Source: Candidatus Desulfarcum epimagneticum (lineage in GTDB: Bacteria > Desulfobacterota > Desulfobacteria > Desulfobacterales > CR-1). Taken from it: DNA of 64,000 nucleotides. The DNA is taken from assembly GCA_900659855.1 (NCBI GenBank), contig CAACVI010000051.1, forward strand, positions 17,781-81,780, read 5' to 3'. The position numbers and the translations under genes are program-made. The notes under the pieces were generated by a model. That model saw only the letters and a program-made list of their open reading frames with translations. It was not told the DNA's origin and ran no database searches. Every line of letters begins with the position of its first letter. The first letter of the stretch is position 1. This document shows positions 1 through 64,000 of the stretch, one piece after another.

Positions 1-317
1 GTTACCTGCGCGCCTTGACCCGGGCCGCCGTGGAGTTTGACCATCGAAAAAAGAAAAAGACACTGGCGCCCATCCCCGCGGAGTCGGACCTCAAACACCC
101 GGATCTGTTTCAGGACCTCAAAGAATGGCGGTCCCGGAAGGCCGCTGAGCAGGGCGTGGCCCATTTCCAGATCATGCATCAGCGGACCCTGATCCAAATT
201 GTCGAGTCGGCGCCGAAAAACGAGGCGGAGCTGATGGGAATCCGGGGCGTGGGCAAAAAAACCATGGAGAAATACGGGGCCGAGATCCTTTCACTGGTTT
301 CGGCCCGGGACGAATAA
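1..317 (+). CDS. 3' end of a larger gene; C-terminal HRDC-like domain (helicase/nuclease-associated)
   Basis: Frame is open from position 3 to TAA at 315-317, so the 5' end lies outside the window. LFQDLKEWRSRKAAEQGVAHFQIMHQRTLIQIV...IRGVGKKTMEKYG resembles HRDC/helix-hairpin-helix C-termini of RecQ/UvrD/PIF1-type helicases. Confidence 0.5.
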   Translation, partial: YLRALTRAAVEFDHRKKKKTLAPIPAESDLKHPDLFQDLKEWRSRKAAEQGVAHFQIMHQRTLIQIVESAPKNEAELMGIRGVGKKTMEKYGAEILSLVSARDE

Positions 318-322
318 GGGAC

Positions 323-1690
323 TTATGGCTCATCGACAGCCGGGGCCCCGCTTTTGATCCTCTCAATCTCTTTTCTGAGGGCCTCGATTTCAACAAGGGT
401 TTTGAGGTAGCTTTTTTCAGCGCTCACCCGGTATTTCTGGCTCAGCATGGACTCCTTGGCCCAGTCGTCTTTGGCCGTGGCGATGTCCGAAAGGTCCGAC
501 CGGATGTCTCCCGCCGCCTGGTCAAGGGATTCGGCCATGTTTTCGTAGGAGCTGTCGGTGGCGGCGCCGAAATGGATGAGGCCGCCGGTGGCGGCGCTGA
601 ATTTGAGTTTGGTCTTTCTTTTGCCGAACCGTTTGCTTTTAAGGGGCATGGCGAAAAACCGGCTGAGCTGGGGCATGGACACATACTTGTCGATGGAGTT
701 GAATTTCCCCAGTCCCGGGTTTTCCACGCGGACCACCAGGCGCGCGGAGATGGGAAGCCGGTGGACCAGGCCGTCGGTCCGGCTCTCCAGCCGGGCGGCC
801 GCCATCGCCTTTTCCTCTTTGCTGATGTAAAGCCGCGCTTTTATTCTGGGCGCGAACACATCCGTGACCTCCTGGACGAGACCTCCCAGGGAAAAGGCCA
901 TCTCGTAGTATTCGCCGCCCGCGGCCGGGTCTTTTTTGGGGCCTTTGAATCCCGACAGATCGTAGGGCAGAACGAATCGGGCCGACTTGGGCTCGGAGGT
1001 CACCGTGACCTCCCGGTTGTTTTCAATGTAAAACCCAATCTCTTTGTGGAGTTTTTTTAATTCGGTCAAAAGCTTGGACCGGATTTTGGCGCCCTCCTGG
1101 GCCTTTTTTTTCTCCTTGGTCTCCGGGGACGCCAGCTCTTCGTCGGCTTTGCCCAGTTTTTCATAGATGTCCATGATCCGCCGCGCCATGGGCCGGATAT
1201 AAGGGGGCAGGGCCTCGATTCCGGCCCGGTCTTTTTGGGCGATGGCCACGATTTTGGCCAGGGACAAAGAGGCGCCGATGGTTTTTTCCACGATTTCTTT
1301 TTTTTTGTCCGAGATCTGGCTGTCCACGGACGACAAAAGGCCCAGATCGGTGAACTTGTAGTCCATGGACGCGCTGAACGTTCCGGCCTCGGCGATGTCA
1401 TCCACGTTCACCAGAAAGATGTTCCGGGGATCGGGCCGGATTTCTTCGGACAAAGAGGCGCTGACGGCGATGACCCTGGGAAGGCGCCCCTCGTTTTCCA
1501 CCGTGTATCCGAACACTTTTCGGCTTTTGACCTGTTTGACGTAATCCACCTCAATGGCGATGACTTTCATCGGGGTGGCGTAGGCGGCGCCTTTGGCGAC
1601 TCCCTCTCCGTAAGGCACGCTTTTCAGGGACACGGCTCCGCAGCCTGAAAGAATCGCCGCGAGCGCGATCAGGACCAGGTGTTTTTTCAT
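323..1690 (-). CDS. lipoprotein of unknown function (455 aa)
   Basis: N-terminus MKKHLVLIALAAILSGC has a signal peptide plus lipobox (L-S-G-C). Long uninterrupted ORF with Lys/Glu-rich helical segments. No family recognised. Confidence 0.7.
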   Translation of the reverse strand: MKKHLVLIALAAILSGCGAVSLKSVPYGEGVAKGAAYATPMKVIAIEVDYVKQVKSRKVFGYTVENEGRLPRVIAVSASLSEEIRPDPRNIFLVNVDDIAEAGTFSASMDYKFTDLGLLSSVDSQISDKKKEIVEKTIGASLSLAKIVAIAQKDRAGIEALPPYIRPMARRIMDIYEKLGKADEELASPETKEKKKAQEGAKIRSKLLTELKKLHKEIGFYIENNREVTVTSEPKSARFVLPYDLSGFKGPKKDPAAGGEYYEMAFSLGGLVQEVTDVFAPRIKARLYISKEEKAMAAARLESRTDGLVHRLPISARLVVRVENPGLGKFNSIDKYVSMPQLSRFFAMPLKSKRFGKRKTKLKFSAATGGLIHFGAATDSSYENMAESLDQAAGDIRSDLSDIATAKDDWAKESMLSQKYRVSAEKSYLKTLVEIEALRKEIERIKSGAPAVDEP

Positions 1691-1759
1691 CTCAAATCCT
1701 CCATGAAGCAGTGGGTGGAACGCGGTTTTTTTCGGGTTTTCGCTTCAGTCCTGTCCGGC

Positions 1760-2209
1760 TTAAATGAACGCCAGCCGGATCAGGTTGCCGGCCTCGTCGA
1801 TTTCAAGAAACTTTTCAAAATCCTCCTGTTTGCGGCAGTAGCCTTTCCGGGCGAAGTTGGCGGTGTCGATCAGGGTCAGGGAGCGGCTGTCGTCCACGCA
1901 GAAGTTAAACGCGTGGATGTGGGTCAGAAGGATTCCCATGGCCATGGGCGCGTCGCGGCCGCTGTGAAGGCTGAAAAGGGACGCTTTGGTCCTTAGATAA
2001 AAGGCCATGTCCTCGCAGTCGAACACATTTTCGGTGTAGGCCCCGGTGAGAATTTCGTCCGTGGAGATGCGGCCCGTGACCCATTTAAGCGACACGCTTC
2101 GGTATTCCTTGTCGCTGACGATGGTTTGAAGCGCCGGGTCGGGGATCAGATCTCCCAGCTTATGCTCAATGATGCCCGCCACTTCGTATTTGTCCAGCAG
2201 CCATTTCAT
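1760..2209 (-). CDS. hypothetical protein (149 aa), same strand and immediately upstream of the lipoprotein gene
   Basis: Clean ORF with coding-like composition. Contains NVFDCEDMAFY ... THIHAFNFCVDD, a weak Cys/His/Asp pattern. No family recognised. Confidence 0.55.
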   Translation of the reverse strand: MKWLLDKYEVAGIIEHKLGDLIPDPALQTIVSDKEYRSVSLKWVTGRISTDEILTGAYTENVFDCEDMAFYLRTKASLFSLHSGRDAPMAMGILLTHIHAFNFCVDDSRSLTLIDTANFARKGYCRKQEDFEKFLEIDEAGNLIRLAFI

Positions 2210-2310
2210 ACGCGCCTCCTTTTTTCACATGCCCCAGACCGTGACGCCGCATCCGTCAAAGGTTTCGTCTTTTTGAAATCGGCGTCCGCCGCCCGTCCTG
2301 ATTTTATTTC

Positions 2311-2544
2311 TCAGCGTCCCTCCCCGGGACGGGAAAGACGGCGCTTTTCGCCGGCATAGGTTTTGGCGTTTTGGTAAATATCATCAACCGTCATGCCCTG
2401 GAATAATTTTTCCTGAAGGGCGAGGTAATTTTTCGGCTCATGGCTGATTTGGGATAGAAATCGAACGGCGTCCACTTCGCCCAGCTCGCGAAACAAGACG
2501 TTTAATCCTTTCCGCCGAAGCGCCGCGTCAGTGATATCCGGCAT
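2311..2544 (-). CDS. small protein paired with the PIN toxin (putative antitoxin/partner, 77 aa)
   Basis: Start chosen at MPDITDAALRRKGLNVLFRELGEVDAVRFL. It overlaps the PIN gene stop by 17 nt. The pair is AT-richer than its flanks. Confidence 0.55.
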   Translation of the reverse strand: MPDITDAALRRKGLNVLFRELGEVDAVRFLSQISHEPKNYLALQEKLFQGMTVDDIYQNAKTYAGEKRRLSRPGEGR

Positions 2545-2989
2545 TTTTTCTCTCCTCCAGATGCAATATAAAGTCAATGGGGTTGGTCAGTTTTACGATG
2601 ATCGGCAGCGCCTTTTGTTTCTTCACAAGGCGATCATCACAGGTCACAAAATGCTCCGCTCCCCAGGTTTCCGCGCAGGCAATGTGCAAGGCGTCGCGGG
2701 GTTTGACGCCTTTAATTTCATAGGTTTTTGCAAACCGCCTGATCGTGTCATCGGCGTCTATCATTTCTGAGGCAAAATGAGCCAGGCTCTCAATTTCAAG
2801 GCGGATATCATCGTATGGATTGAGACTGTTTTCGTAATCAAGGATAAAAGACCATGCGACATGGATCCTTCCGGATTTCATGGCGCTCAGGATTTCAAAC
2901 ACCGAGATCGTCTCAAGTTTGACCCGCGCTTGCGACTGGTCATCATAAGGACGATTGTAAATGTTCATATCCAGATATATTTTTTCCAT
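2528..2989 (-). CDS. PIN-domain protein (VapC-like type II toxin)
   Basis: Start at ATG 2989 is preceded by AGGAGG. MEKIYLDMNIY (Asp near N-terminus), DALHIACAE and FVTCDD acidic motifs are typical of PIN domains. Confidence 0.7.
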   Translation of the reverse strand: MEKIYLDMNIYNRPYDDQSQARVKLETISVFEILSAMKSGRIHVAWSFILDYENSLNPYDDIRLEIESLAHFASEMIDADDTIRRFAKTYEIKGVKPRDALHIACAETWGAEHFVTCDDRLVKKQKALPIIVKLTNPIDFILHLEERKNAGYH

Positions 2990-3063
2990 GCCTCCTTTTT
3001 CCCCGGAATCGACGTTTTCGATCAGATACGGCCACCGCTTAAAAAGCATACAATAAAAGCGGC

Positions 3064-3092
3064 TTGACTGCAAGAATCCTTTTGCCTATAAT
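3064..3092 (+). promoter_or_regulatory. sigma-70-like promoter TTGACT-17 nt-TATAAT
   Basis: TTGACT at 3064-3069 and TATAAT at 3087-3092 with exact 17-nt spacing, 75 nt upstream of the ATG at 3167. Confidence 0.5.
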
Positions 3093-3166
3093 GCGCCGAG
3101 CCTTTAAATAAAAACGGCGGGATAGCTGTTAATATAAACTCGCAAAAAATGGATTTTTTTTAAACA

Positions 3167-4453
3167 ATGAGTTTCAGCCAAAGGGTGGAGACTTTCTCCC
3201 ACGACTATTTGAAATGCTGCGCTTACATCCGGGACTTCGGGGCCGGGGAAGATATTTTTACAAAAATGCTTTTTTCAAAGCTTTCGGCCTCCTCCCAGCT
3301 TCTGGAGGATTTCCTGGATGTGCACGGGGCGAAAAACAACCGGGACTGGTTTTACTACCGGGAGCTGGCGGCGGCGGTGAGGCATCTGAGCCTTGGGGGA
3401 TACGCCCAGAAGCATATTCTCAACCGGCTTCATTTTTATGAGCTGGAAGACGACGTGGAATTTGAGAAAGACAGCCGAAAGACCCGGAATTTTTTCACCC
3501 GGACCCTGCGGCAGATCGCCCCGGCCGTTCTGGAGGAGGCCGCCGCGCTTCAGATACCGGCCCCGGCCGACACGTTCTCCGAGGCCGATTTTCCCCCGGT
3601 CATGTCCGATTCGGAAATGCTGGCGGACAATGTGGACAGCGGCATGGAGAAGCAGCGGGGCAAAGACCTGGTGAAGATCGCCGGGGAGTTTTTAAACATC
3701 GCCCGGCATTTTGACGAGCTGGAGTTCTACGAGCCCTTTGACCTTCAAAAGATCATGTCCATTGTGCCCGACCGGGTCAACGAGGTGGAGATCCGGACCT
3801 TTGAGATGCGGACCCACAACCTCCAGTCTTCCTTTGACACCTACGTGGCGCTGGGGGGCCTTAAAACCGGCGCGAAAAATTTAAGGAAGCTGCGGGGGAC
3901 CTTTTCCGTGGCCCTGCATCTTCTGGAGATCATGGGGCGGCTGCTTCATTTTTATGAGCGCCACCTGTCCAAGGACGTTTACAAAGACGTGTTTAAAAAG
4001 GCCCGGCGTCGCCTGAAAGACCTGGCCAGCGCCGAGACCCTCCTGGACCGCACCATCAATTACGGCCTTTACTATGTCTGTTATTTTCTTTCCTCCGGGA
4101 AAAATCCGGCCAAAGCCATTTTAAACGAAAACATCGAGCGTTCCTCCATCGAGGTGGGGGTCCCGGTCAACCTGGGCTTTCACAGCCGCCCCAGCCTTCT
4201 GGTGGCCCGCATTGTCCGGCATTACGGGGGCGAGGTCACGCTTTGCGCCGGGGAAAGGCGTTTTGACGCGGGCAGCGTTCTGGACATCCAGTGGGCCGGG
4301 GGGCTGATTCGAAAGGAAAACATTGACCGGGTGATCTTTGAGGGCGACGCCCGGGCGCTTCATGACATCGAGATACTGGCCGGGGTCAACTACGGCGAGG
4401 ACACCTTCGGCAAGGGCGTCCCCCTTCCCCGGGAGCTTGAGTACCTGAGATGA
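3167..4453 (+). CDS. protein with unknown ~330-aa helical N-terminal region fused to a C-terminal HPr-like phosphocarrier domain
   Basis: C-terminus IEVGVPVNLGFHSRPSLLVARIV...RFDAGSVLDIQ matches the HPr fold signature (His15-type GxHxRP and Ser46-type region). Its stop overlaps the ispD start (ATGA at 4450-4453). Confidence 0.7.
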   Translation: MSFSQRVETFSHDYLKCCAYIRDFGAGEDIFTKMLFSKLSASSQLLEDFLDVHGAKNNRDWFYYRELAAAVRHLSLGGYAQKHILNRLHFYELEDDVEFEKDSRKTRNFFTRTLRQIAPAVLEEAAALQIPAPADTFSEADFPPVMSDSEMLADNVDSGMEKQRGKDLVKIAGEFLNIARHFDELEFYEPFDLQKIMSIVPDRVNEVEIRTFEMRTHNLQSSFDTYVALGGLKTGAKNLRKLRGTFSVALHLLEIMGRLLHFYERHLSKDVYKDVFKKARRRLKDLASAETLLDRTINYGLYYVCYFLSSGKNPAKAILNENIERSSIEVGVPVNLGFHSRPSLLVARIVRHYGGEVTLCAGERRFDAGSVLDIQWAGGLIRKENIDRVIFEGDARALHDIEILAGVNYGEDTFGKGVPLPRELEYLR

Positions 4454-5187
4454 CAGACACGGGAAGCGCCTCGCCCATGACCCACGCCATCATCGCGGCC
4501 GCCGGAAAAGGCCAAAGGATGAGCGCCGCGGCGCCCAAGCAGTACCTGGACCTGGGGGGCCGCGCCATTGTGGGCCACGCCCTTTCGGCCTTTGACCGAT
4601 GCGGGGCCGTGGACCGGATTGTTCTCGTGGTCCCGGAAGGGGATCTGGATTTTTGCCGCGACACGCTTCTGCCCCCCCTGGACATTCAAAAACCCCTGGA
4701 GCTGACGGCCGGGGGCCGAACCCGCCAGGACTCCGTCTCCCGGGGTCTTTCGGCCTGCGGGAATTTTGACGGAATCGTGGTCATCCACGACGGCGCCCGG
4801 CCCTTTGTGGACCCCGGGGACATCGAAGCCTGCGTGAGAGGCGCGAAAATCCACGGGGCCTGCGTCATCGGACGGCCCTGCTTTGACACGCTCAAACGCC
4901 TGGGCGCCGGGGGAATAATTGAAAAAACCGTGGAGAGAAAAAGGCTCTGGACGGTCCAGACGCCCCAGGCGTTTCATCGCGATTTGATCCAAAAGGCCCT
5001 TGACCAGGCAAAGCGGGAGAATTTCCAGGCCACGGACGAGGCCGGTCTTGTGGAAAGAATGGGCGTGGGGGTGAGGATGGAAAAGGGCTCGGCCCTGAAC
5101 ATCAAAATCACCGCCCCGGAAGACCTGGCCCTGGCCCGGGCCATTGTTCGGGAAATGGGCCGGAAAGGGACGGAAGCCGTTAAATGA
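4450..5187 (+). CDS. ispD: 2-C-methyl-D-erythritol 4-phosphate cytidylyltransferase
   Basis: AIIAAAGKGQRM...PKQYLDLGG N-terminal nucleotide-binding motif. Length 245 aa. Confidence 0.9.
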   Translation: MTDTGSASPMTHAIIAAAGKGQRMSAAAPKQYLDLGGRAIVGHALSAFDRCGAVDRIVLVVPEGDLDFCRDTLLPPLDIQKPLELTAGGRTRQDSVSRGLSACGNFDGIVVIHDGARPFVDPGDIEACVRGAKIHGACVIGRPCFDTLKRLGAGGIIEKTVERKRLWTVQTPQAFHRDLIQKALDQAKRENFQATDEAGLVERMGVGVRMEKGSALNIKITAPEDLALARAIVREMGRKGTEAVK

Positions 5188-5276
5188 TTTTTTTTGTGAT
5201 TGGCGGTTGCAAAAAGGCGCGTTTGGTGCGATGATCGCCCCTTTATTCAATTTTGATAAATTCATGAGGGACAACA

Positions 5277-6410
5277 ATGAAAGCGATTCTGGCCCTTGAA
5301 GACGGTCGGGTCTTCGACTGCCGCTCCTTCACCGGTCATGGAGAGGCGCTGGGAGAGGCCGTTTTTAACACCGGCATGACCGGCTACCAGGAGGCGTTGA
5401 CCGATCCGTCCTACCACGGCCAGATGCTGGCCATGACCTATCCCCTGGTGGGAAATTACGGCGTCAATTCCGAGGATGTGGAGTCCGACCGCGTTTGGGT
5501 CCGGGCGTTTCTGGTGAAAGAATGCCAGAAGTATCCCAGCAATTTCAGGTCCGAATCCACCCTGGCGGATTACCTTTCCGGCCAGGGGATCCTGGGCGTG
5601 GAGGACCTGGACACCCGGGCGCTCACGCGCCATATTCGAAACGCCGGCTCCATGCGGGCGTGCGTGTCCACCCTGGACCCTGATCCGGACTCATGCGTGG
5701 AAAAGGCCCGGAAAAGCCCCTCCATGAAGGGGCTGAGCCTGGCCGATGAGGTCTCCACCTCAAAGCCGTTTATATGGAAAGAGGGGAGGCGTGTTTTTTT
5801 AGAGCCCGATCAATGCGCCGAAAAGGCCCGGGAATGGCGGAAAGAGGATGAAAGACCCCTGGTGGCGGCGTTTGATTTCGGTATAAAATACAATATTTTA
5901 AGATGCCTGGAAAGGGCGGGGATCAAACCCCTGGTTCTTCCCGCCCGGACAGGCCCCGAGGCGGTCATGGAACTGGGTCCGGACGGAATTTTTCTGTCAA
6001 ACGGACCCGGCGATCCCGAGCCGGCGACCCGCGCCATTGCGACCGTGAAAAAACTTCTGGGATTTCGGCCCATTTTCGGCATCTGCCTGGGGCACCAGAT
6101 CCTGGGGCTCGCCCTGGGGGGCAAAACCTACAAGCTGAAGTTCGGTCACCGGGGGGGAAACCAGCCGGTGAAAAATCTGCTCACGGGCAGGGTGGAGATC
6201 ACCTCCCAGAACCACGGTTTCGCGGTGGACATGGACAGCCTTCAGTCCTTCGGAGCCCGGCTGACCCACGTGAACCTGAACGACGACACGGTGGAGGGCT
6301 TTTCCCAGGAGGACGCCCGCCTCATCGCGGTCCAGCATCATCCCGAGGCGGCGCCGGGGCCTTTGGACGCGAAATATATGTTTAAGGAATTTTTAGGAAT
6401 GATGGTGTGA
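5277..6410 (+). CDS. carA: carbamoyl-phosphate synthase small (glutaminase) subunit
   Basis: CPSase small-chain N-domain plus class I amidotransferase GICLGHQ...HHPE. Directly upstream of carB. Confidence 0.95.
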
Positions 6411-6414
6411 GATT

Positions 6415-9400
6415 ATGCCCAGACGGACCGACATTGAAAAAATACTCATCATAGGGGCCGGGCCCATCATCATCAGCCAGGCCTGCGAGTTCGACTACTC
6501 CGGAACCCAGGCGTGCAAGGCGCTCAAGGAGGAGGGCTACCACGTCATTCTTCTGAACAGCAACCCCGCCACCATCATGACGGACCCCGATGTGGCCCAC
6601 CGGACGTACGTGGAGCCCGTGACCCCCGGGATTGTGTCCATGATCGTGGAAAAGGAGAGGCCCGACGCCGTCCTTCCCACCCTGGGAGGTCAGACGGGCC
6701 TCAACGCGGCGGTGGAGACGGCGCGCATGGGGACGTTTGAAAAATTCGGCGTGGAGATGATCGGGGCCGGTCTGGACTCCATCCACAAGGCCGAGGACCG
6801 GGACCTTTTCCGGAAGGCCATGGAAAACATCGGCCTGCGCATTCCCGAAAGCCGCATCGCCACCGACATGGAAGGCGCCCGCCGTTTCGCCCAGGAGCTG
6901 GGATTTCCGGTCATTATCCGCCCCAGCTTCACCCTGGGGGGAACCGGGGGAGGGGTGGCCTACAATCCCGAGGACCTGGAGAGCATGGCGGCGGCCGGCC
7001 TGGAGGCCAGCCTCATCGGCCAGGTGATGCTGGAAGAGTCGGTGTTGGGGTGGAAAGAGTACGAGCTGGAGGTCATGCGGGACAAAAACGACAACGTCGT
7101 GATCATCTGCTCCATCGAAAACATGGACCCCATGGGGATTCACACCGGCGACAGCGTCACCGTGGCCCCGGCCCAGACCCTGACCGACCGGGAATACCAG
7201 CGCATGAGAGACGCCTCCATCGCCATTATGCGGGAGATCGGCGTGGACACCGGGGGCTCCAACGTCCAGTTCGCCGTGAATCCCGAAAACGGGGAAATGG
7301 TGGTGGTGGAGATGAACCCCCGGGTTTCCCGAAGCTCGGCCCTGGCCTCCAAGGCCACCGGGTTTCCCATCGCCAAAATCGCGGCCAAGCTGGCCGTGGG
7401 GTACTCCCTGGATGAGATTCCCAACGACATCACCGGCCGCACCCTGGCCTCCTTTGAGCCCGCGCTGGACTACTGCGTGGTGAAAATTCCCCGGTGGACC
7501 TTTGAGAAGTTTCCCGAAACCGAGGATTTTCTCACCACCGCCATGAAGTCCGTGGGCGAGACCATGGCCATCGGCCGGACATTCAAAGAGGCCCTTCAGA
7601 AAGGAATCCGGTCCCTTGAGATCGGCCGCTTCGGCCTGGGGGGAGACGGCGCCGGGGACGACGAAAAAGTGGACCCGGACGATCAGGCCCTGGAAAAAGG
7701 GCTGGCCGTCCCCAACTCCATGCGTCTGTTTCGCCTCCGCCAGGCCCTTTTGAGCGGGATGGGCATCGAGTCCATTTACGCCCTCACCGGCATCGACCCC
7801 TGGTTTATTGATCAGATCAGACAGATCACGGACATGGAGGCGGAGATCAAAGCCGCCGGAAAGGCCCTTCTGGAGGGTCCAAAGCCCCATCCCCTTTTGA
7901 AAAGGGCCAAGGCGTTCGGATTTTCCGATATTCAGATCGCTTATCTGACCGGGACCGATGAGGGCCATGCGGCGAATTTCAGGAAAAAGGCGGAAATCCG
8001 GCCGGTTTACAAACTGGTGGACACCTGCGCCGCCGAGTTCCGGGCCTCCACCCCGTACTATTACTCCACTTACGAGACCGAGGACGAGGCCCGGGTGTCG
8101 GACGTGAAAAAAGTCATGATCCTGGGAGGCGGCCCCAACCGGATCGGCCAGGGCATTGAATTCGACTACTGCTGCGTGCACGCCTCCTTCGCCCTTCGGG
8201 AAGAGGGGGTGGAAAGCATCATGGTCAACAGCAACCCCGAGACCGTGAGCACCGACTACGACACGTCGGACAAGCTTTACTTTGAGCCTTTGACCCATGA
8301 GGATGTCCTTCACATCGTGGAGACGGAAAAACCGGCCGGCGTCATCGTCCAGTTCGGGGGCCAGACCCCGCTGAACCTTTCGGCCTCGCTTTTCGAGGCC
8401 GGGGTTCCCATCCTGGGCACCCAGCCTGAGAGCATCGCCATGGCCGAGGACCGCGAGCTTTTTAAAGCCATGCTCAAAAAGATCGGCCTGACCCAGCCGG
8501 CCAACGGCGTGGCCATGTCCGTGGACGAGGCGGCCCGGGTGGCGGATAAAATCGGCTACCCGGTGATGGTGCGCCCTTCTTATGTGCTGGGGGGCCGCGC
8601 CATGAAAATCGTTTACAACCAAAGCGAGCTGGAAAATTTCGCCCGGCTGGGCATGGAGGCCTCCCCGGGTCATCCCGTTCTCATCGACAAGTTTTTGGAG
8701 GAGGCCGTGGAGGTGGATGTGGACGCGATTTCCGACGGCGTCTCCACCGTCATCGCGGGCGTGATGGAGCACATTGAGGAGGCCGGGGTTCATTCCGGGG
8801 ATTCGGCCTGCGTTCTGCCGCCCCGAACCATTTCCCCGGACATGATGAAACGAATCTTTTCGGCCACCAAATCCATGGCCGCCGAGCTGAAGGTCAAAGG
8901 GCTGATGAATGTCCAGTACGCCATCAAGGACAACCGGCTGTTTGCGCTGGAGGTCAATCCCCGGGCTTCGAGAACCATTCCCTTTGTGAGCAAGGCCACC
9001 GGCGTTCCCTTCGCCAAGATCGCGGCCAAGGTCATGCTGGGCAAAACCCTGGATGAGCTGGGGCTTGTCCGGGAGGTCATCCCGTCCCATGTGTCGGTGA
9101 AAGAGGCGGCGCTTCCCTTTGACCGTTTTCCCGATGTGGACACCCTTTTGGGGCCGGAAATGAAATCCACCGGCGAGGTGATGGGCATCGACAAGGGGTT
9201 CGGCGCGGCCTTCGCCAAGGCCCAGCTCGCCGCCGGCCACGAGATTCCGCTCAAAGGGGCCGTGTTTATCAGCGTGACGGACCGGGACAAGCCGCAGGCG
9301 CTTGAAGCGGCCAGGGGATTTCATGATCTGGGCTTTTCCATTGTGGCCACGGCCGGCACCGGGGATTTTTTTGAAAAAAACGGCGTGCCCCATTCCACTG

Positions 9401-9657
9401 TCAATAAGGTGTCCCTGGGGCGGCCCCATGTCATCGACGCCATCAAGAATAACGAGATCCAGCTCATTGTCAACACCGGAAAGGGAGGGGCCACCCGGCG
9501 GGACGGCTACCTCATCCGACGCGCCGCCATGAAGTACAAAATTCCCTACGCCACCACCACCGCCGGGGCGCTGGCCATCTGCCGGGCCATCCAGGCCATG
9601 TCGGAAGAAAAGATGGATGTCAAACCGTTGCAGGACTATCACACAGGACAGGTTTAA
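6415..9657 (+). CDS. carB: carbamoyl-phosphate synthase large subunit
   Basis: 1080 aa. [33 protein letters not shown] start, duplicated ATP-grasp halves and a C-terminal MGS-like domain. Confidence 0.97.
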
Positions 9658-9658
9658 A

Positions 9659-11074
9659 ATGGAAAACGATCAAAGACCCCGGGAGGCATGCGGTTTGTTC
9701 GGAATCGTCGGCCACCCGGAAGCGGCCAGGATGACCTATTTCGGATTGTACGCGCTTCAGCACAGGGGACAGGAAAGCGCGGGAATCGCCCTGGCCCGGG
9801 ATAGAAAAATCATTCATCACAAAGGCATGGGGCTGGTCCCCGATGTGTTTAAAATGCGGGATTTTGAAACCCTGGGCGGGGAGGTGGCCATCGGCCATGT
9901 CCGGTACTCCACCACCGGGGACTCCGTGGCGACCAACGCCCAGCCCTTTGTGATCCATTACAAACAGCGCTCCTACGCCGTGGCCCACAACGGAAACCTG
10001 GTCAACGCGCCGGATTTGAAGCGGGAGCTGGAGGAAAGCGGCTCTATTTTCCAGACCACCATGGACAGCGAGATATTCCTGCATCTGTTTGTGAAGAACT
10101 TGAATCTCGGTTTTGAACAGTCCATCATCCAGACCGTGTCCAAGCTCAAAGGGGCCTTTTCCTTTATCCTGCTCACATGCAAAGGCGAGATCATCGGCAT
10201 CAAGGACCCCCACGGTTTTCGGCCCCTTTGCATCGGAAAGCTCAACGGCCGCTATCTCCTGGCGTCCGAGTCCTGCGCCCTGGATCTGGTCCAGGCCGAG
10301 TTTGTGCGCGAGGTGGACCCCGGCGAGATCGTGATCATCAACCGGGACGGGATGAGAAGCATTCAGACCCAAAAGGCCCCGCCGGCGCCTCCGTCCTTCT
10401 GCATTTTCGAGCTGATCTACTTCGCCCGGCCCGACAGCGCCATGTGCGGGCGAAGCGTTTACCAGATTCGAAAATCCCACGGCCGCCGCCTGGCCCGGGA
10501 GGCCCCGGTCAAGGCCGATCTGGTGATGCCGTTTCCCGACTCCGGCACCTACGCGGCCCTGGGCTTTTCAGAAGAGTCCAAAATCCCCTTTGAAATGGGC
10601 ATGATCCGGAACCACTACGTGGGCCGGACCTTTATCCAGCCCACCCAGAGCATGAGGGATTTCGGGGTCCGGGTGAAGCTCAATCCCGTCAAGGAGCTGT
10701 TAAAGGGCAAGGACATCATCATCATTGAGGACTCCATTATCCGGGGCACCACGGCCAAGACCCGGGCCCAGGCGCTTCGGGAAATCGGCGTCAACCGCAT
10801 CCACATGCGCGTCAGCGCCCCGCCCCACCGCCATCCCTGCCATTACGGGATCGACTTCTCCACCCGGGGGGAGCTGGCGGCGGCGAGAATGAGCGTTCCC
10901 GAACTCAAGGATTACCTGGGCCTGGATTCCCTGGCCTACCTGAGCGTGGACGGCCTGGTGAAGTCCACGCCGGTTCAAAACGCGGACAAACAATTCTGCA
11001 AAGCCTGCTTTGACGGGCGCTACCCGGTGGAGTTCGATGAGAATCTCACCCGGGACTGTCTGGAGATTCGATAA
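9659..11074 (+). CDS. purF: amidophosphoribosyltransferase
   Basis: Start set at MENDQRPREACGLFGIVGH (Ntn Cys nucleophile). PRTase motif IIIEDSIIRGTT. Confidence 0.93.
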   Translation: MENDQRPREACGLFGIVGHPEAARMTYFGLYALQHRGQESAGIALARDRKIIHHKGMGLVPDVFKMRDFETLGGEVAIGHVRYSTTGDSVATNAQPFVIHYKQRSYAVAHNGNLVNAPDLKRELEESGSIFQTTMDSEIFLHLFVKNLNLGFEQSIIQTVSKLKGAFSFILLTCKGEIIGIKDPHGFRPLCIGKLNGRYLLASESCALDLVQAEFVREVDPGEIVIINRDGMRSIQTQKAPPAPPSFCIFELIYFARPDSAMCGRSVYQIRKSHGRRLAREAPVKADLVMPFPDSGTYAALGFSEESKIPFEMGMIRNHYVGRTFIQPTQSMRDFGVRVKLNPVKELLKGKDIIIIEDSIIRGTTAKTRAQALREIGVNRIHMRVSAPPHRHPCHYGIDFSTRGELAAARMSVPELKDYLGLDSLAYLSVDGLVKSTPVQNADKQFCKACFDGRYPVEFDENLTRDCLEIR

Positions 11075-12106
11075 ATGAAACTGGGTCTGATCGGCCTTCC
11101 CGGCTCCGGAAAATCCACCCTGTTTGAGGCCCTGACCGGCCGGGCGCCCGAGGCCCGCCTGAGGGGCGAGGACTCCCTGGCCGCGGTCAAGGCGCCGGAC
11201 AGCCGGGTGGACGCCCTGAGCCGGATATACGAGCCGGAAAAAACCATTTACGCCCGGGTCAACTACATGCTTCCGGGCAAATCCCAGGGCGCCGCGGACG
11301 CCTCGAAAACCGCCGATCTCATGGCCGGGATTCGGGACTGCGACGCGCTCATCCACGTGATTCGAAACCACGGGGGATTCGGCTTTGAACCCCCGGGCCC
11401 GGCCGCCGATTTCGCCGAGTGCGACCAGGAGCTGGCCCTGGCCGACCTCATCGTGGCGGAAAAGCGCATGGAGCGCCTTGCCCTGGACCGCAAACGGGGA
11501 AAACCCGTCAACGAGATTGAGCGGTCCCTTCTGGAAAAATCCCTTGTCCTTCTGGAAAAGGGCCTGCCCCTTCGCCGGGACCCTGGGATCGCCTTGGCCA
11601 AAGAGCTTCGGGGATTCGCGTTTTTGTCGGCCAAACCCATGCTGGCCCTGTTCAACAACGAGGACGGCGACCCTGACTCCCCGGACATGGGGGGCGATTT
11701 CCAGGAGGAGAGCGTGGCCATCAGCGGCAAGCTGGAGCAGGAGCTGGCCCAGATGTCCGACGAAGACGCCCGGGATTTTCTTAAGGAGTTCGACATATCC
11801 GAAACGGCCCGGGACCGGGTGATCGAACTCTCCTATCGCCTTTTGGGGCTCATTTCTTTTTTTACAGTGGGAAAAGACGAGGTCCGGGCCTGGACCGTCA
11901 AAGACGGGGACAGCGCCCTTGAGGCCGCCGGCGCCATTCACACCGACATCCAAAAAGGCTTTATCCGCGCCGAGGTCCTGTCCTGTGACGACCTCATGGA
12001 GGCCGGGTCATACGCCGAGGCGCAGAAAAAAGGCAAAACCCGGCTGGAGGGAAAGACTTACATAGTCAAGGACGGGGATATTGTTCATTTCCGATTCAAC
12101 GTCTGA
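11075..12106 (+). CDS. ychF: YchF/Obg-family GTPase/ATPase
   Basis: P-loop GLPGSGKST. C-terminal TGS-like YIVKDGDIVHFRFNV. Confidence 0.85.
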   Translation: MKLGLIGLPGSGKSTLFEALTGRAPEARLRGEDSLAAVKAPDSRVDALSRIYEPEKTIYARVNYMLPGKSQGAADASKTADLMAGIRDCDALIHVIRNHGGFGFEPPGPAADFAECDQELALADLIVAEKRMERLALDRKRGKPVNEIERSLLEKSLVLLEKGLPLRRDPGIALAKELRGFAFLSAKPMLALFNNEDGDPDSPDMGGDFQEESVAISGKLEQELAQMSDEDARDFLKEFDISETARDRVIELSYRLLGLISFFTVGKDEVRAWTVKDGDSALEAAGAIHTDIQKGFIRAEVLSCDDLMEAGSYAEAQKKGKTRLEGKTYIVKDGDIVHFRFNV

Positions 12107-12254
12107 CAGCATCGTAAAAAATCCGATCTACTGCGTTGCAGCGTTTATTTTTAATTGAGGCATACTAAAGTATTGCCTCAATTAAAAATAACCACTACGC
12201 CTTGTATATCGAATTTTTTACGACGCTGTCCCCTTATTTTTACGAGTTTATCAA
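12105..12254. repeat. modular intergenic palindromic repeat (IPR family), copy 1
   Basis: Terminal inverted repeats GACAGCATCGTAAAAAAT...ATTTTTTACGACGCTGTC. Central perfect hairpin TTAATTGAGGCA...TGCCTCAATTAA. 3' add-on module TTTTTACGAGTTTATCAA. Related copies at 17518, 25502, 26982, 29229 and 47876. Confidence 0.85.
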
Positions 12255-12261
12255 CCAACGT

Positions 12262-13254
12262 CTAAAATACTTCCTCTTTCAACATACAGCAGGCCACCCG
12301 TCGCAGGGGCGCGCCGTCCCGGTCGTATTCCAGGTTTTCGGGGCTGATGATTTTGTTCATCACGCACCCTTCCGGGATGTCCAGCAAAAAGAGGTCCCCT
12401 TCATGGACGGGGGGGCGCGCTTTCAGATCGTTTCCGTCAAACTCCATGGCGTGAATGGGAAAATCCTCGCACAGCGGGCACCGGTACACCCTTTTATTGG
12501 GAAACACAAAATAATTCTCGGCCACCCGCCCCGCGCATTCAAAGACCTCGCCGGGATCCAGAAACACCTTTGGATAGCAGGCCGGGATTCCCAGCCGGGC
12601 CGACTCCGCCGCCGCCTTTGGCGCCGCGTCCTGCCACTGTCTCCATGAGACCTGCCGGTCGGCGCCTTTTCCGGACGATGCCCTGCCCCGGACCCCCAAA
12701 AACTGGATGAAGAATTTCTCGATCCCCAGGTTCGCCGCCAGCTTCGGCATTCTTTCAAGCTCGTGGATGTTTTCCGCGCCCACCGTGTAGATCAGACTGG
12801 TGGAAAATCCCTTTGAAACCGCCTTTTTAATCCCGGCCACGCATTTTTCAAAAGACCCTTTTCCCCTTAACCGGTCATTGGTTTTTTCCGACGCGCCGTC
12901 CAGGCTGAAACTGATGAAATCCGCCTCCCCGGGCTGGATTTTAGACAGGATGTCGTGAAACAGGTACCCGTTGGTGTCGATGGTCACCGAATCAAAGCCC
13001 AGGCCCCTGGCCTTTTTCACCGCCAGATGCAGGTCCGGATGCAGGGTGGGCTCCCCGCCCAGAAATATCACGTTGGCGTTTTGGGCCCGGGCCGCGAAGG
13101 TCTCCAGCCAGGACTCGATGACGCCGATGGGAAGCGTGTCTTTCCCGTGCTGATCCCGGTTGATGTAGCAGCGCCGGCACGACAGGTTGCAGTCGGTGAG
13201 GATGTGAAAGAAAAGGTTGGCGGCGTTTTTTTCAAATGCGACGGTTTTTTTCAT
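12262..13254 (-). CDS. radical SAM protein with Cys-rich SPASM-like C-terminus
   Basis: CNLSCRRCY (CX3CX2C) near the N-terminus. C-terminal cysteines (CYPKV...ECAG...RCPLCEDF). Start chosen at MKKTVAF; the ORF could extend to 13326. Confidence 0.8.
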   Translation of the reverse strand: MKKTVAFEKNAANLFFHILTDCNLSCRRCYINRDQHGKDTLPIGVIESWLETFAARAQNANVIFLGGEPTLHPDLHLAVKKARGLGFDSVTIDTNGYLFHDILSKIQPGEADFISFSLDGASEKTNDRLRGKGSFEKCVAGIKKAVSKGFSTSLIYTVGAENIHELERMPKLAANLGIEKFFIQFLGVRGRASSGKGADRQVSWRQWQDAAPKAAAESARLGIPACYPKVFLDPGEVFECAGRVAENYFVFPNKRVYRCPLCEDFPIHAMEFDGNDLKARPPVHEGDLFLLDIPEGCVMNKIISPENLEYDRDGAPLRRVACCMLKEEVF

Positions 13255-13339
13255 TTTTTTTCGGGGATTTTTTTCATTTTTTTTGTTTGGGCCATTATAT
13301 AGCCCCAACCATGATGGGTTTGTCAAGAGATTTTGAAGA

Positions 13340-13929
13340 GCCGACGCGGCCGGGTTTTGCCTTGAATATGGCGATGGGATTGATTATAAGACAAATAATT
13401 GTGTGGCATGTTTTTTTGCGGGACATTTTGGATATGGATGGGATAATCCTCATCCATCGGCGCGGCATGGCGTGGATTTCGGCTGTAGGGGCGACCCTTG
13501 CGGTCGCCCTGGTTCCGTCGACCCGGAACGAAATTTTGGAAAAAAATGACCATAAATCCCGGGCACATTCGCCATGATGCCGGATCATATCAATGCGTTT
13601 GGGCCGCCCGTAGGGGCGAAAAAATTTTCGCCCCAATGAATCCACATCCGCATAAAATTGTGTTTGAATGTCGGGGGTTCGCCAGGATGGGCGGTTCTCG
13701 AACCGCCCCTACGGATGCCGGGGCAAAATATTTTTGGGTTGGGAATTTTGGATATGGGTGGGATGAATCCCCATCCATCGGCCCGGCATGGCGTGAATTT
13801 CTGCTGTAGGGGCGGTTCGCGAACCGCCCCCGTTCGGTTTGCCCCGAACGGAATTTTCGGGCAAAATGGAAATGGAACCGCGCCAGGGAAAACATTTCAA
13901 AAACACATCGACCTCATAACGGGAGGGGC
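13340..13929. repeat. REP/BIME cluster, left part (REP-A family hairpins GTAGGGGCG-N-CGCCCC)
   Basis: Hairpins at 13485-13510, 13610-13634, 13689-13712 (inverted, ...CCCCTAC) and 13806-13830. They are embedded in an iterated ~330-bp composite unit. Confidence 0.85.
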
Positions 13930-14499
13930 ATGGCGTTGGCATATCACCCGGAAAAACATCATCGCAGGTCTTTGCGTCTGAAGGCTTATGATTATTCAAA
14001 ATCCGGCGCCTATTTTGTGACAATATGCGCCCGCAATCGGGAATGTCTTTTCGGCGATATCACGGACGGGCGAATGGCACACAGCGATTCGGGCAGAATC
14101 GCATCGGAATCATGGCTGTGGATGGGCGATCAATACGGGCATGTGATTTTGGACGCATGGACCATTATGCCCAATCATATGCACGGCATTGTGTTCATTT
14201 CGGGGGGTAGGGGCGGTTCGCGAACCGCCCCTGTTTCGTCAACCGCCGCGCCTCGTTGCATCTTGCCGGTGAATCGCCGCAAACCGTTGGGGAGATTGAT
14301 CGGATCATTTAAAACCGTTTCAACCAAACGAATCAACCAGATGCGGGACACGCCCGGGGAAAAAATATGGCAGCGCAATTATTACGAACACATTATCCGG
14401 AATGACAAAGAATTGACCCGCGTTCGGGAATATATTGATCAGAATGTGTTAAAATGGGAATGGGACCGTGAAAATCCCCATTCCCGGGCGTTTTCTTGA
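13930..14499 (+). CDS. REP-associated tyrosine transposase (RAYT-1), IS200/IS605 TnpA-like (Y1 HUH)
   Basis: HUH motif MPNHMHGIV and Tyr motif [12 protein letters not shown]. Flanked by a forward REP (13806) and an inverted REP (14537). RBS GGGAGGGG upstream. Confidence 0.85.
   Translation: MALAYHPEKHHRRSLRLKAYDYSKSGAYFVTICARNRECLFGDITDGRMAHSDSGRIASESWLWMGDQYGHVILDAWTIMPNHMHGIVFISGGRGGSRTAPVSSTAAPRCILPVNRRKPLGRLIGSFKTVSTKRINQMRDTPGEKIWQRNYYEHIIRNDKELTRVREYIDQNVLKWEWDRENPHSRAFS
14207..14231 (+). repeat. REP-A hairpin inside the RAYT-1 ORF (in frame)
   Basis: GTAGGGGCGGTTCGCGAACCGCCCC is identical to the free REPs at 13806-13830 and 14653-14677. It is translated as GRGGSRTAP. Confidence 0.9.
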
Positions 14500-14976
14500 A
14501 TGGAATTGTGTTTGAATGGCGGGGGTTTGCCGAGAAGGGCGGTTCACGAACCGCCCCTACGGATGCCGGGGCAAAATGTTTTTGGGTTGGAATTTTTCGA
14601 TATTCGGGCGATAATACCCATCCATCGGCCCGGCATGGCGTGGATTTCGGCTGTAGGGGCGGTTCGCGAACCGCCCCTGTTTGGCCTGCCCCGAACGGAA
14701 TTTTTGAAAAAAAATGACCATAAACCCCAGGCACATTTTCCACGACGCCGAATTATATCCATGCGTTTGGGCCGCCCAAGGGGCGAAAAATTTTTCGCCC
14801 CTGCAATGGTTCCACATCCACATGGGGTTTTTATTTGAAGGTCGGGGTCCGCCGATAGGGGTGTTCACCGAACGCCCCTACGGATGCCGAGGCGGAATGT
14901 TTTTTTGCGGGGATTTTTGAATACTTGGGCGATAACGCCCATCTGTTGGCCCGGCGCGAATTTCGGCCGTAGGTGC
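14500..14976. repeat. REP/BIME cluster, middle part
   Basis: Hairpins at 14537-14560 (inverted), 14653-14677, 14778-14801 and 14857-14881 (inverted). A truncated left REP arm GTAGGTGC lies at 14969-14976. Confidence 0.85.
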
Positions 14977-15135
14977 ATTTTTTGGTTGGAGATATTTTCG
15001 GTTGAGGGTGTGCGGGGATTCAGCCAGTTCCTCACCCCGGATTTCCGCTATTTTGTGTTTTATTTCGTCCAGCCCAGAGTCGGCGGGCAAAAAAACCGTC
15101 CCCATTTCCCCTGAAATTCCATGGGGAGAGATACG

Positions 15136-15435
15136 TCAAGCCAAACGATTTTTCCATTTGTCAGGGCTTTGGGAAGTATGAAAGACACTGTATATGATTA
15201 TTTTCCCATCCATATGCTCGTAAAAGACCGCATATGGAAACCGCCTTGTCAATGCCCGACGGTAGTCTTTGTATATCTTGGCGTAAAGCCCGGGATTGCG
15301 GCAAATGGTCTGAACAACGGTATCCACACAGGTTAGAAAATCTTCACCCAAACCATGCCTGCGATCTTCATACCAACTGTATGCCTCATCAAGGTCCCGC
15401 AACGCCTCTGGAGCGATGATCGGCTCAGCGATCAT
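15136..15435 (-). CDS. ParE/RelE-family type II toxin
   Basis: 99 aa. EALRDLDEAYSWYEDRRHGLGEDF...RRFPYAVFYEHMDGKIIIYSVFH is typical of ParE/RelE plasmid-stabilisation toxins. It overlaps the upstream antitoxin gene by 11 nt. Confidence 0.8.
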   Translation of the reverse strand: MIAEPIIAPEALRDLDEAYSWYEDRRHGLGEDFLTCVDTVVQTICRNPGLYAKIYKDYRRALTRRFPYAVFYEHMDGKIIIYSVFHTSQSPDKWKNRLA

Positions 15436-15649
15436 AGCGGCTTCTGATTTTGCGTTTCACTTCATTCCATGAAAGCCCCGAAGCGGGCCTGCTCATCAGG
15501 TTCATTTTCCTGCGCGTCAACTCTTTCTTTTGCCAATCATGCACGGGAACATCCGATGGCGTCCCGGCCAGATCGTCCCACAGGTCTTCAACCAGCTGCA
15601 GCTTCTCCGGCGGGGTCAGGTCGAATATGGATATGTCATTTGTGTTCAT
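15425..15649 (-). CDS. addiction-module antitoxin (putative addiction module component type)
   Basis: 74 aa. LTPPEKLQLVEDLWDDL...W is the hallmark of the antitoxin family partnered with ParE/RelE toxins. Confidence 0.75.
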   Translation of the reverse strand: MNTNDISIFDLTPPEKLQLVEDLWDDLAGTPSDVPVHDWQKKELTRRKMNLMSRPASGLSWNEVKRKIRSRYDR

Positions 15650-15688
15650 TTGACGTTTCTCCTTTCATTATTCAAGGTCATGACAAAA

Positions 15689-15717
15689 ACAATATCAACG
15701 TCGGCAAAAATTGTCAA
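15689..15717 (-). promoter_or_regulatory. sigma-70-like promoter for the TA cassette (TTGACA-17-TATTGT on minus strand)
   Basis: Reverse complement reads TTGACAatttttgccgacgttgaTATTGT, about 40 nt upstream of the antitoxin ATG. Confidence 0.45.
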
Positions 15718-15754
15718 TTGCCGCGTGAATAAGCGCTGAATGTCTGAAATGTGT

Positions 15755-16100
15755 CCGCCCCTGTCTGGCCTGCCCGGAACGGAATTTTTGGGTAAAATGT
15801 TTTTGGGTTGAAATTTTTCGATATTCGGTCGATAATGCCCATCCATCGGCCCGGCATGGCGTGGATTTCGGCTGTAGGGGCGAAAAATTTTTCGCCCCTA
15901 CAATGGTTCCACATCCACGTGGGATTTTATTTGAAGGTCGGGGTCCGCCGACAGGGGCGTTCGCCGAACGCCCCTACGAATGCCAGGGCAAAATGTTTTT
16001 TGTTGGAAATTTTTGATAGGGCGGGATAATACCCATCCATCGGGTCGGCGCGGGGGTTCGCCGAAAAGGGCGGCCACAGGGGGCCGCCCCTGCAGGCCGT
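15755..16100. repeat. REP/BIME cluster, right part
   Basis: Begins with an orphan right REP arm CCGCCCCTGTCTGGCCTGCCCGGAACGG. Hairpins at 15874-15901 (GTAG on both sides), 15953-15977 (inverted) and 16068-16090. Confidence 0.85.
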
Positions 16101-16117
16101 CGCCCGGACCCCGAAAA

Positions 16118-16171
16118 CCCAACAAACCCAACAAACTCAAAAAACTCAACAAACTCAACAAACTCAAAAAA
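16118..16171 (+). repeat. six tandem 9-nt A/C-only units (CYCAAMAAA) forming the sodN leader
   Basis: cccaacaaa cccaacaaa ctcaaaaaa ctcaacaaa ctcaacaaa ctcaaaaaa, immediately followed by GGAGG (16173-16177) and the ATG at 16184. Confidence 0.9.
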
Positions 16172-16183
16172 AGGAGGACCCCC

Positions 16184-16648
16184 ATGACCCATGTGAAACC
16201 CATCATTTTGTCAATGGCCCTGGCCGTTTTGGGCTGGATGATGTTTGCGCCTCAAACCGTTTATTCCCACTGCCAGATCCCGTGCGGCATCTATGACGAT
16301 CACCATCGGGTCCAGGGCATGCTGGAGGACGCCGTCACGGTGGAGAAATCCGTGAGATTGATTTCGCGGCTGGCCGCCCAATCCGACGCCCAGTCTCAGA
16401 ACCAGCGGGTCCGCTGGGTGATGAACAAGGAGGCGCACGCCCAGAACATCATCGCGACCGTCAGCGATTATTTTTTGACCCAGCGGGTGAAGGCCGCCCA
16501 GAAGGATTATGTCCGGCGGCTCAAAGACCACCACGCCGTGATCGTGGCGGCCATGAAGGCCAAACAAAGCGCGGATTTGAAGCACGCCCGGGATTTGAAA
16601 AAAACCATTGAGGCTCTTTTGGGCTATTATCCCAAAGAGACCCATTAG
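16184..16648 (+). CDS. sodN: nickel superoxide dismutase precursor
   Basis: HCQIPCGIYDD matches the NiSOD Ni-hook (HCxxPCGxY). It is preceded by a 28-aa hydrophobic presequence MTHVKPIILSMALAVLGWMMFAPQTVYS. Strong RBS. Confidence 0.85.
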   Translation: MTHVKPIILSMALAVLGWMMFAPQTVYSHCQIPCGIYDDHHRVQGMLEDAVTVEKSVRLISRLAAQSDAQSQNQRVRWVMNKEAHAQNIIATVSDYFLTQRVKAAQKDYVRRLKDHHAVIVAAMKAKQSADLKHARDLKKTIEALLGYYPKETH

Positions 16649-16667
16649 GCCATCAGGAGACACGGAT

Positions 16668-17168
16668 ATGAAAATGGCGTTGATCGCGCTTTTTGCGCTT
16701 GCGGTTGTTCTGGGCGCGGGTCTTTTTATCCTGGGGGCGATTTCCCGGTCGGGAAAAGCCCCGGGGCTTTTGGAGGGAAGGCTGGCCCCGTGCCCCAAGG
16801 CGCCCAACTGTGTTTGCAGCGAGGAAAAGGGGGACGCGGGCCATTACATCGAGCCTGTGGCGATTCCCCCCCATGTTGAGGGGATGGGGATGATCCGGGA
16901 GACTATTTTGGAGATGGGGGGCCGAATCCGGGACGAGGAAGGCGGCCACCTGGCCGCGACCTTTTCATCGCGGTTTTTCGGTTTTGTGGACGATTTTGAA
17001 ATCCGGGCCGATTTTTTGGAAAAAAAGGTTCACATCCGCTCGGCCTCCCGGGTCGGTCACAGCGATTTCGGGGCCAACCGAAGGCGGGCTGAGCGATTCA
17101 GCGTCCTGTGTATGGAAAAAATGTCCCGGAAAGACGCTGAAAAGGACGGGGAGGCGCCAAAACCATGA
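16668..17168 (+). CDS. DUF1499-like membrane-anchored protein
   Basis: N-terminal TM helix, then LAPCPKAPNCVCSE...FVDDFE...IRSASRVGHSDFGANRRR, typical of the DUF1499 family. Confidence 0.65.
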   Translation: MKMALIALFALAVVLGAGLFILGAISRSGKAPGLLEGRLAPCPKAPNCVCSEEKGDAGHYIEPVAIPPHVEGMGMIRETILEMGGRIRDEEGGHLAATFSSRFFGFVDDFEIRADFLEKKVHIRSASRVGHSDFGANRRRAERFSVLCMEKMSRKDAEKDGEAPKP

Positions 17169-17512
17169 CCCGAGTCATTTATGCGGCATACCTTTTTTTG
17201 ACCCTCTGGGCCTCCCTGGTCCCGGCTTCGGGAGAGGCGACCATGGGGGATTTTGACAAGCTCGCCCATTTTGCGACCTACGCCGGCATGGGGATTCTTT
17301 CGTGTCTGGCCTTTCATTCAAGGCCGGCCCGGATTTTTTCCCTGGTATTCGGCGCGGCGCTGGGCGCGGCCCTGGAGCTGGCCCAGGGCTGGGTTCCCGG
17401 ACGCTCGCCGTCCATGATGGACGCCGCGGCCAACGCGCTGGGGATCATCGCCGGGGCCGGGTTTTACGCAAAATACGGCCGGTTTTTAAAAGGCGTGTGG
17501 CCGGTTTCGTAA
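17165..17512 (+). CDS. VanZ-like family membrane protein
   Basis: 115 aa with 3-4 TM segments. DKLAHFATYAGMG motif. Start overlaps the upstream stop (ATGA). Confidence 0.65.
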   Translation: MTRVIYAAYLFLTLWASLVPASGEATMGDFDKLAHFATYAGMGILSCLAFHSRPARIFSLVFGAALGAALELAQGWVPGRSPSMMDAAANALGIIAGAGFYAKYGRFLKGVWPVS

Positions 17513-17517
17513 AAACT

Positions 17518-17684
17518 TTGATAAACTCGTAAAAAAGATTGGGATGGCTAAGTTAAAAATTCCATAGGCTAAAATTTAAGCCACAAGGCGTGGCGGTTAT
17601 TTTTAATTGAGGCAATACATGTAGTATGCCTCGATTAAAAATAAGCGCCGCAACGCAGTAGATCGGAGTTTTTACGGCGCTGTC
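17518..17684. repeat. IPR family copy 2 (inverted orientation, with extra module)
   Basis: Contains TTGATAAACTCGTAAAAAA, a 73-nt module about 90% identical to the reverse complement of 47882-47954, the central hairpin TTAATTGAGGCA...TGCCTCGATTAA, and the terminus TTTTTACGGCGCTGTC. Confidence 0.85.
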
Positions 17685-19773
17685 AAGAGTTCCCGTTGAG
17701 GATCAGGGTGAGAGGCCGATCCTCATCATCTTCCCAGGAAAGCCGGATCGGGCCGGGCTTTCGATGGGGATCGGGGCCGGGCCGGGCCGCCAGCCACTCC
17801 TCCCGGCGGGCCTTGACCGCCTGAAAGGCCGGCGATTTCAGATCCACCAGGCTTTTTTCCATGACCAGAGACAGCTTTCCCTTTCGCTCCTCCAGATGCA
17901 TGAGCGGGGCGATGGGGACGCCCAAAGGCTCCCAGTGGGCAAATCCGCGCTCCAGGTTTTTGATGGCCGCCATATGCCCGGTGGCGCCGTTGGCGATGAG
18001 GGAAAAGGCCGTGAGCCCCAGGTTGTGGGCGTACACGCAGTCGAAAAGGGTGGGGTCGGCGCCCCGGCCGTCGTAGCCGTAAAAATGGGGCTGGGTTTTA
18101 AAGCCGGGGACTGATTTTTCGTATATTTTTTTCACCGCCGGCGGAATGTCCTCCCCGGGTTTCAGGCTCCCTTCTTTTTCCAGGGCGCTTTTGAGGGTTT
18201 TGAGGGAAATAATGGATTCTTTGACCCGAAGCGGGTCTTGGGAGTTGTAATTTTTAAACAGCGCCGGGCCGAAATAGTCCGGGGACAGGCCGTCTTTTTC
18301 AAGGGTTTTTTCGTAAATCCGGCGCTCGATCCCGATTTTGTAAACGCCTTTTTCCTTTAAAATCTCCAGGTAATCTTTGACCAGGCCCATGATGACCTTT
18401 TCGGTCTCCACCAGGGAAAACTGGAAATTGCCGTGGCTGTCGCGCTGAGACAGGAGCCCTTCCTGGAAAAAGGCGGGCAGGTCGTTGAAAAGATCGTCGT
18501 CCCGGGAGTTCCACACCGAGGGCTCGTTTTTCTCCCTGGCGCGTCGGGCCATCCTGGCCAGTCGCTCCAGCTTGTCTTTGAGCAGGGGGAAATCATCGTG
18601 GAAGGCGGTGTCGCGGACCCGGTTGTATTCGCCGATGATGGCGTTGAGCTTGATGATAAAGGTCTGGATTTCATTGACAAATTCCAGAACGCCTTCCGGG
18701 ATGACCATGACCCCGTAATTTTTCCCGGCCCCGGCCCTTCGGACAATGGCGTCGCAGATGACCCGGGACAGGCGCCGGAGGGTCATGCCGTAGGCCGAGG
18801 GATCGATGGCGTTTTTCTCCCGGGCTTTTTTTTCCCTTTCCAGATCCGTGTACTCCGCGATGTCCTCCCCGATGAGGGTGATCGGGGCGTGGGTTTGCAG
18901 GGCCGTCTCAAGGGCCAGATGGCTGGCGGAGCGTCCCATGACCTTGCAGACATGCCAGTATTTCGCGTCCGAGGCGCAGTCCGAGCACAAGCGGCTGACG
19001 GATTCGGAAAAGGCCCGGGCCGCCGAGTGGAAGCCGAAGGACATGGCGCAAAGAACCTCGCCTTTGCTGTCTTTGGCCTGGACATCGCCGTCGATGGTCT
19101 TGGGGACCCCGATGACCTGGACCCCGTCGGCCAGCATGTGCTGGGCCAGGAAGGCCGCGTTGGTGTTGGAGTCGTCGCCCCCCACGACCACCAGGGCGTC
19201 CAGGCCCATGTCCCGGCAGGTTTTTTTCGCCATGGCCGTTTTTTCGGGCGTGTCGATTTTGGCCCGGCCGGTTTGGATCATGGAAAAGCCGCCCATATTC
19301 CGGTGGGCGTCGATGGTTTTTTCATCCAGCAAAACGGCGCGTCCGTCCATGACGCCGTCGGGCCCCAGGATAAATCCGTAAACCTCGCTTTCGGGGTTGG
19401 CCTTTTTCGCGGCGTCGAAAAGACCGGCGATGACATTGTGGCCGCCGGGCGCGGGGCCCCCTGAAAACACGATCCCGATCCGGCGTTTTTTTGAGAATTC
19501 TCTGGCGTGGGCCTCTCCGAGATTCTGCCCCCCGGACACCCTCAGGACCCGGGCGTGGATGAGATCGGGCAGTTTCCGGGCCGCCTCCCGGTGGATGTCA
19601 AAGACAAATCGTTCGTCGGTCTCAAGGCCGGTCCGGCCGGCTTTGAACACGTCGCACACATCCGGGCGGAAGCGTCTTCTTCTCTGGGAGGCCGGGCTCT
19701 GGTCGTCAAGGGCCTGTCGGACGGTTTCTTTTTCAATCAAAGGGGCGGTTTGACTCCCGGGCGGATTCGGCAT
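17683..19773 (-). CDS. pfp: pyrophosphate-dependent 6-phosphofructokinase (long form)
   Basis: GGDDSNT (Asp, PPi-type) and PKTIDGD (Lys, PPi-type) motifs. SGGPAPGGHNV. 696 aa. Confidence 0.85.
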   Translation of the reverse strand: MPNPPGSQTAPLIEKETVRQALDDQSPASQRRRRFRPDVCDVFKAGRTGLETDERFVFDIHREAARKLPDLIHARVLRVSGGQNLGEAHAREFSKKRRIGIVFSGGPAPGGHNVIAGLFDAAKKANPESEVYGFILGPDGVMDGRAVLLDEKTIDAHRNMGGFSMIQTGRAKIDTPEKTAMAKKTCRDMGLDALVVVGGDDSNTNAAFLAQHMLADGVQVIGVPKTIDGDVQAKDSKGEVLCAMSFGFHSAARAFSESVSRLCSDCASDAKYWHVCKVMGRSASHLALETALQTHAPITLIGEDIAEYTDLEREKKAREKNAIDPSAYGMTLRRLSRVICDAIVRRAGAGKNYGVMVIPEGVLEFVNEIQTFIIKLNAIIGEYNRVRDTAFHDDFPLLKDKLERLARMARRAREKNEPSVWNSRDDDLFNDLPAFFQEGLLSQRDSHGNFQFSLVETEKVIMGLVKDYLEILKEKGVYKIGIERRIYEKTLEKDGLSPDYFGPALFKNYNSQDPLRVKESIISLKTLKSALEKEGSLKPGEDIPPAVKKIYEKSVPGFKTQPHFYGYDGRGADPTLFDCVYAHNLGLTAFSLIANGATGHMAAIKNLERGFAHWEPLGVPIAPLMHLEERKGKLSLVMEKSLVDLKSPAFQAVKARREEWLAARPGPDPHRKPGPIRLSWEDDEDRPLTLILNGNS

Positions 19774-19935
19774 GGCATGGCTCCTTATGGCGACGGGCGG
19801 TTTCGCCGGCGGCGGCGAAAAGCCCTTTTCTTTAAGGTTGATATAAAACAGGCATATATGCTAAAAAGACATAAATGATTGAGCCTTGGAAATCAAGGTC
19901 TGATTCGACGTTGAGACTGAAAAACGGCTAAAAAA

Positions 19936-21645
19936 ATGAAAACGTTTCAAACCCGCATATTTGAAAAATCGGGTCTGCCCTGGGTCATCCTGGGCGCGGT
20001 GGCGGTTTTGTTTCCTTTGTTTTTCTACATGACATCGGACGACATCAGCCGGCAGAAAAAATATTTCACCCGCATGCTTCTGGAAAAGGGGGCCGCCGTC
20101 ATCGCCTCCATCGAGGCCGGGAGCCGGGCCGCCGAGATGGGTGTTCACTGGAGCGACCCCCAGCTCCAGCGGCTTCTGGCCAAAACCGGGGAGCAGCCCG
20201 ACATTGTGTACATCATGGTGGCGGACGCCGGGGGACTGATCCTGGCCCACAGCGACCCTTCGGGGATTTTTTCCATGTACGGCGGGAAAGTCGATCTTCC
20301 CGGGGCCGTCCGGTCCGGGGATTTGAAGTGGCGTGTGGCGGGCGGGCCCGGCGGGGAGAAAATATTCGAGGTCCGGCGGAGATTTTCCCCGTCGCTTTTT
20401 CCCCCGGGCATGGTCCCGGGCGGCCTTGACCCCGGGCATATCTTCGCCGGCCCCCGGGTGATCTTTGTGGGTCTGGACATGGGGCCTTTGGAGGAGGCCC
20501 GCATGACCGAAGCCCGGCATACCGTGTTTATGGGCGTTCTTCTTCTTTTGATCGCCTTTTCAGGCGTGGCCCTGCTCATGGGATTTCAGCAGCGCCGCTC
20601 GGATAAGGCCTCCCTTTCCCGGGAAAAGGCCGTTTCGGGCAACCTGGTCCGCCACATGCCGGCGGGGGTGGCGGTGGCCGATGAAACGGGGCGCGTGGCG
20701 CTTTTCAACCGCGTGGCGGGAAAGATACTGGACGCGGACCCGGCCGATGTCCTGGGCCGGGACGCCGCCGACGCGCTGCCCGGCGCGCTTTTCGATCTGG
20801 CCCGGGGCCTGGATTCCGAAAAGCCGTCGGTGGAAACCGAAATCCGCTGCCGGGCCGGCGGCCGTGACATTCCCCTCCAGGCCGGGGCCTCCACGCTCAG
20901 AGACGAATCCGGGGCGTTTTTGGGGCATGTGTTTTTGTTTCGGGACCTTTCGACGCAAAAGGCCCTTCAAAGCGAGGTGGAGACCTCCCGACGCCTGGCC
21001 TCGACCGGGCGCCTGGCCGCCGGGGTGGCCCACGAGATCCGAAACCCGCTCAGCTCCATCAAGGGCTTCGCCACCTATTTTATGGAGCGTTACGGGGACG
21101 CGAGGGAAAACGCCCGAATCGCCTCCATGATGATCAGTGAAATCGAGCGCGTGAACCGGACCCTGGGGCAGCTTCTGGATTTCGCCGGACCCCCGGCGAT
21201 TTCCAAAACGCCTTTAAACATCCAGACTCTTCTGGAAAATTCCATCCGGACCATTGAAAGACAGGCCGCCGAACAGAAGATTGAAATCCGGACCCGGTTT
21301 TCGGCCCGGGACCCGGAAATCCGGGCCGACTCCGACCGGATCGCCCAGGCGTTTTTAAATCTTTTTCTAAACGCCCTGGAGGCCATGGGAGAAGGGGGGA
21401 TACTGTCGGTCTGTCTGAAGGACGACCCCGGGGGCCTTGAGGTCGTGGTCTCAGACACGGGGCCGGGGATATTTGAGGGGAGCATGGAAAAGATATTCGA
21501 CCCTTATTTCACCACCAGACCCTCGGGATCGGGCCTGGGGCTGGCCATGACGCGCAACATCGTCAAGGCCCACGGGGGCGATATCCGGGCCGCCAACCGG
21601 GAGACCGGCGGGGCCGAGTTCAAACTGTTTTTAAAGAGGCGATGA
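19936..21645 (+). CDS. membrane sensor histidine kinase (PAS, HisKA, HATPase)
   Basis: Two TM segments flank a periplasmic region. H-box AHEIRNPLSSI. G-boxes DTGPGI and GSGLGLA. Confidence 0.88.
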   Translation: MKTFQTRIFEKSGLPWVILGAVAVLFPLFFYMTSDDISRQKKYFTRMLLEKGAAVIASIEAGSRAAEMGVHWSDPQLQRLLAKTGEQPDIVYIMVADAGGLILAHSDPSGIFSMYGGKVDLPGAVRSGDLKWRVAGGPGGEKIFEVRRRFSPSLFPPGMVPGGLDPGHIFAGPRVIFVGLDMGPLEEARMTEARHTVFMGVLLLLIAFSGVALLMGFQQRRSDKASLSREKAVSGNLVRHMPAGVAVADETGRVALFNRVAGKILDADPADVLGRDAADALPGALFDLARGLDSEKPSVETEIRCRAGGRDIPLQAGASTLRDESGAFLGHVFLFRDLSTQKALQSEVETSRRLASTGRLAAGVAHEIRNPLSSIKGFATYFMERYGDARENARIASMMISEIERVNRTLGQLLDFAGPPAISKTPLNIQTLLENSIRTIERQAAEQKIEIRTRFSARDPEIRADSDRIAQAFLNLFLNALEAMGEGGILSVCLKDDPGGLEVVVSDTGPGIFEGSMEKIFDPYFTTRPSGSGLGLAMTRNIVKAHGGDIRAANRETGGAEFKLFLKRR

Positions 21646-21646
21646 C

Positions 21647-23008
21647 ATGAAAAAAAGACCCTCCATTCTGGCGGTGGACGACGACCCGGCCCACCGGGCC
21701 ATGCTGGCCGCGCTCCTGGGCGGCTGGGGATACCATGTGGAAGAGGCCGACGACGGCTCCGCCGCCATTGAAAAGACCCGCGAGCGGCCCTTTGACCTGG
21801 TTCTGATGGACGTCCGCATGCTTAAAGTCTCGGGCATCGAGGCCCTGGAGGAGATCATGTCCTTCAACCCGGCCGTGCCGGTGATCATCATGACGGCCTA
21901 CTCCTCGGTGGAAAACGCCGTGGTGGCTTTGAAAAAAGGCGCCTATGACTACCTGGAAAAGCCCCTGGATTTCGACAAGCTGAAAAACATCATCCGGCGG
22001 GCCATTGAGCGAACCCGGCCCAGGGACGAAACCCGGGAGTCCGACCCGGCTCCGGGCTTTGACCGGAGCCGGATCGTGGGGGATTCTCCCTCCATGATTC
22101 GCCTTCTGGACATGGCGGCCCGGGTGGCGGCCTCGGACGCCACGGTTCTGATCCGGGGAGAGTCGGGCGCGGGCAAGGAGGTCATCGCCTCAGCCATTCA
22201 TGACGGCAGCCCCAGGAAAAACGGCCCCTTTGTGAAGATCAACTGCGCGGCTTTGACCGAGACCCTTTTGGAATCCGAGCTGTTCGGCCATGAAAAGGGC
22301 GCCTTCACCGGCGCCGACCGAAGGCGGGAGGGGAAGTTCGTCCAGTCCGAAGGGGGGTCTTTGTTTCTGGACGAGGTCAGCGAAATGCCCTATCCCATGC
22401 AGGCCAAGCTGCTTCGGGCCCTCCAGGAAAGGGAGGTGACCCGGGTGGGAGGGGACGCGGTCATTCATGTGGATGTCCGGGTCATCGCCGCCGCCAACCG
22501 GGACCTGGAGGACATGGTCCGGGAAGGGGGGTTCAGGCGGGATTTGTTTTACCGCCTGAACGTCATCGCCCTTGATGTTCCCCCGCTTCGGGACAGACGG
22601 CGGGACATCCCTTTGCTGGCGGCCCGGTTTTTAAAGGAGCTGGCCCAAAAAAACAACCGAAACATCCAGGGCTTCACCCCGGCGGCCATGGATGTTCTGG
22701 TGAGACACGACTGGCCGGGAAATGTCCGGGAGCTGATGAACGCCGTGGAACGGGGGGTGGTTCTGGGCCGGGGAGACTACCTGGACGCGGGGGATCTGTT
22801 CCAGGACTTTGAGCGCGCGCCGGACGGCGACGCGGCTTTGACCATGGGGGAGGGCGGCGGAAACCTTAAGGAGATGGAGCGCGCGGCCATTGAAAAGGCC
22901 CTTGAGGCGTCCGGGGGAAACAAAACCCGGGCGGCCCGGCTTTTGGGAATCACCCGCAAGACCCTTTACCGGAAGCTGGCCCGGCATGGCGTTGAGCCCA
23001 ATTCTTAA
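21647..23008 (+). CDS. sigma-54-dependent response regulator (NtrC/AtoC family)
   Basis: REC domain, AAA+ GESGAGKE, GAFTGA motif (GHEKGAFTGA) and a C-terminal Fis-type HTH. Confidence 0.92.
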   Translation: MKKRPSILAVDDDPAHRAMLAALLGGWGYHVEEADDGSAAIEKTRERPFDLVLMDVRMLKVSGIEALEEIMSFNPAVPVIIMTAYSSVENAVVALKKGAYDYLEKPLDFDKLKNIIRRAIERTRPRDETRESDPAPGFDRSRIVGDSPSMIRLLDMAARVAASDATVLIRGESGAGKEVIASAIHDGSPRKNGPFVKINCAALTETLLESELFGHEKGAFTGADRRREGKFVQSEGGSLFLDEVSEMPYPMQAKLLRALQEREVTRVGGDAVIHVDVRVIAAANRDLEDMVREGGFRRDLFYRLNVIALDVPPLRDRRRDIPLLAARFLKELAQKNNRNIQGFTPAAMDVLVRHDWPGNVRELMNAVERGVVLGRGDYLDAGDLFQDFERAPDGDAALTMGEGGGNLKEMERAAIEKALEASGGNKTRAARLLGITRKTLYRKLARHGVEPNS

Positions 23009-23018
23009 AACCGGATTC

Positions 23019-24239
23019 TTAAACCGGACCGGCCAGGCCGGCTTTGTATATCCGGCAGGGCCCCGACACGGCGTAACCCGGCGCCCGGGCCGGGACAAAG
23101 GCCGAGCGTCCTTTTTTCAAAACCAGGGGGGGCGCCCCGCCGGAGATGATTTTGGCCGCTCCCTCCACGCACAGCAGAACCTCGGGGCCGCGCCGCCGCG
23201 CCGCCAGGGGTTTTTCCGCGCAGGTCAGGACTGACAGAGAGAAATCCTGCCGGTTTGCGCGAAAGACGCGCTCGTGTTTCCCGATCTTTTCCGGCGCCGC
23301 CGGGAGGGGCGGGCCGGTCTTCCAGTCCAGGATTTTCAAAAGCCCAGGGATGTCCATGTGTTTGGAGGTCAGCCCCCCCCGGACCACATTGTCCGAGTTG
23401 TTCATCAGCTCGGCGCCCAGGCCCTCCAGGTAGGAATGGGGCGTTCCGGCGTCGATGACCAGGGCCTGGCCCGGCTCAAGGCGAATCAGGTTGAACAGCA
23501 GGGGGCCCAGGACCCCCATGTCCCCGGGATAGAGTTTATGAAGCCTTAACACCCACCGGGACGTCTCGTTTTGAGGGGAGTCGGCGGCGGCCGCCGCGGC
23601 TTTTTGAATGACGCCGGCCCGGGCCCCGGCCCCCAGGGTCATGAGAGATCGGTAAAAATGTCCCAGGCCCCCAGGGTCCGGACGTTTCTCAAGCCCGGAC
23701 AGCGCCCCCTCCAGCGCTTTTGAGCGGCAGGGCTGAAAATTTTTCACAATGTCTTCAACGGGACGGAAACCCGCCATGAGGCGAAAGGGGGAGATGGCGT
23801 GGATGATCTCGGTTTTGGCGCTTTTGTCCCGGTAGTTTCGATCCCGGGCGTCTAAGGGGACGCCTTGTCCCGATTCCTTTTCAAATCCCTCCCGCGCCTG
23901 GGATTTTGTGGGATGGACCTGGATGGAAAGGGGTTTTTCAACCGCCAGGATTTTAAACAGAAAGGGAAGGCGTCCGGAGCGTTTCGCCGCTGTTTCGGGG
24001 CCGAGGCAGTCCGCCGGGTTTTTTTCAATGACGCGGTCCAGCGGCGCCCATTCCCCGTTTGTCTCCACCCGGGACGGGGCCTTGGGATGGGCGCCCATCC
24101 AAAGCTCGGCTTCGGGCTTCGGCCCTTCAGCGGCGTCCGGGTCAAGGGGCGCTTTTCGGCCGAGAAAATCGGCCAGAAGGGTTCTGGACCCCCAGTCGTA
24201 CGCCATCACGGGGTTTTTTAACCGGGCGATGGATTTCAT
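23019..24239 (-). CDS. manA: mannose-6-phosphate isomerase, class I
   Basis: YDWGS, ELWMGAHP and LPFLFKILAVEKPLSIQVHP motifs. Confidence 0.88.
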   Translation of the reverse strand: MKSIARLKNPVMAYDWGSRTLLADFLGRKAPLDPDAAEGPKPEAELWMGAHPKAPSRVETNGEWAPLDRVIEKNPADCLGPETAAKRSGRLPFLFKILAVEKPLSIQVHPTKSQAREGFEKESGQGVPLDARDRNYRDKSAKTEIIHAISPFRLMAGFRPVEDIVKNFQPCRSKALEGALSGLEKRPDPGGLGHFYRSLMTLGAGARAGVIQKAAAAAADSPQNETSRWVLRLHKLYPGDMGVLGPLLFNLIRLEPGQALVIDAGTPHSYLEGLGAELMNNSDNVVRGGLTSKHMDIPGLLKILDWKTGPPLPAAPEKIGKHERVFRANRQDFSLSVLTCAEKPLAARRRGPEVLLCVEGAAKIISGGAPPLVLKKGRSAFVPARAPGYAVSGPCRIYKAGLAGPV

Positions 24240-24272
24240 GGGATTTGTTTCATCAAAGCTTTTTTTTGTCTG

Positions 24273-24302
24273 TTGACTCTGGGACGGCCCATCGGCTATA
24301 TA
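24273..24302 (+). promoter_or_regulatory. sigma-70-like promoter TTGACT-18-TATATA upstream of queC
   Basis: TTGACT at 24273-24278 and TATATA at 24297-24302, 45 nt before the ATG. Confidence 0.4.
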
Positions 24303-24346
24303 AATCCCTTTTTCCTTAATTTTTTAATTTTTTCAGGATTCTTATT

Positions 24347-25042
24347 ATGTCCAAAACCAAAAAAGCAGCCGTGGTCCTTCTAAGCGGGGGTCTGGATTCC
24401 ACCACCGTCATGGCCATGGCCCGGGAGATGGGGTTTGAGCGCTATGCCCTGAGCTTTGATTACGGCCAGCGCCACGCCCTGGAGCTGGACGCGGCCAGGG
24501 AGGCGGCTTCGGATTTCGGGGCGCGGGACCACCTGGTCCTGCGCGTGGACCTGGACAAAATCGGCGGATCGGCTCTGACCGGCCCCATGGCCGTTCCCAA
24601 AGGCGCGGCCCCGGATGGGGAGCCGGAGGCCATCCCCGTCACCTATGTGCCGGCCCGAAACACCGTTTTCCTGTCCCTGGCCCTTGCCTGGGCCGAGACC
24701 CTGGGGGCCTTTGACATCTTCATCGGCGTCAACGCCATTGATTACAGCGGCTATCCCGATTGCAGGCCGGAGTACATCGAGGCGTTTGAGCGCATGGCCA
24801 ACCTGGCCACAAAGGCCTGCGTCGAAGGGCGGGGCCGCGTCAGAGTCCAAACCCCGCTCATTCAAATGACCAAGGCCCAGATCGTTCAAAAGGGGCTGGC
24901 GCTGGGGGTGGATTTTTCAAAGACCCACAGCTGCTACGACCCGTCCCCCGGGGGTCTGGCCTGCGGGGAGTGCGACAGCTGCGTTTTGCGAAAACAGGGG
25001 TTTGAAAAAGCCGGGCTCACCGACCCGGCCCTGCTCCGGTGA
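24347..25042 (+). CDS. queC: 7-cyano-7-deazaguanine synthase
   Basis: PP-loop [13 protein letters not shown]-terminal Zn cluster CYDP...CGECDSC. Confidence 0.93.
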
Positions 25043-25054
25043 GCGCCTTTTCTT

Positions 25055-25486
25055 TTATTCCCACCGGTTCGGGCCCCGACGTTTCAAATTGATATGGTCC
25101 CGGCCCCGGCCCCTGTGTTTCAAATCGATATACCCCACGCCTCCCCGGCCGTTGATAAAGGAGTTGAGCAGCCAGCTTGCCGCGCTGATGAGAAGGGAGC
25201 CGAAAACCGCCGGCCAGAATCCCGACACCTGGAATCCCGGGGAGATGGCGGACACCATTTTCAGCATGGCGGCGTTCACCACAAAGGTGAACAGGCCCAG
25301 GGTCAACAGATTGAGGGGCAAAGTCAGAATCAGGGCCACGGGCCGGAAAAACGCGTTGAGTATCCCCAGCATGGCGGCGGCGAAAAGCGCGGATAAAAAC
25401 CCGCTCACGCGGATCCCGTCCAGCAGAAACGCGCAGATGATCACCGCGCCGGTCAGGACCAGCCAGCGGATGAGAATGCCTTTCAT
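25055..25486 (-). CDS. DUF360/phage-holin-4-like small membrane protein
   Basis: 143 aa with four predicted TM helices. The sequence pattern resembles the YvlD/DUF360 family. Confidence 0.6.
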   Translation of the reverse strand: MKGILIRWLVLTGAVIICAFLLDGIRVSGFLSALFAAAMLGILNAFFRPVALILTLPLNLLTLGLFTFVVNAAMLKMVSAISPGFQVSGFWPAVFGSLLISAASWLLNSFINGRGGVGYIDLKHRGRGRDHINLKRRGPNRWE

Positions 25487-25501
25487 GGATTTTTCCTTTG
25501 C

Positions 25502-25651
25502 GAACGGCGTCGTAAAAATCCGATCTACTGCGTTTCAGCGTTTTTTTGTTCATTCGGCATACTATGCGTATGGCCTCACTCTCAAAAAAACGCCGCGCCT
25601 TGTATATCGAATTTTACGACGCCGTTTAATTCGGTTTCTTACGAGTCTGTC
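25502..25651. repeat. IPR family copy 3
   Basis: GAACGGCGTCGTAAAAATCCGATCTACTGCGTT...CGCCTTGTATATCGAATTTTACGACGCCGTT. The add-on TTCTTACGAGTCTGTC overlaps the icd stop codon. Confidence 0.85.
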
Positions 25652-26877
25652 TTTTCCTTCGCCCGCTCAGCCACAGCCTCTCCAAACCGGGAGCACGACA
25701 CCTCTTCGGCCCCCTCGATCTGACGGGCCAGGTCATAGGTGACGATGCCGTCGGCCACGGCCTTTTCAAGCCCGGCCTCCACCCGGTCCGCCGCCTCTTT
25801 CCATCCCATGTGCCGGAGCATCATGGCGCCTGAAAGAATCAAAGAGCCGGGGTTGACCTTGTCCAGCCCCGCGTATTTGGGAGCGGTGCCGTGGGTGGCC
25901 TCAAACACGGCGCACTGGGCGCCGATGTTGGCGCCGGGCGCCATTCCAAGCCCCCCCACCTGGGCCGCCAGGGCGTCGGAGATATAATCGCCGTTGAGAT
26001 TCGGGGTGGCGATGACGTGGTACTCGTCGGGCCGCAGGAGGACCTGCTGAAAGAGCATGTCCGCGATGCGGTCCTTGATGACGATTTTCCCCTCGGGCCT
26101 TTGTCCCCCGTGTTTTTCAAACAGGTCCGCCTCGGTGATCACCGAATCCCCGAAATACTCAAGGGCCGCCTCGTAGCCCCATTTGGAAAAGGCGCCTTCG
26201 GTGAATTTCATGATGTTTCCCTTGTGCATCAGGCACACGCTGGGCAGATCGTTTTCAATGGCGTATAAAACGGCTTTTTTCACCAGGCGTTTGGTGTTCC
26301 CCGGGCTGATGGGCTTGATCCCGATTCCGGATTTGTCGGGCAGGGGGATTCCCATTTTTTTCTTTAAAAAATCCGCCACGGCGCCGGCCCCTTCGGATTC
26401 CGATTCCCATTCGATTCCGGCGTACAGGTCCTCGGTGTTTTCCCTGAAAACCGTGATATTGATTTTTTCCGGGTTTTTCACCGGGCTGGGGACCCCGGGT
26501 ATATGTCTCACGGGCCGCGCGCAGGCGTAAAGATCCAGCTTCTGGCGTATGGCCACGTTCACGCTGCGGATGCCCTCTCCCACCGGGGTGGTGAGCGGCC
26601 CCTTGATGGCCACCGCGTGCTCCCGGATGGTGTCCAGGGTCTGGTCGGGGAGCCACTCGCCGGTCTGGTTGAAGCCTTTTTCACCGGCGTAGGTCTCCAG
26701 CCAGGAGATTCGCCGTTTTCCGCCGTAGGCGGCCGTCACACCGCTGTCCAGGACCATTTTCGAGGCGCGCCATATGTCCGGGCCGATGCCGTCCCCTTCG
26801 ATGAATGGAATAATGGGGGTATCCGGAACCAAAAGGGATCCGTCCTCTTCCAGGGTTATTTTTTCAGGTTGGGTCAT
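25639..26877 (-). CDS. icd: NADP-dependent isocitrate dehydrogenase
   Basis: 412 aa. [13 protein letters not shown], SxN...R substrate motifs and NLNGDYISD. Confidence 0.93.
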
Positions 26878-26981
26878 TTCTTTTATCCTTTCCGTCTTTT
26901 GTATTCCTGAGTCTGATCTATCTAATAGTTGTGCCGATTTACGGGTCCAAGATGATCAATATATGATACCTGCTGAATTGT

Positions 26982-27085
26982 AAGCGTTTGCAGGGCGTCG
27001 AATATGCAAGGCGCCGGGCCTGAAGACGTACTCTTGTACTTCAAAGGCCCGGTAACGCAGCAGATACGGCGTCCTGTGAACGCTT
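26982..27085. repeat. diverged IPR-like palindrome (copy 6)
   Basis: AAGCGTTTGCAGGGCGTCGAATATGCAAGGCGCCGGGCC...GGCCCGGTAACGCAGCAGATACGGCGTCCTGTGAACGCTT. The arms are related to the CGCCTTGTATATCGA and CGATCTACTGCGTT arms of the other copies. Confidence 0.6.
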
Positions 27086-27099
27086 GCCAATGATTTTAT

Positions 27100-27151
27100 T
27101 CGCCGGCCGCTTTTCGCGCGGGATGACGCCCGCCCGGCGACGGGGTTTTTT
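27100..27151 (+). terminator. orphan hairpin plus T-run (terminator-like)
   Basis: TCGCCGG(27100-27106)...CCGGCGA(27134-27140) with an inner GCGGG/CCCGC stem, followed by GGGGTTTTTT. There is no plus-strand gene upstream. Confidence 0.3.
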
Positions 27152-27252
27152 GTATGGAAATATCTTTAATTGGGGAAAGTGTCAAGTTTTTCCGGGAAAC
27201 CGGACCGGCATTCGTTGACTTTCCAGGGCGCCTGTAGTATCTAACGGTCAAA

Positions 27253-28161
27253 ATGGACGGAAATGACAAACAAATGAAACCATTGCCGGAAGACCTGCAA
27301 GCCGCCAGACAAAGCCTTGATGAATTTTCGGATGTCGCCCGAAGAGTTCTGGGTTACCTGCCCGATATCGTCTCTAAAAAAACAGAATCCGGAGATTATC
27401 TCATCCTGTCCTCGGAAGTCGCCGGGACATCAAAATTCGCCCGTCCGGTCAATAAAGAGTTGTTCATTTTCAGAATCGAAGATTTTGACAAGGGATACAA
27501 AGAGTTTCTGTCCATTCTTAAAAAAATCAGAGACAAAAAATCGGTCTCGCAGGAAGAATGCGGTCTCATTGATTCGGTGGTTTACACCCTTCAGCAGTCT
27601 GTTGGGATCGGAATGGATTTTTTGTGCAACCCCAACAGCGCAAGAAAGCATGTCGGAAACAGGTTTGAAGAGCTGATCCGTCTCATTGTCACCCAGTTGG
27701 GCATTGAAAACAAAAAAATGGTTTTCAAAATTCCCTATCCGTTCGAGGATGGGGAAAAATTCTATTCGTGTGAGACCGATATTATTATCTCTCCGCACAG
27801 CTCCATGAAATCAAACACGAAATCGATAGATCAAGACGAAGTGGTCGTTTCGCTTAAAACCACATCAAAAGACAGAATGGGTAAAATATTTCTCGACAAA
27901 CTTTTAATGGAGAAGTTTGCCGGGCGCCCCGTGAAAGTAGTCGGCATTTTCCTGAATGATGTCCAGAGAAAAGAAACTGAAAAGATCAGTCACACGTTTG
28001 TGTCCGGCTTGTTCATGGTTTACACTAAATTTTTAACGGAACTGGATGGCGTCTATTTTGCGGACCCGCCTCCCATAACCCGGAAAAATCCATACAGTGA
28101 TCACATTTGGCCTTTTTCCAAATTCCTCACAGAGGATATCTGGAAATTGTTATCCCCTTAA
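27253..28161 (+). CDS. candidate type II restriction endonuclease (PD-(D/E)xK-like)
   Basis: AT-rich 302-aa ORF convergent with, and overlapping by 12 nt, the DNA methyltransferase gene. GNRFEELI...CETDIIIS...VVVSLKTTSKDR resembles E/D...(S/E)xK nuclease cores. Confidence 0.6.
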   Translation: MDGNDKQMKPLPEDLQAARQSLDEFSDVARRVLGYLPDIVSKKTESGDYLILSSEVAGTSKFARPVNKELFIFRIEDFDKGYKEFLSILKKIRDKKSVSQEECGLIDSVVYTLQQSVGIGMDFLCNPNSARKHVGNRFEELIRLIVTQLGIENKKMVFKIPYPFEDGEKFYSCETDIIISPHSSMKSNTKSIDQDEVVVSLKTTSKDRMGKIFLDKLLMEKFAGRPVKVVGIFLNDVQRKETEKISHTFVSGLFMVYTKFLTELDGVYFADPPPITRKNPYSDHIWPFSKFLTEDIWKLLSP

Positions 28162-29214
28162 TCTTCTGCGTCTTTGCGCCGTCTCCGTTTCCTCGCCGGT
28201 GTCTGCGATTCTTTGAATATGCTCGCGGTTCTGGAGTCTTTTTTTTATTATTTCGCAATATTCCAGATTGATTTCAGTTCCAAGCCATTTGCGGTTGAAG
28301 GCCTCGGCCACCGCATAAGTCGTTCCAGACCCGCCGAAAGGATCCACAATCAGACCATCCGGGTTCGAAGAGGCCAGCACACACTTTCGAACCAATTCAA
28401 TGGGTTTTTGGGTGGGATGTTTTTCCCTCTCCCAGGAGTTGTTGGTTAATGTCGGTATTTCCAGCACATCCTTTGGTTTCGCTCCTTTTGGATGCGGCGT
28501 CCAGACATAGCTCCTGCCATTGCCGTATTGCGAAGTTTTGGCCTGGGGATGTCTGGGGTATTTAAGGGTGTGGGCATTATAGGGAACCCTGACCTCATCC
28601 ACATTAAAAATATTTTTTTTGCCTTTTCTAAAGTGCAGCAAACTTTCATGAGATCTCCCCCAGTCATTGGAAAGATTGGCCTTGTTTCGATAGTACCAGA
28701 CCAGCCATTTACAGCCCTTAAACAAACGGCTTGCGGCCCATTTGAGGTCCGCTAATATTTCAGAAAATCCGCAAATATAGAGACTGCCGTCGGGCGTCAG
28801 CGCCCGATGGGCCTCCTCAATCCACTCCATGCTCCAATCCACATATTGTTTTTGAGAGTCAAACGTGTCCCATTCCGCTTTTTTGATATTATACGGCGGG
28901 TCGGCGAAAACAAGTTGAACCGATGACGTTTCTATTGTTTTAAAAAAAGTCGCGGCGTCCTCGTTAAATAATTTTCCAAGTCCTGTCTCAAAAACCGGTT
29001 TGGCCTGAATTCGCAAAGAATCGGCATAGTCGGTGATATACCGCTGCCTTAATTCTTTTATCACAAGCTCAATCCGGTCTTCGTTGTAAACCCGGTAATT
29101 ATTAATGGGATGCCTTTGAGAAGGGAATTTTCCGGATTTGTCCCATCGTCTCAAAGTCGCTGAGCTTACACCGATTTTTTTGGCGGCCTGGCTTATTGTA
29201 AGATAGTTTTCCAT
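28150..29214 (-). CDS. DNA methyltransferase (beta-class N6A/N4C) with N-terminal MerR/excisionase-type HTH
   Basis: HTH LTISQAAKKIGVSSATLRRWDKSG. Motif IV FADPPYNI precedes motif I VDPFGGSGTT (beta permutation). Confidence 0.88.
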   Translation of the reverse strand: MENYLTISQAAKKIGVSSATLRRWDKSGKFPSQRHPINNYRVYNEDRIELVIKELRQRYITDYADSLRIQAKPVFETGLGKLFNEDAATFFKTIETSSVQLVFADPPYNIKKAEWDTFDSQKQYVDWSMEWIEEAHRALTPDGSLYICGFSEILADLKWAASRLFKGCKWLVWYYRNKANLSNDWGRSHESLLHFRKGKKNIFNVDEVRVPYNAHTLKYPRHPQAKTSQYGNGRSYVWTPHPKGAKPKDVLEIPTLTNNSWEREKHPTQKPIELVRKCVLASSNPDGLIVDPFGGSGTTYAVAEAFNRKWLGTEINLEYCEIIKKRLQNREHIQRIADTGEETETAQRRRRLRG

Positions 29215-29228
29215 GGCTTGTCACAAGT

Positions 29229-29380
29229 GACGGCATCGTAAAAAATCCGATCTACTGCGTTCCAGCGTTTTTTTGTTCCTTCGGCATACTATATGTATGG
29301 CCTCAGTCTCAAAAAATCACTGCGCCTTGTATATCGAATTTTTACGACGCCGTCGGACCCATTTTTTACGAGTTTATCAA
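29229..29380. repeat. IPR family copy 4
   Basis: GACGGCATCGTAAAAAATCCGATCTACTGCGTT...CGCCTTGTATATCGAATTTTTACGACGCCGTC plus add-on TTTTTTACGAGTTTATCAA. Nearly identical in its centre to copy 3. Confidence 0.85.
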
Positions 29381-29736
29381 GTGTTTTAAGATTAAAAAAC
29401 ATTGAACAACATTATGCATAAACCTTATACAAAAACACGCGCGGTCATGTCAACACGTTTGTTTAAACATTCTCTGGAAAGAAACGGCGTTAAGCTTTAA
29501 TGAATTGATTTAACTGTAAAAATAAAAGAAATTTTTTGATTCGCCGAAAGGGATCGGATATGTGTGAGGATTTTCCGTTAAACCAGATCGGAATATTTTG
29601 AAAAGCGCTGTCATCCCCAACTGGAAAGAGGCGCGGGGACAGACCGATGCGAATGAAGAGAGGCGGGATCGCGCGGAAAAACTCAAATACGCCGGGAACA
29701 GGGGCCGACCCTTCCGGGCCGGCCCCCGCTCGGATT

Positions 29737-29825
29737 TGGTGCCTGGGGTGAGAATCGAACTCACACAGCCATTTAAGACCGAGGGATTTTAAGTCCCTTG
29801 CGTCTACCAATTCCGCCACCCAGGC
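29737..29825 (-). tRNA. tRNA-Leu (anticodon UAA), CCA encoded
   Basis: The minus strand reads GCCTGGG-TG-GCGGAATTGGTAGACGC-A-AGGGA-CTTAAAA-TCCCT-(long variable arm)-GTGAG-TTCGATT-CTCAC-CCCAGGC-A-CCA. The 7-bp acceptor, anticodon loop CT-TAA-AA and class II variable arm are all present. Confidence 0.92.
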
Positions 29826-29854
29826 AAAGGGGGCGTCGCTTTTTTAAATGTTGG

Positions 29855-29883
29855 AATATATTTGATTCGCCGGGTCGTGTCAA
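29855..29883 (-). promoter_or_regulatory. sigma-70-like promoter for tRNA-Leu (TTGACA-17-TATATT)
   Basis: The reverse complement of 29855-29883 reads TTGACAcgacccggcgaatcaaaTATATT. The -10 element ends 29 nt before the tRNA 5' end. Confidence 0.55.
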
Positions 29884-29911
29884 GGGACAAAAACGCGGCC
29901 GGCGGAAATTT

Positions 29912-32395
29912 TTATTCCCGGGGGGTTTCGCTTTCGCCTTTTTCCAGAAGACTTTTCAGGCAGGTCTGGCGGACGGCGGCGTCCCGGTTTTTCACCGCCA
30001 TGGCCAGGGCCCGGCGGCTTCCCGTTAAAACAGCCAGCTTTTTGCCCCGGGTGAGCGCGGTGTAAATGAGGTTTCTGAAAAGCATTTTAAAATGCTGGGT
30101 GAAAACCGGCGTGATCACGGCGTCGAACTCGCTTCCCTGGGACTTGTGAATGGTGATGGCGTAGGCCAGATCCAGCTCGGGAAGGTTTTCCCGGCTGTAG
30201 CGCGCCTGCCTGGAGTCCGGGAAAAAAGACACCCGGCATGAGGCGTTTTGGGGATCCACCTCCCGGATGACGCCGATGTCGCCGTTGAACACCCCCAGGT
30301 CGTAGTTGTTCCGGCGGTGGATGACCCGGTCGCCCTCCCGGAGGATTTTGTCGCCGAACACGAGCTGTTTTTTCCCGGGGCCGGGGGGATTGGCCGATTC
30401 CTGGAGCAGGCGGTTTAAATTCACGGAGCCCAGGCTCCCCCGGGTCATGGGCGTCAGGACCTGTGTCTCCCGGCCGGGGCCCAAGTATTTGGGAATCCAG
30501 TCCACATAGAGTTTGACGATGGTCCGGGCGGCCGAAAGCCCGTAGCGCAGAGACGACCAGGGATGGACCTGTTTCAACACCGCGCAAAGCTCCCGGACCC
30601 CGTTTTCGGCCCGGGCCAGCTCTTGAAGGTCCACGTGCCGGAATTTATCAGGAATCGTCATTTCAGTCTCCCAGGGCGAGGCCGGGTCGTCGATTCTGAA
30701 CTCGTAAGGATCGGCACCGCCGTCCGCCGTGTCTTCCCGGCGTTGCTCCGCGATTTTTTTCACCCGGGCAATAAAGGCCAGCTGCTCCCGGGTGGCCTCG
30801 TCGGAGTCGATGAACAGGCAGTCGTCTCCCTGTTCCCAGAGCCCGGGATTTTCAAAGGGGGAGTCGATTTTGGGAATCCGGCCCTGGTTGATCTCATGGG
30901 CGTGGCGCACGATGAGGGACTGTCTCGCCTGCCTGAATATTTTTTTGAGCCGGTGGCAGGGGACGACGCCGGACGCCATGATGTCTTTGAGGACGTTTCC
31001 GGCCCCCACGGACGGAAGCTGGTCGGCGTCGCCGATGAGAAGGGCCTGGGCGTTTTTCGGAAACGCCTTTAAAAGGCAGGCGGCCAGGCTGATATCCAGC
31101 ATGGAGCATTCGTCCGCCACAATGAAATCCGCCTCCAGTGGGCGCTCCTCGTTCCGGACGAACCCGGCGCCTTTCCATTCCAGGAGCCGGTGGATGGTTT
31201 TGGCCTCTTTTCCGATGACATCCATCATGCGCTGCGCGGCCCGGCCCGTGGGGGCGGCCAGGAGGACCTTCAGCCCCATGGCCTCCAGGAGCCGGACCAG
31301 AACCCGGGTCAGGGTGGTTTTGCCGCATCCCGGGCCCCCGGTGAGAACGGATATTTTTTCACCCAGGATTTTTTTCAGCGCCCGGGTCTGCTCGTCGCTC
31401 AAGGCCACGCCCGTCATCCGGCGATGTTTCTCAAGCCAGACCTCCACCCGCGCCATGTCCGGCTGTTCCACCGGCCGCGCGCGCGCCATGCTCAGAATTT
31501 TTTCAGCCACGGTCCGCTCATCGAAATAAAGGGATCGGGCGTAGCATAAAAGCGCCCCGGCGCCGTCCTCAAGGGTTTTTTCACGGGTCATGATCTCCCG
31601 GGTCTCCCGCATCCTGTCAATCAGGCCCAGGACCCGTTCATCCGTGGATGTGTCCCCGGGCTCCAGGCGCAAAAGCCCCCGGACCTCTTCCCGGGTCTGG
31701 GAGACGGTGAGATAGCAGTGGCCCCGGTCCCGGGCCGCCGACAGAACATGCCGGATGGCGGCGGCGATTCTTTCCGGACTCTTTTCTCCGAATCCCAGGC
31801 TCAGGGCGATTTGATCCGCCGAGAAAAATCCGATCCCGTAAATGTCCCGGGCCAGGCGATAGGGGTCCCGGGACACGATTTCGACGGCGTCATCCCGGTA
31901 TTCCCGGTAAACGCGGACCGCGAAAAGGGCGCTGACGCCATGGGATTGCAGGAACATGATCACGTCCCGCACGGCCCGGTGCTCGGCCCACGCGCCGCTG
32001 ATCATCGCGAGTTTTTTTTCAGCGATGCCCGGGACCTCCGTCAGCCGCTTAATGTCCGTCTCAAAGACATCCAGGGCGCGGTCTTTGAAATGGCCGACGA
32101 TTTTTTTCGCGGTTTTGGGCCCCACCCCCTTGATGAGCCCCGATCCGAGGTATTTTTCCAGCGCCGCGGCGGTGGCCGGTTTTTTTTCAACGGCGTTTGA
32201 CGCTTTGAACTGGCGGCCGAATTTGGGGTGGGTGGTCCAGGAGCCGGAAAACTCCATGGTGGCGCCGGGGAAGGCCCGGGTCTGGTGAATGATGACGGTC
32301 TCCAGCCGATGGGGCTCGCCCAGGGGCGACACGCGCAGCGCCGACCACCCGTTTTCCGGGTTGTGGTAGGTCACCCGCTCCACGATTCCTTTCAT
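29912..32395 (-). CDS. recD2: RecD2-like SF1B ATP-dependent DNA helicase
   Basis: Walker A GGPGCGKTT, DECSMLD, a C-terminal SH3-like/2B region and N-terminal HhH. Start chosen at MKGIVERVTYHN; the ORF is open to 32449. Confidence 0.88.
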   Translation of the reverse strand: MKGIVERVTYHNPENGWSALRVSPLGEPHRLETVIIHQTRAFPGATMEFSGSWTTHPKFGRQFKASNAVEKKPATAAALEKYLGSGLIKGVGPKTAKKIVGHFKDRALDVFETDIKRLTEVPGIAEKKLAMISGAWAEHRAVRDVIMFLQSHGVSALFAVRVYREYRDDAVEIVSRDPYRLARDIYGIGFFSADQIALSLGFGEKSPERIAAAIRHVLSAARDRGHCYLTVSQTREEVRGLLRLEPGDTSTDERVLGLIDRMRETREIMTREKTLEDGAGALLCYARSLYFDERTVAEKILSMARARPVEQPDMARVEVWLEKHRRMTGVALSDEQTRALKKILGEKISVLTGGPGCGKTTLTRVLVRLLEAMGLKVLLAAPTGRAAQRMMDVIGKEAKTIHRLLEWKGAGFVRNEERPLEADFIVADECSMLDISLAACLLKAFPKNAQALLIGDADQLPSVGAGNVLKDIMASGVVPCHRLKKIFRQARQSLIVRHAHEINQGRIPKIDSPFENPGLWEQGDDCLFIDSDEATREQLAFIARVKKIAEQRREDTADGGADPYEFRIDDPASPWETEMTIPDKFRHVDLQELARAENGVRELCAVLKQVHPWSSLRYGLSAARTIVKLYVDWIPKYLGPGRETQVLTPMTRGSLGSVNLNRLLQESANPPGPGKKQLVFGDKILREGDRVIHRRNNYDLGVFNGDIGVIREVDPQNASCRVSFFPDSRQARYSRENLPELDLAYAITIHKSQGSEFDAVITPVFTQHFKMLFRNLIYTALTRGKKLAVLTGSRRALAMAVKNRDAAVRQTCLKSLLEKGESETPRE

Positions 32396-32682
32396 GGACT
32401 CGACAACGGGCGCCTCGCGCGATGGGGACGTGAATGGGATCGTGGGCATGATGACGGCTTACGTTTTTAAGGGGTTTCAATCAGACAAAAATGAACTTTT
32501 ACCACATTTCTTAGACCAAAATCAAGACGCCGCCTTAAAAAACGGGCCGGTCCGGATCGGGATAATGCTTGCCTTTTTGAATAAATTGAATTAGGAAAAT
32601 GGATGAAAAAAGGATTTGAAAATTAAATTAATAAAATGAAGGGCGGAAACTGTGCCCGGGGCTTTTTGAAAGGAGGACGAAA

Positions 32683-33555
32683 TTGAGCGTAAGCGACAAA
32701 GCGGTGGTCACCTGCGCGCTGACCGGGGTGTTGACGGACCCGGCCAAATTTAACGTGCCGGTGACGCCGGATGAGATGGCCGCGGCGGCGGCCGAGGCCC
32801 ATGACGCCGGGGCCTCGATTCTGCACTGTCATTTCAGGGACCAGCGGCCGGGGCTGGGGGCCTTTCCCACCTGGGATCTTCAGATGGTGGGCGATATCCT
32901 GGACGCCATTAAAGAAAGGGTCCCGGACATTCTCATCTGCATGAGCACCGGGGTCCTGGGCGACGATTTGTCCGGCCCTCTGGCCTGTCTGGAAAAGTTC
33001 CGTCCGGAGATGGCCGCGTGCAACGCCGGCTCTTTGAATTATCTCAAGATACGCGGCGACGGCCAGTGGGCGTGGCCCCCGGTTCTTTTCGACAACCCGG
33101 TGGAGAAAATCGAGAAATTCTTAGAGGTCATGACGCGTTGCGGCGTGGCGCCGGAATTCGAGTGCTTTGACACCGGAATCGTTCGAAGCGTGGCCCTTTT
33201 CAAGGCCAGCGGCATGTTTGAGGGAGACGCCCACCTCTCCTTTGTCATGGGGGTGGACAGCGGCATGCCTTCCAGCGCGGACCTTCTCCCCATCCTGGAA
33301 AAGGAGCTGCCCGAAAACGCCAGCTGGCAGGTGATCGCCACCGGAACCGGAAGGGAAAAAATCTGGCGCCTTCACCGCCGGTGTCTGGAAATGGGGGGAA
33401 ACGTCAGGACCGGCCTGGAGGACACCTTTTACCTGCCCGACGGAGCGCGGGCGGACTCAAACGGCGCGCTGGTGGAGGCTTTGGTGAAAATCGTCCGGGA
33501 AACCGGCCGGGAGCCCGCCTCCCCGGCCGAGGCCCGAAAGGCGCTGCATCTTTAG
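32683..33555 (+). CDS. 3-keto-5-aminohexanoate cleavage enzyme family (BKACE/DUF849)
   Basis: TTG start. VVTCALTGVLTDP...ILHCHFRD Zn-ligand pattern typical of BKACE. Confidence 0.8.
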   Translation: MSVSDKAVVTCALTGVLTDPAKFNVPVTPDEMAAAAAEAHDAGASILHCHFRDQRPGLGAFPTWDLQMVGDILDAIKERVPDILICMSTGVLGDDLSGPLACLEKFRPEMAACNAGSLNYLKIRGDGQWAWPPVLFDNPVEKIEKFLEVMTRCGVAPEFECFDTGIVRSVALFKASGMFEGDAHLSFVMGVDSGMPSSADLLPILEKELPENASWQVIATGTGREKIWRLHRRCLEMGGNVRTGLEDTFYLPDGARADSNGALVEALVKIVRETGREPASPAEARKALHL

Positions 33556-33600
33556 ATTTATATCTCATTCATCGATCAACAAGACAAGGAGGGAGTTGTC

Positions 33601-35271
33601 ATGGAGGAAAGAATCTGGCATCAATCTTACGCGCCCGGGGTTCCCAAAAACATTGAGTACGAAAAAACCACCATTCCCCAGGCCCTTTCCCGGTCCGCCG
33701 CCGATTTTCCCGACCGCCCGGCGCTCAATTACATGGGAAAAAGAATTTCCTACCGGGAGCTGGAGGACCTGGTGAATCGCTTCGCGGGGGTCCTGACCCG
33801 CCTGGGCGCGGGGCCCGGGGATAAAATCGCGGTGTGCCTGCCCAACATTCCCCAGGCCATCATCGCCAACCTGGCCATTTTGAGAATCGGGGCCACAGTG
33901 GTCCAGAACAATCCCCTTTACACCGAAAGGGAGCTGACGCACCAGCTCAACGATTCGGATTCGAAAATGGTCATCACCCTGTCGCTCCTGGTTCCCCGGA
34001 TGCTTTCCATCCAGCCGGACACCGGCATTGAGAAGATCATCGCCTGCCACATTCACTCCTTTCTTCCCTTTCCCAAAAAACAGCTGTTTCCCTTTGTGAA
34101 AAAGGATATGTTTAAAAAAGTGGAGGAGACGGCCGATGTGCTGGAGTTTGAGCGTCTCATGAAAGAAAGCGGCCCGGCCCCGGCCGGGGACCGGAGCCGG
34201 TGGGACGACCTGGCGGCTCTTCTTTACACCGGGGGCACCACCGGCGTGAGCAAGGGCGTGATGCTCACCCATTCCAACTTAAGCCGGCAGGTCCAGCAGT
34301 TTGTGGCCTGGATCACCGGAATCGAGCCCGGGGGCGAGCGGGTCATGGGGAATTTTCCCGTCTTCCATGTGGCCGGCTTCACCGTGGTCCAGAACCTGAT
34401 GATCTGGCTGGCCATGGAGGATATCATGGTCCCCCGGCCCGAGCCCAAAATCAACATCCAGCTCATCAAAAAGTTCAAACCCACCTTCATCCCGGCTGTT
34501 CCCACCATTTTCACCGGACTCCTGGGAGACCCGGATTTCAAAAAACTGGATTTTTCATCGGTGAAGGGCTTTTTTTCAGGCGCGGCCCCCCTGGCGGCCG
34601 ACACCATCAAAAAGCTTCAGGATATCACCGGCGGACTCATCTGCGAGGTTTACGGCGCCACCGAAACCAGCGCCGCGGCGGCCGGCACTCCCTGGGGAGG
34701 GGTCATCAAGCCGGGCACGGTGGGTTTGCCCTTTCCGGACACGGATGTGAAAATCGTTCAGACGGACGACCCCTCAAAGGAGATGGAAATCGGGGAGGAG
34801 GGCGAGATCGTCATCAAGGGCCCCCAGATCATGGCCGGGTATTACAAAAGGCCCGATGAGACCGAAAAGGATTTGAGGGACGGGTGGTTTTACACCGGCG
34901 ACATCGGCAAATTCGACGAGGACGGGTACCTGACCATCGTGGACCGGAAAAAGGACATGATCATCGCCGGCGGCTATAACATCTACCCGGTGGAGCTGGA
35001 CGGGGTTTTGTTCGACCATCCCGAGATCGCCGAGGCGTGCGTGGTGGGCATCCCCCATGAGTACCGGGGGGAGACGGTCAAGGCGTTCATCGTCAAAACA
35101 ACGGGAAGCGACCTCACCGAAGGCGAGGTCTCGGAGTACTGCAAAAAGAACCTGGCGGCGTATAAGGTTCCAAAAATGATTGAATTCGTTGACGAATTGC
35201 CGAAAAGCGCCGTGGGGAAAATTCTCAGACGGAAGTTGAGGGACATGGAGCTGGAAAAAAACAAAAAGTAA
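33601..35271 (+). CDS. long-chain-fatty-acid--CoA ligase / AMP-dependent synthetase
   Basis: AMP-binding motif LLYTGGTTGVSKGVMLTH, YGATE, GWFYTGD and a C-terminal K in PKSAVGKILRR. Confidence 0.9.
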   Translation: MEERIWHQSYAPGVPKNIEYEKTTIPQALSRSAADFPDRPALNYMGKRISYRELEDLVNRFAGVLTRLGAGPGDKIAVCLPNIPQAIIANLAILRIGATVVQNNPLYTERELTHQLNDSDSKMVITLSLLVPRMLSIQPDTGIEKIIACHIHSFLPFPKKQLFPFVKKDMFKKVEETADVLEFERLMKESGPAPAGDRSRWDDLAALLYTGGTTGVSKGVMLTHSNLSRQVQQFVAWITGIEPGGERVMGNFPVFHVAGFTVVQNLMIWLAMEDIMVPRPEPKINIQLIKKFKPTFIPAVPTIFTGLLGDPDFKKLDFSSVKGFFSGAAPLAADTIKKLQDITGGLICEVYGATETSAAAAGTPWGGVIKPGTVGLPFPDTDVKIVQTDDPSKEMEIGEEGEIVIKGPQIMAGYYKRPDETEKDLRDGWFYTGDIGKFDEDGYLTIVDRKKDMIIAGGYNIYPVELDGVLFDHPEIAEACVVGIPHEYRGETVKAFIVKTTGSDLTEGEVSEYCKKNLAAYKVPKMIEFVDELPKSAVGKILRRKLRDMELEKNKK

Positions 35272-35470
35272 AAAGCCGGGATTTAAGACCCACTTTTTTC
35301 CCAAAAGAACCCAAAATGCCATTGACACGGCGGACGCTTTCAGATAGTCAAACCATCTGTCAGAGTTCGGCCGGCCATGGCCGGTTTTGAAACGGAGCGG
35401 GGCCCGAAGCGGCCCCCAGGGCGACCCCATTCAAGACAAAACGAGGGTCAAGACAAAACGAGGGAAAAAA

Positions 35471-37735
35471 GTGAGCAAACCATTGGTGATTGTTGAGTCT
35501 CCGGCCAAAATCAAAACCCTTAAAAAGCACCTGGGAGGCGGCTACAACGTGGCGGCCACCGTGGGCCACATCATGGATCTGCCGCCCCGGGAGCTGGGCA
35601 TTGACATCGAGGACGGTTTTAAACCCAGGTACGCCGGCATCCCCGGGAAAAAAAAGGTGATTTCTTCCCTGAAAAAGGCCGCCGCCGGGGCCATGGACAT
35701 CTACCTGGCCCCAGACCCCGACCGGGAGGGGGAGGCCATCGCCTGGCACGCGGCCGAGACGCTGAAAAAAAAGGGGAGGCGGTTTCACCGGGTGCTGTTC
35801 CACGAGCTGACCCCCAAGGCCGTGCGGGCGGCCATCCAGTCCCCGGAGGAACTCAACGCCCATAAGTACGAGGCGCAGAAGACCCGCCGGATACTGGACC
35901 GGCTGGTGGGCTACCAGATTTCCCCCCTTTTGTGGCGCAAGGTCAAAGGGGGGCTGAGCGCGGGCCGGGTCCAGTCGGTGGCCGTGAGGATCATCTGCGA
36001 GAGGGAACGGGCCATCCACGCCTTTGTTCCCGAGGAATACTGGTCCGTGACCGCTCTTCTCAAGACCGGCGACGGCGCGTCCTTCCCGGCCAGGCTGACC
36101 CGGAAAGACGGCAAAAAAATCAAGATTCCCGACGGCGAGGCGTCGGCGGCCATTGTCCGGGACTTGTCCCATGAGACCTATGAGGTTGAGAAAGTGGTCA
36201 AAAAGACCACGAAACGAAACCCCCTTCCCCCCTTTATCACCAGCAAACTTCAGCAGGAGGCCATTCGAAAGCTTCGGTTCACCGCCAAAAAAACCATGGC
36301 GGTGGCCCAGAAACTCTACGAGGGCGTGGATTTGGGAACCGGGGACCGCTCGGGGCTCATCACATACATGAGAACGGACTCCACCCGGATATCGGCCGAG
36401 GCGGCCGGCGAGGCGCTGGCCTTTATCCGGGACACATTCGGGAGCGACTTCGCCCCGGACAGGCCCCGGTTTTTCAAAAACCGGAAAAAGGTCCAGGACG
36501 CCCATGAGGCCATCCGGCCCACGTCGGTTTTCATCACCCCGGAAAAGGCGGCGTCGGCGCTGGACAAGGACGGGCTGGCCCTTTACACCCTGATATGGAA
36601 GCGTTTTGTGGCCTCCCAGATGAGTCAGGCCCTCATCGACAAGGTGTCGGCGTCCATCAAAGCCGGGGCCTACACGTTTTCCGCCTCGGGGTCCTCGGTG
36701 AAATTTCCGGGTTTCATGTCCCTGTACCAGTCCACGGACGCCAGGAAAGAAAACGAAAGAACACAGCTTCCCGATCTGTCCGGGGGCATGCCGCTCGATC
36801 TTGAGAAAATCGAGCCCAAACAGCATTTCACGGCTCCGCCGCCCCGTTTTTCCGAGGCGTCTTTGGTCAAAGAGCTGGAGGAGAACGGAATCGGACGCCC
36901 CAGCACCTACGCCGCCATCCTGTCCACCATACGGGACAAAGGCTATGTGGATCTGGTCCGGCGCTATTTCCGCCCCAATGAGCTGGGATTTATCGTCAAT
37001 GATCTTCTGGTTGAAAACTTCCCGGATGTGCTCAACGTGGATTTCACGGCGCGGATGGAGGACTCCCTGGACAGCGTCGAGGCGGCCTCGGCCAGGGGGC
37101 CGGATATTCTGGCCGGATTCTACGGCCCTTTCAAACAGGAGCTGGAATCCGCCGTTGAAGGCATGCTCAATATCAAGGGGGTGGGGTTTCCCACGGAGCT
37201 GAAATGCCCCGAATGCGGAGTCGCGCTGCATCTCAAAGTCAGCCGCTACGGGCCGTATCTCGCCTGCGACGCCTACCCGGACTGCTCATACACCAGCGAC
37301 TATGAAAGGGACGAGAAGGGAAAAATCAAACCCGTCAAGTCCCGGGCCGGCGAGGAGGCGGGCCGGGACTGCGCCAAATGCGGCCGGCCCATGATTATCA
37401 AAAGGGGAAGATACGGGGAGTTTCTGGCGTGCTCCGGATACCCGGAGTGCAAAAACACCCTGTCCGTGAGTTCCGGCGGCGCCACCGGGGTGAAATGCCC
37501 CGGGAAAGACTGCGACGGCGACATTGTGGAAAGGAAATCCAAGCGGGGAAAGATTTTTTACGGATGCGCCCGGTTTCCGGAATGCAAATTCGCCTCCTGG
37601 GACAAGCCCGTGAACGAGGCCTGCCCCCAGTGCGGCTCTGTCTACCTGCTTGAAAAAACAACCAAGAAATCAGGCCGGCGCCTGGCGTGCCCGGACAAGT
37701 CCTGCCGGTATGTCCGGGAGCTGGACGGCCCCTGA
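35471..37735 (+). CDS. topA: DNA topoisomerase I
   Basis: GTG start gives VSKPLVIVESPAKIKTL (TOPRIM). Catalytic Tyr context ITYMRTDS. Four C-terminal CxxC...CxxC zinc ribbons. The ORF is open from 35387, but that extension lacks similarity to TopA N-termini. Confidence 0.93.
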   Translation: MSKPLVIVESPAKIKTLKKHLGGGYNVAATVGHIMDLPPRELGIDIEDGFKPRYAGIPGKKKVISSLKKAAAGAMDIYLAPDPDREGEAIAWHAAETLKKKGRRFHRVLFHELTPKAVRAAIQSPEELNAHKYEAQKTRRILDRLVGYQISPLLWRKVKGGLSAGRVQSVAVRIICERERAIHAFVPEEYWSVTALLKTGDGASFPARLTRKDGKKIKIPDGEASAAIVRDLSHETYEVEKVVKKTTKRNPLPPFITSKLQQEAIRKLRFTAKKTMAVAQKLYEGVDLGTGDRSGLITYMRTDSTRISAEAAGEALAFIRDTFGSDFAPDRPRFFKNRKKVQDAHEAIRPTSVFITPEKAASALDKDGLALYTLIWKRFVASQMSQALIDKVSASIKAGAYTFSASGSSVKFPGFMSLYQSTDARKENERTQLPDLSGGMPLDLEKIEPKQHFTAPPPRFSEASLVKELEENGIGRPSTYAAILSTIRDKGYVDLVRRYFRPNELGFIVNDLLVENFPDVLNVDFTARMEDSLDSVEAASARGPDILAGFYGPFKQELESAVEGMLNIKGVGFPTELKCPECGVALHLKVSRYGPYLACDAYPDCSYTSDYERDEKGKIKPVKSRAGEEAGRDCAKCGRPMIIKRGRYGEFLACSGYPECKNTLSVSSGGATGVKCPGKDCDGDIVERKSKRGKIFYGCARFPECKFASWDKPVNEACPQCGSVYLLEKTTKKSGRRLACPDKSCRYVRELDGP

Positions 37736-37757
37736 CGGCGCCTTTCAGGCGTCGGGA

Positions 37758-38531
37758 TCACACATCGAAGAACGCCCGAAGGATCACGGCGCCGAAAAAC
37801 ACATAAAAAATCGCGCCCATGGCCAGAAAAGGCCCGAAGGGGATGGGGGTCTTCATTCCCTTTTTTCCCTTTGCCATGACGGCCAGGCCCGCGAGGGTTC
37901 CGGCCGTGGACCCTGAAAAAAGACAGAACAAAGCCCCCTGCCATCCGGCGAAGGCCCCGATCATGGCCAGCAGCTTGATGTCGCCTCCCCCGATTCCCTC
38001 GATTCCCGATATTTTTTTGTAGGACCAGGCGACGGCGAAAAGGACGCCTCCGCCGGCCCCCGCGCCTGTGACGGAGTCCCAAAGGGTCAAGTCGGGCAGG
38101 ACGAGCGAGGCGCCGAGCCCGGCGAAAATTCCCGGGATCGTGATGGAGTCGGGGATGATGAAATGGGCGGCGTCAATGAAGGCGATGACGATGAGCGCCG
38201 AAATAAAGGCGAAATAAACGATTCCGGGGACGGACGGACCGAAGCGGAGAAAGACCGCCGCGGCGGCCAGCCCCCCCAGGATCTCCACCGCCGCGTAACG
38301 GACGGATATCCGCCCCCCGCACCGCCGGCATTTTCCCCGAAGGATCGCCTGGCTCAAAAGGGGGATATTGTCGTAAAACCGGATGGGCGCCCGGCACCGG
38401 GGGCACATGGACCCCGGCCGGACAATGGAGCGTCCCCCGGGAATTCTCGCCACGCACACATTCAAAAAACTCCCCACGATGGCCCCTGTCATAAACACGA
38501 TTAAAACCGCCGCCGTCATCGGTCCGTCCAT
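37758..38531 (-). CDS. pilD: prepilin peptidase (A24 family)
   Basis: CPRC...CRRC zinc motif, GGGDIKLLAMIG catalytic Asp motif, polytopic membrane protein. Start chosen at MDGPMTAAVLIV. Confidence 0.85.
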   Translation of the reverse strand: MDGPMTAAVLIVFMTGAIVGSFLNVCVARIPGGRSIVRPGSMCPRCRAPIRFYDNIPLLSQAILRGKCRRCGGRISVRYAAVEILGGLAAAAVFLRFGPSVPGIVYFAFISALIVIAFIDAAHFIIPDSITIPGIFAGLGASLVLPDLTLWDSVTGAGAGGGVLFAVAWSYKKISGIEGIGGGDIKLLAMIGAFAGWQGALFCLFSGSTAGTLAGLAVMAKGKKGMKTPIPFGPFLAMGAIFYVFFGAVILRAFFDV

Positions 38532-38720
38532 CCTTTTCCCGCTCGAAAAATAAAGAAAAACGCGCGGATTTGTGTTGTAATTGGCAAAATATGCGTTATA
38601 TTTATGGCATCCAGGGCTTTTATCCCGCCCTTCATCCCACCGGTTATTACACCGGCGGCTTGAAAAAATACACATTTTTTTTAAAAAATCCCGGGCCCCC
38701 CAACAAAAACAGGAGACAAG

Positions 38721-41096
38721 ATGGCCGTGGCCGATAAAGACGATTTGATCAGTATTCTTGAGGAAGACAAACCATCAGATATACCCGCCTCCCTGCCCCT
38801 GATGCCGGTTCGGGACGTGGTGATTTTCACCGATATGCTTCTGCCCCTTTTCGTGGGAAGGGAAAAATCCGTCCGCGCCATTGAAAAAGCGGTGGCCCGG
38901 GACGGGTATCTTTTCCTGGCGACCCAGAAGGATCAGACATCTGAAAACCCCAAGTCATCGGACATTTACGAGGTGGGCACCATCTGCCGGGCGCTCAGGA
39001 TGCTCAAACTGCCCGACGGACGGGTGAAAGCCCTGGTCCAGGGGGTGGCCAAGGCCCGGGTGGTCCGCTACATTCAGAAAAGGCGGATGTTTTATGTGGC
39101 CGCTGAAATCATTGAGGACAAAGAGCTTGAAAAGACCTCCATGGAAGTGGAGGCCCTGATGCGGAACATCCGGGAATATTCGGAGAAGATACTGTCGCTT
39201 CGGGGCGAGTTCACCGGCGACGTGTCCAATATCCTGAAAAGCATCACGGACCCGGGCAAACTGGCGGACCTGGTGGCCTCGAACCTTCGTTTGAAGGTGG
39301 AGGAGTCCCAGATGGTTCTGGAGATCACGGACCCGGTCAAACGCCTTCGCAAGGTCAACGACATGCTCACCAAGGAGGTGGAGCTGTCCTCGATCCAGGC
39401 CAAAATCCAGTCGGATGTCAAAGACGAGATTTCAAAAAATCAGCGGGACCATTTTTTAAGAGAGCAGGTCCGGGCCATTTACCGGGAGCTGGGGGAAAAA
39501 GACGACCGGGCCGTGGAGATTGAGGACTACGAGAAAAAGATCAAACGGGCCAAAATGCCGGCCGAGGCCCAAAAAGAGGCCCATAAGGAGCTTAAGCGCC
39601 TGGAGCAGATGCACCCCGACTCGGCGGAGTCAGGCGTGGTCCGGACCTATCTGGACTGGCTCACGGCCATGCCCTGGAGCAAGTCCACCCGGGATGTCAT
39701 GGATATCCCGCGCGCCAAAGACATTCTGGACATGGAGCATCACGGCCTGGAGAAGATCAAGGACCTGATCCTGGAATACTTAAGCGCCCGAAAGCTCAAT
39801 CCCAAGATGAAAGGCCCCATCCTGTGCTTTGTGGGCCCCCCGGGCGTGGGAAAAACCTCGCTGGGAAAGGCCGTGGCCCAGGCCATGAAACGAAAGTTCA
39901 CCCGGATTTCCCTTGGCGGGATCCGGGACGAGGCCGAAATCCGGGGGCACCGGCGCACCTACATCGGGGCCATGCCCGGCAGAATTCTCCAGGGCCTGAA
40001 ACAGTGCAAGACCCGCAACCCGGTCTTCATGATGGACGAGATCGACAAGATCGGAGCCGATTTCCGGGGCGACCCATCCTCGGCCCTTCTGGAGGCCCTG
40101 GACCCTGAGCAGAACGCCGAGTTCAGCGATCATTACCTCAACCTCCACTTTGATCTGTCCAGAGTCATGTTCATCATGACCGCCAACCGCGTGGACACCA
40201 TCCCTTCGGCCCTTTTAGACCGCATGGAGGTGATTGAGCTGTCGGGCTACGATTATGACGAGAAACGGATCATCGCCCGAAAGCATCTTCTGCCCCGCCG
40301 GATCAAGGAAAACGGCCTTAAATGGAACCAGATTTCCATCAGCCCCGGGGCGCTGGGCCTGATTATCTCCCAATACACCTCCGAGGCGGGCCTGCGAAAC
40401 CTGGAGCGGGAGCTGGGCGCCGTGTGCCGGAAGGTGGCCCGGAAAATCGCCGAGGGGCTGCGGGGGCGCTTTCACGTGACCGCCGCCAACCTGAAGAAAT
40501 ACTTAGGCCCCCCCAGGTATATTCCGGAGATGGACCAGGAAAAAAGCGCCGTGGGGCTTTCCACCGGGCTGGCCTGGACCCAGGCCGGGGGAGAGACGCT
40601 TTACATCGAGGCCGCCTTTTTGAGCGGCAAGGGAGAGCTGACGGTGACCGGCCAGATCGGGGAGGTGATGCAGGAATCCGCCAAGGCGGCGGTGACCTAT
40701 GCCCGTTCCAGTCTCAAGGCCCTGGGCAGGAAGGAGAATTTTTTTGAAAATCTCGATGTCCATATCCATGTGCCGGCCGGCGCCATTCCCAAGGACGGCC
40801 CTTCGGCGGGCATCGCCATGGCCGTGGCCATTATCTCCGCCATCGTGGAAAAACCCGTGGACCAATACATCGCCATGACCGGCGAGATCACCATCCGGGG
40901 CCGGGCGCTTCCCATCGGCGGTCTTAAGGAAAAGGCCCTGGGCGCCATCCGGGGAGGGATTCGCGCCATCATCATCCCGGAAAAAAATAAAAAAGACTTA
41001 GAGGAAATGCCGGCCAGCGTGAAAAAGAAAATCAAGTTTTTCCCGGTCAAACACGTGGACGAGGCGCTGAGACTGGCCCTGAAAGAGTCGGAATGA
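38721..41096 (+). CDS. lon: ATP-dependent Lon protease
   Basis: LON N-domain, Walker A GPPGVGKTS and protease Ser in PKDGPSAGIAM. Confidence 0.96.
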   Translation: MAVADKDDLISILEEDKPSDIPASLPLMPVRDVVIFTDMLLPLFVGREKSVRAIEKAVARDGYLFLATQKDQTSENPKSSDIYEVGTICRALRMLKLPDGRVKALVQGVAKARVVRYIQKRRMFYVAAEIIEDKELEKTSMEVEALMRNIREYSEKILSLRGEFTGDVSNILKSITDPGKLADLVASNLRLKVEESQMVLEITDPVKRLRKVNDMLTKEVELSSIQAKIQSDVKDEISKNQRDHFLREQVRAIYRELGEKDDRAVEIEDYEKKIKRAKMPAEAQKEAHKELKRLEQMHPDSAESGVVRTYLDWLTAMPWSKSTRDVMDIPRAKDILDMEHHGLEKIKDLILEYLSARKLNPKMKGPILCFVGPPGVGKTSLGKAVAQAMKRKFTRISLGGIRDEAEIRGHRRTYIGAMPGRILQGLKQCKTRNPVFMMDEIDKIGADFRGDPSSALLEALDPEQNAEFSDHYLNLHFDLSRVMFIMTANRVDTIPSALLDRMEVIELSGYDYDEKRIIARKHLLPRRIKENGLKWNQISISPGALGLIISQYTSEAGLRNLERELGAVCRKVARKIAEGLRGRFHVTAANLKKYLGPPRYIPEMDQEKSAVGLSTGLAWTQAGGETLYIEAAFLSGKGELTVTGQIGEVMQESAKAAVTYARSSLKALGRKENFFENLDVHIHVPAGAIPKDGPSAGIAMAVAIISAIVEKPVDQYIAMTGEITIRGRALPIGGLKEKALGAIRGGIRAIIIPEKNKKDLEEMPASVKKKIKFFPVKHVDEALRLALKESE

Positions 41097-41809
41097 AGAT
41101 TCTCGCCGCGGACACCGGGACGAATATCTGCTCCGTCGCCGTCTGCGGGGACGGGGAAATTCTCGCGGAGATATCCGCCAATACCCGCCAGACCCACTCC
41201 CGGCATCTTTTGAGGCTGGTCCGCCAGGCCCTGGACATGGCCGGGCTTTCGATTTCGGAGATCGACGCCTTCGCCGCCGCCACAGGACCCGGGTCTTTCA
41301 CCGGCCTTCGCATCGGCGTCGCCTCCATCCAGGGGCTGGCCGCGGCGTCGGGAAAACCGGCGGCGGGAATCCCCAGTCTGAAGGCCCTGGCCTGGCAGGC
41401 CCCCTTTGCCTCCGGACGCGTCATTCCCTTTGTGGAGGCCGGGCGGGGCGAGGTGTTTTTCCGCCTTTGCCGTTTCGCCGACAGCGGGCTGGAGACCCTT
41501 CAGGATGACGCGGTCATGCCCCCTGGAAAGGCCCTGGAAGGCCTGACAGGCCCCTGCTTTTTCATCGGAAACGCGGCCCTTCGGCGAAGGGGCCTGATTG
41601 AAAAAACCCTGGGGGAGGCGGCCTTTTTTCCTCCTTCGTGCCACCACCATCTCCGTCCGTCCACCCTGGCGTTTCTGGCCCGGGAAAAAATTCAGAAACA
41701 AAAGGGCCCGGGTCCCGGCCCCCTGGCGCCCCGGTACGTGAGAAAACCGGACGCCGAGGTCAAAAGACGCCTCCTGGAGCCCGGTTTCCGGGTCCCGGAC
41801 GGCCCCTGA
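41093..41809 (+). CDS. tsaB: tRNA t6A biosynthesis protein TsaB (YeaZ)
   Basis: MKILAADTGTNICSVAV and GPGSFTGLRIG. Start overlaps the lon stop. Confidence 0.85.
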   Translation: MKILAADTGTNICSVAVCGDGEILAEISANTRQTHSRHLLRLVRQALDMAGLSISEIDAFAAATGPGSFTGLRIGVASIQGLAAASGKPAAGIPSLKALAWQAPFASGRVIPFVEAGRGEVFFRLCRFADSGLETLQDDAVMPPGKALEGLTGPCFFIGNAALRRRGLIEKTLGEAAFFPPSCHHHLRPSTLAFLAREKIQKQKGPGPGPLAPRYVRKPDAEVKRRLLEPGFRVPDGP

Positions 41810-41904
41810 CCCGTCTTTTTCAGGTTTTTCCTTGATTTTAGGGTTGATTTTATTCTCTTTTTCTGGTTAATCTGAATGATTTCATTTTCAACAGGAAAGG
41901 AGCC

Positions 41905-42573
41905 ATGGACACATTCAGCCTTCCGGATCAAAAAACGTTCGCCTTTAACATCGCCAGGCCGGGATGGCCGCTCATAGGGGCCCTGGCCTTTTTCGCCGCT
42001 CTTTTCGCCCTGTTCGGGCTGGGGTGGGCCGCCGCGGCGTTTTCGGGCGCCGCGCTTTTTGTCTGTTTTTTTTTCCGGGACCCCCAAAGGCCCGTTCCTT
42101 CCGGGGAAAAGGCCCTCGTGTCGCCGGCCGACGGCCGGGTGATTTTCGCCGGGACCGCGGACGGGAAACATTTTTACCCGGGGGAATGCGTGAAGATCAG
42201 CGTGTTCATGTCGGTTTTTAATGTCCATGTGAACCGGATTCCGGAAAGCGGAAAGGTGAAAAAGATATGGTATTTCCCGGGCCGTTTTTTTTCGGCCAAC
42301 CTGGACAAGGCGTCGGAGCAAAACGAGCATAACGCGATTTTCCTTGAAACCGACCGGGGTCATGCGATATGTGTGGTTCAGATCGCCGGTCTCATCGCCA
42401 GACGGATTCTGTGCGACATTTCCGGCGGGGACTCCGTCAAACGGGGAGAGAGGCTCGGGATGATCTGCTTCGGCTCCCGGGTGGATCTGTATCTGCCCCC
42501 GGATTTTACGCTTTCCGTGAAAAAAGGGGACCGCGTCAAGGCGGCCTCCTCCATCATGGGATATTTGGAATGA
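41905..42573 (+). CDS. psd: phosphatidylserine decarboxylase proenzyme (short form)
   Basis: N-terminal TM segments. Autocleavage motif FGSRVD near the C-terminus. Adjacent to pssA. Confidence 0.85.
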   Translation: MDTFSLPDQKTFAFNIARPGWPLIGALAFFAALFALFGLGWAAAAFSGAALFVCFFFRDPQRPVPSGEKALVSPADGRVIFAGTADGKHFYPGECVKISVFMSVFNVHVNRIPESGKVKKIWYFPGRFFSANLDKASEQNEHNAIFLETDRGHAICVVQIAGLIARRILCDISGGDSVKRGERLGMICFGSRVDLYLPPDFTLSVKKGDRVKAASSIMGYLE

Positions 42574-42628
42574 CGGAACAAAGATCCGAAACCGGAAGGC
42601 AGGATTATTCTTGACGGGGAAAAAACAG

Positions 42629-43405
42629 ATGAAAAAAAGATTTGAAAAAGAGCGGCTTAAAAAAGGGATATATATTCTTCCCAACATCTTCACGACCCTG
42701 AATATTTTTTGCGGGTTTTACGCCATTGTGGCCGCCATAGACGGGAAATACACGGCCGGGGCCATATCCATCCTGATCGCGGGGATATTCGACTCCCTGG
42801 ACGGGAAAATCGCCCGGGCCACCCGAACCTCCAGCCGTTTCGGAGTGGAGTACGATTCTTTGGCCGACCTGGTCTCCTTCGGCATGGCGCCGGCGGTGAT
42901 GATGTACATGTGGGCGCTCAGACCCATGGGCAGGATCGGCTGGCTGGCGGCTTTCCTGTTTATGGTGTGCGGGGCGCTTCGCCTGGCCCGTTTCAACACC
43001 CAGTCGGATTCCATGAGCGGGGAATATTTCCAGGGCCTTCCCATACCCGCCGCCGCGGGCATGACCGCCGTCTCCGCGCTTTTTTTCCAGGCGATGGGCA
43101 TTCCCGGGGACGCTTTTCCGGCTGTGATCATGGTCATGCTCTACACCCTGGCCTTTCTGATGGTCAGCAGCATCCGGTATCACAGTTTTAAGAAAAAACC
43201 CGAGCTGTTCAAAAAGATGAATTTCAACGCCCTGGTCATCGTGGTTCTGGGCCTGATTTTCATCGCGGCGCAGCCCTCCGTGGCCCTGTTTTCCATGGCC
43301 GTTTTATACACGCTTTCAGGGCCCTTCTTTCTCCTGTGGCGCCATGTCAGGCATAAGCGGCCCGAAAAGAAAAAAACCGGCGAGGGAAAACCGGGACCGT
43401 TTTGA
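42629..43405 (+). CDS. pssA: CDP-diacylglycerol--serine O-phosphatidyltransferase
   Basis: CDP-alcohol phosphatidyltransferase motif DSLDGKIARATRTSSRFGVEYDSLADLVSFG. ATG at 42629 preferred over TTG at 42611. Confidence 0.85.
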   Translation: MKKRFEKERLKKGIYILPNIFTTLNIFCGFYAIVAAIDGKYTAGAISILIAGIFDSLDGKIARATRTSSRFGVEYDSLADLVSFGMAPAVMMYMWALRPMGRIGWLAAFLFMVCGALRLARFNTQSDSMSGEYFQGLPIPAAAGMTAVSALFFQAMGIPGDAFPAVIMVMLYTLAFLMVSSIRYHSFKKKPELFKKMNFNALVIVVLGLIFIAAQPSVALFSMAVLYTLSGPFFLLWRHVRHKRPEKKKTGEGKPGPF

Positions 43406-43460
43406 AACCGTCCTTCGCCCGGCGTCCCGCCCGTCAAACTTTTTTCCGGACAGTGTGGTC

Positions 43461-44534
43461 ATGAAAAAAAAATATCGCATATCGGTGATCCCGGGGGACG
43501 GCATCGGCCCTGAGATCGCGGAAGAGGGGATCAGGGCCGCCGACGCTTCGGCGAAGCGCCTCGGCTTTGATCTGGATTTTGATTATTTCCCCATCGGGGG
43601 GAGCCATTATCTTAAAACCGGGGAGCTTCTTGAAGACAGTGTCTTAGACTCCCTTTCCGGATCGGACGCCATATACCTGGGGGCCATCGGGACCCCGGAG
43701 GTGAAACCGGGAATTCTTGAAAAAGAGATTTTGCTCAAGCTCCGGTTTTCCCTGGATCAGTATATCAACTTAAGGCCGGCCAAACTGTACAAAGGGGTGG
43801 AGACCCCCCTGAAGGACAAGGGGCCGGACGACATTGACTTTGTGGTGATCCGGGAAAACACAGAGGGCATGTATTCGGGCGCCGGGGGATTTTTGAAACG
43901 GGGAACCGAAGACGAGGTGGCCCTCCAGGAGTCCATCAGCACCCGAAGGGGAACCGAGCGCTGCGTTCGCCACGCCTTTGAATTTTGCCGAAAACGCCCG
44001 CCCGGAAAGAGAAAACTGACCCTTTGCGGCAAAACCAACGTGCTGACCTACGCCTTTGATCTCTGGGACAGGGTCTTTAATGAAGTGGCCGGGGAGTTTC
44101 CCGATGTGGAGACGGACTACATGCACGTGGACGCGACCTGCATGTGGATGGTGAAAAATCCCGAAACGTTTGACGTGATTTTGACGGACAACATGTTCGG
44201 GGACATCATCACGGACCTGGCCGCCATGATACAGGGGGGAATGGGCGTGGCCGCCGGCGCCAACATTCACCCCGGGGGCGTGTCCATGTTTGAGCCCATC
44301 GGCGGCTCGGCGCCGAAATACGCCGGAAAACAGATGGCCAATCCCGTGGGCGCCGTTCTGGCCGCGGCCATGATGCTTGATGAGCTTGGAGAGAGCCGGG
44401 CCGCGTCGCTCATCGAATCGGCGGTGGCCCGGGCGCTGGCCGGGGATTTCGCCGGAGCGGGCGCCGGAAAAATGGGGATGTCCACCCGCGGGGCCGGGGA
44501 TGTCATCGTCAATTATATCAACACTCTGGAATAA
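43461..44534 (+). CDS. leuB: 3-isopropylmalate dehydrogenase family enzyme (LeuB/TtuC-like)
   Basis: Start at MKKKYRISVIPGDGIGPEI. NMFGDIITDLAA and GGSAPKYAG motifs. Synteny with asd. Exact substrate is not decidable from sequence alone. Confidence 0.75.
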   Translation: MKKKYRISVIPGDGIGPEIAEEGIRAADASAKRLGFDLDFDYFPIGGSHYLKTGELLEDSVLDSLSGSDAIYLGAIGTPEVKPGILEKEILLKLRFSLDQYINLRPAKLYKGVETPLKDKGPDDIDFVVIRENTEGMYSGAGGFLKRGTEDEVALQESISTRRGTERCVRHAFEFCRKRPPGKRKLTLCGKTNVLTYAFDLWDRVFNEVAGEFPDVETDYMHVDATCMWMVKNPETFDVILTDNMFGDIITDLAAMIQGGMGVAAGANIHPGGVSMFEPIGGSAPKYAGKQMANPVGAVLAAAMMLDELGESRAASLIESAVARALAGDFAGAGAGKMGMSTRGAGDVIVNYINTLE

Positions 44535-44549
44535 ATGGAGAGAAAAATA

Positions 44550-45572
<1,023 letters not shown>

Positions 45573-45594
45573 ACACAATTAAGGAGAAAGAGAT

Positions 45595-46062
45595 TTGGAA
45601 AGAGTTCCCATCACCCGCGCGGGCTACAAAGTGTTAAAAGAGGAGCTGGGTCGTCTCAAAACCGTCGAGCGTCCGGAAAATATCAAGGCCATTGAAGAGG
45701 CCCGGGCGCATGGCGATCTTTCCGAGAACGCCGAGTTTGAAGCCGCCAAGGAACGTCAGGGTTTTCTTGAAGGACGCATCGGGGAACTCGAATACAAACT
45801 GGGAAACGCGGATGTCATTGATCCCGATGAAACGCCCAAGGACCGGGCCGTTTTCGCGTGCACGGTGACCCTGGAAAACATCGACACCGGCGAGAGCCTG
45901 CGATATCAGCTCGTGGGCCCCGATGAGTCCAATGTGCAGAAAGGAAAAATATCGGTCTCTTCCCCGCTGGGAAGGGCCATCATCGGAAAACGGACGGGAG
46001 ATGAAATCACCATGCAGGCCCCGGGAGGAAAAAGGTACTATGAGCTGATGGAGATCGCATAG
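45595..46062 (+). CDS. greA: transcription elongation factor GreA
   Basis: TTG start after AAGGAG. ITRAGYKVLKEELGRLK...DLSENAEFEAAKERQ coiled-coil with acidic tip. Confidence 0.92.
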   Translation: MERVPITRAGYKVLKEELGRLKTVERPENIKAIEEARAHGDLSENAEFEAAKERQGFLEGRIGELEYKLGNADVIDPDETPKDRAVFACTVTLENIDTGESLRYQLVGPDESNVQKGKISVSSPLGRAIIGKRTGDEITMQAPGGKRYYELMEIA

Positions 46063-46109
46063 GACCGGGGCCTTTTCAACCCATACCATATGAGAGGAAA
46101 TCAAACGCA

Positions 46110-46304
46110 GTGGCGAGAATAACCATTGAAGACTGTCTGAAAACAGTTCCAAACCGTTTTAAAATTGTGAATATGGCCGCCAAACGGGTCAAACAGATCC
46201 GGGACGGCTCCGAATACCTGGTCAGCGCGCCCAAAAACGAGGACATCGTGGTGGCGCTTCGGGAAATCGCGGCGAGAAAACTCATTGAAAAAAGAGGCGA
46301 ATAA
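46110..46304 (+). CDS. rpoZ: RNA polymerase omega subunit
   Basis: GTG start. ARITIEDCLKTVPNRFKIVNMAAKRVKQI. Confidence 0.9.
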   Translation: MARITIEDCLKTVPNRFKIVNMAAKRVKQIRDGSEYLVSAPKNEDIVVALREIAARKLIEKRGE

Positions 46305-46325
46305 AAACATAGAGCCGGGCGCCCC

Positions 46326-47075
46326 ATGGGCGCGGGATTATTGAGGGAATTTAAAAAAACACGCGCATACAGAAACGTCAACCGCCCCATGGGAAAGGCC
46401 CTGGCGGCCTACGACATGATATCCGAAGGCGACCGGATCGCCGTGGGGATCTCAGGGGGGAGCGACAGCCTTTCGCTCATGGCCCTTTTGCATGAGCGCA
46501 TGTCCAGGGCGCCGGTTCGTTACGAGCTGTTCGGCGTTCATATTGATCTGGGCTTCGGGGGGGATGAAAGCGCCGCCATTGAGGATTTTTTTCAAAAAAA
46601 GGGCTTGTGCCTGCGTGTTGAAAAGACCGATTACGGCCCTTTGGCCCACGGCCCCGAAAACAGGGAAAACCCCTGTTTCCTTTGCGCCAGGCTCAGGCGG
46701 AAGCGAATGTTTGAGGCGGCTGACGCGCTTGACTGCGGAAAAATCGCCCTGGGTCACAACCGGGACGATTTCATTGAAACCTTTTTTTTGAATATGTTTT
46801 ACGCCGGGGACATGCGCGCCATGCCCCCCAGTCAATCGTTTTTCGACGGAAAATTCACCGTGATACGCCCCTTTGCCTTTACCGAAAAAAGGGCCATCCT
46901 TCGTTTTTCAAAGCGGATGGAATTTCCCGATATTCAAAATCCCTGCCCGAGCGCCTCAAACTCGAAACGGCTGGAAATCAGGCGGATGCTGGCGGATTTC
47001 CACAGCGAAAACGACAAAATAACGGGCAATATTTTCAGGGCCATGCGCCGCCCGTCAACCGGCCCTTTCCTGTGA
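46326..47075 (+). CDS. ttcA: TtcA-family tRNA 2-thiolation PP-loop ATPase
   Basis: PP-loop VGISGGSDSLSL and Cys pairs NPCFLCARL and NPCPSAS. Confidence 0.8.
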   Translation: MGAGLLREFKKTRAYRNVNRPMGKALAAYDMISEGDRIAVGISGGSDSLSLMALLHERMSRAPVRYELFGVHIDLGFGGDESAAIEDFFQKKGLCLRVEKTDYGPLAHGPENRENPCFLCARLRRKRMFEAADALDCGKIALGHNRDDFIETFFLNMFYAGDMRAMPPSQSFFDGKFTVIRPFAFTEKRAILRFSKRMEFPDIQNPCPSASNSKRLEIRRMLADFHSENDKITGNIFRAMRRPSTGPFL

Positions 47076-47101
47076 AAAAGGCCCGGGATTGAACGAGAGA
47101 A

Positions 47102-47875
47102 ATGAAAGACATACAAAACCAGCGGGACCACCGGAACATCCCCATCGACAAGGTGGGGATCAAAAACATTCGCTACCCCATCAAGGTGCTGGACCGGAAA
47201 AACCGGGTCCAGCACACGGTGGCGTCGGTCAACATGTACGTGGACCTGCCCCATAAGACCAAGGGGACCCACATGAGCCGGTTTGTGGAGATCCTCAACC
47301 TGATCAAATCCGAGGTCTCCCTGCAGAACATCTCGGCGGCCCTGGACCAGATGAAGACCCATCTCAAGGCCAGGTCCGCGCACATCGAGCTGACCTTTCC
47401 CTATTTCATTGAAAAAAAAGCCCCGGTGAGCGGATCCCCGGGCCTGATGGATTACCTGTGCCGCATCGAGGGCTCCAGCGATCCCGACGGAAAGTTGGAC
47501 ATCATTTCAGAAGTCCGGGCGCCCATCTCCTCGGTGTGCCCGTGCTCCAAGGAGATCAGCGACGCCGGCGCCCACAACCAGCGGGGAGAGGCGCGTTTGC
47601 GGATACGGTTCAAAAAATTTATCTGGATCGAGGACATGATCGAGCTGGTGGAGTCTTCCTCCTCCTGCGAGGTGTTTTCGGTTTTGAAGCGCGTGGATGA
47701 AAAGGAAGTGACTGAAAAAGGCTACGAAAACCCCAAATTTGTGGAGGACATCGTCCGGGACATCGCTGAAAAAATCAAAGACGACGAAAACATCACCTGG
47801 TTTTCCGTGAGCGCCGAAAACTTTGAGTCCATCCACAACCACAGCGCCTACGCCCACATCTGCGGCGGGAGATAA
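47102..47875 (+). CDS. folE2: GTP cyclohydrolase FolE2/MptA family
   Basis: MKDIQNQRDHRNIPIDKVGIKNIRYPI, HMSRF and SVCPCSKEIS are typical of type IB GTP cyclohydrolase. Confidence 0.88.
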   Translation: MKDIQNQRDHRNIPIDKVGIKNIRYPIKVLDRKNRVQHTVASVNMYVDLPHKTKGTHMSRFVEILNLIKSEVSLQNISAALDQMKTHLKARSAHIELTFPYFIEKKAPVSGSPGLMDYLCRIEGSSDPDGKLDIISEVRAPISSVCPCSKEISDAGAHNQRGEARLRIRFKKFIWIEDMIELVESSSSCEVFSVLKRVDEKEVTEKGYENPKFVEDIVRDIAEKIKDDENITWFSVSAENFESIHNHSAYAHICGGR

Positions 47876-47954
47876 ACGCTGCGCCTTGTGGCTTAAATTT
47901 TAGCATATCGAATTTTTATCTTAGCCATCCCAAGGTTTTTTACGAGTTTATCAA
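47876..47954. repeat. IPR family copy 5 (add-on modules only)
   Basis: CGCCTTGTGGCTTAAATTTTAGCATATCGAATTTTTATCTTAGCCATCCCAAGGTTTTTTACGAGTTTATCAA is about 90% identical to the reverse complement of 17518-17590. Confidence 0.8.
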
Positions 47955-48046
47955 CCGTAAGGGCGCTCGCATTATTCATTTTATCCTGTTTGATTCCCAA
48001 AATGGTGGGAATAAAATCTAAATTTTTAATTTCAGGAGGAGAAAAA

Positions 48047-49141
48047 ATGAGTAATCCCATCTTGTTTGAGCCTGTCCGTTCCAAAGCGTTTGAGTTCAAG
48101 AACCGAATCGCCCTGGCGCCCATGACCCGGGCCAGGGCCGGGGAAAGCCGCGTTCCCAACGACCTCATGGCCCGGTACTACCACCAGCGCTCCGGCGCCG
48201 GGCTGATGGTCACAGAGGCCACCGTGGTCTCGGAAAAGGGCCTGGGATGGGTGGATTCCCCCGGCATATACACCGATGAGATGGTCGAGGGGTGGCGCAA
48301 AACCACGGAAAAAATCGCCCCCGCAGGCGCCCGGATTTTTCTCCAGCTCTGGCATTGCGGCCGGGCCTCCCACAGCGATTTTTTCAACGGCGCGCCGCCG
48401 GTCTCGGCCTCGGCCGTGAAGCTCAACGGCGACTTTGTCCGAACCCCCTTTGGCGAAAAACCCTACGAGACCCCCAGGCCCCTTTCCGAAAAGGAAATCA
48501 AAGACACGGTGGCCGATTATCGAAAAGCCGCTGAAAACGCCAAAAAGGCGGGGTTTGACGGCGTGGAGGTTCACGGGGCCAACGGGTACCTCATCAACCA
48601 GTTCCTGGATTCCAAAACCAACCTCCGGCAGGACCGTTACGGCGGAAGCGTTCAGAACCGGTTCCGGTTTTTCAAAGAGATCCTGGACGCGGCCCTCGAT
48701 GTCTGGGGGCCCGGCCGGGTGGGCGCCCGTATTTCCCCCAACGGGGTGTTCAACGACATGGGCGGCGACGATTTCAGGGAAACCTACCTGCACGCGGCCC
48801 GTGAGATGGACGCGCTGGACCTGGCGTATCTTCACATCATGGACGGTCTGGCGTTTGGTTTCCATGAAAAGGGCGAGCCCATGACCCTGGAGGAATTCCG
48901 GGCCGTTTACAGCGGTCTCATCGTGGCCAACTGCGGCTATGACCGGAAATCCGCCGAAGAGGCCGTCTCGGCGGGCAGGGCGGATATGGTGGCCTTCGGC
49001 CGCCCCTTTATCTCCAACCCCGACCTGCCCGAGCGGTTTAAAAATAATTGGCCCTTGACCCCCTGGGACGACATGTCCGGGTGGTATTCCCCGGGCCCTG
49101 GGGGCTACGCCGATTACGAGCCCTTTGACCCGTCCGCCTGA
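48047..49141 (+). CDS. Old Yellow Enzyme family NADH:flavin oxidoreductase
   Basis: Start at MSNPILFEP after GGAGGAG. LAPMTRAR and HGANGYLINQFL motifs. Confidence 0.9.
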   Translation: MSNPILFEPVRSKAFEFKNRIALAPMTRARAGESRVPNDLMARYYHQRSGAGLMVTEATVVSEKGLGWVDSPGIYTDEMVEGWRKTTEKIAPAGARIFLQLWHCGRASHSDFFNGAPPVSASAVKLNGDFVRTPFGEKPYETPRPLSEKEIKDTVADYRKAAENAKKAGFDGVEVHGANGYLINQFLDSKTNLRQDRYGGSVQNRFRFFKEILDAALDVWGPGRVGARISPNGVFNDMGGDDFRETYLHAAREMDALDLAYLHIMDGLAFGFHEKGEPMTLEEFRAVYSGLIVANCGYDRKSAEEAVSAGRADMVAFGRPFISNPDLPERFKNNWPLTPWDDMSGWYSPGPGGYADYEPFDPSA

Positions 49142-49200
49142 GAACTCGCTCAAAAAAACGCCCGGCGGATGACTCGCCCGAAAAGAGAAAGGAGGATAAA

Positions 49201-50229
49201 ATGACGGATTTATCAACTCAGTACCTTGGAATGGAATTGCGCAATCCCCTCATCGCGGGAAGCTCGGGATTGACCGGAAGCCTTGAAAAGGTGAAAAAAA
49301 TGGAGGAAAGCGGCGCGGGCGCCGTGGTCCTGAAATCCATTTTTGAAGAGGAGATCGCCTATGAATACAGCGATTTCATTGAAAAGGCCGCCAAATCCGG
49401 CCCGGCTCCCACCCATTTTGAATACGAGGGGCGGCAAAATCCCATTGAGTATTACGACTATAAAATCCGGGAGGACAATTTAAACCGCTATGTCCAGCTC
49501 GTTGAGGACACCCAAAAGGCGCTTTCCGTCCCGGTGATCGCCAGCGTCAACTGCTATCTCCACTCCGCCGACTGGGTCTCCTACGCCCGGTATCTGGAGC
49601 AGGCCGGGGCCGACGCCATCGAGCTGAACATGTTTTTTCCGCCCACCCATTTCAAACGGGAAAAGCGGGACATGGAGCGGCTGTACTTCGAGGTGACGGA
49701 CAAAATTTTAAAGGAGGTCTCCATCCCGGCGGCGCTGAAAATCAGCCATTATTTCACAGATCTGGGTCCCATGATCCTGAAACTGTCCCGGACGGGCGTC
49801 AAGGGGCTCGTGCTGTTCAACCGGTTTTTCAGCCCGGATTTCGACATTGAGGAATTCAAAGTCATTCCCTCGTTTGTCTTAAGCGATCCTTCCGAGCTGG
49901 CCATTTCCTTGAGGTGGATGTCCATCATGGCCCAAAAGGTCGAGTGCGACCTGGCCGCCTCCACCGGGGTCCATGACGGAGACGCGCTCATCAAACACCT
50001 CCTGGCCGGCGCCGCCGCCGTTCAGGTCGCCTCCTGCCTGTACAAAAACGGCCCGGAATATATCGGGAATATGCTGGAGCATTTAAGAGGGTGGATGGTG
50101 CGGAAAGGCTTTTCCCGGCTGTCTGATTTCAAAGGAAAAATGAGCCAGGACAAAAGCGCGGACCCGGCCGTGTACGAACGGGTCCAGTTCATGAAATATT
50201 TCGGCGGCAAGAAAAACGTCCGGGTTTGA
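49201..50229 (+). CDS. dihydroorotate dehydrogenase-like TIM-barrel flavoprotein
   Basis: LRNPLIAGSSGLT...VLKSI... and a class-1 DHOD-like pattern across 342 aa. Confidence 0.75.
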   Translation: MTDLSTQYLGMELRNPLIAGSSGLTGSLEKVKKMEESGAGAVVLKSIFEEEIAYEYSDFIEKAAKSGPAPTHFEYEGRQNPIEYYDYKIREDNLNRYVQLVEDTQKALSVPVIASVNCYLHSADWVSYARYLEQAGADAIELNMFFPPTHFKREKRDMERLYFEVTDKILKEVSIPAALKISHYFTDLGPMILKLSRTGVKGLVLFNRFFSPDFDIEEFKVIPSFVLSDPSELAISLRWMSIMAQKVECDLAASTGVHDGDALIKHLLAGAAAVQVASCLYKNGPEYIGNMLEHLRGWMVRKGFSRLSDFKGKMSQDKSADPAVYERVQFMKYFGGKKNVRV

Positions 50230-50270
50230 CGGCGCCCGGTGTCGCGGACCCGGCATTGTCCGGCGATTTG

Positions 50271-50333
50271 GTGGCGACCGAAATCGCGGGTGGCGACCGA
50301 AATCGAGGGGGGCGACCGGCCGGTCGCCCCTAC
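50271..50333. repeat. REP-B hairpin (inverted, GTAG on minus strand) preceded by two 19-nt half-arm iterations
   Basis: gtggcgaccgaaatcgcgg / gtggcgaccgaaatcgagg / GGGGCGACCGGCCGGTCGCCCCTAC (50309-50333). Confidence 0.85.
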
Positions 50334-50503
50334 ATGCGTATCGCATGGGCGCTGGGATGTTCCCGGTCCAAATCCCAATTTTTCGGATTGTTGATGATGT
50401 GTCGCTGGGTATTGTGAAATTCGGCGTTTCGCCGCATCCGTTTTGGCGTCCCGATTTTAAATCCGCGAATAACGGACCCGATGGTTTTGGGACGCGGACC
50501 CGG
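50330..50503 (-). pseudogene. RAYT C-terminal fragment (internally deleted, lacks the catalytic Tyr segment)
   Basis: PGPRPKTIGSVIRGFK...[16 protein letters not shown] aligns with RAYT-2 [16 protein letters not shown]...[28 protein letters not shown] is missing and there is no HUH half. Bounded on both sides by REP-B hairpins. Confidence 0.8.
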
Positions 50504-50508
50504 CCATT

Positions 50509-50604
50509 GTAGGGGCGACCGGCCGGTCGCCCTTTGTGTCAGGCCGGTCGCCCTTTGTGTCAGGCCGGTCGCCCTTTGTGTCAGGCCGGTCGCCCTTTGT
50601 GTCA
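50509..50604. repeat. REP-B hairpin followed by 4 x 21-bp tandem half-REP array
   Basis: GTAGGGGCGACCGGCCGGTCGCCC, then ggccggtcgccctttgtgtca repeated four times (50521-50604). The last unit contains the hsdR stop codon (50602-50604). Confidence 0.92.
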
Positions 50605-53600
50605 GGCCGCCGCCCACTCTTTACAAAGAACTTCCGCCTGCTCCAGAACGGTTTGGGTCGCTTTTTCCTGTTTGTCCGGGGGGTACCCATATTTACGCAG
50701 AATCCGTTTCACGATCACGCGGATCTGGGCGCGGGCGTTTTTTCGGACAGTCCAGTCTACCGTCACGCTCCGTCGAACCGCTTCGACCAATTCGTGGGCA
50801 ATCGTTTTGAGTGTCTCATCCCCCAGAACTTTAACGGCGCTGTCGTTGACTTCCAGCGCGTCGTAGAAGGCGGTTTCGTCGTCGGTCATGCCGAGATCAT
50901 CGCCCCGCCGTTGAGCCTCGAGCATCTCTTTTGCCAATTTGATTAATTCCTCGATGACCTGCGCGGCCTCAATTGAGCGGTTCCGGTACTTCCGTATGGC
51001 CTTTTCCAGCATCTCCGAAAAGGAGCGCGCCTGAACGACGTTTTTGCGGGAGTTTGTCTTGATTTCATCGTTCAGGAGTTTTCTCAGCAGTTCCACAGCG
51101 AGGTTCCGGTGTGGAAGCCGCCGCGCCTCCTGCAGGAAGTCGTCAGAAAGAATTGAGATATCGGGTTTCTTCAGGCCCGCCGAGGCAAAAATATCGACGA
51201 CCTCTTCAGGCGCCACCGCTCTCGACACCAACTGGCGGATCGCGGTGTCCATCTCTTCAGGGGTTTTTCCCTCGCCTCCTACGGTGTTTTTGGCCAACCC
51301 GGCGCGAACTTCCTGGAAAAATCCCACTTCATCGCGAATCTTCAGGGCCTCTTCATGCGGGACAGCGAGGGCAAATGCCTTCGACAGCGCCGTGACCTCT
51401 GTCAGATATCGCTTTTTTCCATCCACCAGCTGAAGGATATGTTCCATAGCGGCCGCGATGCCGTTGATACGCTTCGCTGGTTCCGCTTTGAGAATTGAGG
51501 GGTAATCGAAACCGTGAAACATGGAAACGAGGACCTCGAACTTTTCCAGCAGCACAGCGACCGCCTCTTCCTGGTTGACTGCGGCCTCGCCGCGACCGCC
51601 CGCTTCGGTATAGTCCGCAAGAGCTCCTTTTAGCTGATCCGCAATGCCGAGATAGTCAACGATCAATCCGCCCGGCTTGTCTTTGAACACCCGGTTGACC
51701 CGGGCTATCGCCTGCATCAGGCCGTGCCCTCGCATCGGCTTATCCACGTACATTGTGTGCAGCGACGGGCAGTCGAATCCGGTCAACCACATATCCCGCA
51801 CGATCACCATCTTCATTGGATCGGCCGGGTCTTTGAACCTCTTGGCCAGGGCCTCGCGTCTCGGCTTGCTGCGAATATGAGGCTGCCATTCAGATCGGTC
51901 CGAGGCGGAGCCGGACATGACGATCTTCAGCGCGCCTTTGCCGTCGTCATCGCTATGCCAACCGGGCCGCAGGGGCGGATTATTATCCGTTCCCACACAG
52001 ATTGCGTTGTAAATATCCACGCATATTCGACGACTCATGCAGATAACCATGGCCTTGCCGTCTAAGGCCTGCAGGCGTCCTTCAAAATGGGTGACGAGAT
52101 CTTCCGCAACGAGGGCGATTCGCTTTTCCGCGCCGACCATCGCTTCAAGGGCGGCCCACCTGGCGCGTAGTTTCTGCTTATCCGCCTCTTCTTCGCCTTC
52201 TGTGATTTCCTCGAATTCAGGATCGATTTTCGGTTTTTCATCTTCTTTCAAATCAACCTTCGCCAGTCTGCCTTCATAAAAAATGGGAACCGTGGCGCCG
52301 TCCTCGACCGCCCGCAGGATGTCGTATCTGTCAATGTAGTCGCCAAAGACAGCGGGCGTGCTGCGGTCATCTCGCTCAATGGGCGTGCCCGTGAATCCTA
52401 TGAAAGAGGCGTTCGGAAGGGCGTCATGCATGTGGCGCGCAAATCCGTCGATGAAGTCGTACTGGCTCCGGTGCGCTTCATCGGCAATGACCACGATATT
52501 GCGCCGGGCGGACAACTCGGGATATCCCAGGCCCCCGGCGTCGGGCAGGAACTTCTGAATCGTCGTGAAAACAACCCCGCCGGCGGGGACCTGAAGCAGC
52601 GCTTTCAAATGCTCCCGGTTTTCAGCCTGAACGGGTGTTTGCCGCAAAAGATCCTGACAGGATGAAAACGTGCCGAAAAGCTGGTCATCCAGATCATTTC
52701 TGTCGGTGATCATCAGCAGCGTGGGGTTTTTCATGGCCGGGTGGCGAATGACCTTTCCGGCGAAAAACGCCATTAACAGACTTTTTCCGCTTCCCTGGGT
52801 ATGCCAGATCACCCCGATTCGACGGTCGTCAAAGTGGTCGGATCCCGAGCCATAAGCGGCCTGCGGATCGCGGACCATAAATGGATTGCGCTCGTCATGC
52901 TCCGGGAAGCGGGCATACAGCATGTTGGGCTCCGCATCGACGCCGCATGCCGACAAGGAGCGTTCAACCGCTTTGTTCACGGCATGGAACTGGTGATAGG
53001 CCGCCGCTTTTTTGGAGATAACGGCCCCGTCGTCGTCAAACACGATGAAATTCAACACAAGGTCGAGGAAACGCCGCTTTTCGAAGACTCCCCTCAGCAG
53101 TGTTTCAAGTTCCGCAGAGCCTTTCAGGGCGACTTCTTTGCCGTCAATCGCGCGCCATGGCATGAAGCGGTCCCAGCCGCTTGTGAGCGTTCCGATTCGG
53201 GCTTTCAGGCCGTCGGAAATGACAAGCATCTCGTTATGGATGAAGAGGCCGGAAATATCGCTTTTGTACGTCTGAAGCTGATTAAAGGCGTGACGAATGG
53301 TCGCCTTTTCATTCGTCGGATTTTTGAGTTCGATCACGCCCAGGGGCAGTCCATTGACAAAAACCACCATATCGGGCCGCCGGGTTCTGCGATCCTCGAT
53401 GACGGTAAATTGATTGACGACGAGCCAATCATTGTTCTCCAGCTTTTCAAGATCAAGCGGCCATACCTTGTCGTGGACCTCTCCGTCCTGACGCATATAG
53501 GAGATATCCACACCATCGGTCAGCATTCGATGAAAACGCCGGTTGTTCTCGATCAGGCTCGGCGAATCGGCCCGCGCTATTTTCCGGACTGCCTCTTCAA

Positions 53601-53799
53601 TGGAATCCGGCGGGATGTCCGGGTTGATGTTCTCCAGGGCGGTTTGAAGCCTTCCGACCAAAACGACCTGATCGTAATCGTCGCGTTCCCGCGCCGGGCT
53701 GTCCGGGCTGATGTCCGGGCCGAAGGCCGTGGCCCAGCCCAGGGAGGAAAACCAGTCAAGGGCGGTTTGTTCCAGTGTGTTTTCGTTGATTTGGGTCAT
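50602..53799 (-). CDS. hsdR: type I restriction enzyme R subunit
   Basis: 1065 aa. N-terminal nuclease region and SF2 motifs (TQGSGKS, DEAH box ADEAHRSQ). Confidence 0.95.
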
Positions 53800-54434
53800 G
53801 GCGCGGCGTCGTATGAAACAGAGGGTTCATGTGTCGCATGGGCGTCGGGATTTTCCCGGTCCAAATTCCAGTTTTTCGGATTGTTGATGATGTATCGCCG
53901 GATGCGGTTTAATTCGTTTTCGTTTCGGATGATGTGTTCGTAATAATTGCGCTGCCATAGTTTGCCGGGGGTGTTTCGGATTTGATTCACGCGTTTTGCG
54001 GCGGCCGATTTAAAACCGGCCAACAGCGCCCCTATGGATTTGGGGCGCGGACCCGGCGTTGCGGGAATGACCGGCGATTTGGGGAGGACCGGTATTGCGG
54101 GGGCGACCGGAATTGCGGGGGCGAATGTTGATTTGGGGGCGACCGGCCGGTCGCCCCTACCAGGACCATTGATCATGATGATTCCGTGAATGTGATTTGG
54201 CATGACCACCCATTCATCCAGTTCGATTTCATCCCGAATTTCACCGGATTTGACCCATTCGTCCGCGACAATTTCCCCGGCCTTATTCAGCGCCATGTTC
54301 CCGTCCGTGATTTCGCCGAACAGGCATTCCCGGCGGCGGGCGCAGACGGTGAGGAAATAGGCCCCGGCCTGTGAATAATCGTGTCCTTTCAGGCGGATCG
54401 ACCGGCGGTGATGGATATCGGGATTGTATTTCAT
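53796..54434 (-). CDS. REP-associated tyrosine transposase paralog (RAYT-2) embedded in the type I R-M operon
   Basis: [12 protein letters not shown] and Tyr motif [16 protein letters not shown] stop/start overlaps with hsdS (54431-54434) and hsdR (53796-53799). Confidence 0.88.
54136..54160 (-). repeat. REP-B hairpin inside the RAYT-2 ORF (in frame)
   Basis: The coding strand reads GGT AGG GGC GAC CGG CCG GTC GCC CCC, translated as GRGDRPVAP. Three 18-nt half-arm iterations (54081-54134) encode the Pro-rich APAIPV repeats. Confidence 0.9.
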
Positions 54435-55642
54435 ATCCCGGCCTCTTTGATAAATTTCTTGGCATCCGGGACCCGCAGTTCGCCGGAAATGAGTTTGGGG
54501 AGAAGGGTGTCCCGGAGGGTTTTGAGTATTCCGTTTTCATTAGTGTTTCTATCAACTTGTTCATCGAAGGCGAATGTGATTTTTTCGAATTCGGCAATCA
54601 AATTTTCACTGGAAGAAAGCCAACGCAACCCCTCAAACTGTTTCTTATTGATGGCCCCAAATACTGTTCCTTCCGCCTCGAACCGAGCGAATCTATCGCT
54701 CAGAGTATGCATTGCATAGTATGTGTAAGAACGGCTACCTGACTTGTGGCGAATTCTGGAGACACCTCTTCCAACGCAGCATTGTTCCATAGCCATGTTG
54801 ATATCTCCAACTGGCGCGCGGACGCTGACTAAAGTGTCTCCATGATCGGCAAGTCGCTGTGGCGCCGTGCAATAGACCCTATTGGATGGATATCTAAAAC
54901 CAAAATCGCGACGTCCCTGAAAGAAGGGAAGTCCTTTTCCTGTTTCGTTATAGGTTTTCCCAGGTGGAGACTGGCCCATTGTCAGGTTAAAGTTAGAGGC
55001 AATAGTTGAGGGATTCCATCCCTTTGGAATCTCTTCCATTTCCGATTCCTCGAAACTGTCGGGAAAGAGCGAGGCGACCTCATCCGGCAAGCCCGTCGGG
55101 CGGCCTTCAGCTTTGGCGCGCGTCGGTTCGAAATCCACAAACCAGGACTTGAAGATAGCTCGGGCAGTGGCTTCCAGCGTCTGGTTCATCCGGCGGTTTA
55201 ATTCGATTTTGTCGTCGAGCGAGCCGAGGATGTGGGCTATGGTCTTTTGTTCAAATATGTTGGGTATCTCAATTTTTAATTCATGCACCGCATTTCGATT
55301 AAGACCAGGAACAGCGCTGTCTGCATTCATGTGTTCCAAATCAATTGATTTTAGTAAGTAATAAGTATAATTTAAGTCTCTGTTTTTATTTGATTTAACA
55401 TAAAATGATGTATCAATTGGCCAAAAAGGAGTTGGAGAATAATGAACGGCTCCAACGGTGCCTTTTCTTCCAACGATAATACCAGCATCATCTACTAAGG
55501 GTGTATCGTGAACTCCGACCAGACCGTTAGAACCATAAACATTAAATTTTCCTTCTGCGTTGCGTTTTTTTTGTGGAAGGCTTTTCCCATAAGCAAATGG
55601 GCAGAATTGTCCAATGGTTGTTACTCTCCATTCACTCCCCAT
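54431..55642 (-). CDS. hsdS: type I restriction enzyme specificity subunit
   Basis: Two target-recognition domains separated by conserved helices ([17 protein letters not shown]... and [14 protein letters not shown]). AT-richer than its neighbours. Start MGSEWRV overlaps the hsdM stop by 11 nt. Confidence 0.9.
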
Positions 55643-57203
55643 AACCCAAAACCTCCAAATTCCTCTTAATGGCGGCTTCGAGCCGGTGAGATTGAGCGAA
55701 CTGCTCGCGCAGCGTCGTCGAGAGTTCGGCCATCTTTTTTTCGAATGGAACGCCGTCGTCCTCGATTGCAGCCGCCCCCACATAACGGCCCGGGGTCAGG
55801 ACATAGCCGTGTTCTTTGATTTCGTCGGCGCTGACGCTCTTGCAAAAGCCGGGCGCGTCCTTGTATTCGCCGGCGTCTTTCTCGCCCCGCCAGGCATGGT
55901 AGGTGGCGGCGATCTTGTCGATTTCTTCCTCAGAAAAATTTTTGTGTGTTCGATCAATGAGGGCGCCGAGTTTGCGCGCATCAATAAAAAGGGTGTGGCC
56001 GCGCCTTTCGCGTAGGGGCGACCGGCCGGTCGCCCCCACCCCGTTCTTCTTGTTCCGGGTCATAAACCAGAGGCACACCGGAATCTGCGTCGTGTAAAAG
56101 AGCTGGCCGGGCAAGGCGATCATGCAATCCACCAAATCCGCCTCGATGATGTTCTTTCGGATTTCTCCTTCGCTTTTGGCATTGGTGGACATGGATCCGT
56201 TTGCCATGACGAAACCGGCGACGCCGGCGGGAGCCAGATGATGGATGAAATGCTGAATCCAGGCATAGTTGGCGTTTTTCACCGGCGGGACGCCGTATTT
56301 CCAGCGGACGTCCTCACGCAGGCGTTCGCCGCCCCAGTCGCTCATGTTAAAGGGCGGATTGGCGAGGATGAAATCGGCGCGGAGGTCTTTGTGCCGGTCG
56401 TTGTGGAAACTGTCCGCATGCAGGCCGCCCAGGTCGGCGTCCAGCCCTCTGATGGCCATGTTCATCATGGCCAGCCGCCAGGTGGTGGAATTGGACTCCT
56501 GACCATAAATGGCGATGTCGCCCAGGCGTCCGCCGCGTTGTTCCACAAAACGCTCGCTCTGAACGAACATGCCACCCGAGCCGCAACACGGGTCATACAC
56601 GCGGCCCTTATAGGGCTCGATCATTCTGACAAGCAGTTTGACCACGCATTGAGGCGTGTAGAACTCGCCGCCGCCTTTGCCTTCCGCTGTGGCGAAGCGA
56701 CCAAGGAAATACTCGTACACGCGGCCCAGAATATCTTTTGACCTGGCTTCATCATCCCCGAGACCGATCTTGCTGATGATATCGATAAGCTCGCCCAACC
56801 GGTGTTTGTCCAGAGAAGGGCGCGCATAATCCTTGGGAAGAACGCCTTTAAGCGTTGGGTTCTCTTTTTCAATGGCCACCATCGCATCATCAACAAGTTT
56901 GCCGATGGTCGGCTGTCTGGCGTTGTCCTTCAGCGCCTTCCAGCGGGCCTCTCCCGGCACCCAGAAGATGTTGGCCGCCGCGTATTCGTCCCGGTCTTCC
57001 GGGTCGGTGTATTCCGTATCTTTCGTGGCCTCCAGGCGCTTGTGTTTGGCCTGGAAAGCGTCTGAGATGTATTTCAGAAAAATTAAACCGAGAACCACAT
57101 GTTTGTATTCGGAGGCGTCCATATGTCCTCTGAGCTTGTCCGCAACCGTCCACATCTGGTTCTCAAAGCCGAGATTGGCGCCGTTTCCTTTTTTTTTCGA
57201 CAT
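55632..57203 (-). CDS. hsdM: type I restriction enzyme methyltransferase subunit
   Basis: HsdM N-domain, motif [12 protein letters not shown] and motif [10 protein letters not shown]. Confidence 0.95.
56012..56036 (+). repeat. REP-B hairpin inside the hsdM ORF (opposite orientation, in frame)
   Basis: GTAGGGGCGACCGGCCGGTCGCCCC on the plus strand. Read on the minus strand as ...[13 protein letters not shown]... between TRNKK and [11 protein letters not shown]. Confidence 0.9.
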
Positions 57204-57346
57204 GTGTTCCTTTCATGTATTTTGACATCCGACATGGCCGCTTTTAAACCGCATTCCATATTAAATTTAAATATTTATGAAATGGAACATTATCAAAAAA
57301 ACATGGAATGTCAATCATTTCCCTGTTTTTTCCATAAACGGGCGCA

Positions 57347-57395
57347 GGGCGACCGGCCGGTCGCCCCTACCAAGGGCCATTGATGATGATTTCAT
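57347..57395 (-). repeat. REP-B hairpin plus about 25 nt of RAYT HUH-side remnant
   Basis: The minus strand reads aatcatcatcaatggcccttgGTAGGGGCGACCGGCCGGTCGCCC. Compare the RAYT-2 coding strand atcatcatgatcaatggtcctgGTAGGGGCGACC. Confidence 0.7.
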
Positions 57396-57791
57396 TTCAC
57401 CGAACCGAGATTCCCGGTCGCGCGCGAATGGCGCTGAAATACGTTCTGTTTCTTTTTCCCTCGACCAGACGCCCCGGGCTGTGCTATGAATTCCCAAAAG
57501 GTTTCAGGCATTTTTTTAAATTGTTTTTGATGTCCGAAAGACTTCCGCAGTTACCAGCGCCGGGAGGCGGCGAAGTTTTTAAAAAAAGGCCGCCGACACG
57601 GCGCGAAAGGCAAAAAAGACGGAGGAGTGGAACAGGTATATGAAAGATTTGAGAAAGCGCCATTCCCGGAAAATTCGCCTGATGGAGGTCCTGGACGCTC
57701 TGGAGGGCAAAACGATTCTGGAAACAAAAATTTAGTTTACTGATGATTGATGATAAAAAAGATAAACCCGTAAAAAAAAGAGGAGAACAAA

Positions 57792-58076
57792 ATGGCAAAG
57801 GCGTCGGCCAGACACATTCTGGTGAAAACCCAAGATCAGTGCGAAGAGATTAAAAAAGACATCGAGGGCGGGTCCGATTTCGCTGAAATGGCCCGGCTTC
57901 ATTCCCAATGCCCTTCGGGGAAGCGGGGCGGCGGAGATTTGGGGGAATTTTCCCCGGGTCAGATGGTTCAGGAATTCGACACCGTGGTTTTTTCAGGCGA
58001 GCTGGGAAAAATTCACGGCCCGGTCCAGACCCAGTTCGGATACCACCTCATTGAGATCACAAACCGGACGGATTAA
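57792..58076 (+). CDS. ppiC: parvulin-type peptidyl-prolyl isomerase
   Basis: 94 aa. ASARHILVKT...CPSGKRGGGDLGEFSPGQMVQEFD...GYHLIE. Confidence 0.9.
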   Translation: MAKASARHILVKTQDQCEEIKKDIEGGSDFAEMARLHSQCPSGKRGGGDLGEFSPGQMVQEFDTVVFSGELGKIHGPVQTQFGYHLIEITNRTD

Positions 58077-58451
58077 ATGAAAAAAGGAGTCCGAAAAATA
58101 CCCGGACCGGCCATTATCGAGGCCGCGGGAACGCCGCCCAAGCGCATTGAGGAATACATCGGAAGGGTGAATTCCGGGGACCGGGAGGTGAGCGTGGCCC
58201 GGATGGTCAGCCCGGCGGGGTGGACCGAGCCGGCCCAGCGGCCTGAGTTCACGGAATACACCGTGGTCCTCAAGGGGGTTTTAAAGGCGGTTTTTTCAGA
58301 CAGGGAAGTGGAGATCAGGGCCGGCCAGGCCCTGGTTGTGGAAGCGGGGCGGCGGGTTCAGTACAGCTCCCCCCATAAGGGGGGGGCCGAGTATATCGCC
58401 GTTTGTCTGCCGGCTTTTTCCCCGGAGACCGTCGGCCGGGACCCTGGGTAG
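58077..58451 (+). CDS. cupin-domain protein
   Basis: 124 aa with a beta-rich pattern (EYTVVLKGVLKAVF...EVEIRAGQALVVEAG). The stop TAG is the TAG of a REP GTAG. Confidence 0.6.
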   Translation: MKKGVRKIPGPAIIEAAGTPPKRIEEYIGRVNSGDREVSVARMVSPAGWTEPAQRPEFTEYTVVLKGVLKAVFSDREVEIRAGQALVVEAGRRVQYSSPHKGGAEYIAVCLPAFSPETVGRDPG

Positions 58452-58472
58452 GGGCGACCGGCCGGTCGCCCC
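58448..58472 (+). repeat. REP-B hairpin between convergent genes
   Basis: GTAGGGGCGACCGGCCGGTCGCCCC. Confidence 0.9.
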
Positions 58473-58494
58473 TTGGCCGGGCGCCCTGGGTTTT

Positions 58495-59178
58495 TCATTC
58501 CGTCAGCCTGGCGTAAGGCGAGTCTTTCTGCTCCTCTTTGAGCCGTTTGAAAAACGCGGCGCTTTTCTGGGCGTCCCCGGCCGCGGCCCACATCCGGCCC
58601 GCGTTGAAAAGGGCCTCGTCCTCCATGGGATAGCCCGGGTCTTTTGTCAGGCGCTCAAAATGCGTCGCGGCGGCTTTGTAATCCTTTTTGGCCTCAAAGG
58701 CGTAGGCCAGGCCGTTGAGCGCCATGGCGCGAATGTCGGGCCGGTCGGCGAAATCCTTGATCGCGGTCTGGTAAAGGGCGATGGCCCCGTCGATTTCCCC
58801 GGCTTTGGCGCGCAGGTCCGCGTAGGCCAATTTGGCCAGCTTTCCGCCGCCTTTGCCCGGGTATTTTTCAATCACGGCCTCAAAATGTTCTTTGGCCGCC
58901 AGGTAGGCCTTCTGTTCGTCGTTTTCAGACAGCGCCTCCTGGTATTTCTGGGCCGCCTGATTGAGCATTTCAAATGAGGCCGTCTCGGATTTTTCGATCG
59001 TGCTCCGGATCAGCGCGACGGCCGCGAGGATGGCGAAGAATCCGACCACGGCTGAAAGGACCGGGACTTTGCGCCGGACGATGAAATCCAGGGCTTTTTT
59101 TGAAAAGTGGATGAATTCATCCGGCTCGTTGAGCAGCTCTTTCCTTGACACTTTTTTGTTGTTGTTCGGGTTTGCCAT
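58495..59178 (-). CDS. membrane-anchored TPR-like protein (YfgM-like architecture)
   Basis: Start at MANPNNNKK. One TM helix (VPVLSAVVGFFAILAAVALI) followed by TPR-like helical repeats. Confidence 0.6.
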   Translation of the reverse strand: MANPNNNKKVSRKELLNEPDEFIHFSKKALDFIVRRKVPVLSAVVGFFAILAAVALIRSTIEKSETASFEMLNQAAQKYQEALSENDEQKAYLAAKEHFEAVIEKYPGKGGGKLAKLAYADLRAKAGEIDGAIALYQTAIKDFADRPDIRAMALNGLAYAFEAKKDYKAAATHFERLTKDPGYPMEDEALFNAGRMWAAAGDAQKSAAFFKRLKEEQKDSPYARLTE

Positions 59179-59239
59179 GGGTTCTCCGGTTTTCTCCTGA
59201 TTGTTTTTTTCGTTTTTGACCGGGATGGGGCCTTTCGGC

Positions 59240-60265
59240 TCACAGGATTTTGCGTATGTCTTTCCACCGGTCTTCGGGAATATGGGCGCCCACCACCCGG
59301 CACGCCTCAAAGCCGCACCGGGAGCCCAGTTCCCCGCATTTTTCAATGGGAAGGCCGTTTAAAAGCCCGTAAAGGAATCCCGACGCCCATAAATCCCCGG
59401 CGCCGGTGGTGTCCAGGGCGCTTTCGCCGTCCCCGGCGGGCGCCACAGGGATGATTTTTCCGCGGGCGGAAATGAGGCTTCCCCGCTCGCCCACCTTCAG
59501 GGCCGCGACGCCGGCTTTTTCGCCCATCCATTCCAGGGCCGCCGTCTCGTCGTTTTCCCCGGAAAAGACGCGGGCCTCGTCCTCGTTGGCCATCACGATA
59601 TCCACATATTTTTCCGTCAGCCGGATGAGCGCGTCCCGGGACTCCTCCACCACGGTGAAGCTGGCCAGATCCAGAGACACCCGGGCCCCGGACGCCGAAG
59701 CCGCCTTCAGGGCCGCTTCCATCAGGTCCGGGTTGAACATCATGTAGCCCTCCAGATGGACGATGGCGGCGTTTTCAAAACGTTTTGGGGTCATCTCGTC
59801 CGGCCGGGTCTCCGCCGAGGCCCCCAGGAAGGTGAGCATGGAGCGCTGGGCGTCCGGGGTGATGATGGAAAGGACCCGTCCCGTGGAGGAGGAGGGCGAG
59901 CGGACCATGTCCGGGCGGGTCTGGTTTTTTTCAAGCCCTTTTTCAAAAAGACGCCCCATTTCGTCGTCGCCGCATTTGCCCAGGAACCGGACCCGGCCCC
60001 CGAGTTTTCCGATTCCGCACGCGGTGTTGCACGCCGAGCCCCCGGGGACGATCTCGGGCCGGGCCGGGGTCATGGCCAGGGCCTTTTCGATGGTTTGCTC
60101 ATCCACCAGTTTCATGCCGCCTTTCACGGCCCCGATTTTTTCAAGAAATGCGTCGTTTTCCCGGATCAGTATGTCGATGAGGGCCGAGCCCGCCGCCGCG
60201 GCCCATTTTTCGGTTGTTTCGCTCACGGTTTCAAATCTCCTTTCAAGGCGTTGATGGAAAGTCAC
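59240..60265 (-). CDS. PfkB-family carbohydrate/nucleoside kinase
   Basis: GGSACNTA and LDTTGAGDLWASGFLYG motifs. Confidence 0.85.
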   Translation of the reverse strand: MTFHQRLERRFETVSETTEKWAAAAGSALIDILIRENDAFLEKIGAVKGGMKLVDEQTIEKALAMTPARPEIVPGGSACNTACGIGKLGGRVRFLGKCGDDEMGRLFEKGLEKNQTRPDMVRSPSSSTGRVLSIITPDAQRSMLTFLGASAETRPDEMTPKRFENAAIVHLEGYMMFNPDLMEAALKAASASGARVSLDLASFTVVEESRDALIRLTEKYVDIVMANEDEARVFSGENDETAALEWMGEKAGVAALKVGERGSLISARGKIIPVAPAGDGESALDTTGAGDLWASGFLYGLLNGLPIEKCGELGSRCGFEACRVVGAHIPEDRWKDIRKIL

Positions 60266-60741
60266 CAGACAAAGGACTCACGGACCCAGCCTTTGTCCCC
60301 GTCACCGTGCTCCACCCGGATCCATTCCCCTTTTTTTTCAAGGACCTTGAACGGAACGCCTTTTTTTACCCTGAAAAGAGACTCGTGGCTCTCCCCGGGT
60401 CCGGATCGGATGTCGCAGATTTCCGCCTTGATGATGACCGAGGGCGCGGGGCCCGCCAGGGGTTTGTAAATCCAGCCCCGGTCGTTTTCAAAGTCTTTGA
60501 AATAATGCCAGTTTCCCGATTCCCCGATGGGAATAAAGGGATAGTGTTTTTCCGCCCGCCACAAAACGTCATACTCGGCCCCGGGGCCTGAGCGGATGTT
60601 GGCCACCGGCGCCTTCACGGAAAGCCGGGGGGCTTTTTTCGTTTGTTTGGCCTCGTTTTCGTGCCGGGCCGCCGCCGGGATGAGCCAAAAGGCGGCCCAT
60701 ATGAAAAATACGAGCGGTAAAAACGCGATGTTTTTTTTCAT
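60262..60741 (-). CDS. secreted protein with two bacterial SH3 domains
   Basis: Signal peptide MKKNIAFLPLVFFIWAAFWLIPAAA. Two NIRSGPG...W.....GW(I/V) SH3b repeats. Confidence 0.7.
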   Translation of the reverse strand: MKKNIAFLPLVFFIWAAFWLIPAAARHENEAKQTKKAPRLSVKAPVANIRSGPGAEYDVLWRAEKHYPFIPIGESGNWHYFKDFENDRGWIYKPLAGPAPSVIIKAEICDIRSGPGESHESLFRVKKGVPFKVLEKKGEWIRVEHGDGDKGWVRESFVW

Positions 60742-60747
60742 TTTTTC

Positions 60748-61455
60748 TTAAGCGCTCCCGCGCTGTTTCCCGGGCCCGGCCTCGGGCCTGGCCAGTATCT
60801 TAAAGGCCATTTTGGACCCGATGACAAACCGTCTGTTTTCCACGGCCGCCACCAGCTGGCCCTCTCCCCGGTTGGTGATGATCCGGACCGTCTCGCCCCG
60901 GCGGATCCCCATGCTCAGCATCCGCGCCTCAAACCTTCGGCCGCCCAGGAATTTTTCAATGGTCGCCGTCTCCCCGGCCCTGGCCCTGGCCAGAGGGATC
61001 AGGTCGGAGCGCTCTTTGAGGCATTGGGAGCAGATGCCGTAGATGTCCATTTTATGCTGAAGCATGTGAAAACCGTGGGCCGCGGCGATCTCCATCTGGA
61101 GGTCCTCAAGCGCCTTGCTGTGAAACTCAATGATCTTCCGGCATTTGGCGCAGACCATGTGGTCGTGGCGCCGGTCCAGGATCAGGGGCTCGTAGCGGGG
61201 CGACCCGTTCTGGAAGCGGTTGGCCTGGGCGAATCCGTAAAAGCGCATCAGCTCAAGGGTCTCGGTCACGAAATCCCTGGAGAACCCCAGGCCTTCTTTT
61301 TTAAAAATTTCGAAAAGCTCGTCTGAGGTCAGGTGGGTGTCGCTTTTTAAAAAAACGTCGAGAATCTTGAACCGGTCTTCAAAACGGTCGATCCGCTCTT
61401 TTTGAAACAGTTTTTTAAACTGTTCCTTTTCCTGGATGTGGGAGTTCATCCGCAT
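60748..61455 (-). CDS. Fur-family regulator fused to a C-terminal FeoA-like domain
   Basis: Winged helix plus HDHMVCAKC...ICSQC Fur metal sites. The C-terminal 75 aa (GETATIEKFLGG...RMLSMGIRRGETVRII...) match the FeoA/SH3-like pattern. Confidence 0.75.
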   Translation of the reverse strand: MRMNSHIQEKEQFKKLFQKERIDRFEDRFKILDVFLKSDTHLTSDELFEIFKKEGLGFSRDFVTETLELMRFYGFAQANRFQNGSPRYEPLILDRRHDHMVCAKCRKIIEFHSKALEDLQMEIAAAHGFHMLQHKMDIYGICSQCLKERSDLIPLARARAGETATIEKFLGGRRFEARMLSMGIRRGETVRIITNRGEGQLVAAVENRRFVIGSKMAFKILARPEAGPGKQRGSA

Positions 61456-61525
61456 GTCGTCTCAGGTTTTTTATTCTTTATTTTTTATTTAAAAAAGCCG
61501 GGGGGGAGCTTCCAGAGAGTCGTCT

Positions 61526-61774
61526 CTAACTGGGGCCGGGGATTTCATAGGTGGAGCACGATCCCGAGGAGCAGGTCCGGTTCTGAACCGAGGGGCCGCC
61601 GGTCTTGGGGGCCGATGATCCGGCGCTCATGCTGTAATTCGTCGCGCTCAGGACCCTTTCAAATTCAGGCGAGTCGCACTCGGGGCACGCGGGTTTGGCG
61701 GTGTCTTCTTCTTTGACGGTGAGCCATTCAAAAAAATGGCCGCATTTTAAACATTTGAATTCGTATATGGGCAT
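61526..61774 (-). CDS. FmdB-family zinc-ribbon protein
   Basis: MPIYEFKCLKCGHFFE...CPECDS (CxxC-CxxC). Confidence 0.8.
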   Translation of the reverse strand: MPIYEFKCLKCGHFFEWLTVKEEDTAKPACPECDSPEFERVLSATNYSMSAGSSAPKTGGPSVQNRTCSSGSCSTYEIPGPS

Positions 61775-61791
61775 GGGGGGCTCCTTTCTTT

Positions 61792-63492
61792 TTATGTGTT
61801 CCTAATGTTAAGCATTTCCCTGGCATGTTCAAGGGTCGCCTCTGTGATCTTTTCCCCCCCGAGCATTCGCGCCACCTCACGCAGGCGCTCCCCGGAATCC
61901 AGGGGCCTGATCCGGGCCAGTGTCCGGCCGTCTTCCACATGCTTGGATATCCGGAAATGGGCGTCTGCGAACCGGGCGATCTGGGGAAGATGGGTGATGC
62001 AGATCACCTGGTGGCGGGTGGACAGGGACAAAAGCTTTTTCCCCACCACCTCGGCCACCTCGCCGCCGATTCCCGCGTCCACTTCGTCGAACACCACGGT
62101 CTCCAGGGACTCGTTTTCAGACAGTATGGCCTTTAAGGCCAGCACCACCCGGGACAGCTCACCGCCCGAGGCGATGGCGGCCAGGGGTTTGCCGGGCTCG
62201 CCGGGATTGGGGGCGATGACGAAGGAGGCCCGGTCCATCCCGGTTTCGCCGATCATGAATTTTCCGACCATGAGATACGGGTTGTGGCCTTCGGGCGCGG
62301 GCGCGGGATCAAGGGACACGGAAAACCGGGTCCGGGGCATTTTAAGGGACGCCAGCTCGGCCTCCGCTTTTTTGGACAGAGTTTTGGCGGCTTTTTTCCT
62401 TTTTTCGGACAAATCCAGGCAAAGGGCCTTTCGTTTTTCGTGGGAGGACTGGATGGCCGCCTCGATTTCGGCCCGGGTCTCCGCCAGGCCCTCAATGCCC
62501 GCGCGCTCTTTCCGGACAGAGTCGAGATGGGCCGAAATCCCCTCCAGACTCCCCCCGTATTTGCGTTTGAGCCTGTTGAGCGTGTCCACGCGCGCCTCGA
62601 TCTCCTCCAGACGGTTTTCATCGATGGAGATATCCGCCAGGTATCCCCGCAACTCCTGGGCGATATCCTCCACCTGGAGAGAGGCGTCCTCCACAGCCCG
62701 GGCGTGGGGTTTGAGCGCCGGATCGATGTCCGCGGCTTTTTCCAGGCTCCGGGCCGCCGCCGCCATTTTTTCCACCACGGAGCCCTGGCGGCTGTAAAGC
62801 TCCTCTATGCTGTTGTAGGCGGTCTCGTACAAAGTGGCGTGGTTTTTGATCCGGAGCCGCTCCTCTTCCAGGTCCCGGTCTTCGTCCGGCTGTATCCGGG
62901 TTTTTAAAATTTCGTCCTCCTGGAATCTGAGCAGCTCGATCCGCTCGGCCCGGCGCTCTTCCCGGGACCGGATTTCATCCAGTTTTTCGATGAGGGGCAG
63001 GGCCTCTTTGTGGAGCCGGGTCAGCTCCTCGCGCATGGAGGAAAGACCCGCGAACTGATCCAGAAGGAAAAGATGGCTCTCCTCTTTTAAAAGACCCTGG
63101 TGGGAGCGCTGGGCCGATATGCCGGCCAGGCCCCCGGCGATGGATTTAAGCAGGCCGATGGTGGCCAGGCGTCCGTTGACATGAATCCGGCTTCGGCCGT
63201 TCCGGGCGATCACGCGCCTGGCCACAAGCTCATCTGAGGGCTCGTGACCCGCCGCCTCCAGCTTTTGGGAGACATCTTCGGGAATGTCGAACAGCGCCTC
63301 GATCTCGGCGGTCTCCCCGCCTGAGCGGATGAGGTCTGAATGGGCCCGGCCGCCCAGAAGCAGGGTCATGGCGTTGATGATCACGGATTTCCCGGCCCCG
63401 GTCTCCCCGCTTAAGATGGTGAGCCCTTCCTGGAATGTGATGCTCAGATCGTCAATGATGGCGAAATTTTTAATGGAAAGTTCCAGAAGCAT
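61792..63492 (-). CDS. recN: DNA repair protein RecN
   Basis: MLLELSIKNFAIID, Walker A GETGAGKS, long coiled coil and C-terminal SGGE signature (ASGGELSR). Confidence 0.95.
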   Translation of the reverse strand: MLLELSIKNFAIIDDLSITFQEGLTILSGETGAGKSVIINAMTLLLGGRAHSDLIRSGGETAEIEALFDIPEDVSQKLEAAGHEPSDELVARRVIARNGRSRIHVNGRLATIGLLKSIAGGLAGISAQRSHQGLLKEESHLFLLDQFAGLSSMREELTRLHKEALPLIEKLDEIRSREERRAERIELLRFQEDEILKTRIQPDEDRDLEEERLRIKNHATLYETAYNSIEELYSRQGSVVEKMAAAARSLEKAADIDPALKPHARAVEDASLQVEDIAQELRGYLADISIDENRLEEIEARVDTLNRLKRKYGGSLEGISAHLDSVRKERAGIEGLAETRAEIEAAIQSSHEKRKALCLDLSEKRKKAAKTLSKKAEAELASLKMPRTRFSVSLDPAPAPEGHNPYLMVGKFMIGETGMDRASFVIAPNPGEPGKPLAAIASGGELSRVVLALKAILSENESLETVVFDEVDAGIGGEVAEVVGKKLLSLSTRHQVICITHLPQIARFADAHFRISKHVEDGRTLARIRPLDSGERLREVARMLGGEKITEATLEHAREMLNIRNT

Positions 63493-63668
63493 AGAGTACC
63501 CTTTAAGGGTTTTTGTTTAAAAACGCAAGGATTTATTGGCCCGAAATCCGGCGCGGGCCGTTCAGCGGGGCGCCTTCGCCGGGGGCGGGCGCTCATATTT
63601 AAGTTGACAAGACGGGAAAAAAAGACATAAAAGACATAGTTTTATGACATTGAACAGGCCGGGGTGGA

Positions 63669-64000
63669 ATGGAGACGGATTTTGCGGACATTGATCAGAT
63701 CAAAAGAACCGCCGTCGGGGCGGCCTACAAAGGCGGGGCCTTTATCCGGGAGCGTTTCGGAAAAATCCGGAAGGTGTCCAAGAAAGGCGCCATTGATCTG
63801 GTGACCGAGGCGGATATCGGCGCCGAAGAGATCATCATCCGGACCGTGCGAAGCCGCTATCCCGACCACGGGATACTGGCCGAGGAAAGCGGGGCCCGAA
63901 ACGAAGGCGCCGAATGCCTGTGGACCATCGATCCCCTGGACGGCACCACGAATTTCACCCACGGGCTTGGCATTTTTTCCGTTTCCATCGCTTTTTCGGT
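63669..64000 (+). CDS. suhB: inositol monophosphatase family protein (5' part; continues beyond window)
   Basis: An ORF not in the track because it is open at the window end. METDFADIDQIKRTAV...LVTEADIGAEE...WTIDPLDGTTNF is the IMPase signature. Confidence 0.85.
   Translation, partial: METDFADIDQIKRTAVGAAYKGGAFIRERFGKIRKVSKKGAIDLVTEADIGAEEIIIRTVRSRYPDHGILAEESGARNEGAECLWTIDPLDGTTNFTHGLGIFSVSIAFS

Follow-up and report, generated by a model that had tools for sequence, protein, structure and literature searches.

Previous descriptions of REPs within RAYT genes

[quoted passage not shown] This subclass, which is equivalent to RAYT Group 4 of Bertels et al. (2017), has the motifs NH[IFV]H, WQ and YIxNNP with a median protein length of 194 aa (Table 1 of Quentin et al., 2018), and its internal REPs were termed 'insertions' which probably have little impact. 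In the literature searched, REPs in RAYT genes were found described only in that study. Term searches of Bertels et al. (2017) and Corneloup et al. (2021) did not turn up any reference to REPs within RAYT genes, and these are not mentioned in the RAYT passages of Di Nocera et al. (2013; BMC Genomics 14:522) that were consulted. The portion of the Quentin et al. (2018) text used here holds no report of invariant synonymous sites, two-frame use or statistics on covariation between internal and flanking REPs.

Parts of these papers also provide functional background. RAYTs usually occur as domesticated genes in a single copy (Bertels et al., 2017), the mechanism of REP copying is stated to be still not known (Corneloup et al., 2021), and it has been suggested that REP hairpins are able to down-regulate RAYT expression (Di Nocera et al., 2013).

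A first-pass annotation of the DNA studied here (a stretch of 64,000 nt, referred to as the window) had reported that each of two RAYT genes holds its own cognate REP hairpin in frame, adding that no formal description of such an arrangement was known. The observation itself was confirmed, the internal REP of each gene being of the variant that dominates the neighbourhood; the statement on novelty was not, as the arrangement is the hallmark of subclass 2.4 in Quentin et al. (2018).

Two RAYT genes and their internal REPs

The two RAYT/TnpAREP genes of the window, which have diverged from one another, almost certainly belong to subclass 2.4 (Bertels' Group 4). Each has the hallmark in-frame GTAG-footed REP hairpin in the DNA for the disordered beta3-alphaC loop after HUH. 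The features of the RAYT-1 region are as follows:

13930-14499, plus strand: RAYT-1 gene (ORF, 189 aa), TnpAREP subclass 2.4-type HUH/Tyr enzyme
14207-14231, plus strand: RAYT-1 intragenic REP, GTAGGGGCGGTTCGCGAACCGCCCC, with GTAG foot and 22-nt palindrome
13806-13830 and 14653-14677, plus strand: exact free copies of GTAGGGGCGGTTCGCGAACCGCCCC (pattern search of the window)
13688-13712 and 14536-14560, minus strand: copies of GTAGGGGCGGTTCGCGAACCGCCCC with 2 mismatches, in inverted orientation
13688-13830: upstream inverted REP pair (minus, 13688-13712; plus, 13806-13830)
14536-14677: downstream inverted REP pair (minus, 14536-14560; plus, 14653-14677)
15874-15901: double-foot REP copy, GCGAAAAATTTTTCGC variant

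RAYT-1 carries the motifs NHMH (residue 82), WQ (147) and YIDQNV (168). Its protein was found to share 100% identity with a Candidatus Desulfarcum epimagneticum protein, and HMHGIVFISGGRGGSRTAPV is a stretch within the reading of its ORF. The internal REP, translated as (G)RGGSRTAP in the loop past the HUH strand, has the sequence originally described and is identical to the free copies at 13806 and 14653. With the latter it shares 30 nt (GTAG...CCCCTGTTT), the derived 3' CTGTTT included. When RAYT-1 was tested for a REPtron organization, inverted REP pairs were identified on both sides of the gene within about 250 nt, the upstream pair belonging to a ~210-nt unit which is repeated downstream of RAYT-1 (repeat families D3 and D4; 85–89% identity). 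The cluster at 13.4–16.0 kb is mixed: besides the RAYT-1 variant, three or more others of the GTAGGGGCG type occur there.

The features of the RAYT-2 region are as follows:

53796-54434, minus strand: RAYT-2 gene (ORF, 212 aa), 49% identical to RAYT-1 (BLASTP)
54136-54160, minus strand: RAYT-2 intragenic REP, GTAGGGGCGACCGGCCGGTCGCCCC, encoding (G)RGDRPVAP (pattern search)
54053-54124, minus strand: 18-nt tandem unit in about 4 copies, RAYT-2 linker (TRF)
50309-50333, minus strand: free RAYT-2-variant REP, exact
50509-50533, plus strand: free RAYT-2-variant REP, 1 mismatch
56012-56039, plus strand: free RAYT-2-variant REP, exact, near double-foot (GTAG...CCAC)
57346-57370, minus strand: free RAYT-2-variant REP, 1 mismatch
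58448-58472, plus strand: free RAYT-2-variant REP, exact

In RAYT-2 the motifs are NHIH (residue 80), WQ (160) and YIINNP (181). The gene sits between hsdS and hsdR with 4-nt overlaps, and REPs of its own variant occur 1.6–4.3 kb away on both sides, none of them directly adjoining and the nearest lying beyond hsdS and hsdR. That this variant is common to the free REPs at 50.3–58.5 kb was borne out, but the six identical copies counted in the first-pass annotation are in fact five, three exact and two with a 1-nt difference. The 18-nt unit of the linker consists of the REP 3' arm (CCGGTCGCCCCC) followed by GCAATW.

Both internal hairpins have GTAG on the coding strand in the same codon phase (GGT AGG GGC), as had been noted. 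Neither variant is found in the other gene's cluster, even with 3 mismatches permitted, which agrees with the earlier observation, and the number of matches to either 25-nt pattern expected by chance was 0.00 (100 dinucleotide-preserving shuffles). The stem bases are GGGGC...GCCCC, and the inner stems are the sole difference between the two hairpins (GGTTCG/CGAACC vs. GACCGG/CCGGTC). Their folding energies are -12.4 and -11.7 kcal/mol as ssDNA and about -22 kcal/mol as RNA. The copy inside RAYT-1 is single-foot, as is that inside RAYT-2, the 3' CTAC having become CTGT or CCAA in the window's two internal copies. Each hairpin lies between HUH and the catalytic tyrosine, 8–9 codons past HUH. This position had been described correctly, but the catalytic residue had been assigned to the NYYEH tyrosines; it is the Tyr of YIDQNV/YIINNP, which aligns to Y115 of E. 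coli TnpAREP.

Identity and predicted structure of the enzymes

The classification of both ORFs as RAYT/TnpAREP-type HUH-Tyr enzymes held, on the basis of Pfam, motif and fold matches, the fold comparison covering RAYT-1. RAYT-1 and RAYT-2 score above the gathering score of 23 of Pfam Y1_Tnp (27.5 and 26.2 bits, respectively) and below the cutoff of 80 of the NCBIfam equivalog REP_Tyr_transpos (60.7 and 67.1 bits, respectively), a profile probably built on proteobacterial RAYTs. An AF2 model of RAYT-1 (pLDDT 83.7) was used for a Foldseek search, in which TnpAREP (4er8_A) ranked first (E = 2.5e-7, probability 1.00, TM 0.54/0.62), followed by ISDra2 and IS608 TnpA. A PDB sequence search also ranked 4er8 TnpAREP best.

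Residues H83, H85 and Y168 are invariant among 44 homologs and align to the H-u-H and Y115 of 4er8. By profile alignment (WQPRFWEHAIR region), the GTAG-contact residues W94, Q95, E100, H101 and R104 of 4er8 correspond to W147, Q148, E153, H154 and R157. All five are the same amino acid in both proteins, and W99 of E. coli TnpAREP is replaced by Y. In the AF2 model, the REP-encoded residues (about 91–113) form a coil with a pLDDT of 49–56, between the strand at 83–90 and the helix at 120–139. The REP-encoded peptide is a low-confidence loop in this model and is predicted to be disordered.

Conservation of the hairpin site

The first-pass annotation had named the lack of any palindrome here in close orthologs as a refuting outcome, and this outcome was not observed. 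Among 80 homologous genes, which span more than 20 lineages at phylum level, the HUH-to-W segment holds a perfect hairpin in 67. Only 7/80 have a hairpin elsewhere in the ORF, and hairpin density is 4.06 per kb in the HUH-to-W segment vs. 0.285 per kb outside the genes. A recent chance insertion in this genome alone was rejected, given the same-site hairpins in homologs from many phyla. The hairpin is not obligatory, because 13/80 homologs have none at the site. The linker is highly variable in length, with the hairpin starting 5–37 codons past HUH, and 37 of 65 internal hairpins of homologs are double-foot. No conserved target sequence was detected beside the homologs' hairpins.

Constraint on the DNA versus the encoded peptide

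A set of 21 genes was picked solely by the encoded peptide GGSRTAP. Over the 21 coding nt, these genes show only three variable sites, two of which are loop-centre bases, and in 12 of the genes a difference is seen at the first four-fold degenerate position beyond the palindrome. For an amino-acid identity of 57%, the identity at four-fold third positions was 0.913 within the palindrome vs. 0.348 elsewhere in the gene. Invariant synonymous sites could also arise from direct selection on a regulatory hairpin.

Identical 28-mers were found to be translated in two frames (loci L042 vs. L047 and L015 vs. L059), giving unrelated peptides (VGAYGHTPLQ vs. GRGVWPYAPT and CRGVLQYAPT vs. VGAYCNTPLQ). 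The counts of the GTAG phase in homologs are 24:24:0, the unused frame being the TAG-stop frame. Stem complementarity is kept in 34 distinct variants, with 74 double-sided changes vs. 19.9 ± 3.6 in shuffles, a statistic in which the paired fraction is partly circular as the sequences were chosen for being hairpins. Judged from these sequence patterns, the constraint is one acting at the DNA level, with the peptide as an apparent by-product.

The converse reading, in which GRGGSRTAPT and its variants are a functional peptide (e.g., a DNA-contacting loop) and the palindrome is incidental, is extremely improbable. It has in its favour that GRGGSRTAPT is near-invariant in the closest clade, with R94, S97, R98, A100 and P101 each present in at least 90% of 44 proteins. 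However, RAYT-2 has DRPV in place of GSRT, exactly as its REP variant dictates, and the segment is predicted to be disordered; the use of one palindrome in two frames with unrelated peptides, together with the invariance of synonymous sites, effectively refutes this reading.

Relation to the local REP family

Covariation of internal and neighbouring variants across genomes, which had been suggested from the two window genes, was observed in homologous loci. The internal variant matched a neighbouring hairpin at 30 of 60 loci vs. 5.3 ± 1.9 expected by permutation, where flanks of ±4 kb with ORF-based gene boundaries were used and the loci were drawn from MAGs, in which repeats are often collapsed or break contigs. 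With the commonest variant left out, the match between internal and neighbouring hairpins was 19/41 vs. 1.68.

About 20 genes have an internal hairpin but no REP-like hairpin within ±4 kb, and homogenisation with nearby free copies is not demonstrable for these. The 28-mer REP is dispersed over at least 120 metagenome contigs, with 89 of 128 copies located away from any RAYT. The idea that the 28-mer is solely a gene-internal signature was discarded, as just 2/128 metagenome copies lie in a RAYT linker. Of 85 free 28-mer copies, 41 lie where no stop codon interrupts 150 codons or more.

Maintenance of the intragenic REP

The embedded hairpin would be a DNA-level element at the gene's one spot that tolerates almost any peptide, readable in two frames which avoid the TAG stop hidden in GTAG. 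The intragenic copy is presumably a genuine member of the REP family acted on by the RAYT, and RAYT-dependent copying or gene conversion, or selection for recognisability, may homogenise the family and keep the hairpin perfect and matched. Enzyme and substrate would thus be physically inseparable, and the gene would always bear a seed copy of its own REP. On balance, the evidence leans towards the internal REP being homogenised or selected along with its REP family, as a putative RAYT substrate.

The REPs might instead be passive passengers, inserted (possibly repeatedly) in a flexible surface loop where they are harmless and without a role. This is essentially the reading of Quentin et al. 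(2018), and in-frame REPs are known in unrelated genes from cases given in Di Nocera et al. (2013). It accords with the free 28-mers in long stop-free stretches (41/85, at least 150 codons), the highly variable linker (hairpin 5–37 codons past HUH), the absence of the hairpin from 13/80 genes and the repeated arm fragments in the linker, which resemble mutational debris. A neutral 28-mer, however, would be expected to have decayed at 48–88% amino-acid identity, yet more than 10 lineages show almost no change at its synonymous sites, and 12/21 genes differ at the four-fold site alongside. A single site is occupied in 84% of genes vs. 7/80 for the whole remaining ORF, no conserved flanking target sequence was found, and since 28 nt is not a multiple of three, a simple insertion would break the frame. 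A passive origin of this kind is regarded as rather unlikely.

It is also unlikely that the REP is primarily a cis-regulatory hairpin retained for control of the RAYT's own expression, either through negative feedback, with the RAYT binding or cutting the hairpin extruded on the non-template strand or lagging-strand template, or through a stable mRNA hairpin that limits translation or directs mRNA processing. The hairpins fold stably (-22 to -24 kcal/mol as RNA, about -12 as ssDNA), both window genes have GTAG on their coding (non-template) strand, and the stem is selected while the peptide is not. A match to the gene's own REP family is what feedback by RAYT binding requires, and the typical single-copy, domesticated state of RAYTs (in the portion of Bertels et al., 2017 used here) and the suggestion of down-regulation by REP hairpins (in that of Di Nocera et al., 2013) are both in keeping with such control. 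Generic RNA structure, however, need not track the local REP variant; the internal hairpin was not called terminator-like, and 13/80 genes do without it. As 37/65 homolog palindromes are symmetric and double-foot, they hold no strand information, which argues against a regulatory role. An intrinsic terminator was considered separately and rejected, as none was called by a consensus scan and homologs have no T-run after the hairpin.

In a more far-reaching reading, which is less likely than not, the internal REP of subclass 2.4 genes would be no tolerated insertion; it would be a cis-element of ancient origin, kept by selection and close to obligatory. It would serve as a master or seed copy and possibly as a feedback site, making enzyme and substrate one heritable unit; the stem would be under DNA-level purifying selection across more than 20 phylum-level lineages and the variable inner stem would co-evolve with enzyme specificity. 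If true, such a selected cis-element would exceed the published description, which comprises presence and little impact.

Significance

By itself the observation matters little, being a correct rediscovery of the subclass 2.4 hallmark. The wider question is why the gene of an enzyme should bear its own presumed substrate, for which a seed role, autoregulation and passive tolerance are the candidate explanations. The window offers a compact test system for this, with two enzyme/hairpin pairs in one genome at 49% protein identity and hairpins which differ in the inner stem only. The pair could be used for mapping the determinants of RAYT specificity, and for distinguishing a seed from a regulatory role of the internal copy.

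Comparison with known systems

The IS200/IS605 TnpA enzymes (IS608, ISDra2) are also Y1 HUH proteins with one-strand hairpin recognition through a short 5' guide, and their hairpins are linked to the gene. These hairpins, however, are the left and right ends flanking the gene, outside the ORF, and the elements are near-identical multicopy ISs. Assignment of the window genes to an IS200/IS605 insertion sequence was rejected: RAYT-1 and RAYT-2 are only 49% identical, their flanks are REP arrays with no IS ends, and RAYT-2 is located between hsdS and hsdR.

E. coli TnpAREP/RAYT (YafM; PDB 4ER8; subclass 2.2, Group 2) has the same HUH/Tyr Y1 fold with conserved 5' GTAG contacts, and its gene is flanked by cognate REPs (REPtron), like RAYT-1. 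In contrast, the E. coli gene is without an internal REP, E. coli REPs are long with bulges, and the protein, at ~20% identity to RAYT-1, has a C-terminal extension which is absent in subclass 2.4.

The intragenic REPs in the portion of Di Nocera, De Gregorio and Rocco (2013) used here are likewise in-frame GTAG-tagged palindromes in coding genes, presumably tolerated in loops or linkers. The host genes in those cases (e.g., replication, repair) have no connection with REP metabolism, and orthologs mostly do not share the REP positions, whereas here the host gene encodes the presumed REP-processing enzyme, the REP keeps its place from phylum to phylum and its variant follows that of the local REPs.

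The closest likeness is to subclass 2.4 itself. RAYT-2 (212 aa) is an exact motif match (NHIH/WQ/YIINNP), and RAYT-1 (189 aa) is a near match in which NHMH and YIDQNV depart slightly, its close homologs having NHLH and YIxNNP. Both have the enlarged HuH-Y spacing (83 aa in RAYT-1 and 98 aa in RAYT-2 vs. a subclass median of 88). The variable beta3-alphaC insertion with short DNA repeats is matched by the four-copy 18-nt tandem at that place in RAYT-2. Further shared traits are long REPs whose stems begin with G-C pairs and which often have a double foot (GT[AG]G ... C[TC]AC), and a taxonomic spread that is patchy over many phyla. Table S1 of Quentin et al. (2018) contains a double-foot form of the RAYT-2 REP, for a Chloroflexus aggregans subclass 2.4 gene. 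No difference in kind was found; the window's two genes lie outside the Quentin data set and their internal copies are single-foot. RAYT-1 and RAYT-2 are further examples of the published arrangement, in a genome previously unexamined for REPs within RAYT genes.

The RAYT genes and their internal hairpins

Both RAYT (TnpAREP) genes of the window were found to be intact, and each contains an in-frame copy of a REP, a small GTAG-footed palindromic repeat. Their positions, with those of the genes adjoining RAYT-2, are as follows:

13930–14499 (+): RAYT-1, intact ORF, 189 aa
14207–14231 (+): internal REP of RAYT-1, GTAGGGGCGGTTCGCGAACCGCCCC
53796–54434 (−): RAYT-2, intact ORF, 212 aa
54136–54160 (−, coding strand of RAYT-2): internal REP of RAYT-2, GTAGGGGCGACCGGCCGGTCGCCCC
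54431–55783 (−): hsdS, upstream of RAYT-2; Pfam Methylase_S
50602–53799 (−): hsdR, downstream of RAYT-2; HSDR_N, SWI2_SNF2, T1RH-like_C

As described in the first-pass annotation, the internal REPs share the codon phase GGT AGG GGC and the position after the HUH motif; the distance from its second His is 8–9 codons. They fold at −12.4 (RAYT-1) and −11.7 kcal/mol (RAYT-2) as ssDNA and at about −22 kcal/mol as RNA. The two proteins are 49% identical, pass the Pfam Y1_Tnp threshold and score under the NCBIfam REP_Tyr_transpos equivalog cutoff; RAYT-1 is a 100% match to a Candidatus Desulfarcum epimagneticum database protein (protein search). The sole PDB-sequence match of a profile from 44 homologs was E. 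coli TnpAREP (4er8), whose GTAG-contacting WQPRFWEHAIR aligns with an 11-residue segment of RAYT-1 and whose catalytic Y115 aligns with the YIxxNP tyrosine. The AlphaFold model of RAYT-1 (mean pLDDT 83.7) matched 4er8_A best, with the ISDra2 and IS608 transposases ranking next. In this model the residues encoded by the REP (about 91–113) form a coil of pLDDT 49–56 between the HUH strand (83–90) and a helix (120–139).

RAYT-2 is located within a type I restriction-modification operon (50602–55783, −), where it overlaps hsdS (54431–54434) and hsdR (53796–53799) by 4 nt each, in what looks like translational coupling. Just downstream of its internal REP, the linker holds about four tandem copies of an 18-nt unit (54053–54124, −), composed of the REP 3′ arm CCGGTCGCCCCC and GCAATW. 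Arms are likewise reiterated in homologous proteins (RTAPT three times in P0004; GGSRTAPT duplicated in P0008 and P0106), suggesting slippage or processing at the hairpin.

Occurrence of the internal hairpin among homologs

A protein search identified 3594 RAYT homologs; the 44 closest were aligned and show almost no variation in the peptide GRGGSRTAPT. The DNA between the HUH and WQ motifs was examined at 80 homologous loci from more than 20 phylum-level lineages, including Nitrospirae, Chloroflexi, Planctomycetota, Cyanobacteria, Bacteroidota, Acidobacteriota, Atribacteria, Zixibacteria and several proteobacterial classes. A perfect hairpin (stem of at least 8) was present there in 67 of the 80 genes and elsewhere in the ORF in only 7; the palindrome anticipated in the HUH–Tyr linker of homologs is therefore systematic and not accidental. 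Hairpin density (stem of at least 9) was 4.06 per kb in this segment compared with 0.285 per kb outside the genes. Most internal hairpins are perfect palindromes of 28–34 nt with the form GTAG-stem-stem-CTAC. Most frequent among them is GTAGGGGCGGTTCGCGAACCGCCCCTAC, which corresponds to the RAYT-1 REP with a double foot and is identical across Nitrospirae, Chloroflexi, Planctomycetota, Gammaproteobacteria, Cyanobacteria and Calditrichaeota. The internal hairpin is nearly universal in TnpAREP subclass 2.4, fixed in position and located in a segment that codes for a loop.

A cyanobacterial (Coleofasciculus) homolog (L030, 3506–4925) is a counter-example, having no internal hairpin while being ringed by at least five GTAGGGGCGCA(C/T)G...-type REPs; it shows that a RAYT gene need not carry an internal copy. 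One Chloroflexota chromosome (L005) has two RAYT copies ~1.5 kb apart (2754–2940 and 4240–4426) with nearly identical linkers and the same internal 28-mer. Six homologous proteins (P0002, P0004, P0006, P0010, P0022 and P0038) have N- or C-terminal tails, GAVREPPL or VGAVREPPLR, which are the flanking REP read in another frame; these gene calls apparently extend into flanking REPs.

Free REPs and their match to the internal copies

The free copies in the window, identified as 25-mer matches, are:

13806 and 14653 (+): RAYT-1-type REP, exact
13688–13712 and 14536–14560 (inverted): RAYT-1-type REP, two mismatches
50309 (−), 56012 (+) and 58448 (+): RAYT-2-type REP, exact
50509 (+) and 57346 (−): RAYT-2-type REP, one mismatch

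Window shuffles gave no match to either 25-mer pattern. The reported identity of the RAYT-1 copy with its free REPs was borne out; for RAYT-2 the sharing stood, with five other copies in place of the six reported, two of them inexact. Each variant was confined to its own cluster, with no cross-occurrence in the window at up to three mismatches, and no free REP immediately adjoins RAYT-2.

At sixty loci an internal hairpin was accompanied by at least one hairpin outside the gene. Internal and outside variants were the same in 30 of these, against 5.3 ± 1.9 by permutation (maximum 15 in 2000), and in 19 of 41 against 1.68 expected when the commonest variant was removed; the covariation first seen between the two clusters of the window thus holds generally. 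The internal hairpin belongs to the same family as the neighbouring REPs. For about 20 homologous genes with an internal hairpin, the surrounding ±4 kb held no REP-like hairpin. Thirty nucleotides are common to the internal RAYT-1 copy and the free copy at 14653, among them a derived 3′ CTGTTT in place of the CTAC of homologs; the copy at 13806 lacks this feature. The pattern points to a recent exchange of sequence between the internal copy and a free one.

RAYT-1 lies in an array (13236–16060) of dense, apparently non-coding composite repeat units spaced ~321 nt apart, in which four or more GTAGGGGCG-type REP variants occur; GCGACCCTTGCGGTCGC, GCGAAAAATTTTTCGC and GCGTTCGGCGAACGC are further variants of this type in the 13.4–16.0 kb cluster. 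The gene is immediately flanked by direct repeats of ~210 nt, 85–89% identical, each with one inverted REP pair. The double-foot REP GTAGGGGCGAAAAATTTTTCGCCCCTAC at 15874–15901 also occurs as the internal copy in RAYT genes of two MAGs, one from Nitrosomonas and one deltaproteobacterial (L051, 4255–4282; L070, 4347–4376), which predicts either that a further RAYT carrying it lies at another place in the source genome or that its REP family is an orphan.

Exact copies of the 28-mer GTAGGGGCGGTTCGCGAACCGCCCCTAC, a genuine dispersed repeat, are widely found in environmental DNA, being present on at least 120 metagenome contigs. Among the matches listed, 128 copies were counted: 2 in RAYT linkers, 7 on a contig with a RAYT, 89 free and 30 unjudgeable near a contig end. 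Many copies may be in frame within other genes, since 41 of 85 judgeable copies among the matches listed fall within runs of 150 or more codons free of stops, and 21 within runs of 250 or more; high G+C could inflate these counts.

Constraint on DNA and interpretation

The constraint on the internal hairpin acts at the DNA level, because one palindrome is read in two frames, the GTAG phase is split, synonymous sites are frozen and stem changes are paired. GTAGGGGCGTATGGCCATACGCCCCTAC encodes VGAYGHTPLQ in L042 but GRGVWPYAPT in L047, and GTAGGGGCGTATTGCAATACGCCCCTAC encodes CRGVLQYAPT in L015 but VGAYCNTPLQ in L059, the peptides being unrelated. GTAG phases among homologs were 24:24:0, the frame never used being that in which TAG is a stop. 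In 21 genes selected solely for encoding GGSRTAP, the 21 nt concerned have three variable sites in total, two of them central loop bases, whereas the first four-fold site just beyond the palindrome differs in 12. Four-fold third-position identity was 0.913 in the palindrome compared with 0.348 over the remainder of the gene (genes with the exact 28-mer; 57% amino acid identity). Among 34 distinct variants, which had been chosen for being hairpins, complementarity is kept through paired changes, mostly in the inner stem, with 74 double-sided changes where shuffles gave 19.9 ± 3.6, and a pairing score of 0.494 in the true register against at most 0.104 in slid registers.

A functional peptide encoded by the REP segment is extremely improbable and effectively excluded by the two-frame reading and the frozen synonymous sites. 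Purely passive insertion of a REP into the RAYT gene is close to the published view that internal REPs are insertions with probably little effect (Quentin et al., 2018); synonymous sites frozen across phyla are hard to reconcile with it, and we regard it as rather unlikely. Feedback of the internal REP on RAYT expression, as a regulatory hairpin, appears slightly less probable still. We lean towards the internal hairpin being a true substrate on which the encoded RAYT would act. Family-homogenising RAYT-dependent copying or conversion, or direct selection, would keep it perfect and matched, so that enzyme and seed copy of the substrate would pass on as a single heritable unit. The two enzyme–hairpin pairs of the window offer a test system for specificity, and the remaining interest lies also in function.

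Comparison with known RAYTs

The first-pass annotation knew of no formal description of this arrangement; however, REPs inside subclass 2.4 RAYT genes were already published by Quentin et al. (2018; PMC6006769), who present in-frame REPs between HuH and Y as a trait found in this subclass alone. That study identifies the subclass as RAYT Group 4 of Bertels, assigns it double-foot REPs (GT[AG]G ... C[TC]AC) and describes its β3–αC insertion as highly variable with short DNA repeats, placed away from the active site by a homology model; its Table S1 gives GTAGGGGCGACCGGCCGGTCGCCCCTAC for a Chloroflexus aggregans gene. A search of the available literature library found no later work on the function of intragenic RAYT REPs. 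In-frame REPs within unrelated genes have been reported (Di Nocera et al., 2013), the RAYT passages retrieved from that article making no mention of REPs inside RAYT genes. Compared with the subclass 2.4 motifs of Quentin et al. (2018), RAYT-2 is an exact match and RAYT-1 a near match.

Follow-up and report, generated by a model that had tools for sequence, protein, structure and literature searches.

The stretch of DNA considered here, referred to as the window, comprises 64,000 nt of contig CAACVI010000051.1 of Candidatus Desulfarcum epimagneticum, and all coordinates are positions within it. On its minus strand lies an operon of the order hsdM-hsdS-RAYT-2-hsdR, in which the gene for a RAYT-like protein is placed between the specificity and restriction genes of a type I restriction-modification (R-M) system:

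55632-57203, minus strand: hsdM, 523 aa, type I m6A methyltransferase subunit (Pfam HsdM_N and N6_Mtase)
54431-55642, minus strand: hsdS, 403 aa, specificity subunit (Pfam Methylase_S)
53796-54434, minus strand: RAYT-2, 212 aa, predicted RAYT-type HUH/Y1 single-strand DNA nuclease-ligase (Pfam Y1_Tnp)
50602-53799, minus strand: hsdR, 1065 aa, restriction/translocase subunit (Pfam HSDR_N, SWI2_SNF2, T1R_D3-like and T1RH-like_C)

The assignment to type I rests on the presence, within one operon, of HsdM, an HsdS with two target recognition domains, and an HsdR made up of an HSDR_N nuclease, an SF2 motor and a C-terminal domain; the HsdR of the window also matches TIGR00348 (hsdR) with 592 bits, above the cutoff. 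An initial annotation of this DNA described four same-strand ORFs with overlapping junctions, and both the ORFs and the junction letters, read directly from the sequence, bear out its coordinates and its overlaps of 11, 4 and 4 nt. The hsdM/hsdS junction (ATGGGGAGTGA) overlaps by 11 nt at 55632-55642; hsdS ends in ...GGG ATA TGA with the RAYT ATG lying within (ATGA at 54431-54434); and the RAYT-2/hsdR junction reads ...GCG CCA TGA CCC (ATGA at 53796-53799). The mechanical hsdS ORF extends to 55783, and the start at 55642 (MGSEW...) was chosen because it agrees with the homologues L004 and L009 and with the gene call of L001. Since ATGA is the commonest overlap type in compact operons, the 4-nt overlaps are not improbable per se. 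No promoter-like sites were seen on the operon strand over the whole operon, and no terminator-like sites at the RAYT junctions, which is a weak indication.

RAYT-2 exceeds the superfamily threshold of Pfam Y1_Tnp (PF01797; 26.2 bits, cutoff 23) and scores 67.1 bits against NCBIfam REP_Tyr_transpos (NF047646), below the equivalog cutoff of 80; RAYT-1, the window's other RAYT gene, scores 60.7 bits, and the two are 49% identical. RAYT-2 is RAYT-like and lies outside the curated NCBIfam equivalog. A PDB profile search returned TnpA_REP (4ER8) as the sole match, and the AF2 model of RAYT-2 (pLDDT 80.8 overall, > 90 in the core) likewise has 4ER8 as its best Foldseek match (E = 2e-7; TM-score normalised to target, 0.62), followed by the TnpA proteins of ISDra2, IS608 and IS200. 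The HUH and Tyr motifs were rightly called intact. The former, a metal-binding motif carried by a beta strand (P79-N80-H81-I82-H83), aligns to LPEHMH of 4ER8, with H81 invariant and H83 nearly invariant among 70 homologues. Y181 (RRYIINNP), on the C-terminal helix and also invariant in the 70, aligns with the Tyr in DYIYINP of E. coli TnpA_REP, which is reported in the 4ER8 paper to be the catalytic residue of that enzyme, and this makes Y181, and not the YY of WQRNYYEH, the probable catalytic Tyr of RAYT-2. The alignment contains 13 invariant and ~50 nearly invariant residues, the HUH motif and Y181 among them, and residues 90-132 form a disordered linker that is encoded by hairpin and low-complexity DNA. 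Among the PADLOC v2 defence models, RAYT-2 had no significant match, only a marginal one to NsnC (E = 0.021, 12 bits), and RAYT-1 had none. The exact RAYT-2 protein occurs on one other contig only, where the arrangement is identical, and RAYT hit clusters generally occupy 1-3 contigs.

Judged by its sequence, RAYT-2 looks like an active RAYT-type HUH/Y1 enzyme with a REP-like hairpin family of its own. The cognate hairpin is GTAG plus GGGGCGACCGGCCGGTCGCCCC, with GTAG on one side of each copy. Between 50311 and 58470 there are six perfect copies of GGCGACCGGCCGGTCGCC, all of them within 8 kb of RAYT-2, and none lies elsewhere in the 64-kb window, the chance expectation being 0.02. A different hairpin type is clustered around RAYT-1, a gene that is directly flanked by inverted REPs. 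The hairpins and related features of the operon region, with strand where one is assigned, are as follows:

58451-58472: hairpin GGGGCGACCGGCCGGTCGCCCC, directly after a cupin-like ORF (58077-58451) whose stop codon is the TAG of GTAG
57347-57366: hairpin GGGGCGACCGGCCGGTCGCCCC, ~145 nt upstream of the hsdM start
56015-56036: hairpin GGGGCGACCGGCCGGTCGCCCC, in frame within hsdM, encoding GATGRSPL
54136-54157, GTAG on minus strand: hairpin GGGGCGACCGGCCGGTCGCCCC within RAYT-2, encoding GRGDRPVAP; DNA fold -11.7 kcal/mol
50521-50604: half-hairpin tandem array, four 21-nt copies of the unit GGCCGGTCGCCCTTTGTGTCA; repeat family D2
50513-50532: hairpin GGGGCGACCGGCCGGTCGCCCC, downstream of hsdR, heading a RAYT remnant
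50342-50503, minus strand: decayed RAYT C-terminal half (tblastn 1e-13; profile match 1e-10); repeat family D3
50309-50330: hairpin GGGGCGACCGGCCGGTCGCCCC, paired in inverted orientation with the copy at 50513; repeat families D4-D6

The hairpin inside RAYT-2 has a 9-bp GC stem, and its RGDRPVAP peptide is conserved in homologues; a linker hairpin is present in 69/86 members of the RAYT clade, and a cognate hairpin lies within the RAYT ORF in 76/86. The hsdM copy accompanies a 7-aa insert (VGATGRS) that is absent from homologues of up to 86% identity, e.g. L005 and L006. Upstream of hsdM, ~30 nt flanking the hairpin at 57347-57366 resemble the part of RAYT that leads up to its internal hairpin; beyond that flank, the region has no homology to the RAYT N-terminal half and no split RAYT half. 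At the other end of the operon, the half-hairpin array overlaps the hsdR stop codon (50602-50604) and runs into the full hairpin at 50513-50532, and a similar array lies upstream of hsdR in L007. The RAYT remnant next to it shares 84% DNA identity with the 3' end of RAYT-2 across 86 nt and has lost the WQRNYYEH region to an internal deletion, and a second, linker-like remnant (50240-50308) adjoins the hairpin at 50309-50330. The earlier statement that RAYT-2 is not bracketed by its own inverted REPs is literally true, in that both borders are coding overlaps with neither hairpins nor an inverted REP/REPIN immediately flanking, the closest copies outside the gene lying 1.6 kb before its start (in hsdM) and 3.3 kb past its stop; it does not hold as a sign of separation from REPs, for RAYT-2 itself contains a cognate hairpin, as does hsdM, and others surround the operon. 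Across loci, the hairpin type tracks the RAYT clade, and the density of REP-like hairpins in HsdR loci is 0.152 per kb with RAYT vs 0.0076 per kb without (20x). In-frame hairpins are found in hsdM (window, L006, L125), in conserved regions of hsdS (L009, L033) and in hsdR (L018, L033), and D. multivorans has tandem partial duplications bounded by hairpins. In 2.9 million viral contigs, only 10 stretches contain the cognate hairpin.

A RAYT homologue occupies the hsdS-hsdR slot in 9/62 related HsdR loci from many phyla, the order hsdS-RAYT-hsdR is present at 4/9 of the closest long-contig RAYT homologues, and 17 of the 46 RAYT-anchored metagenome loci of at least 3 kb adjoin R-M genes. A search for hsdS-rayT-hsdR synteny and conserved ATGA, as the initial annotation had proposed, gave a positive answer, with the order and the same 4-nt hsdS/RAYT overlap recurring in at least 20 independent loci across many phyla. 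The overlaps by themselves are not beyond chance, but the reappearance of the complete arrangement in other genomes is, and because it recurs in many unrelated bacteria, the link between RAYT and the type I operon is real. RAYT enrichment beside R-M genes is ~37-45% and includes type IIG and DISARM-like systems; in type I operons, RAYT takes three different positions, lying between hsdM and hsdS, or after hsdR, in L087, L092 and L140. We found no paper describing an association between RAYT and type I R-M operons, and the lodging of RAYT in the hsdS-hsdR slot is apparently undescribed before.

EcoprrI carries the anticodon nuclease PrrC between hsdS and hsdR, and the view that this gap is a genuine accessory slot is upheld by related operons, which hold PrrC-like AAA_13, RhuM, SIR2+HerA, KwaB-like, Abi_C and AbiEii there. 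Where RAYT shares the slot with other accessory genes, it is always at one edge (L006, L009, L018, L046, L154). Coupling extends to every other slot occupant, even to the mini-ORF of 13 codons that L002, a relative without RAYT, has there. The same RAYT clade is coupled as tightly inside nuoA-RAYT-nuoB, pyk-RAYT-eno and cobU-RAYT-cobT, as well as beside HTH or methyltransferase genes, and a 4-nt overlap of RAYT with its upstream ORF occurs at ~22 loci of mixed context. The argument that perfect coupling is not to be expected from a selfish insertion, and hence that coupling points to domestication, fails because the clade is coupled in these housekeeping operons and any occupant of the slot is coupled.

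The RAYT phylogeny disagrees with that of HsdR (Mantel r = 0.24, p = 0.07, for HsdR vs RAYT identity); in L018 vs L154, for instance, HsdR is 92% identical and RAYT only 65%. R-M-linked RAYTs form no distinct clade, the slot holds RAYT pseudogenes in L006 and L044, both still with hairpins, and the close relatives L002, whose HsdR is the closest, and L005 are without a RAYT gene. The HsdR family is found at 80-86% identity across phyla, consistent with horizontal transfer. Plasmids carry next to no members of the RAYT clade (4 weak matches in PLSDB), and its genes are not multi-copy; in both respects the clade is unlike a typical selfish insertion sequence. The catalytic residues are all kept in most slot RAYTs over deep divergence, indicating that something selects for the RAYT protein.

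The explanation that we prefer, to which we give about even chances, is that RAYT-2 is a promoter-less RAYT/REP lodger, expressed through and travelling with a mobile type I R-M operon; the gene has more the look of a well-adapted lodger than of a demonstrated defence component. The observed starting point is a RAYT gene on the hsdMSR strand that overlaps hsdS at its stop and hsdR at its start. It would be transcribed from the hsdM promoter and translated via termination-reinitiation at the first ATGA, with ribosomes going on to hsdR at the second. By homology to TnpA_REP, the enzyme would bind the GTAG-flanked 22-nt hairpin in single-stranded DNA, nick it and rejoin it, and this activity may, to judge by co-location, have seeded the nearby hairpin copies and hairpin-bounded rearrangements, whose observed pattern takes in the RAYT linker, the in-frame hsdM insert, both flanks of the operon, the tandem half-hairpins and the decayed RAYT half. 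The operon would impose coupling on both sides of RAYT because hsdR translation presumably depends on the upstream ORF. The slot would tolerate cargo and the R-M cassette would supply its lodger with stability and horizontal spread, which would explain the clade's frequent presence in R-M operons and needs no direct RAYT role in restriction. The alternative mentioned in the initial annotation, that the R-M locus stabilizes the RAYT, fits the data better than a functional link to restriction, which is no more than possible, since the coupling argument fails, the phylogenies disagree, and slot pseudogenes and RAYT-less relatives occur. Counting against a lodger, hitch-hiking alone may not be enough for the enrichment beside several types of R-M system and in several positions, the retained catalytic residues place the protein under selection, and plasmid rarity and the lack of multi-copy genes are out of keeping with it.

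It is possible, albeit unlikely, that m6A restriction systems (type I, IIG and DISARM-like) have an unrecognized working partner in the large RAYT-like clade. As an effector, RAYT would act on single-stranded or hairpin DNA invisible to the restriction enzyme; as a recombinase, it would load or swap slot cassettes and write hairpin-encoded peptides into Hsd subunits, the hairpin in its own ORF serving as a docking or control site. Similarly doubtful is a functional defence accessory that is co-expressed with the restriction complex and adds to immunity, whether by cutting hairpins in the single-stranded intermediates of phages, plasmids or replication that are beyond the dsDNA-dependent type I enzyme, or possibly, by analogy with PrrC, as a back-up effector. 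RAYT does recur in a slot otherwise holding defence genes, is strongly enriched beside the three kinds of system, and keeps both its catalytic residues and, across phyla, its junctions. However, members of this clade are also found in nuo, glycolysis and cobalamin operons, R-M-linked RAYTs are not set apart as a clade, the PADLOC search gave only the marginal NsnC match, the rarity of the hairpin in viral contigs leaves no obvious phage target, RAYTs are specific for their own REP, and RAYT pseudogenes and RAYT-less relatives exist.

The hairpins could also be recombination sites for accessory genes, the R-M unit or Hsd peptide inserts, making RAYT an exchanger, mobilizer or diversifier of cassettes. 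Hairpins on both operon flanks in the window, the constant edge position of RAYT beside other cargo, the in-frame hairpins in all three hsd genes and the duplications in D. multivorans agree with this, but most other long loci (L045, L046, L166-type) are without operon-flanking hairpins, no split RAYT half lies upstream of hsdM, cassette borders do not match hairpins, and the slot could be shuffled without RAYT, by homologous recombination within the conserved 3' end of hsdS and 5' end of hsdR, leaving the idea rather improbable. Equally hard to favour is a regulator of hsdR dosage or timing, in which the extra coupled ORF and GC hairpin would lower or delay HsdR relative to HsdM/S, through weaker coupling efficiency or with the hairpin as an mRNA stability barrier, a service that REPs perform in E. 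coli operons, and so help R-M establish in new hosts. RAYT lies at the very point that separates the modification genes from the restriction gene, the stability of its hairpin as DNA would suit such a barrier, a mini-ORF spans the same gap in L002, and the pseudogenized RAYTs persist with hairpins; yet a regulator needs no intact enzyme and the catalytic residues are conserved, RAYT is positioned elsewhere in L087, L092 and L140, and the hairpin, lacking a following T-run, is not an intrinsic terminator. A one-off recent insertion in this genome, coupled by chance, would accord with the exact protein being on one other contig only and with the RAYT-less L002, but is refuted by the recurrence in related HsdR loci and RAYT-anchored loci and has next to no probability.

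RAYTs are a long-standing puzzle, being domesticated-looking transposases for which we know of no host function, and their frequent lodging in restriction operons gives them a concrete, testable setting. The type I accessory slot, in turn, gains a very common occupant that is unlisted in current defence catalogues, although this occupant is not to be counted as a defence gene for now. The cognate hairpin within most RAYT ORFs and the in-frame hairpins in HsdM, HsdS and HsdR bear on the self-control and spread of REP/RAYT systems, and account for the widespread occurrence in predicted proteins of peptides of the 'GDRPVAP / ATGRSPL' type. Should RAYT prove to be no more than a lodger, it cleanly illustrates how a selfish gene survives by keeping the translational coupling of its host operon.

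Among known systems, E. coli TnpA_REP/RAYT with its REP-BIME elements (4ER8) is the closest, sharing the HUH/Y1 fold as best sequence and fold match, the alignment of the HUH motif and of the Tyr in the ...YI.NP helix, GC-rich hairpins with GTAG on one side (substrate-like here), a hairpin type clustered with each RAYT type, and low gene copy number. RAYT-2 differs from it in falling below the NCBIfam cutoff (67 vs 80 bits) and in being coupled inside an operon, whereas the TnpA_REP gene stands alone between REPs; its clade differs further in the cognate hairpin within the ORF, the in-frame hairpins in neighbouring protein genes and the strong association with R-M operons. The IS200/IS605 TnpA enzymes (IS608, ISDra2), which recognize subterminal DNA hairpins and work on single strands, have a fold that the RAYT-2 model resembles and probably a like chemistry, and both systems have seamless inserts without long target duplications. 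Nevertheless, RAYT-2 does not look like an IS200/IS605 insertion sequence, for there are no hairpins at its borders, no left-end/right-end hairpins directly flanking it, no TnpB and no multiple identical copies seen, and the clade is rare on plasmids and has an in-gene hairpin without counterpart in those elements. With PrrC and other EcoprrI-type slot genes it shares the slot and same-strand coupling, but it has no ATPase or anticodon-nuclease domains and no significant PADLOC match, and its family lives in housekeeping operons too. Finally, Rickettsia palindromic elements are selfish palindromes that lie in frame within protein-coding genes without destroying them and resemble the in-frame palindromic inserts seen here in hsdM and RAYT; the RAYT-2 hairpins are distinguished by their ~21-28 nt units, their GTAG-plus-hairpin signature and the presence of a cognate Y1 enzyme.

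The reading that we favour, and to which we give about an even chance, is that RAYT-2, the gene between hsdS and hsdR of the type I restriction-modification (R-M) operon, is a promoter-less RAYT/REP lodger, riding in its host operon. Four minus-strand ORFs in the order hsdM-hsdS-RAYT-2-hsdR make up the operon, in agreement with the coordinates of the initial annotation:

55632-57203, minus strand: hsdM (ORF call, Pfam and NCBIfam)
54431-55642, minus strand: hsdS (ORF call, Pfam and NCBIfam)
53796-54434, minus strand: RAYT-2, 212 aa (ORF call)
50602-53799, minus strand: hsdR (ORF call, Pfam and NCBIfam)

By Pfam and NCBIfam, the type I R-M system is complete. Direct reading of the sequence gives an 11-nt overlap of hsdM and hsdS (ATGGGGAGTGA) and finds both of the ATGA overlaps that had been claimed, at hsdS/RAYT-2 and at RAYT-2/hsdR. 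A crude scan, too crude to prove co-transcription, detected no promoter-like sites on the operon strand across the whole operon and no terminator-like sites at the RAYT-2 junctions. The identical RAYT-2 protein is present on just one further public contig, in the same arrangement.

RAYT-2 passes the Pfam Y1_Tnp cutoff (26.2 bits, cutoff 23) and scores 67 bits against the curated NCBIfam RAYT equivalog, under its cutoff of 80. A profile of 16 RAYT-2 homologues matched a single solved structure, Escherichia coli TnpA_REP (4ER8), in an alignment that covers VVMPNHIHG, the HUH strand, and a helix containing YIINNP, and that places Y181 on the tyrosine of the DYIYINP motif of TnpA_REP; both Y181 and H81 are invariant across 70 homologues. 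An AlphaFold model built on the homologue profile alignment has a confident core (115 residues at pLDDT of at least 90) and a disordered stretch at residues 90-132, after the HUH strand and before the helix that follows, with 4ER8 as its best structural match, followed by ISDra2, IS608 and IS200 TnpA. The Pfam match, the TnpA_REP alignment, the invariant residues and the modelled fold together argue that RAYT-2 is an intact RAYT-like HUH/Y1 enzyme, with a predicted nuclease activity.

The arrangement recurs widely. Among 80 loci anchored on HsdR (60-86% identical, from species representatives of many phyla), 12 carry a RAYT homologue in the hsdS-hsdR slot, which makes nine of the 62 loci whose upstream sequence spans 700 nt or more, and the sources include Atribacter, Syntrophales, Gammaproteobacteria, Chloroflexota, Nitrospira and Limisphaera. 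In these loci, hsdS stop and RAYT start recurrently share 4 nt (ATGA, GTGA or TTGA), while the RAYT ends either at the ATGA of hsdR or 13 nt into hsdR (tail ...DEPWRI and stop, over MAHLTE). Thus, both the synteny and the 4-nt hsdS/RAYT overlap are found in other genomes across many phyla, and recurrence in so many independent loci rules out a one-off accident. The HsdR family reaches 80-86% identity between phyla, which implies horizontal spread and indicates that the operon was recently transferred across phyla. Loci in this range (L002-L030) span MAGs of Deltaproteobacteria, Acidobacteriota, Atribacterota, Sumerlaeota and Synergistaceae.

Anchoring on the RAYT gives a similar picture. Among the best 80 metagenomic relatives of RAYT-2, type I genes adjoin the RAYT in 14 loci, and a type IIG/Eco57I-like methyltransferase-nuclease, or a DISARM-like methylase plus helicase, does so in five more; R-M adjacency holds for 17 of the 46 loci of at least 3 kb. 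The order is mostly hsdS-RAYT-hsdR, with hsdM-RAYT-hsdS (L087, L092) and hsdR-RAYT-hsdM (L140) also present, and tblastn found no type I genes in the flanks of RAYT loci lacking an adjacent R-M gene. Four of the nine closest long-contig homologues have hsdS-RAYT-hsdR (P0005, P0006, P0020, P0033), and in one of the nine the RAYT is followed by an hsdS-like vestige. In Desulforhabdus amnigena (L164, 7690-7800), a RAYT tail (EAWMI and stop) is followed by an ORF start resembling the HsdS N-terminus (MKLASYPEYKDSRQLLLDEIPAHWDL...), probably the vestige of a lost R-M operon, and then by a Na/Ca exchanger gene. Type I genes account for far less than 1% of a bacterial genome, so the R-M adjacency of this clade is a very strong enrichment when set against that baseline, which is general knowledge rather than a matched control. 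Given how large this enrichment is, and given that the catalytic residues are conserved, three other readings stay alive: that RAYT-2 is a real defence partner, which is unlikely; that it exchanges or diversifies cassettes, which is less probable again; and that it regulates the dosage of hsdR, the least probable of the three. RAYT-2 has no significant match among the PADLOC defence models (one marginal match, NsnC, E = 0.021).

Tight coupling had been taken to imply domestication. This is not borne out, as members of the same clade are equally coupled in housekeeping operons:

L179, 5582-7296: nuoA-RAYT-nuoB, 4-nt overlap
L124, 199-3314: pyk-RAYT-eno, 4-nt overlap
L147, 5410-7690: cobU-RAYT-cobT, junctions within 0-4 nt

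A clade RAYT also lies 3' of a MiaB-like radical-SAM gene in two independent loci (L111, L120) and of an FGE-sulfatase gene in two others (L103, L151). Most clade genes start with NTGA, and about 22 share 4 nt with a real upstream ORF, whatever the context. Within the type I slot, all occupants are coupled, e.g. a PrrC-like AAA_13 protein and two others of 1191 and 297 aa. The closest relative with no RAYT in the slot (L002, 75-125; HsdR 86% identical) has in its hsdS-hsdR gap a 13-codon mini-ORF, MTELLSISEEEGV, with ATGA at both ends, which suggests that a translational relay to hsdR is obligatory. Most simply, hsdR would depend for its translation on the preceding ORF, and whatever survives in the slot must then keep the coupling. 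ATGA occurs at both RAYT borders in the window, L104, L157 and L164; it was considered as a RAYT insertion target or 4-bp duplication, and this was rejected, since other occupants and the L002 mini-ORF have the same borders and the pattern is not attributable to the RAYT.

The history of slot RAYTs was examined in trees that rest on approximately 180 columns of divergent sequence. A dedicated clade of R-M-linked RAYTs was rejected, these genes being scattered over a neighbour-joining tree of 85 members that is star-like, weak and only indicative. Co-divergence of RAYT and HsdR is likewise unsupported (Mantel r = 0.24, p = 0.07). Between L018 and L154, HsdR is 92% identical and the RAYT 65%; between L032 and L045, the values are 86% and 56%. 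In L006 and L044, the slot RAYT is frameshifted. Plasmid carriage in PLSDB amounted to only four weak matches, and the one inspected was not near R-M genes.

The initial annotation noted that RAYT-2 is not bracketed by an inverted REP pair of its own; the gene does have REP partners, as the window holds six perfect palindromes of its type, all within 8 kb of it. The core GGCGACCGGCCGGTCGCC, a perfect palindrome of the GGCGACCGGCCGGTCGCCC type, occurs six times, all within 50311-58470, against a chance expectation of 0.02. The full hairpin is GTAG plus GGGGCGACCGGCCGGTCGCCCC, the predicted RAYT-2 substrate hairpin is GTAGGGGCGACCGGCCGGTCGCCCC, and GTAG stands on one side only of each copy, the classical REP signature. 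The copies and associated features are as follows:

54136-54157: hairpin inside RAYT-2, encoding GRGDRPVAP in the disordered linker
56015-56036: in-frame hairpin in hsdM, adding 7 residues absent from homologues such as L005 (86% identical; a locus with no RAYT in the slot) and L006
57347-57366: hairpin upstream of hsdM
58449-58472: hairpin at the end of a cupin-like ORF (58077-58451), the TAG of GTAG being its stop codon
50309-50330 and 50513-50532: two hairpins downstream of hsdR, bracketing a decayed RAYT C-terminal half
50342-50503: this decayed C-half, a pseudogene that has also suffered an internal deletion
50240-50604: block downstream of hsdR, running from four 21-nt half-hairpin tandem repeats through a full hairpin, the RAYT C-half and an inverted hairpin to a linker-like remnant

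The C-terminus of the cupin-like protein thus seems to have been set by REP insertion. The side bearing GTAG alternates strictly (-,+,-,+,-,+ at 50311, 50514, 54138, 56017, 57348 and 58453), giving three inverted pairs with spacings of 203, 1879 and 1105 nt, only the first of which is REPIN-sized. L007 (1-100) has a comparable array of half-hairpins ahead of hsdR. Because a hairpin with RAYT-like flanks lies upstream of hsdM, and a hairpin and RAYT C-half lie downstream of hsdR, we considered that the whole operon might have been inserted into an older RAYT at its linker hairpin; this was rejected when a profile search of 57204-57800 turned up nothing homologous to the N-half apart from the hairpin. 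RAYT-2-type hairpins were present in only 10 stretches of viral contigs, too few to inform on phage targeting.

The second RAYT of the window (RAYT-1; 13930-14499, plus strand) is 49% identical to RAYT-2 and has a different hairpin, GGGGCGGTTCGCGAACCGCCCC, with one copy inside the gene and four in surrounding REPIN-like repeats; thus, each of the two enzymes has a hairpin type of its own, concentrated at its locus. The RAYT-1 layout is classical, with REPIN-like composite repeats of approximately 320 nt carrying GGGGCGGTTCGCGAACCGCCCC on both sides (region 13400-16100); further repeat units reach about 16050, and a 9-nt tandem array follows at 16105-16176.

Across the clade (L082-L167), 76 of 86 RAYT genes contain within their own ORF a perfect, GC-rich hairpin of the form GGGC...GCCC, with a stem of 8 bp or more; in 69 of these its position is constant, in the disordered linker that joins the HUH strand to the following helix. 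Hairpin type goes with RAYT clade, and the intragenic copy, of which we know of no previous description, may serve for self-recognition or control. The density of REP-like hairpins in HsdR loci with a RAYT is 20 times that in loci without one, and in several loci these hairpins lie in frame within R-M genes, adding 7-10 residues:

hsdM: window 56015-56036; L006 4822-4843; L125 4557-4576; L108 265-284
hsdS: L009 2367-2417; L033 662-683
hsdR: L018 3458-3477; L033 2610-2631

The hsdS hairpins sit in the central and C-terminal conserved regions, which determine how far apart the target recognition domains lie, and therefore might alter specificity. In Desulfococcus multivorans (CP015381; L162, 7001-9910), six tandem, hairpin-bounded partial copies come after a RAYT that carries five in-frame hairpins; in each copy the HUH region is joined at hairpins to the C-terminal tail, and each overlaps the next by 13 nt (ATGGATGATATGA). 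Hairpin density, in-frame inserts, intragenic hairpins and the D. multivorans copies suggest that the DNA around these genes is being actively rearranged through hairpins.

As a lodger, RAYT-2 would be expressed from the operon through presumed co-transcription and coupling, would act on its own hairpins as a putative nuclease that spreads them, and would have been kept and dispersed because R-M cassettes are tolerant of cargo, hard to lose and horizontally mobile. A full-text literature search, whose scope did not include a 2011 'defense islands' survey possibly covering COG1943, returned no description of RAYT, IS200-like or COG1943 genes as occupants of type I operons, and such lodging is apparently undescribed so far. 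Lacking end hairpins at the gene, TnpB and identical copies, RAYT-2 does not count as an IS200/IS605 element. Among known systems, E. coli TnpA_REP with its REP/BIME sequences comes closest; RAYT-2 differs from it in being embedded in an operon, in having a hairpin inside its own ORF and others in frame in neighbouring genes, and in its linkage to R-M.
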